Both the position numbers and the translations under genes were made by a program. From Rhizophagus irregularis (taxonomy: Eukaryota): DNA of 64,000 nt. The notes under the pieces were generated by a model. That model ran no database searches. It was given only the letters and a program-made list of their open reading frames with translations, and was not told where the DNA came from. Positions 1 through 64,000 of this stretch are shown here, one piece after another. Positions within the stretch are counted from its first letter, which is position 1; every line of letters starts with the position of its first letter. Where the stretch lies: assembly GCF_026210795.1 (NCBI RefSeq), contig NC_089433.1, positions 1,550,001 through 1,614,000 on the forward strand, written 5' to 3'.

Positions 1-169
1 TAATTAAAAATTTATATATAATTAGATTTATATTAAAAAGTAAACTTTTCTCACTTCACAAAAACTGTTACAGATAGTCTTCATATTTTTACATATTTTA
101 GTCATGAAAAACTATATATTATTCAACAATAAGCTTATTAAAATGAATTGAAATATTTGAAATTGAATA

Positions 170-330
170 TTGAATTTCGGGATTTTGATAAATATCAGGA
201 TTATTGAATTTCGGGATTTTGTAAGTGTTGGGATTTTTGAAATAGCCTGGATTTTCAATTTCAGGATTTTTGGAAATCGGGATTACAAAGTATCAGAATT
301 ACAGAATTACGGCATTTTATTGGATTTAAA
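170..330. repeat. Degenerate ATTTCGGGATTTT-type short repeats, possibly a decayed MITE/transposon end
   Basis: Several variants of atttcgggatttt / tttcaggatttt within 160 bp; the 72-aa ORF over it is an artefact. Confidence 0.45.
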
Positions 331-3300
331 AAGTTTTTTTATAGTAACATTTTTTTTAAAAAATATTCTTTTAATTTTTTTTTATTAACAAGGTTAAAAA
401 TTTTAAAAAATTTAATAATACTATCAATAATACTACCAATTATACTATCAACAATACTACCAATAATGCTATCAATAATACTATCATACAATTTGGAAAT
501 TATATCATGTGATTTTAATAATTCCCGGTGGTCAATTTTTTATTATTACCTTTTAATTATCGTATAAACCTACCTTTTGAAATTTTTATAATTTCTTTAA
601 TATCACTTTTTTTTTTAAATTAACCTTATTAACCTTATTAACCATTTACCATTTACCATTTACTTTTTACTTTTTACCTTTTAATTAACTAACCTTTTAA
701 TGATCAACTTTTTTAAAAGAAAAAAAAAAAATTTTTTTTTCTTGGTAATCCATAATCCAAAAGTCCAAAACAAGGTATACCATTGACCGGAATTAAAAAT
801 TCATCATTTATTATTATAATACCAAAATTAGAAAATTAGATTAATTTCCGAGTAGTCCGATTTAAATACATCTAACCCCGATTTTTCACCCTTTTTAACT
901 TTTAAAAGTAACAAAGTTATTAATTAAGCATATAAATTATTTCACATTATTATAATTATAATAATAATAATAATAATTACATTATTATCATCAATGAATT
1001 ATTATATTGATATCATTTGGAAAATCTTTTAAGAAAAATGGTGGCGTGATCTTAAATAATCGACATAATCAATCACCAAATAAAGGGGAATACCGCGATA
1101 ACCTATTAAAAAAACTGACACTTTACTTTATATATCTCCGACCGCGTAACTCTTGGCAAAAAAAGGTGCATAAAATAAATAACCTAATTTTTCTTTTTAT
1201 TTTATTACGAAATGATCTTCCAAATGAATCTCGGTCAAAAATAATTTTTATACACAAATTTCTCAATATATATATTGAATGAATTACCAAATTTAGTATT
1301 AAAAGATTTTCATCTTTTGTAAAAAAAAACAATATTATTTTTTTTTTAAAAAAAAAAAAATTAGAATAAAAAAATAAAAAGGAAAATATAAAAGGGTTAA
1401 AAAAATCTTATTATTTTTATTTGTCGTAATCGTCATATCCTTCGATCAGATCGATCACTTTTATCAAATGGAGATTTGTTTTTTTTTTCGGAAATTCGGA
1501 GATACCTGTTTAACAAGTTGAATCCGAAACCCGAAACCTGAAGTTTAAAATTTTTTTTTTTTTTTTTTTTGAAGGTTTTCATATGAAAAAAAAATATTAT
1601 GAAGATATAATTATCTTAATTACCGGAATTAACGGGATGACCGGAATTAAACAAACAATAAGGAATAAACCCCAATATCGAATATTTAAAGCATTTGATA
1701 ATTTAATGAGGATATTCTTTATTAAAGGAAAAAAAAAAAAAAAATTTTCGGATAACTAAGTTCGGATAACTGACGATGAAAATGGGGAATATAAAATTCC
1801 ATTCTGACAAATAATCAATCGACATTATTGACATGATAAGTTTTAAGAGATTTTGGGGGATATACGTAAAATGTAAAATATTAAAGATTCAAAGATTTTC
1901 CGGCGGAATTTATATAAGATATTTTGATATTATAATTGGTTAGATTTCGGGAATTTTTTTTTTTTAAAAAAATTCCATTATTAAGGAAAAAATCAATGTA
2001 GGTCAAGGTTAAGATACTAAAAATTTTTTAAGGATATCAAGAAATTTATAGTAAAAGAAGTATCGGAACGGAGAGAGAGAGAGAGGATCATAATAAAAAA
2101 GAGAAATAATATAGTATCGGCAAAATTTCTTGACATGCACTTGATTCATAATTGTTGTAGATTATTAAACGAAGATATTTTCGGGACAAATTCGGGACAA
2201 AGTATCCCAAAATATTAATTCGGACCGAAATATTCTAATTTAGTCGTAATCGCGGTCGCTCATTTTTCCATTCACAATATTAACATCATTTTGCATGATT
2301 TAAATCATTGACGAACGCGTTAAAGTTATTCTCCTAGTATACATTAAAACACATGGCTTTAATATTTCCTGATCTGTTTCATATTTTTAACAAAAAGCTT
2401 TATCGGAGTTTTCCTTACCAGATTTACTAAATTTGACTAATTATCATTAGTAATAAGCGTATATAAATTATTATAAATTATAAATTATTATAAATTGTAT
2501 AAATTGAATAAATCGTATAAATTGTAAATTGTATATAATTATTAATTATAATTATATTTATAATCATTTAATCATTTTGTTTATTCTTTGTTATTCTATC
2601 TTTTAGTTAATTCCTCAATCCTCACGAATATATATGAATATATACGAATATATATGTGTATTACAAAGGTTTAAAAGTTTTAAGTTAGCGTGGAATTTTG
2701 ATGGAATTTGGGGATAAGTACTTAATACCGGAGATAAGCCGGTTTTTAATTTCATTTTTTAATTCCCCCAATTCCCCCCAAAAAAATAGATGTACTTTAA
2801 TATTATATATTACAGTTAATCTATTTCCATTCAGAATTCCGAATAATCAGGGATTTTATAAATCTAAAACAGATATCAACAATAATATCGGTTTTAATCG
2901 GTTTAATCAGTTTACATAGTTTACATCAAAACAATATAATCCGTTCGTAAGACCTGTGACAGACCGTGATCTAATAAAATAAATAAATGTACCCATTTAC
3001 CAAAATTATATTTTTAGAATAACGCTAATCACCGAATAACTAGATTTAATCTAATTTTTTTTTGTTTTTTTGTTTACTCATTAAAATTTTTTTTCTTTGA
3101 TATCGCATTTATCGCATTGTAAGATTTTTTGTACAAAAAATATGTGTGTGTGTGATTTGTGTTATTTGTGTATGTGTATAATATACTGTATACATATATA
3201 TTATATATATATTGTTTATTTACTTTTTTGAGGAGGAGGAGAAGAAAAATTTTATTTATACAGTACAAAATGTATGTATATTTATATATACATATTTATT

Positions 3301-4441
3301 TATTTATTTATTATTTTATTTTATTTCATTACGGGAACCTTAAAATAAAAAATAAAAAAAAAATTTTAGAAAATAAAAAAAAATAAAAAAAATTTTATTT
3401 GTAAAAAAAAAACAATTTTCCTTTTTGTGATTATTACAAAAAAGAAATTTCTGAAATTTCTTTTTTTATTACAAAAAAATAAATAAATAAACATAAAAAA
3501 AAAGATAAAATAAAATTCTTTCGATATCGATATATTAAAAAAAAAAAAAAGATTTTTTTTCCTTTTTTTTTTTTCTTTCTTTTTTCTTTTCAATCTCTTT
3601 TTTTTTCTTTTTTTTTCTTTTTCTTTTTTTTATTATTATTATTATTATTATTTATTTATTTTTTCTATGCAAACAATAAGAATAAATATGTGTTCATACA
3701 AAAAAAAAAAAAAAAAAAAATTTCATTCATGTATTTTAATTTATTTAATTGTAAAAAATATATTTGTTATATAAATTTCACATTATATTTTCACATTACA
3801 TACATTACATTATCAATCAGGACAAAAAACACACATCGGGTATGATTCTTTTTTGCACAATGATAAATAACTTTTTTATTACTTTCCACATACCTAAAAA
3901 AGAATTCACACACTAAATCGGAATTCATTCATAAAAGAATTTACTCGCACGCACCACATCAATCAATCAATTCATCAACACAACATTTAAAACAAAATAA
4001 ATAAAAAATTTTTTTTTTTTTATAATCACACAACAAATAATCGTACCAATACTACAAGGGAACCAAATACCACTAAAATCATCAAACCTTTTTTTCTTGG
4101 TGGTAAACCAAAAATGGCAGGCTCTTTTCTTTTTTGTATATACATATAAAAATTTGATTAAATTGATTGTAAGATTGTTATATATAACAAATAAACTTGT
4201 ATATTATGATATATATATATATATGATATATGATATAAAATTGTATATACTTATAAAATATAAAATATAAAACTGTATTTACTTATAAAGTATAAATTTA
4301 TTTATTATTTAGTATTTACTAAATAAGATAAGCTTTCTTACAACATCCCCTAAAAAAAAATAAAATGTCGATTTGGATATTTCTATATATATACAATTTC
4401 AACTAAATCACCTAAATGACCTAAATGACACTAAATAACTA

Positions 4442-4497
<56 letters not shown>

Positions 4498-4506
4498 TAA
4501 TAATAA
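4442..4506. repeat. (AAT)n microsatellite
   Basis: About 20 near-perfect AAT units. Confidence 0.9.
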
Positions 4507-6880
4507 TATGATAATATGGATAATGATAATAATAAAAAAAATAATAAAATAATAATAACAAACAACAGCAAGATAATACAGAATAATAATAAATAATAAT
4601 AATTAAGTAATTAAATCTAAAAATTTATAAATTTATTATATCCTATCATTATTTATACTATAAGACGCGTTTTTCTGCAAATATCTTCTTTTGAAATTTA
4701 AATTTTATTATTATTATAATTTTTAGAAAAATTGGAAAAAAATAAATAAATAAATCAAACAAATAATAATAAATAAATTTACTTTTTTAAACCAATTAAG
4801 AATCGATCAACAAAAACACCCGATATTTTATCAATGTTTAACGTGTGTTTCTTTTATTTTTATTAATTGTTAATAATAATGAGAAAAAACTTAAAATCTA
4901 AAATTAGAAACTTTTTATCCTATTCTTTTAATCCTTTTAATCCTTTTAATCCTTTTTTAAACTCCATTCAATTAAAAAAAATTTTAAATTCTTTATTTTT
5001 TTAATCCAAAAAATGCCGAAAATTTGGGATGACGAAAACTTTAATTCTAACAATTCAAATAATTTCTAACAATTCTAACAATTCTAACAATTCTAATAAT
5101 TCTAATGATTCAAAAAGAAAAGAAGAACCAATACAATTATTAAAGATGGTAAATCTTAAATAGTCATTCTTACCGATCGTATGGAAACACCACTTCTTTG
5201 CTTTTATCGCCTTTAATGTTTTTGGTGTAACATAAGGGTTTTATTTTGTTATGTGATACGTTTGACCATTCTGTTTTTTCTTTTTTCCTATCAAGGTACC
5301 AATCAATTTAATATGTGATATTATTAATGTTTCCCTGAGTTTAATCCGATGATGCCAAGAAATCTAGATCGCGCTTTTTTTAATAATCTTCCTAAAAAAT
5401 CTTTTTCAGTGATCGGTGAAATATTCTCATCAAATTTAACCAAATTTATTCAATGTATTTGTAAATAAAAATCCTAATAAAGTATTTTATTTACATCAAA
5501 GACATATGATTTTCTGATATTTTTAAAAGAAAAAAAAAACCTCCCATCCCAAATGTAAACAAATGAATGCCAAATTTACAAAGAAAGATATTCCAAATTG
5601 AGAAGTGTGAAACAGTTGAAATCATTTTGTAAATTCCTTCGTTTTAAATAATAATAATTAAATAATTTTAATTATTTTTTTTTTTCATTTATAATATTTT
5701 TGAATATTTTTGAATATTTTTTCTCAAAAAGTTTTTATATTTTTATTATTTTTTCTTTTTATATTTTTACAATTTTCATATATATATATATATATATATA
5801 CAATATATATATATATTTTTTCTTGCCTCTTTCTTACCTTTTTTTTTTTACCTTATTTATTTTTATTATAATTTTGGTAAAAATCTGAATTTAAATTACC
5901 CTGACTTTTTTAAAAAAAATTTTTTTTTTTTGGAATTTTTGGGAAAATTTTTTGGAAAAAAAAAAAATTTTTTTTTAAATGAACCCTTTTATACACCCTA
6001 TTATTCACCCCTATTATTCACCTATTATTAATATTATTTAATATTATTATTATTTTAAACATCCCTTAAAACCTTTCAAAAAGTAAATTTTCCGAGATCA
6101 TTATTGATTATCCAAAATAAAATTAATTCCATAATTGTTGAATAAGATGATGATGATTTACGGAATTTGCAATTCAAAACGATCCCGTTTATCACAAAAA
6201 AGGGATGAAAATTGTAAAATTCGGAAAGCTCGTGAAAATTCTGATAAAGTTTCTCAACTTTTTTTTTTCTTTCAAACTTTTTGTGTCACGAAAAAAAAGT
6301 CATTCTTATTGCATAAGAATGATGACTAATTAAGTACATCGTCATAAATATCATCATATACCCCATAATTTCAAAATGTTTTTTTTTTTGGTATGAAATG
6401 AAAGTGATAAATTCGAATTGTGATATAAAATGAAACTTAAGAATTAGGTAAAAATTATGTATCTTTTTTGACATATGTTCGATTTTGACTAGATTGGTTA
6501 CAACTGCATTACAATATTTTTTATAATAAATTATCATTACATTTAATAAAAAAAGAAATAAGATATCCATATATAAATATAATCGTCGTTTTAGTTACAA
6601 TGCAAATATATAACTATAATGTAAATCGTTATGTTGTGCAATACTTACAACTCTTCATAATATTATCATGCAGACTAATATTATACCATTCATGAGAATT
6701 AAAAATTCAAAAAAAAAAAAAAAAAATGATGAATTTTTTGGTTCCATGATTTATTTACATTACACCGCAGTACATTAAATATCTATTTTTTTTTTTAAAG
6801 GAAAAAATAAATAAATAAATAATATATCATAATAATAAAGTATTTTTAAATTAGGTTTAAAATTTATATTTTAAATTATA

Positions 6881-6911
<31 letters not shown>

Positions 6912-7286
6912 GATTTTAACTTTATTAATTCTTATTTTATCAGCCTCATTTCGTAAAGTTTACCCAATTTCGAACCCTTTGAGGTTTATCATTTTAATCA
7001 TTCTAATCATTCTATCATTCTATAATTCTATCAATCGGTAAATCGAGGTCTCTCTATATATATTTATTTATATAATATATATATATTATTATTATTATTT
7101 TTTTTTTCCTCTTTAAATATTATTGGAGAATAGAGATATTTTTAATATTGTATCTTTTATATTTATAAATATGTATTTTTATAAATACATATTTGTATAA
7201 ATATATATATATAATTTTATTTTTATTTTTATCATCTAAATCACTTTATGTGCTTTAAATAATATGCTTTAAATAATATGCTTTAA

Positions 7287-7423
7287 ATACTTTGTATACT
7301 TTATATACTTTATATCTTTATATCTTTATATACTTCGTATACTTCGTATACTTTATATACTTTATATACTTTACATACTTTATATACTTTACTTTATACT
7401 TTATATACTTCGTATACTTTATA
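7287..7423. repeat. Minisatellite of TATACTTTA/TATACTTCG units
   Basis: Tandem ~9-bp units visible directly. Confidence 0.85.
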
Positions 7424-10400
7424 AGTTATGTAATCACTTGTTCACTTTCTCAATAAATTCAATAATGGTACGTTTTTATTGATGCGTATATTTAACTATA
7501 TTTGACGCATTCCTGTTTGTGTAAAAGGTGAATTCTTTTTATTTATTATTTCCAAAATGTCAAAGAGAAGAATTTCAAATAAAATTTCAAAGATGTATGC
7601 GCAACATTGCGCGGTATACAAACTCATAATAAACATTACTTTTTTTCTTTTCAATTTTAATCGTAAATCCAATAAAATCATACATTGCGCAACATTGCGC
7701 AAGTATAACATCAATCGAAACCCTAAAAAAGAAAAAAAGAAAAAAAGAAAAAGGTAATCAAAGCAAAAAAAAGCAAAAAAGCAAAAAAACAATAAAAAAA
7801 AATAACAAAAGAGAAAAAAAAAGGGTTATTCATTCATGATTTGAGAACAATATTTATTTATTTATTTTTTTTATTTTATTTTTTTTATTTTTTTTATTGC
7901 GCAAAGTCGCGCAAGTAATAATCAATCAACCAATCAATCGAGTTAAGCCATTCATATTCTTTTTCAAAAAAGAATTTTCATTTTTTTTCAAGCCTCGACC
8001 GATTGTTCAAAGAATACTAATTTTTTTTAAATATTTTTCGTTAAAAAAAGAATCTCTCATTGGTTTAATTCTCATTGGTCTTATTGGACTGGTTTACCTC
8101 TTTTACTTATTTTTACCTATTTTACTTATTTTGCCTATTTTACTTGTTTTACCCATTTTACCCATTTTACCTCTTTTGTCTCTTTTGTTTCTTTTGCCTC
8201 TTTTACACCTTTTACACTGGTCTATCTCTCACTGGTTTACTTCTTATTACCTCTCTTATTGGTTACCTTTCTTACTGGTTTAACTCTTACTACTCAGTAC
8301 TCACCGGTTTAATCCATCAATCGAAACAAAGAATGTTTTGATATTTGCTTATTATTTATTTTTTCACTTTTCTTACTTTTCTTGAAGAAAAAATATTTGT
8401 AAATTTGAGCCACAGTAGAAGCCTTTTTATCGATTAATTGTAATTAATAATTGATATTCAAAAGAATTTGAAACGAAGTGGAATGGTTTTAGTTATGAGG
8501 CTTATTAGTTATTATTTATAATATTATTAAGCTATTATTTAAAGAAATTGGTTCAAATAATGAATTGTTTGCCTCGCACTGCCACGCGAATAAATTCTTG
8601 GGATAATAAAAAATCGCGTGTCGAAAAATTAGAGGCGATGGTTTACTAATTCTAATTTGATGAGGCGCAGAATTTGAGGAGGCGATGTTATAGTTATGAG
8701 GCGGTGCAATTGAGGCGTGGTTAACGAATTGATAATTGATTCGTTAAATTCCACAATTTTACTTGTGGAGTTGCGTAGTCACTGCGTTGCGTTCAATCGT
8801 TTATTTTTATTTTTATTTTTACATCCTAACACATTTAATAACCTGTTATAATTATTTTGATCAACAAAACGGTGCCAACCGAACTTTTTTTGTCAATATT
8901 TATTATCTTATAATCACATTAATCACATAAAGTGATGATTCGATGATTTTTTATCATTTTTTATTTTTGTTCAAAAGTATCAATCTCTTTTTTTTTTCAA
9001 ATTGAAATAACCCTTATATATATGTTATATTAAATTTATTTATTTGTTTTTATCGTACGACTTCATAAAGAAGATTCTTCAATTCTAATGAAATGATAAG
9101 ATAAATAAAGATTAAAAAAAGGTAATATTATAATAGATAAGGCGCGCGTTCTTTTTTATTCTTTTTATCATTATAATTCGGTAATTCGGTAATTCGGTAA
9201 TACCTAATTACGGAATACAAATCAATTTAAAAAAAAAAGAACGTTAGAACAAAATAATCATTTATTTTTTTTAAAAAAAAAACTTGTGTGATTATATATA
9301 TATATATTTATTTATTTTAACGGCCGTTAATTATTCGGCCGGCTCTTTTTTTTTTTTTATCATCATGTAATTTAAATTATATTGTTATTATACATTAAAA
9401 AATTTGAACACATAAAATAACATATATATATATATATATATTATTGGAACAAAAACCGGTAATGACTTTTTTTGTTAATTTTCATAGTTAAATTTTTTTT
9501 TTATTTATTTTATTATTGTGATAAGATTATTTTAATTATTTTTTTTTTTAGATTAAAATATTATTATATTATTATATTATTATATTATTTATCACCTTGG
9601 TACCATCTTTTTTTTTTTTGCTTTAAACAAAATATGTTGCATGTTAATAATTTATGGTTAAATCATAATTAAAAGGGAGAGAGAAAAAAAAAATTTTTTT
9701 TTTATTATTATTGTTGTTGTTTTTGTAATATTTTATATTTTATATTTTTATATTTTTTATATATTTAAAATATTTAATATTTAATATATATTGTAATATT
9801 ATAATATTGTAAATTATTGTAACGGGCGTACTTCTTTTAAATTACTTTTTTTATTACTATTACATATGATATTAACTAATTTTTTAATAGTGCACTCGGG
9901 TAAATTACGTTATCAATGAATATATAATCAATCGAATAAACGGTCGATGCCAAGCAATTGGTTACAAATTAATTAATTAAAAAAAAAGGCTGGATTTCAT
10001 TGAATTATACGGTAAATCATTTGAATATCAATCAATCAGGGAATTACAATTTTTTTTTTTTTTTAAGGATGGATAATGGATTTCTATTTTAATTCATCTT
10101 AATTATCAAGAGAGGAAATAGAAATATTACAATAAGTCCAACTTTATCTTTTACAATCATCTAAAAAAAAAAAAAAAAAGCGAAAATTTTAAACCGGTCA
10201 AACATCAAATAACAATCAAACGCATGTGTAAATGTCTAAAAAATCTAAAAATATAATAAGTAATATACATACATACATACATATTATACATACATGTATA
10301 TATATACAAATATATTAAAAATAATAAAAAATAATAAAAGATATAATTATTATAATGAACTGTATAAAAATTTTTTTCCCGTTCAATTGTGTAAAAAAAA

Positions 10401-13217
10401 AAATTGGTTGATAACGGAAATTCCGAATAGAAAAAAAAAAATAGGGGGGGAAAAGAAACTCCATTTAGTCTTACGTTCATTTTAAAAGAAAAACTCGATT
10501 AAATTCGTACATTTCTTACTTTTCCATTATAATAAACAATAATAATAAAAAAAAAATTTTTTTTTTTCATGTTACTTTTTTTTTATACAATGGTTAATGG
10601 TTTTCTTACTTGGTTTAAAATGATGAAATGACTTTACTTGAATTACTTGAATTGATAAATATTATATGTAAATCAAAGGTTAATTATGGAATTATATTAC
10701 CACAATTGATAATAAACTTCCTTTCTTTTTTAAAAAGAAGGTAAATTCATTGTTATTTTGTTTTATTTTTTCGCGTCAAATAATCACATTACCTTTTTTA
10801 AAATTATATGGCGTACACATAACCTAATATGCGAATGAATTTGAAATTGCCACGCCCTCTACTAAATTGGATATTCGGAATTTATTAATAATAAAATAAG
10901 TTAAATCAATTTTGGGATGAGGCGTTAACATCCTGCATAAAGTTTCATTTTCAGTGTAGAAAAGTGGCTTGGCTGTGTGAGGCTTTTTATTTCTCTTATT
11001 GGTAATTCATTCATGATTTTGATGGAAAATTCTTTCAATGTTCTATGTTCCATCTTTATAGTGGCAACAAAGAATTTCTTTATAAAATTACCGTAAATTC
11101 TTTGTACACTTTGCGTTTCGGTGATACAATCGCGGCTTGAAAATGACCCATATTAGTTACCAAATTAGGTAATCTTTTAAGCTATGCCACATTGTAAACA
11201 AATTTGCGGCTAATACCAGGATGGAGGTATAAGACTCCGATTATAAATAACAAAAATATTTATATATATCGGGTATCACATTTGTTTTAAAAAAAAAAAA
11301 ATTAAAATGTTTCAAAATTTTTGATCGGTTATGATCGGATATTATGAAATGGATATTTGAATATTTGGATATTTTGTATTATTTATATCGGTTTTAGAAA
11401 TTTGGTAGTTTGGATATTTTAGGTTATTTTAGGGACATTTTAGGATATTTTAGAGTTTTATCACATTTTTTTTTCGAAACATATGGTCACAATATGGAAA
11501 CGTAATAAATATTTAGCCCCCAAAAAAAAAAAAAAATTTTTTTTTTTAAACAAGTTTTTCATATTTTTTTTAATAAAAAAAATTCAAAATTACTTTATTT
11601 GGTAACCAGTGTAACAAGAGAGTTTTTTAGCCATCAAATATTGAAGTTTATTTTTAATTTGACAGGTAAAAAAAAGGGTAGTACCATTTACAAATATATT
11701 AATTCATTTGTACAAAAAAAAAATCAAGATTATATTCTTGTTTATTTATGTTGTAATTATTAATTTTAAAAAAAATAATTCTCGATCTTTATTCTTTAAG
11801 GAGGTAACTATTACAACACCTTTATTTGGTTTAGAATCTTTTCATAAAAGGAAATTTTTAATAGAGGGAGATATATGAGATAATTAAAAATTATTTTCTT
11901 ATTGAAATTCATTAAAAAGGAAATATAATGTTACCATAACATTGCGGTTGTAATACACATTCAATTTACTCATGTTTGTTCGATCATTGCTTTAGTAATA
12001 CTAACTAAATTTATCATTCGAATCCAAAGATTATTTAAATGTTCTACCGCATAATAGATGCAGTTGATCTGAGGTTTTTTTAAGTGTGATCAGATCGATT
12101 GTTATAAATAATATCCATAAATAATTTTTTTATTTTTTTTTTTATTATATTATATATATATATATATATGTTATTATTATTGTTATTATTATTGTTATTA
12201 TTTATTTTTTTCTTTTTTTCTTTGAAATTTTCTTTTTTTGAAAATAAAAAAATTTTCAATGATATATCGGAGCCAATTATTTTTTATTAATATTGTTTCA
12301 CTTAAAACTTTGTAATCTAATTTGTAAAATGAATTGTTTTATGTTATTAAAAATGTAAATACCGTAAATAATAAGTTTTTTTGTATAAATATTTTGAAGT
12401 CAAAAAATTTTTTTTAAACGTACCATTCGATTTATCGATTATTGATAATCGAACCAATCATCTTTATCATAAATAAAGATTTTTTTTAAAAAAATTTCCT
12501 TTGTATCCATATGGTTCCCATGGTTCCTTTTTATTAAAAAAAAAATACAAAACACAAAAAAAAAAAAAAAATATGGAGGAAAAATAAAAAAATGGAGAAA
12601 AAAAATTAAAAAAAAAAATTAAAAATAAAAATAAAAATAAAAAAATATTGTGATTGGCGTTTTTATAAATTTATTATTTCGGTTAATTAATATTGCGCCA
12701 CATATCCTTTCGTAGAATGTTAAGCAATCAGGTTATTGGTATCTTTTTTCATCATGTACACGCGATAACTAATAACTGCGTGCATGAAATTTTAATATAT
12801 TCGGTAAAATTAAATTAAAAAAAAAAATGATTACCAGAATTATGTACCAAATGCAGCGTCTAAATAAAGTTATCATTATAATTACTTTTGTCCGGAGTTT
12901 ACGGAGTTTATCTTAAACTCTGTTGTAACTAGAAGATGAACAAACCATTTTCTAAATTTGGATGAGTTGATAGTCGTGAAGAGATCGATCTCAACCGAGA
13001 GCTATTTTATATAACAATTTTCCACGTTTAACATATTATTATTATTAGGATCGATTTCTATCTATATAAAAGTTCATTCGAAATAATAATTTAATTTCGA
13101 TTACATACATAAGTTATTATAAAAAGTTATTATAAAATATTATAAAAAATATTATAAAAAGATTATAAAAATATTATATAATAAAATAATAATATATTAT
13201 AAATATATCTAATATTA

Positions 13218-13326
13218 ATAATATCATAAATATCATATAATAAATATATCATAATATCATATAATATCATAATATCATAATATCATATAATATATCATAA
13301 TATCATAATATATCATAATATCATAT
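13218..13326. repeat. ATATCATA-type low-complexity tandem repeat
   Basis: Tandem atatcata(ta) units. Confidence 0.8.
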
Positions 13327-15096
13327 TATTATTTATTATAATAACCCCCCTTTGTATTATTCCTTTTAGAATTTTCCTACCATAAAAAAAGAAATTACGA
13401 ATATGTCTTAAAATCAAAAATTTTCCTTGTTAAAAAAAAAGTAGAAGGGGTTAATCTTACCGATAATTTTGATGAACTAAACCAATATTGTATGCGGATG
13501 TACCTCCAAAGTATGTACTTATTTTATTATTTATTTTTAATATATACATTTTGTCATAATTAGGGATAAAAGGAAAGGTGAGTAAAATTTAACCGGTGAT
13601 CTTCTATCGATCACACACTTAAAAAAATATAATTAATCTCCCTTACAGTCTCTTCCCTAATAAGTTGAGTTCATTTCGGCTGTGTTTTTTATATATATAT
13701 ATGTAATAACCGATTAAACCGAAATTTAATACAACAATAATAATAATCATCATCATCACTTTATTCCGTCTTTTTCCCATTATCTAAATGAGTCACAATT
13801 TAATCTCATTCTTTCTTATTATCACATTTTAATATTATATTAATAATCACAAATATTAATAGTGATATTACTTGAAAAAACTGAAAAAACTACCTTAAAC
13901 CCGATTAAAAAATAATAAAATAAAAACCCGAGATTACTACAAAAAAAAAATTTTTTTTTTTTCAGGTTATAATTATTTATTTATTTATTTAAAAAAACCT
14001 TTTTTTTTTTTTTAAAAAAAAAAAAATATATATCATCTAAAAAAATTCCTTTATAATATATATATATATATATATATAAACGTATATATATATGTAATAT
14101 ATGTAATTATTTGTGTATATATATATATATAATAATAATAATAATACTGTAAAGTGTATATATAAAAAAAAATTTTTTTTTTTGTTCACTATTGCACCAA
14201 AAGTTAAAACTGATAAAATTTAACTATTCTATATATATATAGATGTTACTTTAAAAAAATTATAAAGTCTAGCAAGATTTCATATTTTTTTTTCTTCCTT
14301 TTCTCTAAAAAAAACTTCTTCATTTCCTAAAAAAAAAAATCATCGTTAATAATTTTCTTTTTTTTTTATTTTTCAAAAAAAAAAATAAAATAAAATAAAA
14401 TAAACTAAAAAATTATTTAATTTTTTTTTTCCGTTAATAAAGAAAAAAAAAGTTTTTGATTTTTTTTTAGAGAAGAAAAGAAAAAGAAAAAGAAAAAGAA
14501 AAACTGAAAAGGAAAGAAAGTTTTTTTTAAAAGAAAAACAGAAAGAGAGAAAAGAACCTTTTTTATTTTCTTCTTTTTTTTATTGAAAACCCTTGTTTTA
14601 TTTTATAATCCGTATAATCCGTATAATCCGTTCTTAAAAAAAACATTACGTACTTTATTTTATACGTTTAATAATTCTATCTATCTATCTATCTATTTTT
14701 TTTTTTTTGTATCATATTTTTCATATTTTCGACGTGGTTTTCCTTTCTCGCGTATTTTTAATAATTAATTTTTTCTTTTTAAAAAGAAAAGAAAAGATAA
14801 TACTTCTTTAAATTCGTTTAGTTAAAAACCGGTGAATTCTATTATTATTTTTTGATTCCTTAATTCTTTTTTATAAAAACAAGTTTGATTTATATACATA
14901 ATTTTGTAAATAGAAAATCCTTTTCTCACCGGTTGGGAATCAATTCATTAATAAAAAAAAAAAACTCCCCCTTTTATATACATCATATAGTTAAAACATA
15001 TCAAAACCATATCACAATATCATAAGTTCATTTTAACAAATACAAAAAATATATAAAAACTCTTTTACCTTTTCATTCACATAAAATATATACATA

Positions 15097-27810: not shown

Positions 27811-29379
27811 TCATGATACTAGAACTGATCCTGATCCAGAAGAACCACGGCCGTGAGATGTCGCACCTGTCGTCACCGTCGTTGGCGTTGCTTCACGATT
27901 CGTTGTTGACCTTGCTAAGCTATCTGTGGAGTGTCCAAAATTTGTTGAACGAGAACGATGCCCGCCCAAACTTGACGAAGTTCCATTAGAATTTGATTGA
28001 CCATTTGCAGATGTACTATCTGTATCTCCATGACCATGTCGTTCCATACACCACCACCTGTGTCCCTCGCTCCATGCTTTTGACTGACATGCTTTAGAGC
28101 AATATTTAGCTTTACGGCATCTCCGACATTTAGCAAATTCTCTTGGATAGCTTTCCCATTTACCACAAGCCATATAAGCGCATTGACGGATTCCACCGCG
28201 AGCTTCATCCTTACGACAAGCATTACGCATAATAACACCTGCCCAGTACTGAATTTCTGCGGGATGGAGGCGATGGGTGAATTTCTCCACAAGAGAAAAT
28301 ACGTTATGAGGCGGATAAGCTGTGTGAAAAGTTGCGCGTAAATGAGGATATTTTGAAAGGTAGGCCAGTAGTTGAAGGGACAGAAGAATATCTTCTTCAC
28401 GGTAAAGAACGTCAATTTCCAAAGTTGATGATTGCGAAGTAGGATTTGTTGAATTGTTATTCGTATTACTCGGTAGCTGTGATGGTCGCAAACTTGGAGT
28501 TATATTTGCTCCGGAACCGCCTGTAATTGTCGATGGAAGCTGTGGCATTGTAGTGGTCATTTCTTCATTATCTGCAACTGAACCCCAAGATGCAACATCC
28601 GATCTTGCATCATCAGACGATCTTATATCATAAGGTGTTGTGACATTTGCTAGAAACCTATTCGTAGAAGCAGCAGCTGTATTTGTGGTCGGTGTAATAC
28701 CGTGTATGTTTGATGAACCAGCATTGGAAATATCAGAAGTTTCATTTAAATAATCGGAAGAGGGGAAAATGGATGTTGTTGAATTAGGTGAGTGAGGATA
28801 AGAAGTTAAAAGTTGTTCAGACTCTTCAGACATCTGAATAGTATTCGACGCGTTACCATTTTCTAAAGCTCCAACAAAAGCGGCCGCAAGAGGCATTGAA
28901 GGGGATGGTGTTGTTGTTGTTGTTATCAGCGATGGATGTTGAGTTGAAAGCAACTGTGCAGCAAGTAATTGCTGTTGTTCTTTCTCCAACCTAACATGAT
29001 CAAGTGCCTTTAAAAAATTGTCCAATACGGTTATAATAACCGGTACCATACCAGCGTCCACAACTCTGGTCCTGATTGTCTCAGAACCTCGTACTCCAAC
29101 GTTAGCGACACATTGAAATGCCATAGACCACTTCCAACCACTTCTTTTATCGTTCACTTTAGTAGTTTTAAGGATACGGACCAAGCGTTCTAACCCCCCA
29201 TCCATCGTGAGAATCTCTCGGATGCGTGGTGAAGTACTCGTTAAATAGGTGAGATGTGTTAAGGAGTTAATTAAAGGTAAGATGGCTGTGCAGTCAAGTG
29301 CTCTTCTATCATAAAGAGCAGCAGTAATGCAAACTGACGCACGGTTTTGTGAAGGAAACGAAAAGTTTGATTCTCTCAT
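27811..29379 (-). CDS. MUB1: MYND-type zinc-finger protein, MUB1/SamB family
   Basis: Starts MRESNFSFPSQNRASVCITAALYDRRALDCT..LPLINSLTHLTYLTSTSPRIRE; C-terminal YWAGVIMRNACRKD...GIRQCAYMACGKWE....EFAKCRRCRKAKYCSKACQSKAW..GHRWWC. The ATG is at 29379 (the track start at 29421 is a non-ATG codon). Confidence 0.93.
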   Translation of the reverse strand: MRESNFSFPSQNRASVCITAALYDRRALDCTAILPLINSLTHLTYLTSTSPRIREILTMDGGLERLVRILKTTKVNDKRSGWKWSMAFQCVANVGVRGSETIRTRVVDAGMVPVIITVLDNFLKALDHVRLEKEQQQLLAAQLLSTQHPSLITTTTTPSPSMPLAAAFVGALENGNASNTIQMSEESEQLLTSYPHSPNSTTSIFPSSDYLNETSDISNAGSSNIHGITPTTNTAAASTNRFLANVTTPYDIRSSDDARSDVASWGSVADNEEMTTTMPQLPSTITGGSGANITPSLRPSQLPSNTNNNSTNPTSQSSTLEIDVLYREEDILLSLQLLAYLSKYPHLRATFHTAYPPHNVFSLVEKFTHRLHPAEIQYWAGVIMRNACRKDEARGGIRQCAYMACGKWESYPREFAKCRRCRKAKYCSKACQSKAWSEGHRWWCMERHGHGDTDSTSANGQSNSNGTSSSLGGHRSRSTNFGHSTDSLARSTTNREATPTTVTTGATSHGRGSSGSGSVLVS

Positions 29380-31343
29380 TGTGATCGTTTTAAAAAAAAA
29401 GGAAAGATTTTGAAAGTTCAAATTAAGTTGGAGTTTAAAATGTAACTAACTGTAAAACTATACGCAAAGTTTTTGAAACAAATATGGAAGAAGTTGGATG
29501 TGCGACTATACTACCAAAATGCGAGCTGTTGAAAGAAAAAAAATAAAATAAAATAAAATATTAGTCTGTAGGCTTGATATATATTTATATATTATTGAGA
29601 TGAAGACGACGAACATAAATGTTTGTAACAAAGTCCACCAAGATCTATTTTTTGAAAGGAAATATGGCTCTCGGATAGAGAGCGTGAAGAAACTTCAGTA
29701 TGTGATGAGGAATGGAAATGGGAAGCTTTTCGATAGTTTGAAAGGGGGCGAAATATAAAACTTCTTCTGTCCCTGTGGAACTGCAAAAAAGTTGTAAAAA
29801 GGCACAGTGTTGGCGCAGTAATGTTTTATCAACTTCTACAATTAATATAGTGCTTTCCACCTGATCAAGAAAATAATTAAATGGATGTTTGCCAATTGCC
29901 ACTTCAGCCACATTTCCTCTTACGTAATAAATATAATTTGTATTACTATTATTATAAGCTTAATTTTTTAATTATTGAACTTAGATTTTTTATTTTGCAG
30001 AAAATATAGTTCTATTTATAGTTAAAAATAAAAGTATTATAAAAACCATTTAAAATTGTATATTGTTATTATTATTATTTTGATTAACCAAACTATAACT
30101 GAAAATAATTTAACAATTATAAAAAATACTAATTAAGATAATTTTAAAAAATAATAAATATAAATATTATAACAAATATAATAAAACTCTTTGGATATAA
30201 AATTTAATTGCCAAAATAGTTAAACTTACTTGTATAAAAGGAAAATCAATTAATATAATTATACTTGAAGAAAAAAAATTCTGGTTAAACAATATAAATA
30301 ATATAAAAGTAACTACAAGTAAAAATTAATAATAGTAATGATTTAACTAAAAATTATGTAAATATAATTACTTATTTAAATTTTTTTTAGTATGATACAC
30401 TTAGTCTAAAGCTAACTAATATTTTATTTAGTGGCCAAATTTTTTAGACTCATAATTATATTATGTAAAATAAATTTTGGTTAACACATATTTATTATAA
30501 TTATACTTTATAAAAATTTTGATGTATAATATTAATATTTTATCATTAAATTTTCTTCAATAATTTGTACTTTTTATACTGATTAGTATAATAAAAAATT
30601 GCTTTTTAAGATTTATTGCAATTTAAGAAATTTTGATCTAAATTATATAATTTTTATAATTTTAGACCACTTTTATGATGATCAAATTTGACATAAAATT
30701 AATAAAAATACCTGATTTTAATTTTATATATTTAATATTAAAGATTATTTAATTAAAAAAGAGTTTTGTCATATGAAAAATAATGACTTATTAATCTATT
30801 ATTTAATAGAAAATAATTAATTTTTTAGTTATTACTTCTATCCTTTAAAGTTATATAATAAATGTAGTTGGCTTTAAATCATATATATTATATAAATTTA
30901 CTTAAATTTATAATATAAAATTTATGTATATCAATTTATATTTTATATAATAAGTTAATTAATTATTATTAATATTAAATAAATAATTAATATATATAAA
31001 ATTTTTTCTTAAATATCTTGCAAATTTCAGAGGTTTAGCTCTATATTTCTCCTATTATATAAATTTTTACTGTATTTAAAACTTATAAAATAATTAAAGT
31101 ATTGTTATATATTATACCTTAAATTTACTCTTAAAATAAAATTAATTTAGTAAATTTTTTAATTTTTATAATTAAACTTATATTTTGAGATGCTATAATT
31201 ATAATTTGAATTTCATTCAATTTATATGTAATTTACTATGTAAAGTGCTAAAATAATTTGGAATGTCATAATTGAATTTGGAATTTTACTTATTATTATA
31301 GCAGTTTAAAATAATTTGAACAATATGTATTTTTATAATAATA

Positions 31344-31550
31344 CCAGTATAGCATGCTAGAAACAGACTATCCAACGTCGCCATATAATATGCGGTATGA
31401 TATGTGGTTAAAAAATCTTAATTCTGGTAAGAATTCGGCTAATTCTGGCCAATTTTTCCATATTCCATACAAGATACCCCTGGGTATAATTCAATTTTTA
31501 AGTTGGTGAAATTGATATATACCCGGGGTATTTTAGGCAGTGCTATACGG
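31344..31550. mobile_element. Degenerate Tc1/mariner(pogo)-type MITE
   Basis: Imperfect TIRs CC(A)GTATAGCA.../...TGCTATACGG flanked by TA on both sides. Confidence 0.5.
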
Positions 31551-33077
31551 TAATTCATTATTTATAAATTATAACTAGTTTTCTTAAAAAATAAAAGTAT
31601 TTAAATTTATTTTGCATTTTAAATAATAATTAAAATTATTCTAAATAATTATCCTTTAGCTTTTTTATTATACAGTCTATTTTTTTATATAATTACTTTT
31701 TATATAATTATATGGTCCTAAGTCATCTATAAACAACAATATTAATAATAAATTAGAAATTTAAAATTTTATTTATTTATATTGTGTAACTTATTTTTAA
31801 AGTACTTTGCTAAAATATAATAATTGCCGCGTGAGCGGCAAAATTTTTTTTGCTATATTACATGGAATTTCGTGGATTTCCATGGAATTTTTGTAAAATC
31901 CATAAAAATTACATAAAAACTAGTCCGAAATTTTATGTTTTTATTATGGCTACTTATTAAAATTATCTAACTTTAACCCATAATATTAATTAAAATTCTT
32001 ATTAAATTCTATAAAATAACCCGATAGAAATGTTCAGTACATGTTGTTCTATCATTTTATCGGTTTAGTTTTTTCTTTTTACTATTCAATTTACAATTTA
32101 TAAAAATTTGAAGTCATATAATATTAGTGTGGTTTATAGGCGACATCCACCATATCATATAAAATTTTTATACTATTTTAATATATTAATAAACATATTG
32201 GAAAAATATTCTATAATTATAATATATAATTATTTGTATAATTATTCCTTTTTTTCAATTTTAAGAAGTATAAATATAACTATTTATTATTTAAATTAAA
32301 TAAATATAACTTATGTTCTTTTTCAAAAATTTATAAATCAATAATATTAGAATAGAATATAATTTATTACTTATATATATTTTTTATTAATAGTTATTTT
32401 AATATAGTATTTATAAATGTACTGCAATTAGTAAAAAAAAAATATTAATTTGACTTTATTAATAAAAAAAAAATTCAGTTAAAATTTAAAATTTTAAAAA
32501 TTAGTTTTTTACAAATTATTTTATTATTCAATAATCCAATTTAAATAACTATTAATAAATTCTACAAAAAAAAATATATATATAATTACTAAATTCTAAA
32601 ATAATTACAAAAATTAAATGCAAATTAGTTATAAATTATACATTAAATATTTTTTTTTAATTGTATTTTTTATTTAAAAATAAATATTTATAATTAATTT
32701 TTTAAAAATAATAAAATTAAAATAAATACTATAATATGAAATTTAATTATAAATTTATTTATTATATAATTTATATAATATAAATAAGAAATTGTTAAAG
32801 CAAAAAATTCTTTTTGCTGATTGTTTGAATATAATTTTTATATTAGTAGTTTGAAAAAAATTTTAAATTTTTATCATTTTATATATAAAAAATAGTATTT
32901 TTTTATAAATAAAATTAAAGAAGAGTTTAATGGAAAGAATAAAATTTACCCAATTATCTGGAAGTAATATTTTGATTTTTTTTTTTTTTTTTTTGGCTGC
33001 AGCATATTTAGATACTTTATTAGTTAATTTAAAAATTTCATCAATGTATACATGATATAAGAAAGATCAATTAACTA

Positions 33078-33371
33078 CTGTATATCGTGGGTCATAGTAC
33101 CCCCCTATGCATAGTACCCCTCTTGAAAAATTTCATAGAATTGTATAGTACTCAGGGGGATATTTTACAATTATCTCATGATTCAGTGATCAGATTTGAG
33201 CCATCGTTTTTTTGTTTGTTTGATAGTTCTTATTGAATTCTTCAAAATAAAAAAAATCATTCAAATTGGACCAGTAGAATGTAAGATATTCGCAAAAATC
33301 AGAATTTTTAGGCTTTGTTAAACTCCTGATTTTTGCAAGATACCTGGGGTACTGTAGCCCGCTATATACGG
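33078..33371. mobile_element. Pogo-family MITE related to the element at 40374-42535
   Basis: TA-flanked TIRs CTGTATATCGTGGGTCATAGTACCCC / GGGGTACTGTAGCCCGCTATATACGG; the subterminal CCCCCTATGCA.AGTACCC is shared with 40374. Confidence 0.8.
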
Positions 33372-34054
33372 TAATTCATTAAGTACTAAACCACCTGTTA
33401 ACTATATTAAACAACCACTTATGTGTGTATTCTGGACTAGGGGAATAAGTACTTCTTGAAGGAGTCCTTTCTTAGAAGGATCTCTTTTTTCTAGTCTACA
33501 TCCTGTAAGTATCCAAAAACTTACTGTAACTGCAACATAAAATTCAGGACACAAAAAAAAAATGAAGAGAAGTAATAAAATAAAAGCTAGGGTAAAAAAA
33601 TATATATAAAAGGGTTAGTAAAATATAACCTATTTAACAATACACTTTTACACTACACTTTTCACTATCCAAGTCTCTGATTTCTTTATATTAGTTAGCC
33701 AAAAAATGTAGCAGTGAACAAATTTCAGCTAAAATAGTTAGTTTGTTACTATTATTGAAGCTTTTCTTATCCATTTTTATTTTGGAAGACTTCCTCTCTG
33801 TAGATTGCGTTTCAGATTATTTCTTCTGCAATACTTTAGGATTCTTACCTTAGTTCCATTTCTAGGATGAATCTTGCTTTGGTAGTCTATTTTTAGGCCT
33901 GTTCAAAGTGAGCGAAAGTATTTTTTCCAAACATCTTTAAATTCATTGAAAGTAAATTCCATATTGAATGCTTTATTCAAGCTTGTCTATGTGTCGCAAT
34001 ATATAATTAACTTTTTGCACCCATGTTCTTGAATGATTTTGTATGCATAGCAGC

Positions 34055-34471
34055 TAGAGTTCTGAATTTCCAGTTCAGTTTCATTTTCAGTTCTAAACTG
34101 GATCTTTCATAGAAAATTTTACCAAAAGTGTTTTTCAGTTTAAAATTTTTACTGAAAATTATTTTCAAGTCATACTTTTAACTGAAAATATTTCCAGTTT
34201 AAAACCTTACCAAAAAATGTTTTCAGTTTGAAAAATAAATTCTGGTTCCGTATTTTAGATCAAAAAATAGAATTGAAATCGTTTTCAAAGAAATCTTCAA
34301 ACTGAAAATGTTTTCAGATTAAATTTTTTAACTAATAAAACGTTTTTCAGTTAACATCCTGAAAACATTTTTCAGCAAAAATTAGTAGTTCAAAAAATAT
34401 CCAGTAAAGAACCAAATTTAGAACTGAAAATAGAACTAAAAATGAAACCAAACTGGAAATTCAGAGCTTTA
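34055..34471. mobile_element. hAT-type MITE
   Basis: TIRs TAGAGTTCTGAATTTCCAGTT / AACTGGAAATTCAGAGCTTTA; perfect 8-bp TSD ATAGCAGC (34047-34054, 34472-34479). Confidence 0.88.
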
Positions 34472-34767
34472 ATAGCAGCCTGTATAAGATGTGAGTAATG
34501 ATTGAGCTAGATTTTTGGCAGAATATAAAACACTTGTATTGAGGCCAATAGGTATATTCATCAATACAGCCTGGAATCTTTCACATTCTTTATGTTGCTT
34601 CAAAGTTCAGGACGTCAGAAACTATCATATAGGCAGTCTGCTATAAGAAGCTGTTCAAGTTCCTTTATTTCATAAATTTAATGTCTTTTTGAAAAATTTT
34701 ATTGACAATGTAACTGTCACATATTTCTTTTGCATCTTTATCTTCATCACAATTAAATAGTTTCAAT

Positions 34768-36084
34768 AGGACCCTGGAAAATACTTATATAGGTAAGGTC
34801 CCAAAAATATTTTTTATTAGTAGCTCTAAGCATAGGTTTTTACTATGATCACTAAGCATTGTTGATATCTAACCTTAAAAATTATATAAAAATAAGTAAA
34901 TCAATCTTCTAATCTAATTAAATTTTAATTATAACACATATAATTTATAAAATATATTTATTAATTAATATATTTTATTAAATCCAATTTTAAATATGTT
35001 GTGAAGCTAAACAAAACATAATATACAAATGATTAACAATATTCAATTAATAAAATTAATAAACAGTAAAAGAAAAATTCAAAATTAATACTATTACAAA
35101 AAATGTAAATTTCTCCATAAGTATTATACTTACACCCATAAATATTAATATGTAGGTAGTTTCGACCTTGCTGAACAATTTTCAATTAATTTAGAAAGTC
35201 GATTTCATTTGACCAAAGAGGTGTAATTACGCTCTGAAGTTGTAAACGGAGAAATAAAAAATTTGAAAGTTAGTACCATTATGAAAGATGCACTTTTCTC
35301 CATAAGTATTATACCCACACTCATGAAAATTAATATATAAGTAGTTTCGACCTTGCTGAACAACTTTCAATTAATTTAGAAAGTCGATTTCATTTGACTG
35401 AAGTGGTGTAATTACGCTCTGAAGCTATAAACGAAAAAGTGAAAAATTTAAAAGTTATTACCATTAAAAAAAATATGCTTTTCTATATAAATATCATACT
35501 TAGCCTTATGAAAATTAAAATACAAGTAGATTTAACTTGCTGAACAAACTTACTTAAGCATAAAAGATAATTTGATATAACCAAAGTGGTAAGTAGTGAA
35601 ATTATATTTTAAAGTAAAACATATTTATAGTAATTTTATTTAACAAAATAAACATGTATAATATAGTAATTTTATATTAAAAATAATACACTGAGTTTAA
35701 TAAAAATTAAAAAAATACTATTGACAGATAATTAATAAAACATTGAAAAAAAAAATGAAATTTCATTAAAAAAAATTTTTGTTTATGTATTTATATAAAA
35801 TTGTGAAATATAGTACAAAATTAACACTTACCATTAGTGAAAATAAAATAAAAATTAATTATAAATTCAATATATAATATTTTAAAAAGTTATATAAATA
35901 TGAAAAATAAGCAATTAAAAACTTTTAGTATTTTAAAATAATACCAAAAATATGCAATTTAATTATCTTACATAGTATAAAATTTTCTTAAAATTAAGCA
36001 TTATAAAATTCTTACATCATAAAACTTTTCGATGTTGGCTAAGCATCTTGGTACCTTACATATATAAGCATTTTCTGAGGTCCT
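34768..36084. mobile_element. Non-autonomous TIR element with internal ~185-bp tandem repeat
   Basis: ~35-bp imperfect TIRs AGGACCCTGGAAAATACTTATATAGGTAAGG / CCTTACATATATAAGCATTTTCTGAGGTCCT; TSD GTTTCAAT/GTCTCAAT; 2-3 tandem units at ~35110-35590. Confidence 0.75.
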
Positions 36085-37040
36085 GTCTCAATCCTTAAAG
36101 CTATTAAGAATTTTGAGTTGAGTAAATGTGAAAAGGATATCATAGATTACAATCTCTCGTACGCTCTTTTTATTTGTAGAAGTATAGCCAGTCATGATTA
36201 TATATATTTCTTTCTCTAAATCATATTACTTAGGCTTCTTAGCTTTTTGTGCCTATTATTTGTCCTTTGATATACTGCTCTTCGTAGAAGTATGTTGAGC
36301 ATTCTATTTAGAACCAGAAGGTAATGGTGAAGTAGAACTATCATCATTAGTAGCTGAGCCTTGTGAGACAATATGAGCATATGTGACCATTTAGTTCTTT
36401 CCTTTTAGAGTAAATGGCTAGGACCCTGCTTACTTATAAGATAGGTTACCCTCAGGCCTAAGGTAAAAATCATATATAAAATTCTTTGCAGATCCTACTA
36501 TAAAAGGAAATTTTATGTTACATTGTTATGATGTTTTTCCTTTTTAGCTAATTAACCAATAAATTTTTTAAAAAAAAGTAAGGTAAAAACTATTAGTAAA
36601 GGGCCAATTTTTTACAGTGACCATTATTATAAGTAAGCGAAATCCTACTTCAACTGAAATGTTACTTTCAGGTGATGTTTCTAACAAGTTAAGTCAAATC
36701 AAGTTTGAATCAATTTTAAAATACTATTTATACAGTAAAATATACCTTACAGTCAACTCTTCATATAACGAATTTTAATATAATGAATTTTACAATATAA
36801 TGGATCATCAGTATGATACAGATTTTAACATATGAAAAAAATCTCATTATACCAAATTTTACTAATTAAATGCTATATACCGTTTAACGAAGTAAATTTT
36901 ATAAACCATATATGAAAAATGCTCCTTTTAATAATGAATTTTCTTTTATAACAAATTTTTTTTCAATATAATGGAAATATTTTGTGTAACTTATGTTTTT
37001 GCATTATAAAATATAATTATTATACAACAATATACCATAA

Positions 37041-37800
37041 GGGGTGTGCCAGAAATTACGTGATTTAGTGGGTGGGTGGGGGGTCAGGTCCTGCAATCAG
37101 GTATCACAATATACCTTTTATGGTAATAGTATATCTTTTATAGTAAATAATATATAATTTGTTTATTAAGAAGCTTTTTTGCAATTATCTCACCATCTAA
37201 AAGTCCAATTTTAATGAATTTTTTTTTTGTTTTATAAAGTATAAAGAGAGCTATAAAATAAAAAAAAGTTTATGCAAATTGAATTATTGGATAGTAAAAT
37301 AATTGTATTATAATATATATATAATACTATATAGTAATTTATTTATTAAGAAGCTTTTTTGCAATTAACTTACTATGTAGCAGTTCAATTTTAATGAATT
37401 TATTTTTGTTTTGTAAAGCATAAAAAGGTCTACAAAACAAAAAAAAAGTTTATGCAAATTGGATTATTGGATAGTGAAATAATTGTATTATAATATATAT
37501 ATAATATATGATAATTTATTTATTAACAAGTTTTTTTGCAATTATTTCACCATCTAGCAGTCCAATTTCAATGAATTTTTTTTTATTTTATAAAGCATAA
37601 ACAGGGCTACAAAACAAAAAAAAGTTTATGCAAATTGGATTATTAGATAGCAAACTAATTGTATTATAATATATATATTAATATAATATATTATATATTA
37701 TACTGTATGTATTTTTTTAGCCAATCAGAATTCAATCACATGGTGGGTAGGGGGGTCAGGTCTCTAATTGAGCATAATCACGTGATTTATGGCACGCCCC
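37041..37800. mobile_element. PIF/Harbinger-type MITE with three ~180-bp internal tandem units
   Basis: TIRs GGGGTGTGCCAGAAATTACGTGATT / AATCACGTGATTTATGGCACGCCCC; TAA TSD on both sides; units start near 37163, 37343 and 37520. Confidence 0.88.
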
Positions 37801-37979
37801 TAACCAATAGAATTTTAAAAAAAGTAAAGTAAAAACTATTAGTAAAGGGCTAATTTTCTACGATGACCTTTATTATAAGTAAGCGGGATCCTATACAACT
37901 CCTTAGTAATTATCTGTGAAAATACCATCGAATATACAAATATTCACCTAAATAAATATATTGTTAAAACAGCCAAAAG

Positions 37980-38260
37980 TAGTGTTCTGTATAAATCAAA
38001 TTTCTTTTCTAAAATTTAATTCAATTTGGACTTAATTTAAACTCAATTCAAACTCAATTTGACCTCCAAAAATTATTATCTCAGGATCTATCTAGTAATC
38101 CAATTTTGATGATCTTTTTTTAATCGATAGGTTTCATTACCCTGATCAAAATAAAAAAAAAATCATCAAAATCAGACCACTATATCAAAAATTATTCTTA
38201 AAATACGTTTTTATTATTCAGAAGCAATCAGGATTACGAATCGATTCGTGCAGAACACTA
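37980..38260. mobile_element. hAT-type MITE
   Basis: TIRs TAGTGTTCTG / CAGAACACTA; perfect 8-bp TSD GCCAAAAG. Confidence 0.85.
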
Positions 38261-38798
38261 GCCAAAAGGCATATTGCATATTCTAACTAGGATGTAAAAA
38301 AGAGTATCATCAGAACTAAGTGATGATGAGATTAATGAAATTTATAGTAATATTTATTTTAAATACAGAAAAAACTCTGAATTTTATTGTTCTCATGTTT
38401 CAAAAAAAATTAAGAAAACTGTTGCATATCGATTAATTAATGGTGTAAAAGTTATTCAGCAAACTTGAAAAACTTATAAGTCGAAACCTGAAACTTGGGC
38501 AAAATAAGTTTGGAATATAGTAAGAAATGATAATACTCCTGATGAGAAGAAGTATTTAGGTATAACTTTTCATGTTATAAGAATTTCTAATAATCAATAG
38601 GTAAACTATTTTGGTCAAAGAATTTTAACCAGAGATGTATTTATATATCATTAGAATTAAGGAATGGAAAGTTTGTTACAGTTCGGTTAAAGTTTTAAGA
38701 CTTACAGGTTTTGGCACATAGACAGACCGGACCCAGTTTAAGGACTGAAACTAGGACTTAAGTTAGGACTTAGTTCTAATTGAATTGATTGGTTAATT

Positions 38799-39177
38799 TA
38801 GAGTTCCAATCCATCATCCGACGGATGATCAATCTCTTCTCATTTATTTTTGGAAAGAGACATTTATGTTTCATAATTTATAATTTAGAAACTGCATTCG
38901 ATGTAAGGTGATTAGACTATGCATTATTTAATTAATTGAACATAAAATAAATGGGGTGAAATCTTAGTCAGATTGAAATTTTCATCCATCGGATGATATT
39001 TTAATCCGTTCCTAATTTCTCCTCACTTTCATTTTTGAAAAAAAAGTTTATTTATTAAATTATATACTGTATTATGCTTTTAGGATATCCTTAAAAAAAA
39101 ATGCTCTTTTATATTAATTAAATGAGCGTACAACTGTCAAAATGTGATTATCCGTCGGATGACGGATTGGAACTCTA
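38799..39177. mobile_element. hAT-type MITE
   Basis: ~28-bp TIRs TAGAGTTCCAATCCATCATCCGACGGAT / ATCCGTCGGATGACGGATTGGAACTCTA; perfect 8-bp TSD GGTTAATT. Confidence 0.9.
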
Positions 39178-40373
39178 GGTTAATTTTAAATAAAAAATAC
39201 TTAAATAATTTATTTATTATGAGCTACAAAAAAAATTTATTAATTCGTCGATGATCAAAATGCTAATCATTTAAGTAATGGCGTTATAATAATTCCTATT
39301 AAAGCCACATTTTTTATTTTGTAAGTTGAAAAAAAATTTCTGAACTTGATTAATAAAAGTATATACAGTAATTATATTACTATAAACAATTAAATGTTAC
39401 CCATTACCCTTAATTTTTTTTCTCTTCTATTTCTTTTTCAAGCCAACTTTTAGACACAATAATGCACGAAACATATCTGGTTGCAATCTATTTTTTGTGC
39501 GAGTTATATATAGTATTACTCGCCACAGAAAATGCTTGCTCACACGCAACACTAGTAGCCTGAATGGATAAATAGTCTTGTGCCATTGCACCTAATGCTG
39601 GAAACTTTCAAAAATGAGTCTGTCACTATAGTAATGGCACAACATTATCATCACATGGCAAAGCAAAATACTGGTCAATCTCCTCATAAATTCCAGTTGA
39701 TAGTCTTGTAATATTTAATGTAGTACTATTATTTAATCGCCTCTTCTTTAATTGATGAAAGTAATTACAAGTGCTTGCTACTTCACCATTATTATGATTA
39801 ATTACAGCTGGTTGAGATATTAGTGTATGATATTCAGAAAAACACCTTTTTACTGCATTAATTGCATTTGTTGATTCTTCTTCAGCAAAAAGCAGAGTAA
39901 ATTTTATGCATAGAATTAGTACCTTAGACGCTAAGGTAAATGAATCCACTATTTCCCAGTACTTATCAATTTTTTGAAGTATTAATGATACTACTTCACT
40001 TTGACTAAATTTTTTTTTTCCAATATAATCATTTAGATGTTGTTGGATTTCAAAAAACAAAAACCTTACATCAGAAATAATGGGATATAAGAAAGCTGAA
40101 AGCAATACTATTGCTTTTTCTAATAGTTCTAGTAACGTAAGAGTATTCTATTTATGTTGTAAATTAGTCATAATGTAGTTTATTTTTTGGATTAGTTATG
40201 TTATTAATTAATGTTAATATCGTTATTAATGATGAATAGAAAAATAAAAGCTAACACTTATATTTATTTTTATCCATTCTTACAAGTCCAGTGCAAATTT
40301 TTTTAATGTCTTGATCTGTTGCAACTAACATTTCAATAGGTCGCAATATTTTTTGGAATTTTACAATCATATA

Positions 40374-42535
40374 CCGTATTTTGCGGGCCACAGTACCCCC
40401 CTATGCACAGTACCCTACACAAAAATTTTGTCAGATTTTTTAAATACCTGGATATTTCGCACAGAGACTGGAGACATTCAATTTTTAACCTCCAAAATTT
40501 ATAAAATCTCTGGGTACAACACAAGAAAAAAAACATATACACTGTATAATATCCGGGTATTTATTATCAACTTTATTTATTATATATGATATTACAATAT
40601 GCAATACATTATTAAAATCCTTCAATATAGAACATTATTCTTCATCAGAAGTTAGTTCTTGATTTTGATTTCCATCTTCTCCACTACTATTATTACCACC
40701 ATTGTTTTCTTTACTCTTACCTTTATCTGTTTCAATTTCCCATTCATTTTCATAATCATTTTCTTCGGTATATTCATTTTATTCATCATCTGAATTATTT
40801 ATATCTACCTCATCATCATCCTCCGGCATGCCTAGTAACTTATCATAATCAAATAAGTCATTATCTTTCGAACCATCGGTATTTGTTGAAACTCCACAAC
40901 ATTTGAAAGACCTTCTAATAAGATCTTTGTCAACATCATCCCATGATTCCTTGACCCATGTTGCAACTGTTGAATAGGAAGGTTTTTTAATCCTTCCAGC
41001 TGGAGTAAGAGTATGAATGGTAGAAGACATCTAATCATTATATCGTTCTTTAACCTGCAAATTATAAATAAATGTTAACAAAAATCAAAGAATTTATAAA
41101 TAAAACATGCTAAATTGCTAACAATAAAAAATTTTAAAGAATTATATACAATTTTTACCTTAGCTTTAAAGCTTTTGTTAATTGCAACGTCTAATGGTTG
41201 CAATTTAGATGTGCAACCACCTGGAATTACGGCAATATTTGTATTTTTTTCTACCAACCGATTTTTAACAGAACTTACAATATGACCACGAAAAGAATCC
41301 AAAACCAGTAAGGAACGCGAATTACCAAAAGGGTTTCTTGAGGTCCATACAGTTTCAATCCACCATAGCATTTCCTTTTCATTCATCCATCCTTTTTCAT
41401 TAGCTCGTATATGAATACCATGTGGAAAATTTTCTTTTGGCACATTTTTCAATTTAAAAATGCAAACTGCTGGGAGCTTACTGCCATCAGCCATACATGC
41501 AAAGTACAACTGTAAAAGATGAGCGCTCATGGCCTGTAGTACGAATGCTGACTGTTTTTGCGCCCTTATGGTCTATAGTGAAATTACTTGGCAAATCAAA
41601 CCATAGTGGTGTCTCATCCATATTACCTATATATTTTAATGGATAGTCATGCTGAATCCTTCTATATAAAATATAACTCAAAAAACGTTTTGTTTTTCAA
41701 TCAAATCTGATGGTAATTGTTGTGCTACAGTTGTTCTATGACGTTCGCTAAGATTATATCTTCCTAAAAAACCACTTAACCATTTATTTGAAAATTTAAA
41801 TGAAGTGATATTTGGATTATTTGCTAAAAAATCCTGATTTCTAGACAACGTGATAGCTTTTTTGGTGATCATTTTTCGAGTAACAGGATTTTGATTTGTT
41901 CTTCTTTTACAAACCCACGTAAATAAATCATCTTCTATATCTGAATATTTAGCAGATTTACCCGGATGAAGCTTAAGAACATGAGGCGCAAATGCTAATA
42001 ACTTAGCTTTATTGTTATTCCAATCACGCACTTGTTTTGGTTGAATATTAAAATATTTTGCAGTTTCACGTTTACTTCCTCAATTATTTTCCAAATAATG
42101 CACTACCATTAATTTTTCTCTTACATTCCATTGTCGTCTTTTCTTTTGTGATAAGCGATTACGTGCTTTTGGATTTTTTCTGTTTCTGATAACAACCATT
42201 TTTACTTTGAAATAAATTCGCATCACAAATAAAAGACAAAGAAAAAAATACGCGTTTATCATTTTAAAGAATTTATGTATTATACAAAAATAAGGGGAAC
42301 AGATAAACGTGATTTATATGAATCTTTTTTCCTGAAAAAAGTAATTTTCCTTACTTTTTAAATTTAAATATATCCGGATATTATACAAGGTAAGTATCCC
42401 GGGTACTTTATAAATCTTATACCCCCTTATGCACAGTACTTATGCTGTACCCCCCTATATAATATACCCCGGGTATAGCCTCCAACTCCCTAAAATATGC
42501 ATCATACCCGGGGTACTGTGGCCCCTGTTATACGG
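40374..42535 (-). mobile_element. Pogo/Tigger-like Tc1/mariner DNA transposon
   Basis: TIRs CCGTATTTTGCGGGCCACAGTACCCC / GGGGTACTGTGGCCCCTGTTATACGG, TA TSD, internal transposase. Confidence 0.92.
40635..42199 (-). pseudogene. Pogo-type DDE transposase (HTH + CENP-B-like HTH + DDE), frameshifted
   Basis: FKFSNKWLSGFLGRYNLS, IGNMDETPLWFD, LLVLDSFRGH and IPGGCTSKLQPLDVAINKSFK spread over several broken ORFs; one intron near 41055-41158; acidic tail. Confidence 0.9.
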
Positions 42536-43158
42536 TAATAGCCTAATAGGTGCTATTTCACCTGGTCTTAACATCTAATTGTGATTTGTAATATGTTAAA
42601 TTTTCTATTAAACACAATTTTTGTAATCTATTACACCTTAGAGTTGAGTGTTTAATTTTTTCATTAACTCACGAATTTTAACAATCTCATCATCAATAAT
42701 TTTAATTTCTTGCTGCGCGGCCAAATTTAAAATATGTGCAGAACACCTATAATGTCAAAAAAACTGATCATTAAGTTCTCTTGTAAGTTTTTCTGCAATT
42801 ATTCTTCTACAAACTACCATTGCCGATTCATTATCAGTAGTTAAAGCCAAAGTTTTTTCAAGTACAGTCAACTCTTTTTATAGTTACTCTGTTATAGTCA
42901 CATTTTACTATATAGTCGCACCAGTTGAATGTTCAAAACACTTTATTATTAAAATCTATCATATATAGTCACAATCTATCTATAGTTACTATCACACCTA
43001 TCCTCAAAAATCTTATATTAAAAAGAACCGTTTATAATTATAGTTATATAAAGAATATATTAAATAACTTGGCATCTAATAATTGTATAAAGATGTGTCA
43101 TAGCTTGTTAGAATCGTCTCACTAAGACGAATCGAATGGTGGTAATTTTATCCTTTTA

Positions 43159-43662
43159 CTGTGCAAACAGTCTTATGACTTTATCTTTTATTTATATTTT
43201 AAATCGAAACTAGAGAGTAGAGACGAACAATATTACAAAATAAGAAAATAAACTAATAAAAAATAAAAAGAATAGCTTCACGATTCATACAAGTAAAGAA
43301 ATCTAAACTAAAATAAATTAAAGAAAAGAAAAACTAAACTATTACAGAATCGCATACTCCAACTTTACCCGAAGGCCAGTGTAAGTCAACTATCCAACAT
43401 CCAAAAATCCAGTCTGTTACCAGAAAGAGATCCTAAGAGGTTGAACTATTAAGCAGCACAGAAAATCCAAGTGCGAGATCTAAGATCCACCCTGAATTAT
43501 AGAAGAGAATATCCAAGAAATCCAGGAATCCTGAGAAACTGACGCCAAAGAAGAGATGTGATGATGAAGAGAAGTATTAGAAGAAGAAGTGATAGAGAGG
43601 CTTCGTGATTTTGAGGAAGCGAAAATCCCTTGAGATTCTTCCCAAGCATAGAAAAGAACAAG
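43159..43662 (-). mobile_element. 5'-truncated LINE 3' end (relative of 46692-54671), copy A
   Basis: Reverse complement matches the end of ORF2 (DSWISWI..SII.GGS) and the 3' UTR ending GTCATAAGACTGTTTGC; flanked by TTTTATCCTTTTA. Confidence 0.9.
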
Positions 43663-43675
43663 TTTTATCCTTTTA

Positions 43676-44069
43676 CTATGCAAACAGTCTTATGACTTTA
43701 TTTTTTATTTATATTTTAACTTCAAAAATTTTAAAATCGAACAATATTACAAAAATAAGAAAATAAATTAATAAAAAATAAAAGAGTAGCTTTATGACTC
43801 ATACAAGTAAAGAAATCTAAACTAAAATAAAATTAAAGAAAAGAAAAACTAAACTATTACAGAATCGCATACCCTAACTTTACCCGAAGGCCAGTGTGAG
43901 TCAATTATCCATCATCCAAAAATTCAATATGTTACTAGAAAGAGACCCTAAGAGGTTGAACTGTTAAGCGGTGCAGAAAATCCAAGTGTGAGATCTAAGA
44001 TCCGCCTCGGATTATAGAAGAGGATATCCAAAAAATACAGGAATCCTGAGGAACTGTCGCCAAAGAGAG
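43676..44069 (-). mobile_element. 5'-truncated LINE 3' end, copy B
   Basis: Same 3' UTR with a shorter 5' extent; flanked by TTTTATCCTTTTA. Confidence 0.9.
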
Positions 44070-44216
44070 TTTTATCCTTTTATGATTACTGGCTGATGAG
44101 TTATTCAACAAAATGTTAAGCATCAGCATTATTATATTTCTTGATTTACGTTTACTGCGTCATTTAACATTTTGCTAAATATCTCGGTACCTAGTAATTG
44201 TAAAAAGACGATTAAT

Positions 44217-44433
44217 GAGTATCAGTGTCATGCAATGGGTATAGAATGAGTAGGCAACGTGTACCTAGCTTCAGATCAGCCTAAAATGGCCCGATAGGGA
44301 ATGTCTTCAAGTGGTGCTGTTACCTGAGGAATTAAGTACTCGGTTATAATGGTATCTATGGAGATGATAGGACACAAACCCGAAATTAGTCTCATAAGAG
44401 GCAATGGGTGGTCTGGCCGTAAACACTAGCAAA
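44217..44433 (+). mobile_element. Short GC-richer retro-insertion, probably a 5'-truncated SINE of a second family
   Basis: Flanked by the 17-bp direct repeat GTAAAAAGACGATTAAT (44200-44216, 44434-44450); no ORF. Confidence 0.65.
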
Positions 44434-44943
44434 GTAAAAAGACGATTAATAGCTTATTGGAATCACCTCATCAAGACGAATCGAATGGTGGTAGGCTTAT
44501 CTCTCCGTGATCAATATCGACGGAGTTACTACTTAAAAACTATTTAATATTTTTTAATTTTGGAAATTGATCTAGTGATTGGATTTCGATATATTTTATA
44601 CCATTAGATTCGTCGCATTAAGACGAATCGAATGGTAGTAAGATCGTCTCTCTAGGATCAATATTGGCAGAATTATTACACAAAAAACCATTAATATTTT
44701 TTAATTTCAGAAATTAATCTAATGATTGGATTTCAATGTATTTTAAACCATTAGAACCGTCTCATCAAGACAAATTAAATGGCGGTAAGATCATCTCTCT
44801 ACAATTAATATTGGAGGAGTTACGATACAATAAAGTTTTAAGTATAATTTTGACTAAAATTATGTTAATTTTTGGCCAGAATTATGATATACTAATATAA
44901 GAAATTTTTTATATAGTCACATCTCTTTATAATCACCAAATAT

Positions 44944-46676
44944 ATGGGTTGGTCACCCTATCTTAGTGGTTAGTCACTGAGACCCTCATTAAGCCTGAGT
45001 ATGGTGAGGTCGCAGGTTCGATTCCTATGACCACGGAAATAAAAGAATTTTACTGCGGACGCTACAACCAATAGTGTGAAGGTACAGGGGATTAGTGTAG
45101 TTGGACTGCATCATGGTGAATTAGTGTGTACGGTTAGGCCGCACATTTCAACTAAGGGTCATGGTGTCCTTCTAACGTTCCCTATGAGGCCATTGGCATG
45201 TGCGCAGTCCTGTCCGGCGAGGTCGCTACTATACCTTGGGAGGAGGCTTCCATGGCCAGGTGGTCACTCTACGATACCGCTTGGGGTCAGTAATGGCTAG
45301 ATGGTCGTTCTAGATGGTAAAGCTGACGGTGCAATGTCTTAGTGGTAGTTTGACCTTCTGTTAGGTCATAGACCAACCAAGGTGTTCGTGCACAGACAGA
45401 TAGCTTGGTGATTGGGTTCCGATTCCATCTCGATGGGCGCAATGGTTGGTGATTCATAGTGGTTCGATACCCACCATAAGGGATGATCCTGGGTAACACC
45501 TACAAGCTTACTGTCCAGGTGGTCACTACAAAGTATACCACTTGGGGATTACAACTGTACTATCGGTGGTGGGTAATCGTGGGCTGTAGTGGCCTTTGAG
45601 TGAGACCTGTTACCTAATATGGTGGTATGGAAGGGTCTAGATGTTTGAAGGTTATCTGACGAAAGTCCTCTGTGACAGTAGTAGTGGTGAGGGGTTTATA
45701 ATAGTAGCCATTACAGTATCATGCAACAGATTAAAGGACGAGTAGGGTGGTGTTCTTCCGATCCAAAGGCCTTCGGGTCCCTGGGGTATGCCTGATTGAT
45801 GGACGTGCTGGATAAGTTGTCTTGGTTAAAAGGTGGCCTGGATGACATCTGGTGGTTCAATGATGGCGAGGATACGAACGACCTACCTCCATAACCTTCA
45901 ATAGAGGGTGCGGAAAGTAGTGGCTATAGTTGTTTCCGAAATTCAATTGGCAAATCCGAAATCCGAAATTACGAAATCGTAATTAATTACGTATTCCGAA
46001 ATTCCGAAATTTGCATAATAGTGCGAAATTGCGAATATCTCGGGATCTAGTGATCAGATTTTGATGATCTTACTACCATTCGATTCGTCTCATCGAGACG
46101 AATCTAATAATATGTGTTTCATATCTATAGCACCGATATTGATGGAGTTAATTTACTATAAACATTTAATGAATTTTTGTGTCGGAGCACGATCTAGTGA
46201 TTAGATTTGAATGAATTTACCACCATTCGATTTGTCATGACGAGACGATTCTAATGGCGGTAAGATCATCTTTCTAGCATTGAAATTAACGGAGCTATTA
46301 TGCTATAAATATTTAAAAGTTATTGGTATCGGAGCGCGATCTAGTGATTGGATTTAAATGATCTTACTACCATTAGAATCGCCTTATCGAGACGAATCAA
46401 ATGGTAGTAAGATCATCCAAAACGGATCACTGGGTGCCGAGTTATTATTTATTAAAGTTTTTATATATAAATCGGCAAAAATTAAGGCTAATTCTGGCCA
46501 AATATTTTCGTAATACGAAATTAATTACGGAGTCCGAAATTAATTACGGAATACGGAGTTTTTCTAATGAATTACCTAATAATTACAGAATTACGTAATT
46601 ACGTATTTCTGTAATACTAAAATAATTTCGGACACAAGTATAGTAGTGGCCACTAAACGTACAATACACTTGTAAA
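44944..46676 (+). mobile_element. ~1 kb tRNA-headed SINE-like element, copy 1 (interrupted by a MITE)
   Basis: A-box-like TCTTAGTGGTTAG and B-box GGTTCGATTCC at the 5' end; non-coding body homologous to 54687-55698; flanked by TSD ATAATCACCAAATAT. Confidence 0.8.
45925..46642. mobile_element. hAT-type MITE inserted near the 3' end of SINE copy 1
   Basis: TIRs TATAGTTGTTTCCGAAATT / AATTTCGGACACAAGTATA; 8-bp TSD GTAGTGGC; the empty site is visible in SINE copy 2. Confidence 0.9.
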
Positions 46677-46832
46677 ATAATCACCAAATATGAGGATCAT
46701 CGCAACTCTTTCCTGAAATTTTGAAAATACTAATAAAATTTATTTTTGAAATTTTCGTTCGAAAATTTCTTAGTGCTCGTTCTAAATACTAATATTTTCC
46801 CAGTTGCTTTCCTCTTTACTGAGCTTTAAACT

Positions 46833-48956
46833 ATGACTACACCTCCAACTCCTTCTGTTATTAACCCGGATATTCCACCGCCACCGCGTCCTGTTATTTC
46901 TACTCCCTCTGGAGACTGACCTTTATCTCCCACTAGTACCGCTGGCGCACCTAATAAACGTACACGTACTGTCTCTGATGACGCGATGAATGTTGATATA
47001 ACTTCGCCCTCTGCTCCTGCTCCCTCCCTTATTTCTACCGTTCCTTCTGGTCTTCCTGTCAACAAAGTCCATGTGATTACCTCTCCTCATAATACTACTA
47101 CTCCTGTTGATACTGTTGACGCTTCTATCCATGCTCCCTCCAACACCAGTGGTAAAGGCAAAGCTGTCGCCTTTGATATCCCAGAACGATGACCATCTCC
47201 TGATGGGAATGCTGCTGCTATCAAATCTGCACCTTCTCGTTATCATGCTGCGGCCTACCTACGCGATGCGCCTGACGCGTTCAAAGCTAAATTCACCACC
47301 AATCGCTCCATGTGTGACGAAGTGGATTGTTCCCTCTCCCGTTATTCTTCTTATGGCGCTCGCGCACGATGTGAAGGATCAGGCGATAACAAGAAAATCC
47401 TTGTCTTCTTCAATAATCATGATGATTATACCGATTGTATCACCTCCCCACGTGCTGATCTCCTCGATTTGGCCTTCAGTCATTATTCCCCTGCAGACGT
47501 CAAGCTCAGTGATGAAATGAAGTCTTTGTTCGTCACTGATATTCCACTTTTTCTAACCGAGACTCAAGTCCGTCAGGCATTTTCCAGATATGGCACGGTA
47601 ATCAAGTGCAAATTTACTCCTAGGAAACATTACTATAATGGACATATCCAGTTTTCCTCCGTGGATGCAGTTACCCAATTTAATGATATATGGGCGATCA
47701 TTTGCCTTGGTAATTCTTTACGTGTCTGCCCGGCATCCTTTTCGAAATCCCAATGCGATAGCTGCAGAGAACATGTTGCTATCCTCGCCGGCATCCCAAA
47801 GAATATTAAAGAAGCTGACCTGTTGGAAATTGCTACTCAAGTTAACGCTAAGGCCTTTAACGTTCCTCTATCTATCAGTTCTTACAAGCCTAAACCCTAT
47901 GTATATTTGAATTTCTCCTCATTTGAATCTCTTGAAGCTGCCAAAGAAATGACCGTGGCTTTCCGCGGCAAAGGATTAACATGGCACCCTCCCAATGAAG
48001 CACAAACTTTATGCCACGTTTGTGGGCGTCCTGGTTGTTCTCCTTCTGTATGTAATCTTCGTATCACACAGAAAGTGGATGATCGCCTTAATAAACTTTA
48101 TTCTTGCTTCAATGCTGGCCCTAGACGTGGTTGTCAGGATTCACGCCAATTACGTGAAAATTCCAATTCCCGTTCAAGATCGCGATCCAATTCTAGATCC
48201 CGCAATAATAATTCCTCTTCATCCCGTTCCGACAACAATAACAATAATACTAACACTTCTCGTCCCAATACTTCTCAAAGTACCAACCGGACCAACAATA
48301 ATACTAATAATCACAGGAACAATGAAAATTCTTCTGGCTCTACTCAATCTCCACATAAACCTCATTCTGTCAGTTTTACACCACCTACTTCTCCATCTGA
48401 CAATTATGCCCATACACTTCCTCAACATATTATTGATGAATTAAAAGCGCAGATCAAAGAGATCGCTAAAACCCTACGTACTCTAGAGGAAACTGTCTCT
48501 TGGATGAATGATACTATCACGTCCCATGAGTATAGGCTATCTGAGCTTGAATCAATGATGAATTATGACAACCCTAATGACTCTGATTTGTATCCGCCTC
48601 GTGATGATCATGAAAATCAAAATCATTCTTATGATATAAATGGATGGGATGATGCTCCAACCCAAGACACGAATTCTGAATTCAATCTTCCTCCCCATAC
48701 TTCCCCTTCTCTTATGGACACTTCTCCTGATGCTTCTTTCTCAGTCCTGAATCCTAATTCCGTCTTATCAAGAAGACATGTCCCGTTACCTAACTCCCGA
48801 CCTACTATTATTGCTCCTGATGCTAATACTTCCCGTTTGCAATCGGAAATTTTTAATGTCACCAATACACAAAAGAATCTTTCTGCCCAACTTGGTTCGA
48901 TTATGGAAAAATTGGACTCTTTCTCTCCCTCAAAACCCTCCCCTTTCAATGATTGA
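46833..48956 (+). pseudogene. LINE ORF1 (RRM-like domains, Cys knuckle, RS/N-rich linker, coiled coil) with two in-frame TGA stops
   Basis: ATG 46833 is in frame with ORFs 46986 and 47310; SLFVTDIPLFLTETQVRQAFSRYGTVIKC and KPYVYLNFSS (RRM-like), CHVCGRPGCSPSVC, LKAQIKEIAKTLRTLEE. Confidence 0.85.
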
Positions 48957-51900
48957 ACACCAATTTATATCGGGTGCTTCACAGGGATCTCACCCCCCTG
49001 ATAGTGCGCTACTTAATATTAATAGTCCTAATAACTGTCCTTCTTCCTTTTCTCCTCTTATTAATTTTGGACAAATCAATGTTAATGGTTTGTGCTCCCC
49101 TATTCGACAATTATATTTGTTAAATTATTTTCTTCATTCTTCTTTTGGCGTTTTATCTTTAAATGATACTCGTCTTACTTCTTCCAGTGCTAAATTTATT
49201 TATCAAACTGAACATTCCCAACATAATTTTAAGTCCTATTAGGCTCCTTCCCCTTCTAATTCACGACCTCATGATGGTGTTGGTCTTTTACTTCGCCATC
49301 CCTTACATAAACATGTTCAGAAGATTGATCCTTGGAAAGGTCGTCTTTTAAAATTAGATCTTTTTTTTCATCAAACTAAAATTTCTATTATTTCAGTTTA
49401 TATTCCTCCTTATCATTCTATTCATTACAAAGAACGTGATGCTATTTCTGCACAACTTAATTTATGGCTTGATAGAGCCCGTTCTAATAATTATCATGTA
49501 GTTATCCTTGGTGATTTTAATGCAGATGAAATTTCACATTCACATCTTCCTCAACATCATTTGAAAATTTTGCGATCACTTTCTTCTCGATATTTTACAG
49601 ATCATCAATCCCATATTTCTTCAATTTCAGGTCCTAGTTCTACCTTTTATCATCAGAATGGTTCTTCAAGACTTGATTATATTTGGTCATCACCTGGATT
49701 TCCTGCTCCCAGTCTTTTCTCTTATGTTGAATCTTGTCCCAAGTTGAATGATAACCAATTTACTGATCACCGTGTCCTCATTGCGGCCTTCGACTTTAAT
49801 TCTTGTTTCGCTACTTTAGCTAAAGCTAGACTAAAACAGAAAAGCGAACAACGCACCATTTTTCTTTACAAGAATTTAAAAGAAGACACTTGGGACACAT
49901 TTTCTAACGAAGTAAATTCACGTCTCGAGTTGTATTTGGCCACACACCATCCTTCCGTATCTTCACTTTCAGCTATTTCCTTAGACAAACTTTGGCACGC
50001 TTTTAAACGCTCTATTCTTGGTGGTGCCATTGATTCTCTTCCATTTCAACATGTATCTAATACTCATCATTATAAATATTCTCCGGAACTTACGATGCTT
50101 ATTGCTATCAACAAATTCTTGGATAGATTATTGTTTAAATTGACCACATCTAGGACTAATCGTCCCGCTCAGATTTCACAAATGATTAATTCTTTACCTA
50201 CACAATTAATTATTTTGAAATCCCTTTAACAGATTATACTATACCTATTTATAGTACTACACCACTTCCTGCTTTTGTCAAATTTTTGCGTTCACAAAAA
50301 GCTTTGGTCTCTGCTTATCTTTCCACGCTATTTCATCAACATCGTGTGGATTCCATTGAATATTATACTGCTCTTAGAGACGAACAATTCTCTATGTCAC
50401 CGGGTTCCTTTATTTCTTCAGCCCTGTCAGTGGAACATCGCTCTATCGTTCTTGATAGAGTCTTGGTTGTAATTGACTCCAAACCCACGTTACTTACCAA
50501 GCCTTCAGACATCAAACAAGCTGCTATCAAACACTTCCAATCGGTTGTTACTCCTCCATTGGTTCAGCATTCTTCTATTGATGAATTTCCTCCACGCTGG
50601 CAAAGAGCATATACTCCTATTTCTGACATTGACTTGTCTTTATATACTTCGGTCTTGTCTCCTATTCTGGAAGAAGAATGGAAGAACACTATCCAGTCTA
50701 TGCCTAATAACAAAGCCTCTGGTCCTTCAAAAATTTCTTATGAAATGCTCAAACATTTAACTGGAGAAGCTTTCAATTTGTCTCTTGTTTTAGCCAATGC
50801 CTGCCTTACTCATGGTGATATTCCTGCGGATTGGTGTGAAGCGCTTGTTTATCCCATCCTGAAGCCTCATGAATTTGATGCACAATTAAAGAATACACGA
50901 CCTATCACTTTATTAGAAACTGTTCGTAAATGTGTGGTCAAGGTCGTTACAACTCGTCTTTCAAAAATCCTAGCTGATAATCAAATACTTCAGGGTGGTA
51001 ATTTTGCTGGATTACCAGGTGGATCCACTGACATTCCTATCAAAATGCTTGATGCGATTATTCATCAACGCCGCTTTGACAAAACTGATGACCAAGAGTT
51101 ATGGATTGTTTCCCAAGACATTTTTAAGGCCTTTGACTCGATTGATTTAAATATGCTCAAGTTGGCTTTAATCCGTTTACATATTCCGCCCTTGTTGATA
51201 AAATTTATTATCAATCTTTTCACAAGACGCAATAATAAAATTATTACTCATTATGGTGATACTTCCGGATATAGAGTTAGAATCGGTATTGATCAGGGTG
51301 AAATTATTTCCCCATTATTATGGGTGATATATTTAGATCCTTTGCTTACTACACTTAATCGAGAAGCTTGTGATCCCTTCCTTTTGAAATCTTCTGCGTT
51401 ATTAGATTATTCCCCGATTGAATATGAACAACATAACCTTCCTGTTTCACATATCACATTTATGGATGACTCTACTTTGATTGCTTCATCTAAACGAGGA
51501 ATTGAAGATCGCCTTTCCATTACAGCTGAATTTTATACTTTAAATAATACTCAAGCTAATTCAGCTAAATATATCTTTCTTTCTTCTGAACAATTCTCTC
51601 AACCTGTAGTGTTTGATCTTTTCCCATCTTCTTTAATCCAAACTTGTACTCTTACTTTAAAAGCTTTAGCTTTATTCAAGTCTTTTCGCTTTTTAGGTGT
51701 CTGGTTTTGCCTTTCAGCTTCTTCTCGCTTTGTTCATGATCAAAGTACTTCCATGGTCAAAGACATGGCTGCTCTACTCAGTCCTAAGAAACTTTTGGCA
51801 CAACATGTGGCTTATCTTTATAACGTTGTCTTACTTCCAAGGCTAGAATTTCGCCTACAAACCACATTATTTGCTGAATCCACCATTAATCGCATAGTTT

Positions 51901-54408
51901 CTCCAATGCTTTCTCTCATTCGACAAAAGGCTGGTTTAGCCTCAGTCACCCCTCTTTCCGCGCTTTTCACATTGTTGCCGTTCTCTATTCAACAAGCATT
52001 TGGTCGATTTCTATCGTCTCATGTGGCTTCATGGCAAAGAATTTTTTCTCACCCCTTACATAAAACCTTTGCCAATTATATGATTACTTATATCCAAAGC
52101 TTCCTAGATTGTGATGCCTGTCCTTCTACTATTGACTTGGAACCATGATCCCATACATTTTCCTTGCGAACACATTCTTTGTTTAATTCTTTATTATTCT
52201 CTTCTCGATTAAATATCACATGGTCTTTATTGTTCCGACCTCCAAGAAAGGATCAACGTTCGGTGATTCCACTCTGGTCTATTTTACCTAAAGAATTATT
52301 CACTTCCATGAAAAATGTTCGAACCAATTTTGGTACTCGTTTCCTTGCCCAACTGGTTTCTCCGTGTGGCTCCAGATTTCTTTCATGGAAAGATTTACGC
52401 TTTCTTAAACGAGTTTCGAACAAAGGATCTGTGCCTACTTGGTTTACTTATTTATTTAATTTAGTTGTTATTTCTAATTCTTCTTCTTTTTTTCTTTTAC
52501 CACAATTTAGAATACCTAATTCCTATACTGTTGCTTCTATCTGTTCTATAGATATTAGTCGAAATTATTTGTTTAATCCACAATGGGCAATTTTTTTTAA
52601 TCGCGATACTAACTCTTTCCTTGTTGGTTGTGTGATCATTACCTATCCTGCTCCGTGAAATGAAGCTCTTATTTCACATTGGATTGCGTCATCTGTCAAT
52701 GACTTATTATCAGAATTCACTGCATGCCAAGGTTGTGCCTCTGCTATTCCATGATCCTCTACTTCCAAAACATTGCTTAAACGATGTCCTTCTAAAAAGT
52801 GCTTCTCTTATGTGCCTTTATCAAGTCTTATCCGTTACCCTACGAAGCCTCGTACTTATATACATGCGGATACTCGTTCGGTCTCACTTTCCGCTTCGTT
52901 AGGCTATGCCAAATCTCTTTCTTTTTGCTCCAGTTCGGCTACCTCCTATGCTTAACCAAGTGTCTAGGATTTCTGATCTCCAACTTCCTTCTTCGGTGTC
53001 TACACTGTATATTGATGGATCCTTCCTTCCTCCTTCTAGTCATCCGACACCTTCGATGGCTTATGCATGGACTGCTATCAATTCTGATGGTTTTATTCTT
53101 GAATCTCATTATAATACCATTCCTTCCCTCTTTCCCTCTGCATTGCGTTCCGAAATTTTTGCCTTATTGCATAAATTGGATTCCCTCCCTCGGTATTCCA
53201 AGATTACTGTCGCTACTGATTGTGCTCAATTAATTTCCTTATGGTCTACGTATGTGGATGCTCCGTTCATTTCTAAAATGCTTAAAGAATTCAATCACCT
53301 TCTATGGTTTTCGGCACGAGCTATTATCTCACAAAAGAATCTGGAAGTTACTTTAATCAAGGTTCCTGCTCACGCTGACGATTCTTTGAATAACCATGTT
53401 GATGACTTAGCGAAAGCTGCTCATACAGACTCACGTCTTTCCTCTATTTCGCCTGCATTCTTGGCTCCTTGCATTTTACAATTTGATTCTTTACCTGTGG
53501 ATATGAATATCCGGAAATTCATTGGAGATATTTTTGACGCCAAGAGTCTTTTGACTCTTGCTTTATTACCAAGATTCAATCTTAATTCCTCTATTTCAGA
53601 TATTGATTGGGCTTGTACCAAATTTTGTTTTAATAATAAACAATTACAATCCTCCCATCGAAATGGCCGGTCTGAATTTTGTGCTTTCCGTATCAAGATT
53701 TTATTGGATATGCTTCCGACACTTACAACTCTTCAAAGATGAAAGCCTCATATCTATGATCCGAGTTGGCTCTGTCCTCAGTGCAACTCCTCTCCTGAGA
53801 CTTTAGACCATTTATGGACTTGTCCGTATATTTTACCTGAATTTAGTCCTTTTAATACTTTTAAAACACTTCTGATGAACCTTAGAACCGTTTGTCTTGG
53901 AAAATTTCTCTCCGTGACTCCTTTGAAATCTTTACCGGACTCCTTCGCTGTGGAATTTACGGCTATGGATTGTTGGAACTGTGACCCTCCTTCAAATTCT
54001 TGTCTGCGACTTGCACGTGGACTTATACCGATATCTCTTACTAGTTTTCTTGAAACACATTTTTCATTATCCACTGTTTGTTCTATTTTTGATACACCTT
54101 TACATGATTTTCATTTTGATCTCTACGTGCAAATCTGGTTGTGCTGTTCTGTTTTCTTTCACCATTGGGAATCAGCTCAAGGCATAACCAATAAAATGAA
54201 ATCGTCCACTATTGGACCTTCTCCTACTTCTCATCCTTCCTCGCAAATTTCTCCTGCAATTTCGACACCTTCCTTGGCGACAGCTTCCTTGGATTCCTGG
54301 GTTTCTTGGGTTTCCTCTTATATAATCCATGGGGGATCTTGGATTTCGCATTTGGATTTTTGGCGCCGCTTAACAGTTCAGCCTCTACTTAGGATTTCTT
54401 TTTGGTAA
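48949..54408 (+). pseudogene. LINE ORF2: AP-endonuclease, reverse transcriptase, RNase H and C-terminal zinc finger; several stops and frameshifts
   Basis: EN: QINVNGL, LGDFNAD, SRLDYIW, TDH. RT: KASGPS, RPITLLE, QDIFKAFDS, GIDQGEIISPLLW, FMDD, FRFLGV. RNase H: YIDGS, RSEIFA, ATDC, KVPAH..DSLNNHVDDLAK. Zinc finger: CPQC....ETLDHLWTC. Confidence 0.95.
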
Positions 54409-54686
54409 CGGATTGGATCTTCAGATATGCTGGATAGTTGACTCACACTGGCCTTCGGGTAAAGTTGAGGTATGCGTTTCTGTAATAGTTTAGTTTTCTT
54501 TACTTAATTTTATTTTGTTTAGATTTCTTTACTTGTATGAATCGTGAAGCTAGTTCTTTTTGTTTTTTATGTTTAATTTTCTATATTATATTTGTAATAT
54601 TGTTCGATTTGAGTTTTGTACTTTTCATTTAAAATTTATAATAAAAGATAATGTCATAAGACTGTTTGCTCATAATCACCAAATAT

Positions 54687-55698
54687 AGGGTTGGTCACCC
54701 TATCTTAGTGGTTAGTCACTGAGACCCTCATTAAGCTTGAGTATGGTGAGGTCGCAGGTTCGATTCCTATGACCACGGAAATAAAAAGAATTTTACTGCG
54801 GACGCTACAACCAATAGCGTGAAGGTACAGGGATTAGTGTAGTTGGACTGCATCATGGTGAATTAGTGTGTACGGTTAGGCCGCACATTTCAACTAAGGG
54901 TCATGGTGTCTTTCTAACGTTCCCTAAGAGGTCATTGGTATGTTCAGAGTCCTGTCTTTAAGGTCACTGCATAGTATACCTTAGAGGTGGTGTCCTGTCC
55001 TGGTGGTCATTCTACGATACCACTGGGGGTACGGTTCGCTGTGCTAGATGGTCCCAGTAGATGGTAAAATCGTAGGGTGCAATGTCTTAATGGTAGTTGA
55101 CCTTCTAATAGGTCTTAGACCAACCGTGATGTTCCTGAACAGAACAGATAGCTTGGTGATTGGGTTCGATTCCCTTCTCTGATAGGCCCTGGTTGGTGAT
55201 TTCTGGTGGTTGATATCCACCATAAGGGATGATCCTGGGTAACACCTACAAGCTTACTGTCCAGGTGGTCACTACAAAGTATACCGCTTGGGGATTACAA
55301 CTGTACTATTGGTGGTGTGTAATCGCGGGCTGTAGTGGTCTTTGAGTGAGACCTAGTACCTAATATGGTGGTATGAAAGGGGTCTAGATGTTTGAAGGTT
55401 ATCTGATGAAAGTCCTCCGTGACAGTAGTAGTGGTGAGGGGTTTATAATAGTAGCCATTACAGTATCATGCAACGGATTAAAGGACGAGTAAGGTGGTGT
55501 TCTTCCGATCCAAAGGCCTTCGGGTCCCTGGGGTATGCCTGATTATGGACGTGCTGGATAAGTTGTCTTGGTTAATAAAGGTGGCCTTGATGACATCTAG
55601 TGGTTCAATGATGGTGAGGATACGAACGACCTACCTCCATAACCTTCAATAGAGGGTGCGGAAAGTAGTGGCCACTAAACGTACAATACACTTGTAAA
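54687..55698 (+). mobile_element. ~1 kb tRNA-headed SINE-like element, copy 2 (uninterrupted)
   Basis: Same head as copy 1, second B-box GGTTCGATTCC near 55163, many hairpins, flanked by TSD ATAATCACCAAATAT. Confidence 0.82.
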
Positions 55699-57454
55699 AT
55701 AATCACCAAATATGGACTGTCCCAAATGTGTGACTATAAAGAAAGTTGACTGTAGATTAAATTCTGTTAAAACTGATTTTATTGCATTTGCTATATTGTT
55801 TCCAGTATGATGGGTAGTAAAAGAAATAATATCTAATAAAAAGTTTTTTAGGTTCCAATTATTGTCAACATAATGAATTGTCAGACCAAGAAATACATCA
55901 TTATTACATGTAGAAGTCTACATATCTGTTGTTAAAGATAATTTGCCCAGAATTGCATTTAGATCTTGTATATTTTTACGTTTTTCTTTAAAATAATCAA
56001 CTACCAAAGTTTTTACTGTTTTTTTCATCTGGAATTTGATATTGAAAATCAAATTTATTGATCATTATTTTAAATCGCAAATTTTTAACAAATCATTTGT
56101 GAAATTATGCTTGTATATCGGCGGATTTGTTTACTTTTGCATAATGCTAAATTTTGAATGATTTTCATAATATCCGTCACCCAAAACTGGTTTATAATGT
56201 CATGAAATCACCTGATTGAATATCACTTGACTAAATAATAAGTCAAGTGAAAATCTACATTTGTGAAACTTAAATTATTTAACGTAAAATAGACACAAAA
56301 AAACCCATTTCGTTAACAAAAAACCCATTTCTCACCTGCATAGTATTTTTAATGTGTATTATTAGAAAGTAAGTATGTTTTAATAAAACAAAAAGTAAAA
56401 TAAAAATTTATATAGACACGATAGCTATGAATATTTATAAAAGTATTCTAAGACTCATTTAATATTTAAAAAATTTTTTTTTTTATAATAACTTTCATAA
56501 AATTGTCCATTTTTTGCATTTTTCAAAACATATTATTAATTCTTATTTATCTTGCTGTAGACAAAATAGGAACTTTATATCCAAACAAATTGTAAGCATA
56601 TGTATTATTGATTTTTACACAATAAAGATTTAGAAGCTATTGTATAAAGTGAGATTCCACAACAGATATTATCAGTATTGCTAAGAATAATATTTATTGT
56701 ATTTTGGCTTAAAAGAATTATTTATTAAATTTATCAAATTATTGTATTAATAAAACCAAATAAAATTTTTTTAATGTTTATCCCAGGTCCTACTGCGCCA
56801 TATGTAATAATTTGTGTAACAAAAGTACCTTAAAATAAACATGTTAATTAGAGGGTGAACAAATCCGCCGATATGGTGCAAAGAAAATAATTTCACACAT
56901 AAATCAATTCTCTAAAATATTTCAAACTTTTTTTTTACAACATTTAGCGAAATAGCATGATATGTATTAATATATATATTTCTTTGAAGTTATGGGCTAT
57001 TTCTATTATATTTTAAGCTGAATATATTTATATATCATTATCAGATTTTAGTATTAGTAAACGATTAGGCAAAAAAAGGTATATGCATTATTCTCAATAT
57101 CTTTATATTTGTTGAGATCTTTAATGCATATTCCACATACCTTTATTCTCTAATATAAAGGTTTAATATAAAAGTCTGTTGTATACTTTTCTGCTTTAAA
57201 TAAATTCAAGCTCAAAAAAAACATAAATGAAACATAACAAAGACTTGTATATAGAATTTATGACTATTCTTAGCTATCAGTGCCTATTTTTTTGATTACC
57301 ATATAATAATCCTGTAATGTATATTTTGTAATAATTGACAATATAATTGCTATTATAATTTAATATATATTAAAATACCATATTACAATGAAATGTAAAA
57401 AAACAATAATTTTGTAATATACTATGACAATTATCCTTTTATATTAGTTATAAT

Positions 57455-60400
57455 CAGTGTTGGCATTGGACTCATTCCAATTGATTTAATTGGACGATTT
57501 GGACAATTGGACAATTGGATATAGACCAATTGCGTCCAATTGTCCAATTGGTCCAATACACATTTGTTGGATTTGGACCATGACCAATTCATCCAATTAG
57601 GCAATTGGACGTACAATTGGACTTGGTCCAATTCATCGTCCAATCAAATTTTCGTAACACATAATGATAATTGATAAATCGTCAAACCTGAATTTCCGAT
57701 AATCTTTTTTTTTAATTGCGATATTAAAAATGACGCGCGAAAAACATAAACTTAGTGGATATTTTTTAATGTTAGAAGAAAAGTCCAATAAATATAATAA
57801 TTATGCAGTTTGTCAAGAATGTGTTAGGGGTTTGGATCGAGAGGAAGCGATGAAACAGAGGTTTACAAATACAAAACGTGCATGTGCAAAGCATCTTGAA
57901 AATTGTCCTTATTGGGCTGAAAGACACTCTTCGGAAGAGACTCAAGCTATAATTCAGAAAGCTATGGAGTATGGTTCGAAAAAACCAATTAAACGACAAT
58001 GATTATCAATAGATAATGACTTTGATGAGGGTAAAACTGAAGTATTAACACCGCTATCAAGCACATCAACACCTTCCCAAGGTTCTTCTAATTTGAACAA
58101 TTTTTTTTATAAATCATCACGTGCAAACAGCATAAGTAGCATATCAGATATTTCATTTCGAAGCTTTGGTCCCCTTGATAACTATATGTATCATGAATTG
58201 AAGCCAGAACAAATAGAAACATTTGAATGTTTACTATTAGATGTTACTGTAGCTTGTGGTTTTGCTTTTCATTGGGTTGATAATCCAGCAGTTAAAGAGC
58301 TCTTTAAATGGCTTAATCCAATGTTAGAGTTACCAGATCGTAAGCAGCTTAGCGGCAGAATTCTTAAAAAAGCATCCAATAACCTTAAAGATATTGTTCT
58401 TAATGATGCTATTAATGATGATCTTGGGATTATGCTAGCTTTTGATGGTTGGAAAAATGTTTCTCGTCAAAATTTATTAGGGTCCGTTTTATTTACTTCA
58501 GAATGCAATATGATTATATGGAAAGTTGAGGATATCAGGTGGAAAAAGATGTACTAGTGATATTATAATAGATGAAACGAAAAAATCATTTGATGAGCTT
58601 GAAAAAAAGAATATTAAAATTAATGGATTAATTACGGACTCTGCTTCAGAAAATGTTGCTGCAAGGTAATCAATAATAATTATTTTTAATTTTAGGTTTA
58701 TAAAATTATTTAAAATTATTTATTAATTTTATTGATTTAGAAAACGATTGCGCCTCCAATACCGGGACAAGATATTTTTGCCGTGCTTTGCGCACCAGAT
58801 GAATTTGTGTATTGGAGATATATTTAAAGAGTCATCAAGTCTGAGTGATGCTGCTGAAGGGGCTATTAGTTTAATTACTTTTTTCAGTCGGTCAAAAGTA
58901 TGGCTTGGACGACTTCAAATTAACGCGCAGCTATTTACAAAGTTCATATTGCATTAGTAACCTCAGCTACTACTCGATGGAACTCATACTATTACTGTTT
59001 TGCTAGTTTATTAAAAACAAAAAGGGCTTTACGTGTATGTATTATGCAATAAAAATTTTGGGTTGATCTTTGTTTTTACTTTTTAATTAAACAATTTTAT
59101 TTTTTTTTAGAATCTTGCAACGAAAATAGATGAAAAAATTATTTCTGATGGCTATGATTTTCCCGAAAAACATTTACAATGCATTTTAGATAATAATTGG
59201 TAGATTTCTATTAAAAAAATTGAAACCTTTTTAATTTCATATTGTGCAACACTTAATAAACTTCAACGACAAAATTCACGATTGCACGAAGTTCTTCACG
59301 GATTTGGTAATGTAGTTATGACACTTAAAACATTTGAAGATCAAGAATTAGCCACTACTCTTCTTTCAAAAATTGAGCGACGATGGAGAGATTGGGAACA
59401 GCCTTTCTTGTTACTATCATTTTTGCTACATCCATTTTATCGTGATACAAAATTTAATCCTGCATTAAATTTATCATTTCCTCACCTAGCAAAATGGGTT
59501 TTATATTATTATTGTGCATGGTTTAAGGAGGAACCAACAGTTTTACTAGCTGAACTTGAAGAATATAGATCAAAAAAATATCCTTATACTGATTCTATTT
59601 CTAAGCAATTTAAAAATAATATTTTAGATTATTGGAATTTTACAAAAGGTTCTTCAAAAGAATTGTATAGGGTTGCTCAACGAATTTTTTCAATTACTGT
59701 ATCAACAGCTTCATTGGAACGATTGTTTTCAACAATGGGATGGTATCACTCAAAACGGAGGAATCGATTAAAGGTACAACATATTAGCATATTTATTTAT
59801 ATAATTTAACTACAAAGTTTTTTGCAATGTTTTTTTTGGTATTTTAGGCGGAAAAAGTGTTAAGTTTAGCCCAGATTCGTGCAAGTATGCAAAGACAACA
59901 ACAGCTTTACGAGTTAGATTATCATGCAAAACAATATCAAACAACTATAACAAGAACTTCAGATAATATAGAATTTGCAAGATTAGAAAATGATGATGAA
60001 ATTTTCATTCTATCTAATAATGAAGGTTCTGATACTGATAGTGAAACAAATGAATATGATAATGAAAGTATAAATAATATTTATACACAACCATTAGCAT
60101 CTGCTAACGAATGGAGAAAAACAGTAATGGATTGGATAGAAATGATTGAAAATGAATTACAGGACCAAGATAATGAATTAGCAAGCATTACTGATACATA
60201 TGATATTTCTATTGAAAATATTGAGCAGATACAACATCCTGCTATTGATCCGCAAGCAAAATGGGAATTAAAAAATATTTTTATAGAAAATTTAGAGTTA
60301 CCAGGTTACTTAGAAGATTTTATTATTGGTAAAGCTTAATAAATAAATTTAATAAATTTGCAAATTTCGAACTTTAATAAATCATGTAAAATTTATGATG

Positions 60401-60554
60401 TCATTTGCTAAAATTATTTTTATTGGTTAATAATTTCAGTTGGAATTGGACTGAGTCCAATTGACCAATTGTTTATTTGGACTAATTGGTGCAAGTCCAA
60501 TAAGTCCAATGTCCAATTGGTCCAATTGTCCAATAAGTCCAATTGCCAACACTG
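57455..60554 (+). mobile_element. Full-length hAT DNA transposon
   Basis: TIRs CAGTGTTGGCA(A)TTGGACT / AGTCCAATTGCCAACACTG, subterminal TTGGAC/GTCCAA arrays, 8-bp TSD GTTATAAT. Confidence 0.93.
57730..60339 (+). pseudogene. hAT transposase (BED-like finger, DDE core, dimerisation domain), intron-containing, disrupted
   Basis: CQEC...HLENC; LAFDGWKNV; ITDSAS; LPCFAHQMNL; TRWNS; LLHP; SITVSTASLERLFSTMG. Premature stops at 58000 and ~59201, frameshifts near 58540 and 58920. Confidence 0.9.
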
Positions 60555-60562
60555 GTTATAAT

Positions 60563-61761
60563 TAAAGCTCCTAATGGTTCGGGCTAAACAGGAGAACCGA
60601 TCCGAAACCGGCTCAAAATTCGGTTCAGTTCGGTTTGGGTATTAGAACTGAAAAACCAGCGGTTCAGTTCAATTTAATCCGATTTTTTATAAAAATGCGA
60701 AAAATCAAATAGACGCTCATCTAGTGATCGTATAAAGTCGAGCCATATATCATTGGATTCGTCTCGACGAGATGTGTTGAATGGTGGTAAGATCATATCT
60801 CTAGCATCGATAGATTATACGTTAGTCCACGCTAAATGATTTATCAATAATTGGAATTATTAAGCTATCTATCGATGCTAGAGACATGATCTTAGCGTCA
60901 TTTGACGCGTTTCAGCGAGACGAATCCAATGAATATAAATTCGTCCGTATACGACTACTGGATGGCGAATAATGTCAAGTTTCGCATTTTTTTAAAATTT
61001 TTGAGCGTTAAAAATTAAAAATTCCGATATATGAATTTATTCATCGTCCAATGGTCGTACAAATATGAATTAGGACTCATTGGATTTGTATCGATGAGAC
61101 GAGTCGAATGGTGGTAAGATTACGTCTCTAGCATCGATAGATAGCTTGCTAATGCCAATTTTTTATAAATCATTTAGTGTGAATTAACTTACGATCTATT
61201 AAGACTACAGACATGATTTCACCACCATTCGACTTGTCACATCGAGACGAATCAAATGAATCCTAATTCATATTTGTACGACCATTGGACGACGAATAAA
61301 TTCATGTATTGGAATTTTTAATTTTTAACGCTCAAAAATTTTAAAAAAATGCGAAACTTGACATTATTCACCATCCAGTGGTCGTACACGGACAAATTTA
61401 TATTCATTGGATTCGTCTACCTGAGACGCATCGAATGACGCTAAGATCATGTCTCTAGCATTGATAGATAGCTTAATAATTCCAATTATTGATAAATTAT
61501 TTAGCCTAGGTTAATGTGTGATCTATTGATGCTAAAGACATGATCTTACCACCATTCGATGCGTCTCATCGAGAAGAATCCAATAATATATGGATCGACT
61601 TTGTACGATCACTAGATGGACAGCTATTCAATTTTTTGCATTTTTATAAAAATCAGATTAAACCAAACCGAACCGCCAGTTTTTCGGTTTAGTTTTTACA
61701 GATTTTGGCTCTAATCCGAACCGTCTATAATCTGGACCAAACTGATCTGTTCAGAGTTTTA
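60563..61761. mobile_element. Foldback (long-palindromic) hAT-type MITE
   Basis: Ends TAAAGCTC / GAGTTTTA, TSD GTTATAAT on both sides; the arms ~60640-61150 and ~61190-61680 are reverse complements. Confidence 0.85.
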
Positions 61762-64000
61762 GTTATAATATTAATATTAAATATCATACTTGTTAATAGA
61801 CTTATTAATATATATGTTATTAAATATGATATTTACATGACATGTTAAAAATTCCTATTAATATTATTTAAAAAGCATTATAAATTATAAAATACTACCA
61901 AAAAAATCACCACTGATAGCAAAGTTTATTATTTCACTATTGGTTTTATTTTTCATCGAAGCTAAATAATCTAATAAACTATATATTTTTATCAAAATAT
62001 CTAATAGCTTATCTGGAAAAATCTTTAATTTTCTTACTACTTCTTTATTAAAATATATTACCGTCTTTTCTATTATCTTTCAAGCTATAAAAAAAGAACT
62101 ATTGATTAAACAAGATGTCTTAAGAAATATAGTAAATAATGCCGTTAACTTAGTAACAAATACTTACTCTAATAATATATTAGCGTAAAATAAGCTTTTA
62201 ATAGTTTTCATGCAGGTTGGTTAATAAGTTTTATAAAAAATAGTATTTACTAATGGCATATAATGATTGATACACTTCTAATATTAGAGTTTTGAACTTG
62301 TAAAGGCTTTAGTTAATAACTGGAAGAATTATTTAAGAATCCTTTTTCGATTGGAGTATATCTGATATAGGATAGGAGATCAGCAGTATAGAAAATTTTA
62401 ATAAGGCATATATCTTACTTCTTGCAAATATCCTGTCACATATCTTTTGTATTTCTAAAGTTTCATTTTCCTGATGATATAGACTATTATGATGATAATG
62501 TTGAGGACCCTGGTATTTGAATGCAAGATACAATTTCTTATTATATCTATTGAGTTGCATTCCATTCAAAAAATTTGGCTTGCGTGATGGAAATTTTTTG
62601 CTTAGCAAATTTCAAAAATATATTAACATTGATGTTTACCACTTTACATAAACTTCGATATAGTAAGACATCATTCAAATTTTTTCATAATATATTTTAG
62701 TGGATATTTCTACTGATACGTACTATTTTTACAAGACTAAAGATACATATTATGATCATTTATCCGTCCAGTCCTTTTTAGACACTGACTACTACGTTTT
62801 CTGGTATAATCAATAACTTGATCTATCTCTTTATTAGTGATATAAGCAATATATATAAATAATATACTTTGGGTGAACATCTAACTTTTTTTGAATCATG
62901 AGTTTTTTTTGCACAAACCTATATGATGGAGCATATTCACTATCAAGATAATATAAAATTGGCTTATTCTTTATAACAACAACTTTTCAGATTTTATGAA
63001 GGTTTGGATTTCATATTGAATCAGTTACCTACCTTTGATTTTCCATACCCCTTTTCATTCCGCATTGGCAAGTAAGTAATAGGCAGTATTATCTTTCTTT
63101 AATGCTATTTCATTTTTTTTAACCAGGTGCTTTATATTTTATAGATATCTGAATTTAACTTGATCTACAGTGCAATTATTCTATAACCAACCCAATTTTA
63201 TAGTTATAATGCGACATTTTTCAAAGATGTACATTAGCAAAAAATAATATTTTAAAATTCTAACCAATAATTTTAATAAAGCATATCAAGAGCTTTTAAA
63301 CTTATCAGGTTAGATTAAAAAATAATAAATTTTGCTAATGTTATATAAGTTTGAAGTTCAGGTAATTTATTATGATGGGAAAAATTTGAGAATAAGTGAT
63401 TTTTGTGTAACATAAAAAAAACAATCATTTGATAATACTTATTTAAATAAATCATTTTAGTTTATAAACTTACCCATGCTTTATTAAAAAAATTTTGAAA
63501 AAAAATTTAAAAAAAATTTTGGTAGTTTTTATTTATTGCAAATTATATTATGTTTATTTCTCAAAAAAGAATTACAGGAAAACTTGCTAAAAAAAATATA
63601 AATCCTATAGAAAAGTTCCTGATGATATGCTTAATCAAATTACTTTAAATAATTATAATGAATAATAAATTATATATAAAAAATTATGCATAATTCTAAT
63701 TAACATTAAATATTGTATTAGCCAATCAAATGTATTTAAGTCATGTGATTTTGTATTATGTCAGCAAAAAAAAATTGAGAAAATTTTTTTATTTGCTTAA
63801 TGTATTTATCTTTTAAAAGCTATCTAATTTTAAAATTTTATAAAATTCTGATCATTGGGGAATTACAAGATATAATGATCTATTATGGGATGCCGCACTG
63901 TAATATAATGTCTTTCACTAGTTTGAGTTTCCATTTTTCTGATTCTGGTTTTCAAATAAGGCGTATGGGATAATTATTTAAATAATTAATAAGCTACGTC

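Follow-up and report, generated by a model that had tools for sequence, protein, structure and literature searches.

A LINE and a short partner probably insert repeatedly at a preferred site inside a DNA transposon of Rhizophagus irregularis

Among described systems, the closest to the locus studied here comes from crocodilians, in which Tx1-Mar LINEs and the SINE family SINEU-3 target the non-autonomous Mariner-N4_AMi, the target site duplication (TSD) being 16 bp long (Kojima 2015, PMC4494074). According to the available text of that study, SINEU-3 has a target share of 90%, its tandems often sandwich the TSD, which was interpreted as sequential insertion, and truncated copies served to exclude hitchhiking. 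The same text places target-specific LINEs of the Tx1 clade in animals. The Xenopus APE-type LINE Tx1L inserts into the non-autonomous piggyBac-type element Tx1D (PMC4494074, PMC6719617). Drosophila R1 inserts in 28S rDNA, where new copies enter the 5' TSD and build head-to-tail arrays whose members are spaced by a TSD of constant length (14 bp); these tandem arrays carry untemplated letters at 5' junctions (PMC2718515). In trypanosomes, one or more elements of the ingi/RIME and L1Tc/NARTc pairs occupy a hot spot in RHS, and tandem L1Tc copies are flanked by the same TSD (PMC7563717, PMC5814959). Among fungi, a target or regional preference is reported for MoTeR, CNL1, and Grem-LINE1, with CNL1 arrays arising by self-insertion (PMC12810828, 10.1101/706580).

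Here, we studied a window of 64,000 nucleotides (the whole stretch of R. irregularis DNA analyzed; contig NC_089433.1, positions 1,550,001 to 1,614,000), in which a LINE and two SINE copies stand head to tail within a DNA transposon. The features are as follows (window coordinates).

42865..55752, no strand assigned: host element, non-autonomous, pogo/Tc1-mariner type with terminal inverted repeats (TIRs); based on TIRs, flanking TA, and a frame restored on removal
43144..44082, minus strand: second stack, two 5'-truncated sister-subfamily LINE copies (392 and 502 bp); sequence comparison
44929..44943, plus strand: TSD copy 1, host-left side; exact 15-mer match
44944..46676, plus strand: SINE copy 1, 1015 bp plus a nested insertion; sequence comparison
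45925..46642, no strand assigned: TIR element of 718 bp nested in SINE copy 1, 8-bp duplication GTAGTGGC; sequence comparison
46677..46691, plus strand: TSD copy 2 (16 bp possible, counting the following G); exact 15-mer match
46692..54671, plus strand: full-length, dead LINE; domain searches and alignment to P0162
46833-48956, plus strand: LINE ORF1, with an RRM (47526-47657) and a C-rich knuckle; domain search
about 48931-54408, plus strand: LINE ORF2, with APE (to 49776), RT (50868-51701), RNase H (53002-53421), then CCHC
54450..54477, plus strand: short motif GGCCTTCGGGT..GTATGC, found in all three LINE 3' UTRs and in both SINEs (45768, 55515)
54672..54686, plus strand: TSD copy 3; exact 15-mer, the LINE tail-TSD junction recurring in DAOM models P0003 and P0238
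54687..55698, plus strand: SINE copy 2, 1012 bp, tRNA-like head; B box, ORF, and copy-number data
55699..55713, plus strand: TSD copy 4, 39 bp from the right end of the host element; exact 15-mer and empty-site contigs

A sequence-only reading of this window had proposed that four copies of one 15-bp TSD separate the three elements. This was borne out by an exact search, which found ATAATCACCAAATAT on the plus strand at 44929, 46677, 54672, and 55699, against a chance expectation of 0.0017 copies per window. The members (SINE, LINE, and SINE, of 1733, 7980, and 1012 bp) share one orientation, as had been stated, but the separation is not exact, with one or two additional letters (AT, A, possibly G) following the 15-mer. 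Removing the stack leaves one 15-mer at a distance of 39 bp from where the TIR ends (55752), in agreement with the single site previously placed about 40 bp inside the right TIR. Without its two stacks the host element measures 1194 bp, its TIRs are alike at 22 of 25 positions (TA included), and TA stands on both flanks, the combination by which Tc1/mariner-pogo elements are recognized. Excising 42865-55752 in silico yields an open transposase frame in the flanking sequence, which we take to be a hAT-like remnant, and since removal of the TA-flanked element restores this frame, both TIRs derive from one insertion. The right end of the host is multi-copy with mixed flanks in four sequencing runs (agreement 0.53-0.55). 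No autonomous DDE partner was found in the window; the adjoining DDE_1 remnant has different ends. The empty target can form an imperfect inverted-repeat fold that is modestly better than shuffles (13 of 300).

The same host element holds a second stack, 1 kb to the left of the first, in which TAAAAGGATAAAA(C/T)T, also a 15-bp duplication, occurs three times (44068, 43661, and 43144) around and between the members. Its two LINE copies were assigned to a sister subfamily by tblastn of P0030-P0040. Since its 15-mer differs, stacking also occurs without ATAATCACCAAATAT. The 15-mer could have been an integral part of the elements; instead, it is host sequence, because it occurs once in the empty site, and copies of the sister subfamily terminate at another 15-mer.

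The LINE is full-length as claimed, but dead, with seven stops and two frameshifts relative to P0162. Pfam places an APE endonuclease (PF03372/PF14529) ahead of a non-LTR reverse transcriptase (PF00078) in ORF2, a domain search detects the RNase H at E 3.7e-09, and there is no poly(A) tail. The copy is 92% identical in amino acids to gene models of a multi-copy R. irregularis family, its closest named relatives being from Rhizophagus, and no relative was found in the viral and prokaryote collections searched. Downstream of the CCHC in P0018 there is no PD-(D/E)xK nuclease motif. Among the references compared, P0003 scored 57-59 bits against human L1 and 68 bits against the best R2, so that the L1 match is no better. 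RNase H is also present in 16 of 20 distant relatives scanned among metagenome proteins; a pattern scan of metagenome contigs returned two loci, both rejected as chance matches in GC-rich DNA. Tx1-clade LINEs are not known to carry an RNase H domain. The fungal LINE departs from that clade in having one and in its Rhizophagus relatives, where the clade's host is an animal, and the target preference apparently arose in a LINE lineage that bears RNase H.

SINE copy 2 has an exact B box (GGTTCGATTCC at 54757), a longest ATG ORF of 59 aa, and no poly(A) tail. Its head matches the tRNA-clan model weakly (15.4 bits, E 0.77), ARAGORN makes no tRNA call, and reads of the RNA run X24 cover the head on both strands. 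The element is non-coding, multi-copy, and TSD-flanked, with 5'-truncated copies, as seen from truncation joints and high depth. The two copies do differ clearly mid-element, as had been noticed, the middle 305 nt containing 47 substitutions and 20 gap columns and the outer 707 nt 18 and 8; CpG losses are equal (7 and 7). SINE copy 1 matches the majority letter of the population at 17 of 18 hand-picked positions among 40 of 150 rows displayed, in a table covering only places where SINE copy 2 differs. An overall alignment of LINE and SINE is not significant, being equalled by 13 of 200 shuffles, and the likeness is limited to GGCCTTCGGGT..GTATGC, a pattern picked after inspecting the sequences and a weakly supported candidate for a recognition element. 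A ribozyme or strong hairpin at this motif was unsupported, folding being no better than that of shuffles (z +0.5 to +0.9), and Rfam gave nothing meaningful over 43000-57000.

As far as the accessible text of the cited studies goes, the fungal pair resembles Tx1-Mar and SINEU-3 in that a LINE and a SINE have a common target in a non-autonomous Mariner-type element. It differs in the RNase H and RRM-bearing ORF1 of its LINE, in its mixed SINE-LINE-SINE stacks, and in a SINE that is 1 kb long with a tRNA-like head, whereas SINEU-3 is short and snRNA-derived. Like Tx1L, the LINE is of APE type and lies in a non-autonomous DNA transposon, of pogo/Tc1-mariner rather than piggyBac type; the endonuclease specificity of Tx1L has been studied biochemically, to judge from a cited title, whereas the fungal site preference is predicted from sequence. 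R1 likewise has head-to-tail copies with a fixed-length TSD between them, but its target is rDNA, its direction of addition is known, and the text available mentions no SINE partner, whereas the fungal stack involves a DNA transposon and a SINE. The trypanosome systems also combine an APE-RT-RNase H LINE with a non-autonomous partner at one site of a multicopy sequence; there, insertion is into a gene family and the partners have no tRNA-like head, unlike the fungal SINE. RIME and NARTc are truncated LINE derivatives. In the portions available, MoTeR and CNL1 are related to R2 and directed to telomeres, Grem-LINE1 occupies pericentromeric regions with RNase H absent from its domain listing, and, unlike for the Rhizophagus LINE, no DNA-transposon-end target or SINE partner is mentioned for any of the three. 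The system had been called unusual; it is less so than suggested, because a LINE and a SINE that target a Mariner, with the TSD sandwiched between tandem copies, are published for crocodilians (PMC4494074). In the openly accessible article text searched, no paper was listed that describes Rhizophagus LINEs or SINEs as stacked or as preferring a target. Two papers name SINE and LINE families (PMC11075540, PMC11952901), and no passage on targets was matched in their searchable text.

Occupancy of the site in other material was assessed with reads of four runs (X1, X3, and X4, DNA; X24, RNA, chosen by species label) mapped on 54595-56100. Contigs with the empty-site junction numbered 25 in X1, 15 in X3, and 26 in X4. 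The TSD was involved in 10 of the 14 joints listed for the four runs. A LINE tail-TSD-TIR joint occurred in one X3 contig at depth 166 and in 19 X24 reads with 18 starts; three X4 contigs join the LINE tail to the TIR across a variant target of 13-15 bp (depths 21, 6, and 4, those at depth 4-6 being possible errors). Joints from LINE tail through TSD to a truncated SINE fell at five points (54890, 55357, 55388, 55402, and 55464), of which X3 by itself supplies three, at roughly the depth of a single copy; their short sides measure 25-29 letters and they were flagged "between: not known." SINE-TSD-SINE joints were also seen, as were SINE-variant TSD-SINE, LINE-TSD-23-nt LINE stub, and SINE-TSD-truncated SINE variant joints, and three X4 contigs run from the host-left side through the TSD into the SINE head. 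Further, in DAOM 181602, both loci (on two contigs) with models unspliced through the LINE tail carry this 15-mer, P0003/P0124 continuing into the SINE head and P0238 into the TIR. P0003 shares 6 of 43 window-private residues with the window LINE, and as this falls within the range of 1-19 among the 56 copies compared, it is not the orthologue of the window copy. Long gene models past the LINE end continue into a SINE or another LINE at all four loci, which is not a stack frequency, since gene predictors prefer joining coding neighbors; among short models across the tail, none has the peptide of the window copy and one has that of P0003. Under Kojima's criterion, an element is target-specific when one sequence type makes up >20% of its flanks. 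Here, both informative gene-model loci and all tail junctions displayed fit this target, in a sampling biased toward it because joints show only with both sides inside 54595-56100.

Since combinations at this one site differ among runs, repeated insertion there by the LINE and its short partner is likely. We consider it probable that the stack arose by repeated independent insertion at a preferred site, regenerated each time, rather than in one serial event, because a preference of the LINE endonuclease for the site is predicted, together with a fixed stagger of 15-16 bases that would keep it intact. In this the pair would resemble crocodilian Tx1-Mar and SINEU-3 in Mariner-N4 and the tandem arrays of R1. 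This agrees with the earlier suggestion of Tx1-like re-cutting, which empty, LINE-only, SINE-SINE, and truncated combinations and the DAOM models support. The LINE endonuclease would nick the bottom strand at the left edge (TTAT/AA), LINE or SINE RNA would be reverse transcribed from the target primer, and the top strand would be nicked 15-16 nt downstream; the SINE would be mobilized by the LINE protein. By analogy with R1, new members might join at the 5' copy of the duplication. More speculatively, because LINE and SINE are without poly(A) and RNA reads cross tail, TSD, and TIR, transcripts that read through might base-pair with the nicked target and sharpen the aim.

An unlikely alternative is that the elements have no sequence-specific target: they would insert anywhere AT-rich and tend to re-use an earlier duplication, this 15-mer being common only because DNA transposition, duplication, or unequal crossing-over later spread one filled host copy. 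The second stack's use of another 15-mer favors this, as do tandem models from more distant Rhizophagus LINE families (P0064 and P0111) and the frequency, in the text available, of double insertion at TSD junctions among non-specific Drosophila elements (10.1101/158386), but five distinct SINE truncation points and variant target sequences adjoin LINE tails, both informative DAOM loci have this 15-mer with at least P0003 a different LINE copy, and the 24 of 405 loose ends displayed include no group at a LINE or SINE tail, hence no other tail flank. It is considerably less likely still that one integration event copied several RNAs in series, the reverse transcriptase copying the 15-nt overhang and the new end priming the next RNA. 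Such an event would give identical duplications, like the four 15-mers seen, and the presence of more than one member in both window stacks and the similar CpG loss of the SINEs agree with it; the fixed 15-bp stagger alone, however, explains identical duplications, and the empty, LINE-then-TIR, SINE-SINE, and host-left-then-SINE states at the same 15-mer leave this proposal of the earlier reading unsupported for the family as a whole, and the authors who described R1 and SINEU-3 tandems with this anatomy interpreted them, in the accessible text, as sequential. Least credible is an assembly artefact or a composite element with the SINEs as LTR-like terminal repeats, suggested by the SINE-LINE-SINE symmetry and by the lack of any single read or contig across the whole stack in the mapping, but contradicted by TSDs that are internal as well as external, strongly divergent SINE middles (from which the sequence-only reading had already argued against LTRs), LINE tails without a SINE, a non-LTR enzyme set with APE and no integrase, and a LINE-TSD-SINE junction that recurs in the DAOM 181602 assembly. 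LTR and DIRS retroelements were likewise rejected on the internal TSDs and on the finding of only APE, RT, and RNase H.

If repeated insertion at a preferred site is correct, a fungus has an APE LINE-SINE pair that prefers one target and uses another transposon as a safe haven, and the approach seen in crocodilians and Xenopus evolved a further time, in another retrotransposon lineage. The stacks preserve a history of insertions across isolates of this largely clonal symbiont and explain why one class of gene models annotated in R. irregularis is oddly fused. Since the site is a defined 15 bp and near-intact coding copies exist in a sequenced strain, endonuclease specificity is directly testable. 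A broader scenario, which we regard as possible though doubtful, is that strict targeting of a DNA-transposon family evolved independently in arbuscular mycorrhizal fungi, in a LINE lineage that branches deeply, bears RNase H, and is unrelated to Tx1, that two sister subfamilies share out the 1.2-kb element, each with its site near one of the ends (3' ends outward), and that these LINEs and the 1-kb SINE prime without poly(A) via read-through target RNA.

The 718-bp TIR insertion nested in SINE copy 1, which the sequence-only reading had missed, is presumably hAT-like, judging by its TSD length.

The stack of LINE and SINE copies in Rhizophagus irregularis is a real feature. The 15-mer ATAATCACCAAATAT occurs in exact copies at 44929, 46677, 54672 and 55699, against a chance expectation of 0.0017 by composition, which bears out the sequence-only reading of four copies of one 15-bp target-site duplication, and the three members that it frames do share one orientation:

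Members of the main stack, with the nested element
Between the 15-mers at 44929 and 46677, + strand: SINE-like element, copy 1, 1733 bp
45925-46642: TIR element nested in SINE copy 1, 718 bp, with an 8-bp duplication
Between the 15-mers at 46677 and 54672, + strand: LINE, 7980 bp
Between the 15-mers at 54672 and 55699, + strand: SINE-like element, copy 2, 1012 bp

Copy 1 of the SINE is the longer because of the 718-bp element nested in it. As that reading had also held, the two SINE copies are clearly unlike in the middle, with 47 substitutions across the middle 305 nt versus 18 across the outer 707 nt. Its claim of exact separation stands insofar as a 15-mer lies at every boundary, but the 5' junctions carry one or two added letters after it (AT, A, perhaps G), so that the duplication may be counted as 15 or 16 bp long.

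Between the last 15-mer and the end of the right host TIR at 55752 there are 39 bp, in line with the ~40 bp of the sequence-only reading. The left TIR starts at 42865, and TA flanks both; removing in silico everything between them restores the open frame of a transposase remnant, and the two TIRs are therefore the ends of a single insertion, which measures 1194 bp once its passengers are taken out.

Elements in and around the host
43144-44082, - strand: second stack, two 5'-truncated LINE ends head-to-tail (392 and 502 bp)
42560-42864 and 55755-56000, - strand: transposase remnant, which we take to be hAT-like, split by the host element
About 40385-42530, - strand: decayed DDE_1 (pogo-like) transposase element with GGCCACAGTACCCC ends, unlike those of the host element

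Nesting at the locus reaches four to five levels. In the empty site (44912-55754), inverted TATAGTCACA/TGTGACTATA motifs in the host right end bracket the 15-mer target, and the fold of this target is of only modest significance (13 of 300 shuffles).

Contigs of the DNA sequencing runs X1, X3 and X4 and raw reads of the RNA run X24 (about 24% of the run), four of the 24 runs listed, were compared with 54595-56100. The empty site, in which host-left sequence, 15-mer and TIR are continuous, occurs in 25, 15 and 26 contigs of X1, X3 and X4, respectively, and the host TIR end continues into mixed flanks; the target is thus a multi-copy host sequence, which disposes of the earlier proviso that the 15-mer might be an integral end of the elements. 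Among the 14 joints listed, detectable only where both sides fall within 54595-56100, 10 involve the 15-mer.

Joints in other sequencing runs
LINE tail directly into TIR: X3, one contig, depth 166; X24, 19 reads, 18 starts
LINE tail, then one of three variant targets: X4, depths 21, 6 and 4
LINE tail, 15-mer, truncated SINE: truncation points 54890, 55357, 55388, 55402 and 55464
SINE to SINE: X4
Host-left, 15-mer, SINE head: X4, three contigs
From the inserted-letter table: SINE, variant 15-mer, SINE; LINE, 15-mer, 23-nt LINE stub; SINE, 15-mer, truncated SINE variant

The truncated-SINE joints rest on sides of 25-29 letters, and three of the five are in X3 at depths of 171-201, close to the 162-180 of the X3 right-flank pieces. 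No LINE or SINE tail ended loosely among the 24 of 405 loose ends listed, and no single contig or read of these four runs spanned 54595-56100. X24 reads map to both strands and so give no direction.

The same junctions appear in gene models of DAOM 181602, where, among 238 Rhizophagus-dominated proteins, models at two loci on contigs of different length run unspliced through the LINE tail. The C terminus of P0003/P0124, RLFAHNHQIYGWSPYLSG, reads LINE tail, 15-mer and SINE head; P0238 (RLFAHNHQIWTVPN) reads LINE tail, 15-mer and TIR, exactly matching a peptide predicted beforehand from the window. Only six of 43 window-private residues are found in P0003, which is therefore a different LINE copy. 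Long main-family models continue past the LINE end on four contigs, always into a SINE or another LINE, in a sample biased toward coding neighbors; P0177, a sister-subfamily model, continues into an integrase instead.

Most simply, the stack would have arisen by target-primed reverse transcription at a preferred site that is cut with a constant stagger. Synthesis of cDNA would be primed where the bottom strand is nicked, on the left edge of the site, and a top-strand nick 15-16 nt downstream would yield the duplication; the target, surviving each insertion, would stay open to the next LINE or SINE RNA, with the SINE presumably mobilized in trans and new members, by analogy with R1, presumably joining at the 5' copy of the duplication. 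Read-through RNA may aid priming, as the absent poly(A) tails and the RNA reads across tail, 15-mer and TIR would allow. Sequence-independent re-use of earlier duplications, combined with amplification of the filled host, is the main rival, improbable but kept alive by the second stack, which three copies of another 15-mer, alike apart from one C/T, frame 280 bp from the host left end. Both LINE insertion sites in the host are thus stacks with a 15-bp duplication, and the duplicated sequences differ. The 3' ends in either stack point toward the nearer TIR, and the second-stack ends, 81%-83% identical to the main LINE 3' end, match the sister subfamily P0030-P0040 (about 75% amino acid identity to the main one). 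Simple copying of a filled host is at odds with the different truncation points and partial states, which also argue against one serial event.

The 1-kb element is probably a SINE: an exact B box is present, the tRNA-clan model matches it weakly (15.4 bits, E 0.77), and it lacks both a poly(A) tail and any ORF over 59 aa. The common site and duplication suggest a partnership with the LINE. A short motif, picked after inspection, is common to the SINE and all three LINE 3' UTRs, and overall SINE-LINE similarity is insignificant (13 of 200 shuffles).

The LINE encodes an RRM in ORF1; in ORF2, a CCHC motif comes after the APE, RT and RNase H domains. Its RT is far from both human L1 (57-59 bits) and R2 (up to 68 bits). 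The window copy has seven stops and two frameshifts relative to the protein P0162. Its best relatives are R. irregularis gene models of at most 92% identity on many contigs, and the 20 distant long relatives looked up among the best 150 matches are all metagenome proteins. RNase H was found in 16 of 20 distant relatives scanned (19 of the 20 also among those looked up). The domain sets the LINE apart from the Tx1 clade, which is not known to carry it. Tandem gene models also occur in a more distant Rhizophagus family (P0064, P0111; about 33% identity), and the distant relative P0357 has a chromodomain.

LINE and SINE targeting of a Mariner is already known from crocodilians, and the Rhizophagus case would be a variant of it. 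Tx1-Mar and SINEU-3 target Mariner-N4_AMi with a 16-bp TSD, often as tandem copies sandwiching the TSD (PMC4494074), a close match in anatomy. Also close are Tx1L in Tx1D of Xenopus, R1 arrays, which have a 14-bp TSD and grow on their 5' side (PMC2718515), the ingi/RIME elements of the RHS hot spot, and the general double insertion seen in Drosophila (10.1101/158386); the fungal precedents described in the sources consulted are telomeric or pericentromeric. The Rhizophagus stack probably works like the Tx1-Mar/SINEU system, by a likeness in anatomy. No paper on where Rhizophagus LINEs or SINEs prefer to insert turned up in a literature search that did not extend to Repbase or to the supplementary files of PMC11075540 and PMC11952901.

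Further features of the window
60646-61689: near-perfect foldback-like palindrome, 1044 bp, 85% self-complementary
19396-19493, + strand: tRNA-Leu(TAA), called by ARAGORN

The nested 718-bp element has a repeat of about 147 bp in common with the host element (44456-44841) and this palindrome. A further CAGTCAACT TIR start lies at 36750; at 35060-35547 and 37124-37736, within probable TIR elements, units of about 180 bp are repeated in tandem.

Follow-up and report, generated by a model that had tools for sequence, protein, structure and literature searches.

A probable 1-kb tRNA-headed SINE of Rhizophagus irregularis and its neighbouring LINE share one 15-bp target in an array nested in a DNA transposon

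A LINE/SINE system nested in a DNA transposon is known from crocodilians, in which the LINE Tx1-Mar and the SINE SINEU-3 are found in Mariner-N4_AMi (PMC4494074). In the cited passages of that paper an element is considered target-specific when more than 20% of its flanks fall in one target family, and target RNA transcribed along with an element is described, for elements other than these, as making specific integration stronger. The fungal SINEs listed in the cited part of a second source comprise MgSINE (472 bp), mgsr1 (800 bp), Egr1 (700 bp), EGH24 (900 bp) and Foxy (PMC5063351); in the cited part of a third, Egh24 is given as 884 bp and Eg-R1 as 657 bp (PMC10648671). For R. irregularis, the cited passage of Maeda 2018 reports a genome without SINEs (PMC6123716). 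The SINE order is listed in the curated R. irregularis library published in 2024 by Oliveira and Corradi, in its cited passages without structure, length, head or target (PMC11075540). The cited parts of that source and of a further one (PMC11075540, PMC11952901) list R. irregularis SINEs without describing them, and some of these are upregulated in colonised roots. The literature searched contained no description of the SINE presented here or of target preference in R. irregularis; Repbase, Dfam, the GitHub library and most subscription papers lay outside that search, and the element may already be within the curated 2024 library.

The window, a 64-kb stretch of R. irregularis DNA to which all positions below refer, is AT-rich eukaryotic DNA overall. 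Evidence on copies was taken from the window and from the contigs of six public sequencing runs. A SINE-like element had been proposed at 54687-55698 in an earlier, sequence-only reading of the window. These boundaries proved exact, with identical 15-mers (ATAATCACCAAATAT, designated T1) abutting the element at 54672-54686 and 55699-55713. The main point, missed in that reading, is that a LINE next to the SINE uses T1 as well, the units being arranged in tandem within a DNA transposon. Two further T1 copies lie at 44929-44943 and 46677-46691. All four are on the plus strand and are found exclusively at unit junctions, against 0.002 occurrences expected by chance, and the order of the array is T1-SINE-T1-LINE-T1-SINE-T1.

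The full-length LINE occupies 46692-54671 (plus strand). Pfam matches placed an RRM domain in ORF1 and APE, reverse transcriptase (RT) and RNase H domains in ORF2; no match to an integrase or protease was obtained in the LINE region. This copy is dead, being disrupted by stops and frameshifts (tblastn, stops in three frames). Its RT is 91% identical to many R. irregularis proteins among the matches listed (120 of 229), and R2 and L1 RTs scored alike when the PDB was searched with it.

The array is enclosed by a DNA transposon at 42865-55752, which is flanked by TA at either end and has inverted ends of 23 bp that match at 20 of 23 positions; judged by these ends, the host element would be of Tc1/mariner type. 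T1 is positioned 39 bp from its right end. A second array, on the minus strand at 43144-44082, contains three copies of another 15-bp target, T2 (44068-44082, 43661-43675 and 43144-43158, one with one mismatch), and lies approximately 280 bp from the left end. Here T2 separates two 5'-truncated LINE 3' ends which are 81% and 83% alike to the 3' end of the full LINE and belong to a related but different subfamily. Both fragments cease to match the full LINE nearly together, at 54269 and 54271. Every junction in the window is of T1 or T2, and both targets recur in the public runs. Past 55754 the flanks in those runs disagreed (agreement 0.53), which is what the end of a transposon should show. 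A broken pogo-type transposase (DDE_1, HTH_Tnp_Tc5, CENP-B_N; 41075-42079, minus strand) adjoins the host element on the outside. Elsewhere in the window are a broken hAT-type transposase (Dimer_Tnp_hAT) at 58003-60339 and tandem repeats of approximately 185 bp at 35065-35434 and of 177-180 bp at 37144-37678.

The SINE at 54687-55698 (copy 2, plus strand) is full length, comprising 1012 nt of non-coding DNA at 46% GC with T1 at either end. The second copy claimed in the sequence-only reading was present, at 91% identity, on the plus strand at 44944-46676 (copy 1). It is split into two parts, 44944-45924 and 46651-46676, by a 717-bp MITE at 45925-46641. The MITE has inverted ends and is flanked by a duplication of 9 bp (45916-45924 and 46642-46650), the length of which points to a Mutator-like element. 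This MITE contains 147-bp hairpin repeats, as do 43085-43152, 44434-44795 and 60684-61652; the last of these is an inverted repeat with 470-nt arms (87% complementary) and a 29-nt spacer, drawn from a 147/327-bp repeat family. Copy 2 contained no stop-free frame of more than 69 codons on either strand and gave zero blastx matches to 120 LINE proteins, and self-blast detected no terminal repeats within the SINE. The 3' tail (55666-55698, plus strand) comprises a palindrome of 12 nt and, at its end, a small stem-loop.

Divergence between the two copies is 2-4% at both ends and 16-25% in the middle (54888-55187), of which at least three versions exist when a third version in the public runs is counted. 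The combination of a diverged middle, similar ends and a third version suggests that the copies are mosaics, likely formed by template switching or gene conversion. The ratio of observed to expected CpG was 0.55-0.58 in the SINE versus 1.02 in the window, and many of the minor variants at 54762-54882 in public runs were G>A or C>T, several of them at CpG; taken together, these values fit methylation of the copies.

The A and B boxes reported for the head were recovered on the plus strand, 56 nt apart, with scoring against what we take to be the consensus sequences. The A box (54701-54711) has one mismatch, and the majority letter of the public runs at 54706 is C; the B box (54757-54767) is a perfect match. 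A pair of this kind was found in 2 of 5000 dinucleotide shuffles. The self-pairing ends of the head, TGGTCA and TGACCA, were located at 54692 and 54770. With relaxed settings, ARAGORN returned a sub-threshold tRNA-Leu(AAG)-like cloverleaf, scored as a pseudogene, at 54706-54779 (plus strand). The call holds up to 92% of the threshold and was equalled by 6 of 500 shuffles; the head falls under both the default ARAGORN threshold and the Rfam threshold. The head locally resembles the tRNA-Leu of the window (P 0.012), where an intron-containing tRNA-Leu(TAA) gene is found at 19396-19493.

A second A/B-like pair had been noted at 55149-55173 (plus strand). Such a pair is present, with boxes at 55149 and 55163, but the gap between them is just 3 nt and the perfect B box is missing from this position in copy 1. 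A second internal promoter was rejected on these two grounds, and the segment is more likely a T-loop-like hairpin. The lack of any run of five Ts in 1 kb had also been remarked upon. The statement is true (there is a single run of four, at 54791), and just 19 of 630 stretches of SINE size in the window are likewise free of such runs, but so are 59% of 2000 dinucleotide shuffles of the SINE (P 0.59). The absence is therefore expected by chance at this composition and carries no meaning. The first downstream run of at least five Ts, at 55844-55849 (plus strand), is the predicted Pol III terminator. It lies 146 nt past copy 2, so that a transcript ending there would include T1.

The element had further been described as highly structured, with abundant hairpins and with several differences between its copies that fall in loops or keep G-U pairs, and had been read as structurally constrained. 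Minimum free energies did not bear this out, with whole-element z scores of -0.15 for copy 2 and -0.43 for copy 1. A z score below -2 was obtained in 1 of 16 windows of 300 nt, the other 15 being at chance; 150-nt windows wholly within the SINE (plus strand) ranged from -1.87 to +1.34, and the folding energy of the 3' third was at chance level. Helix counts were no higher than in shuffles (P 0.07-0.59, six tests). The five hairpins named are all present in copy 2, but the longest of them (55008-55018/55069-55079) is lost in copy 1. RNAalifold on the two copies found 8 of 286 pairs altered on both sides, and 6 of these 8 fall in the diverged middle, the least securely aligned part; a covariation test that preserved the substitution spectrum returned one doubly changed helix (P 0.18-0.42). 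With folding z scores near zero and covariation short of significance, strong structural constraint across the 1 kb was not upheld.

The only structural support in the SINE is a hairpin module that each copy carries three times and whose repeats show compensatory differences. The module has the shape stem-GGT-loop-ACC-stem and is found on the plus strand at 54952-54990 (M1), 54998-55028 (M2) and 55260-55292 (M3); all six matches to its motif on the plus strand of the window are inside the two SINE copies. Pairs were counted from the motif anchor because MAFFT misaligned one of the six modules. Beyond the anchor, pairing was observed in 33 of the 36 stem cells, versus 14.2 with random arms and 24.2 with permuted arms, and the pair types vary across modules, one position, for instance, being A-T, T-A or T-G. 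The value of 33 was reached by 0.8% of 720 arm permutations, a fraction that is not a probability, as the six modules are not independent; the pairing result is accordingly support rather than proof. Loop and stem variants of M1 occur among loose ends of the public runs; those from runs X1, X5, X6 and X8 include forms whose loop carries indels while most of the stem is preserved. The loop of M3 is complementary to 55331-55340 in both copies.

The SINE was present in 20 of 24 listed public runs, representing 15 studies and four organisms. Contigs on 361 nt of the SINE numbered 2588 in run X1 and 1655 in X6. In run X8, one head contig had a depth of 512.6, versus 3.5-8.5 for six diverged head contigs; if the diverged contigs are single-copy, this would correspond to approximately 60-150 near-identical SINE copies. 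The family is large and varied, with many variant copies that appear to be dispersed. A 960-nt contig from a polyA RNA library (run X15, record 9) contains the head and two body segments and shows presence, not transcription. The SINE was covered in run X15, and the LINE 3' end and outer flank were uncovered; missing cover carries no evidential weight.

Junctions in the runs were of several kinds. An empty T1 site, with the host left flank directly before 55699, was read in 26 contigs of run X1 and 1 of X4. The order LINE end, T1, host end was read in 1 contig of X5, and T1 preceded by the SINE tail or the host flank in 4 contigs of X6. A SINE tail followed by T1 and a 5'-truncated SINE was read in X1 (joint 55713 to 55513) and in X15 record 11, where one piece is just 29 letters long. 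In one contig of X5 a SINE tail, its last letters being ACACTTGCAAAG, runs into a T2-like stretch, behind which a SINE head begins. The differences listed for one contig of X5 record 10 read LINE end, T2-like stretch, SINE head. In these T2-type junctions of X5 the SINE and the LINE appear to share their last 8 or so letters. Summed depth in X1, which was not treated as copy number, was 198,000 at 54652, 127,000 at 54670 and 102,000 at 54676-54679, inside T1, and T1 is evidently a common neighbour of the LINE end in this run. The occurrence of empty, LINE-T1-host, SINE-T1-SINE and T2-type junctions indicates that the units are mobile independently of one another and that their targets recur.

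The earlier interpretation, a structurally constrained non-autonomous retroelement, stood in part. The structural constraint over 1 kb was not supported, whereas the features of a tRNA-derived SINE were found: a head with A and B boxes, a non-coding body, no terminal repeats, a 15-bp target-site duplication (TSD), 5'-truncated copies and many copies overall. Transcription by Pol III, capture of an ORF2 protein and target-primed reverse transcription are established SINE biology. We consider it likely that the SINE is transcribed by Pol III and inserted by the enzymes of the adjacent LINE family at preferred sites in a DNA transposon. The link between the SINE and the LINE rests mainly on their common target. 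No extended common 3' sequence was found between them (best blastn E 3.4), and the T1-type SINE and LINE tails in the window diverge after TTG; this lack of an extended common tail counts against a simple SINE-LINE pairing.

By this likely route, Pol III would start at the internal A and B boxes and transcribe the body to the first downstream T run. An ORF2 protein, supplied by an APE-RT-RNase H LINE of this family that is still intact, would then bind the 3' tail of the SINE, nick the target and prime reverse transcription. The 15-bp duplication would restore the target and later SINE or LINE copies, some of them 5'-truncated, would reuse the site, a pattern visible in the arrays; as each insertion restores the target, arrays of target-unit-target can grow. 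At least two unrelated 15-bp targets appear to be open to this process, since each is seen joined to both SINE and LINE ends. The thrice-repeated hairpin module, whose stems seem to stay paired despite sequence differences, would most likely serve RNA stability or RNP assembly.

A conceivable but unlikely variant is that target choice is inherited through the RNA. The transcribed trailer, carrying its own 15-bp duplication, would pair with the nicked target, so that T1-type transcripts would go to T1 and T2-type transcripts to T2 by means of one LINE enzyme. Were this so, the element would be a self-guiding 1-kb modular SINE and a parasite of a LINE and a DNA transposon alike. As SINE and LINE both use two unrelated 15-bp targets, it becomes testable whether the endonuclease or the RNA trailer chooses the site, which bears on site-specific retrotransposon tools.

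An improbable alternative is an ordinary SINE without target preference that piled up locally and was later spread with the host DNA transposon. T1 does lie within a multi-copy DNA transposon with which insertions could travel, the junctions read are few, and flanks are mixed at the loose ends at 54725 and 54784-54804. Hitchhiking, however, would copy one fixed arrangement, whereas T1 is found repeatedly in several contexts (empty, with the LINE only, between SINEs, before a truncated SINE) across runs of organisms A, B and D, and the second target, T2, is used likewise.

Known RNA families and sequence collections were searched for relatives of the SINE. The Infernal comparison with Rfam suggested in the sequence-only reading gave, for both copies, no family at gathering level and none under E 0.36. 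Fungi_SRP (RF01502) matched copy 1 at 12.7-15.4 bits, against a gathering value of 65, and did not match copy 2; what is matched is the hairpin at the 5' end of fungal SRP RNA, over 15 nt (55327-55341, plus strand), and the likeness is a weak lead. An SRP RNA or 7SL-derived SINE was rejected, as there was this 15-nt hairpin likeness alone and no helix-8 motif. A retrozyme was rejected on the absence of an Rfam ribozyme match and of a hammerhead core by descriptor, and a telomerase RNA because the telomere-template motif was not found by descriptor. The descriptors used are those which we take to represent the helix-8, hammerhead and telomere-template motifs. The head pattern had 0 matches in metagenome contigs and none in plasmids. 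It had 1 match in prokaryote genomes, taken as chance, and 4 in viral contigs, in unrelated tRNA-like or other contexts and without blastn likeness; a further search of viral contigs gave 0 matches. The LINE protein was confirmed in 0 of 9 viral-contig candidates. Neither SINE likeness nor a B box was found in the best 80 of 187 metagenome loci with related LINEs; an Rfam scan of 20 of those 80 loci found nothing, and a search of 25 of them for flanking duplications found nothing convincing.

These results bear on the idea that the element is a cellular structured RNA, for instance an SRP-related RNA with a tRNA-like promoter leader, which was retroposed and whose master copy keeps a host function. 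The repeated hairpin module, three T-loop-like motifs in the SINE, the weak Fungi_SRP match of copy 1, an excess of G over C on the plus strand of the SINE (280 versus 184) and the presence in an RNA library are in its favour. We regard it as very doubtful, given the lack of an Rfam family at gathering level, an SRP match confined to 15 nt of one copy, the absence of helix-8, hammerhead and telomere-template motifs, a middle that differs so widely between copies, and no relative in the 80 metagenome loci or the other collections searched. For the body taken by itself, descent from a retroposed cellular ncRNA, the other option raised in the sequence-only reading, is conceivable. Hardly credible is a single LTR-like element with the two 1-kb copies as its terminal repeats and the RT region inside: two direct repeats, 97-98% alike at both ends, do flank an RT-coding region, but T1 stands between all units, the region inside encodes APE, RNase H and an RT of non-LTR type without an integrase or protease match, the repeats are 16-25% different in the middle, and LINE without SINE and SINE without LINE occur in the public runs (LINE-T1-host, SINE-T-SINE).

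As a probable target-preferring SINE served by a LINE, the element can be set beside described systems. It resembles known fungal SINEs in being non-coding and multi-copy; in the cited passages some of those are tRNA-headed, and their lengths extend to 0.9 kb. This likeness is one of description, and target preference is unmentioned in the cited passages on these SINEs (PMC5063351, PMC10648671). The length called unusual in the sequence-only reading does top the fungal range at 1012 nt, but with other fungal SINEs measuring 470-900 bp, 1 kb is high and not unique. Mg-SINE and SINE2-1_BG carry the 3' end of their LINE partner according to the cited part of PMC3747384, whereas the R. irregularis SINE has a few letters of it at most.

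The L1Tc/NARTc and ingi/RIME pairs of trypanosomes likewise consist of a LINE with APE, RT and RNase H and a short element that depends on it, and the cited passages describe tandem copies flanked by the same TSD and a relative site specificity for them (PMC5814959). NARTc differs in being a truncated version of its LINE, with a Pol II promoter and a ribozyme, and is not tRNA-headed in that account (PMC5814959).

The closest likeness is to SINEU-3/Tx1-Mar, as far as the cited passages describe that system (PMC4494074). In both, a SINE and a LINE have a target in common inside a Mariner-type DNA transposon, and tandem SINEs sandwich the TSD, which is 16 bp in the SINEU-3 system and 15 bp in R. 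irregularis (PMC4494074). Both also have two unrelated hot spots per host element, of which the one near the left end (here T2) is used in the opposite direction and the other, lying more to the right (here T1), in the same direction (PMC4494074). The heads differ, being derived from U2 snRNA in SINEU-3 and from a tRNA with A and B boxes in R. irregularis (PMC4494074). Unlike the crocodilian system, the R. irregularis SINE is 1 kb long, and its LINE is fungal, with RNase H and an RRM-containing ORF1. A defined SINE is thereby provided for a symbiotic fungus once reported to be SINE-free, in which most repeats are unclassified, and target-preferring LINE/SINE pairs nested in DNA transposons would extend from crocodilians to an early-diverging fungus. 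By likeness of arrangement, the R. irregularis LINE and SINE would work like SINEU-3/Tx1-Mar, and the resemblance of the crocodilian and fungal systems probably arose by convergence.
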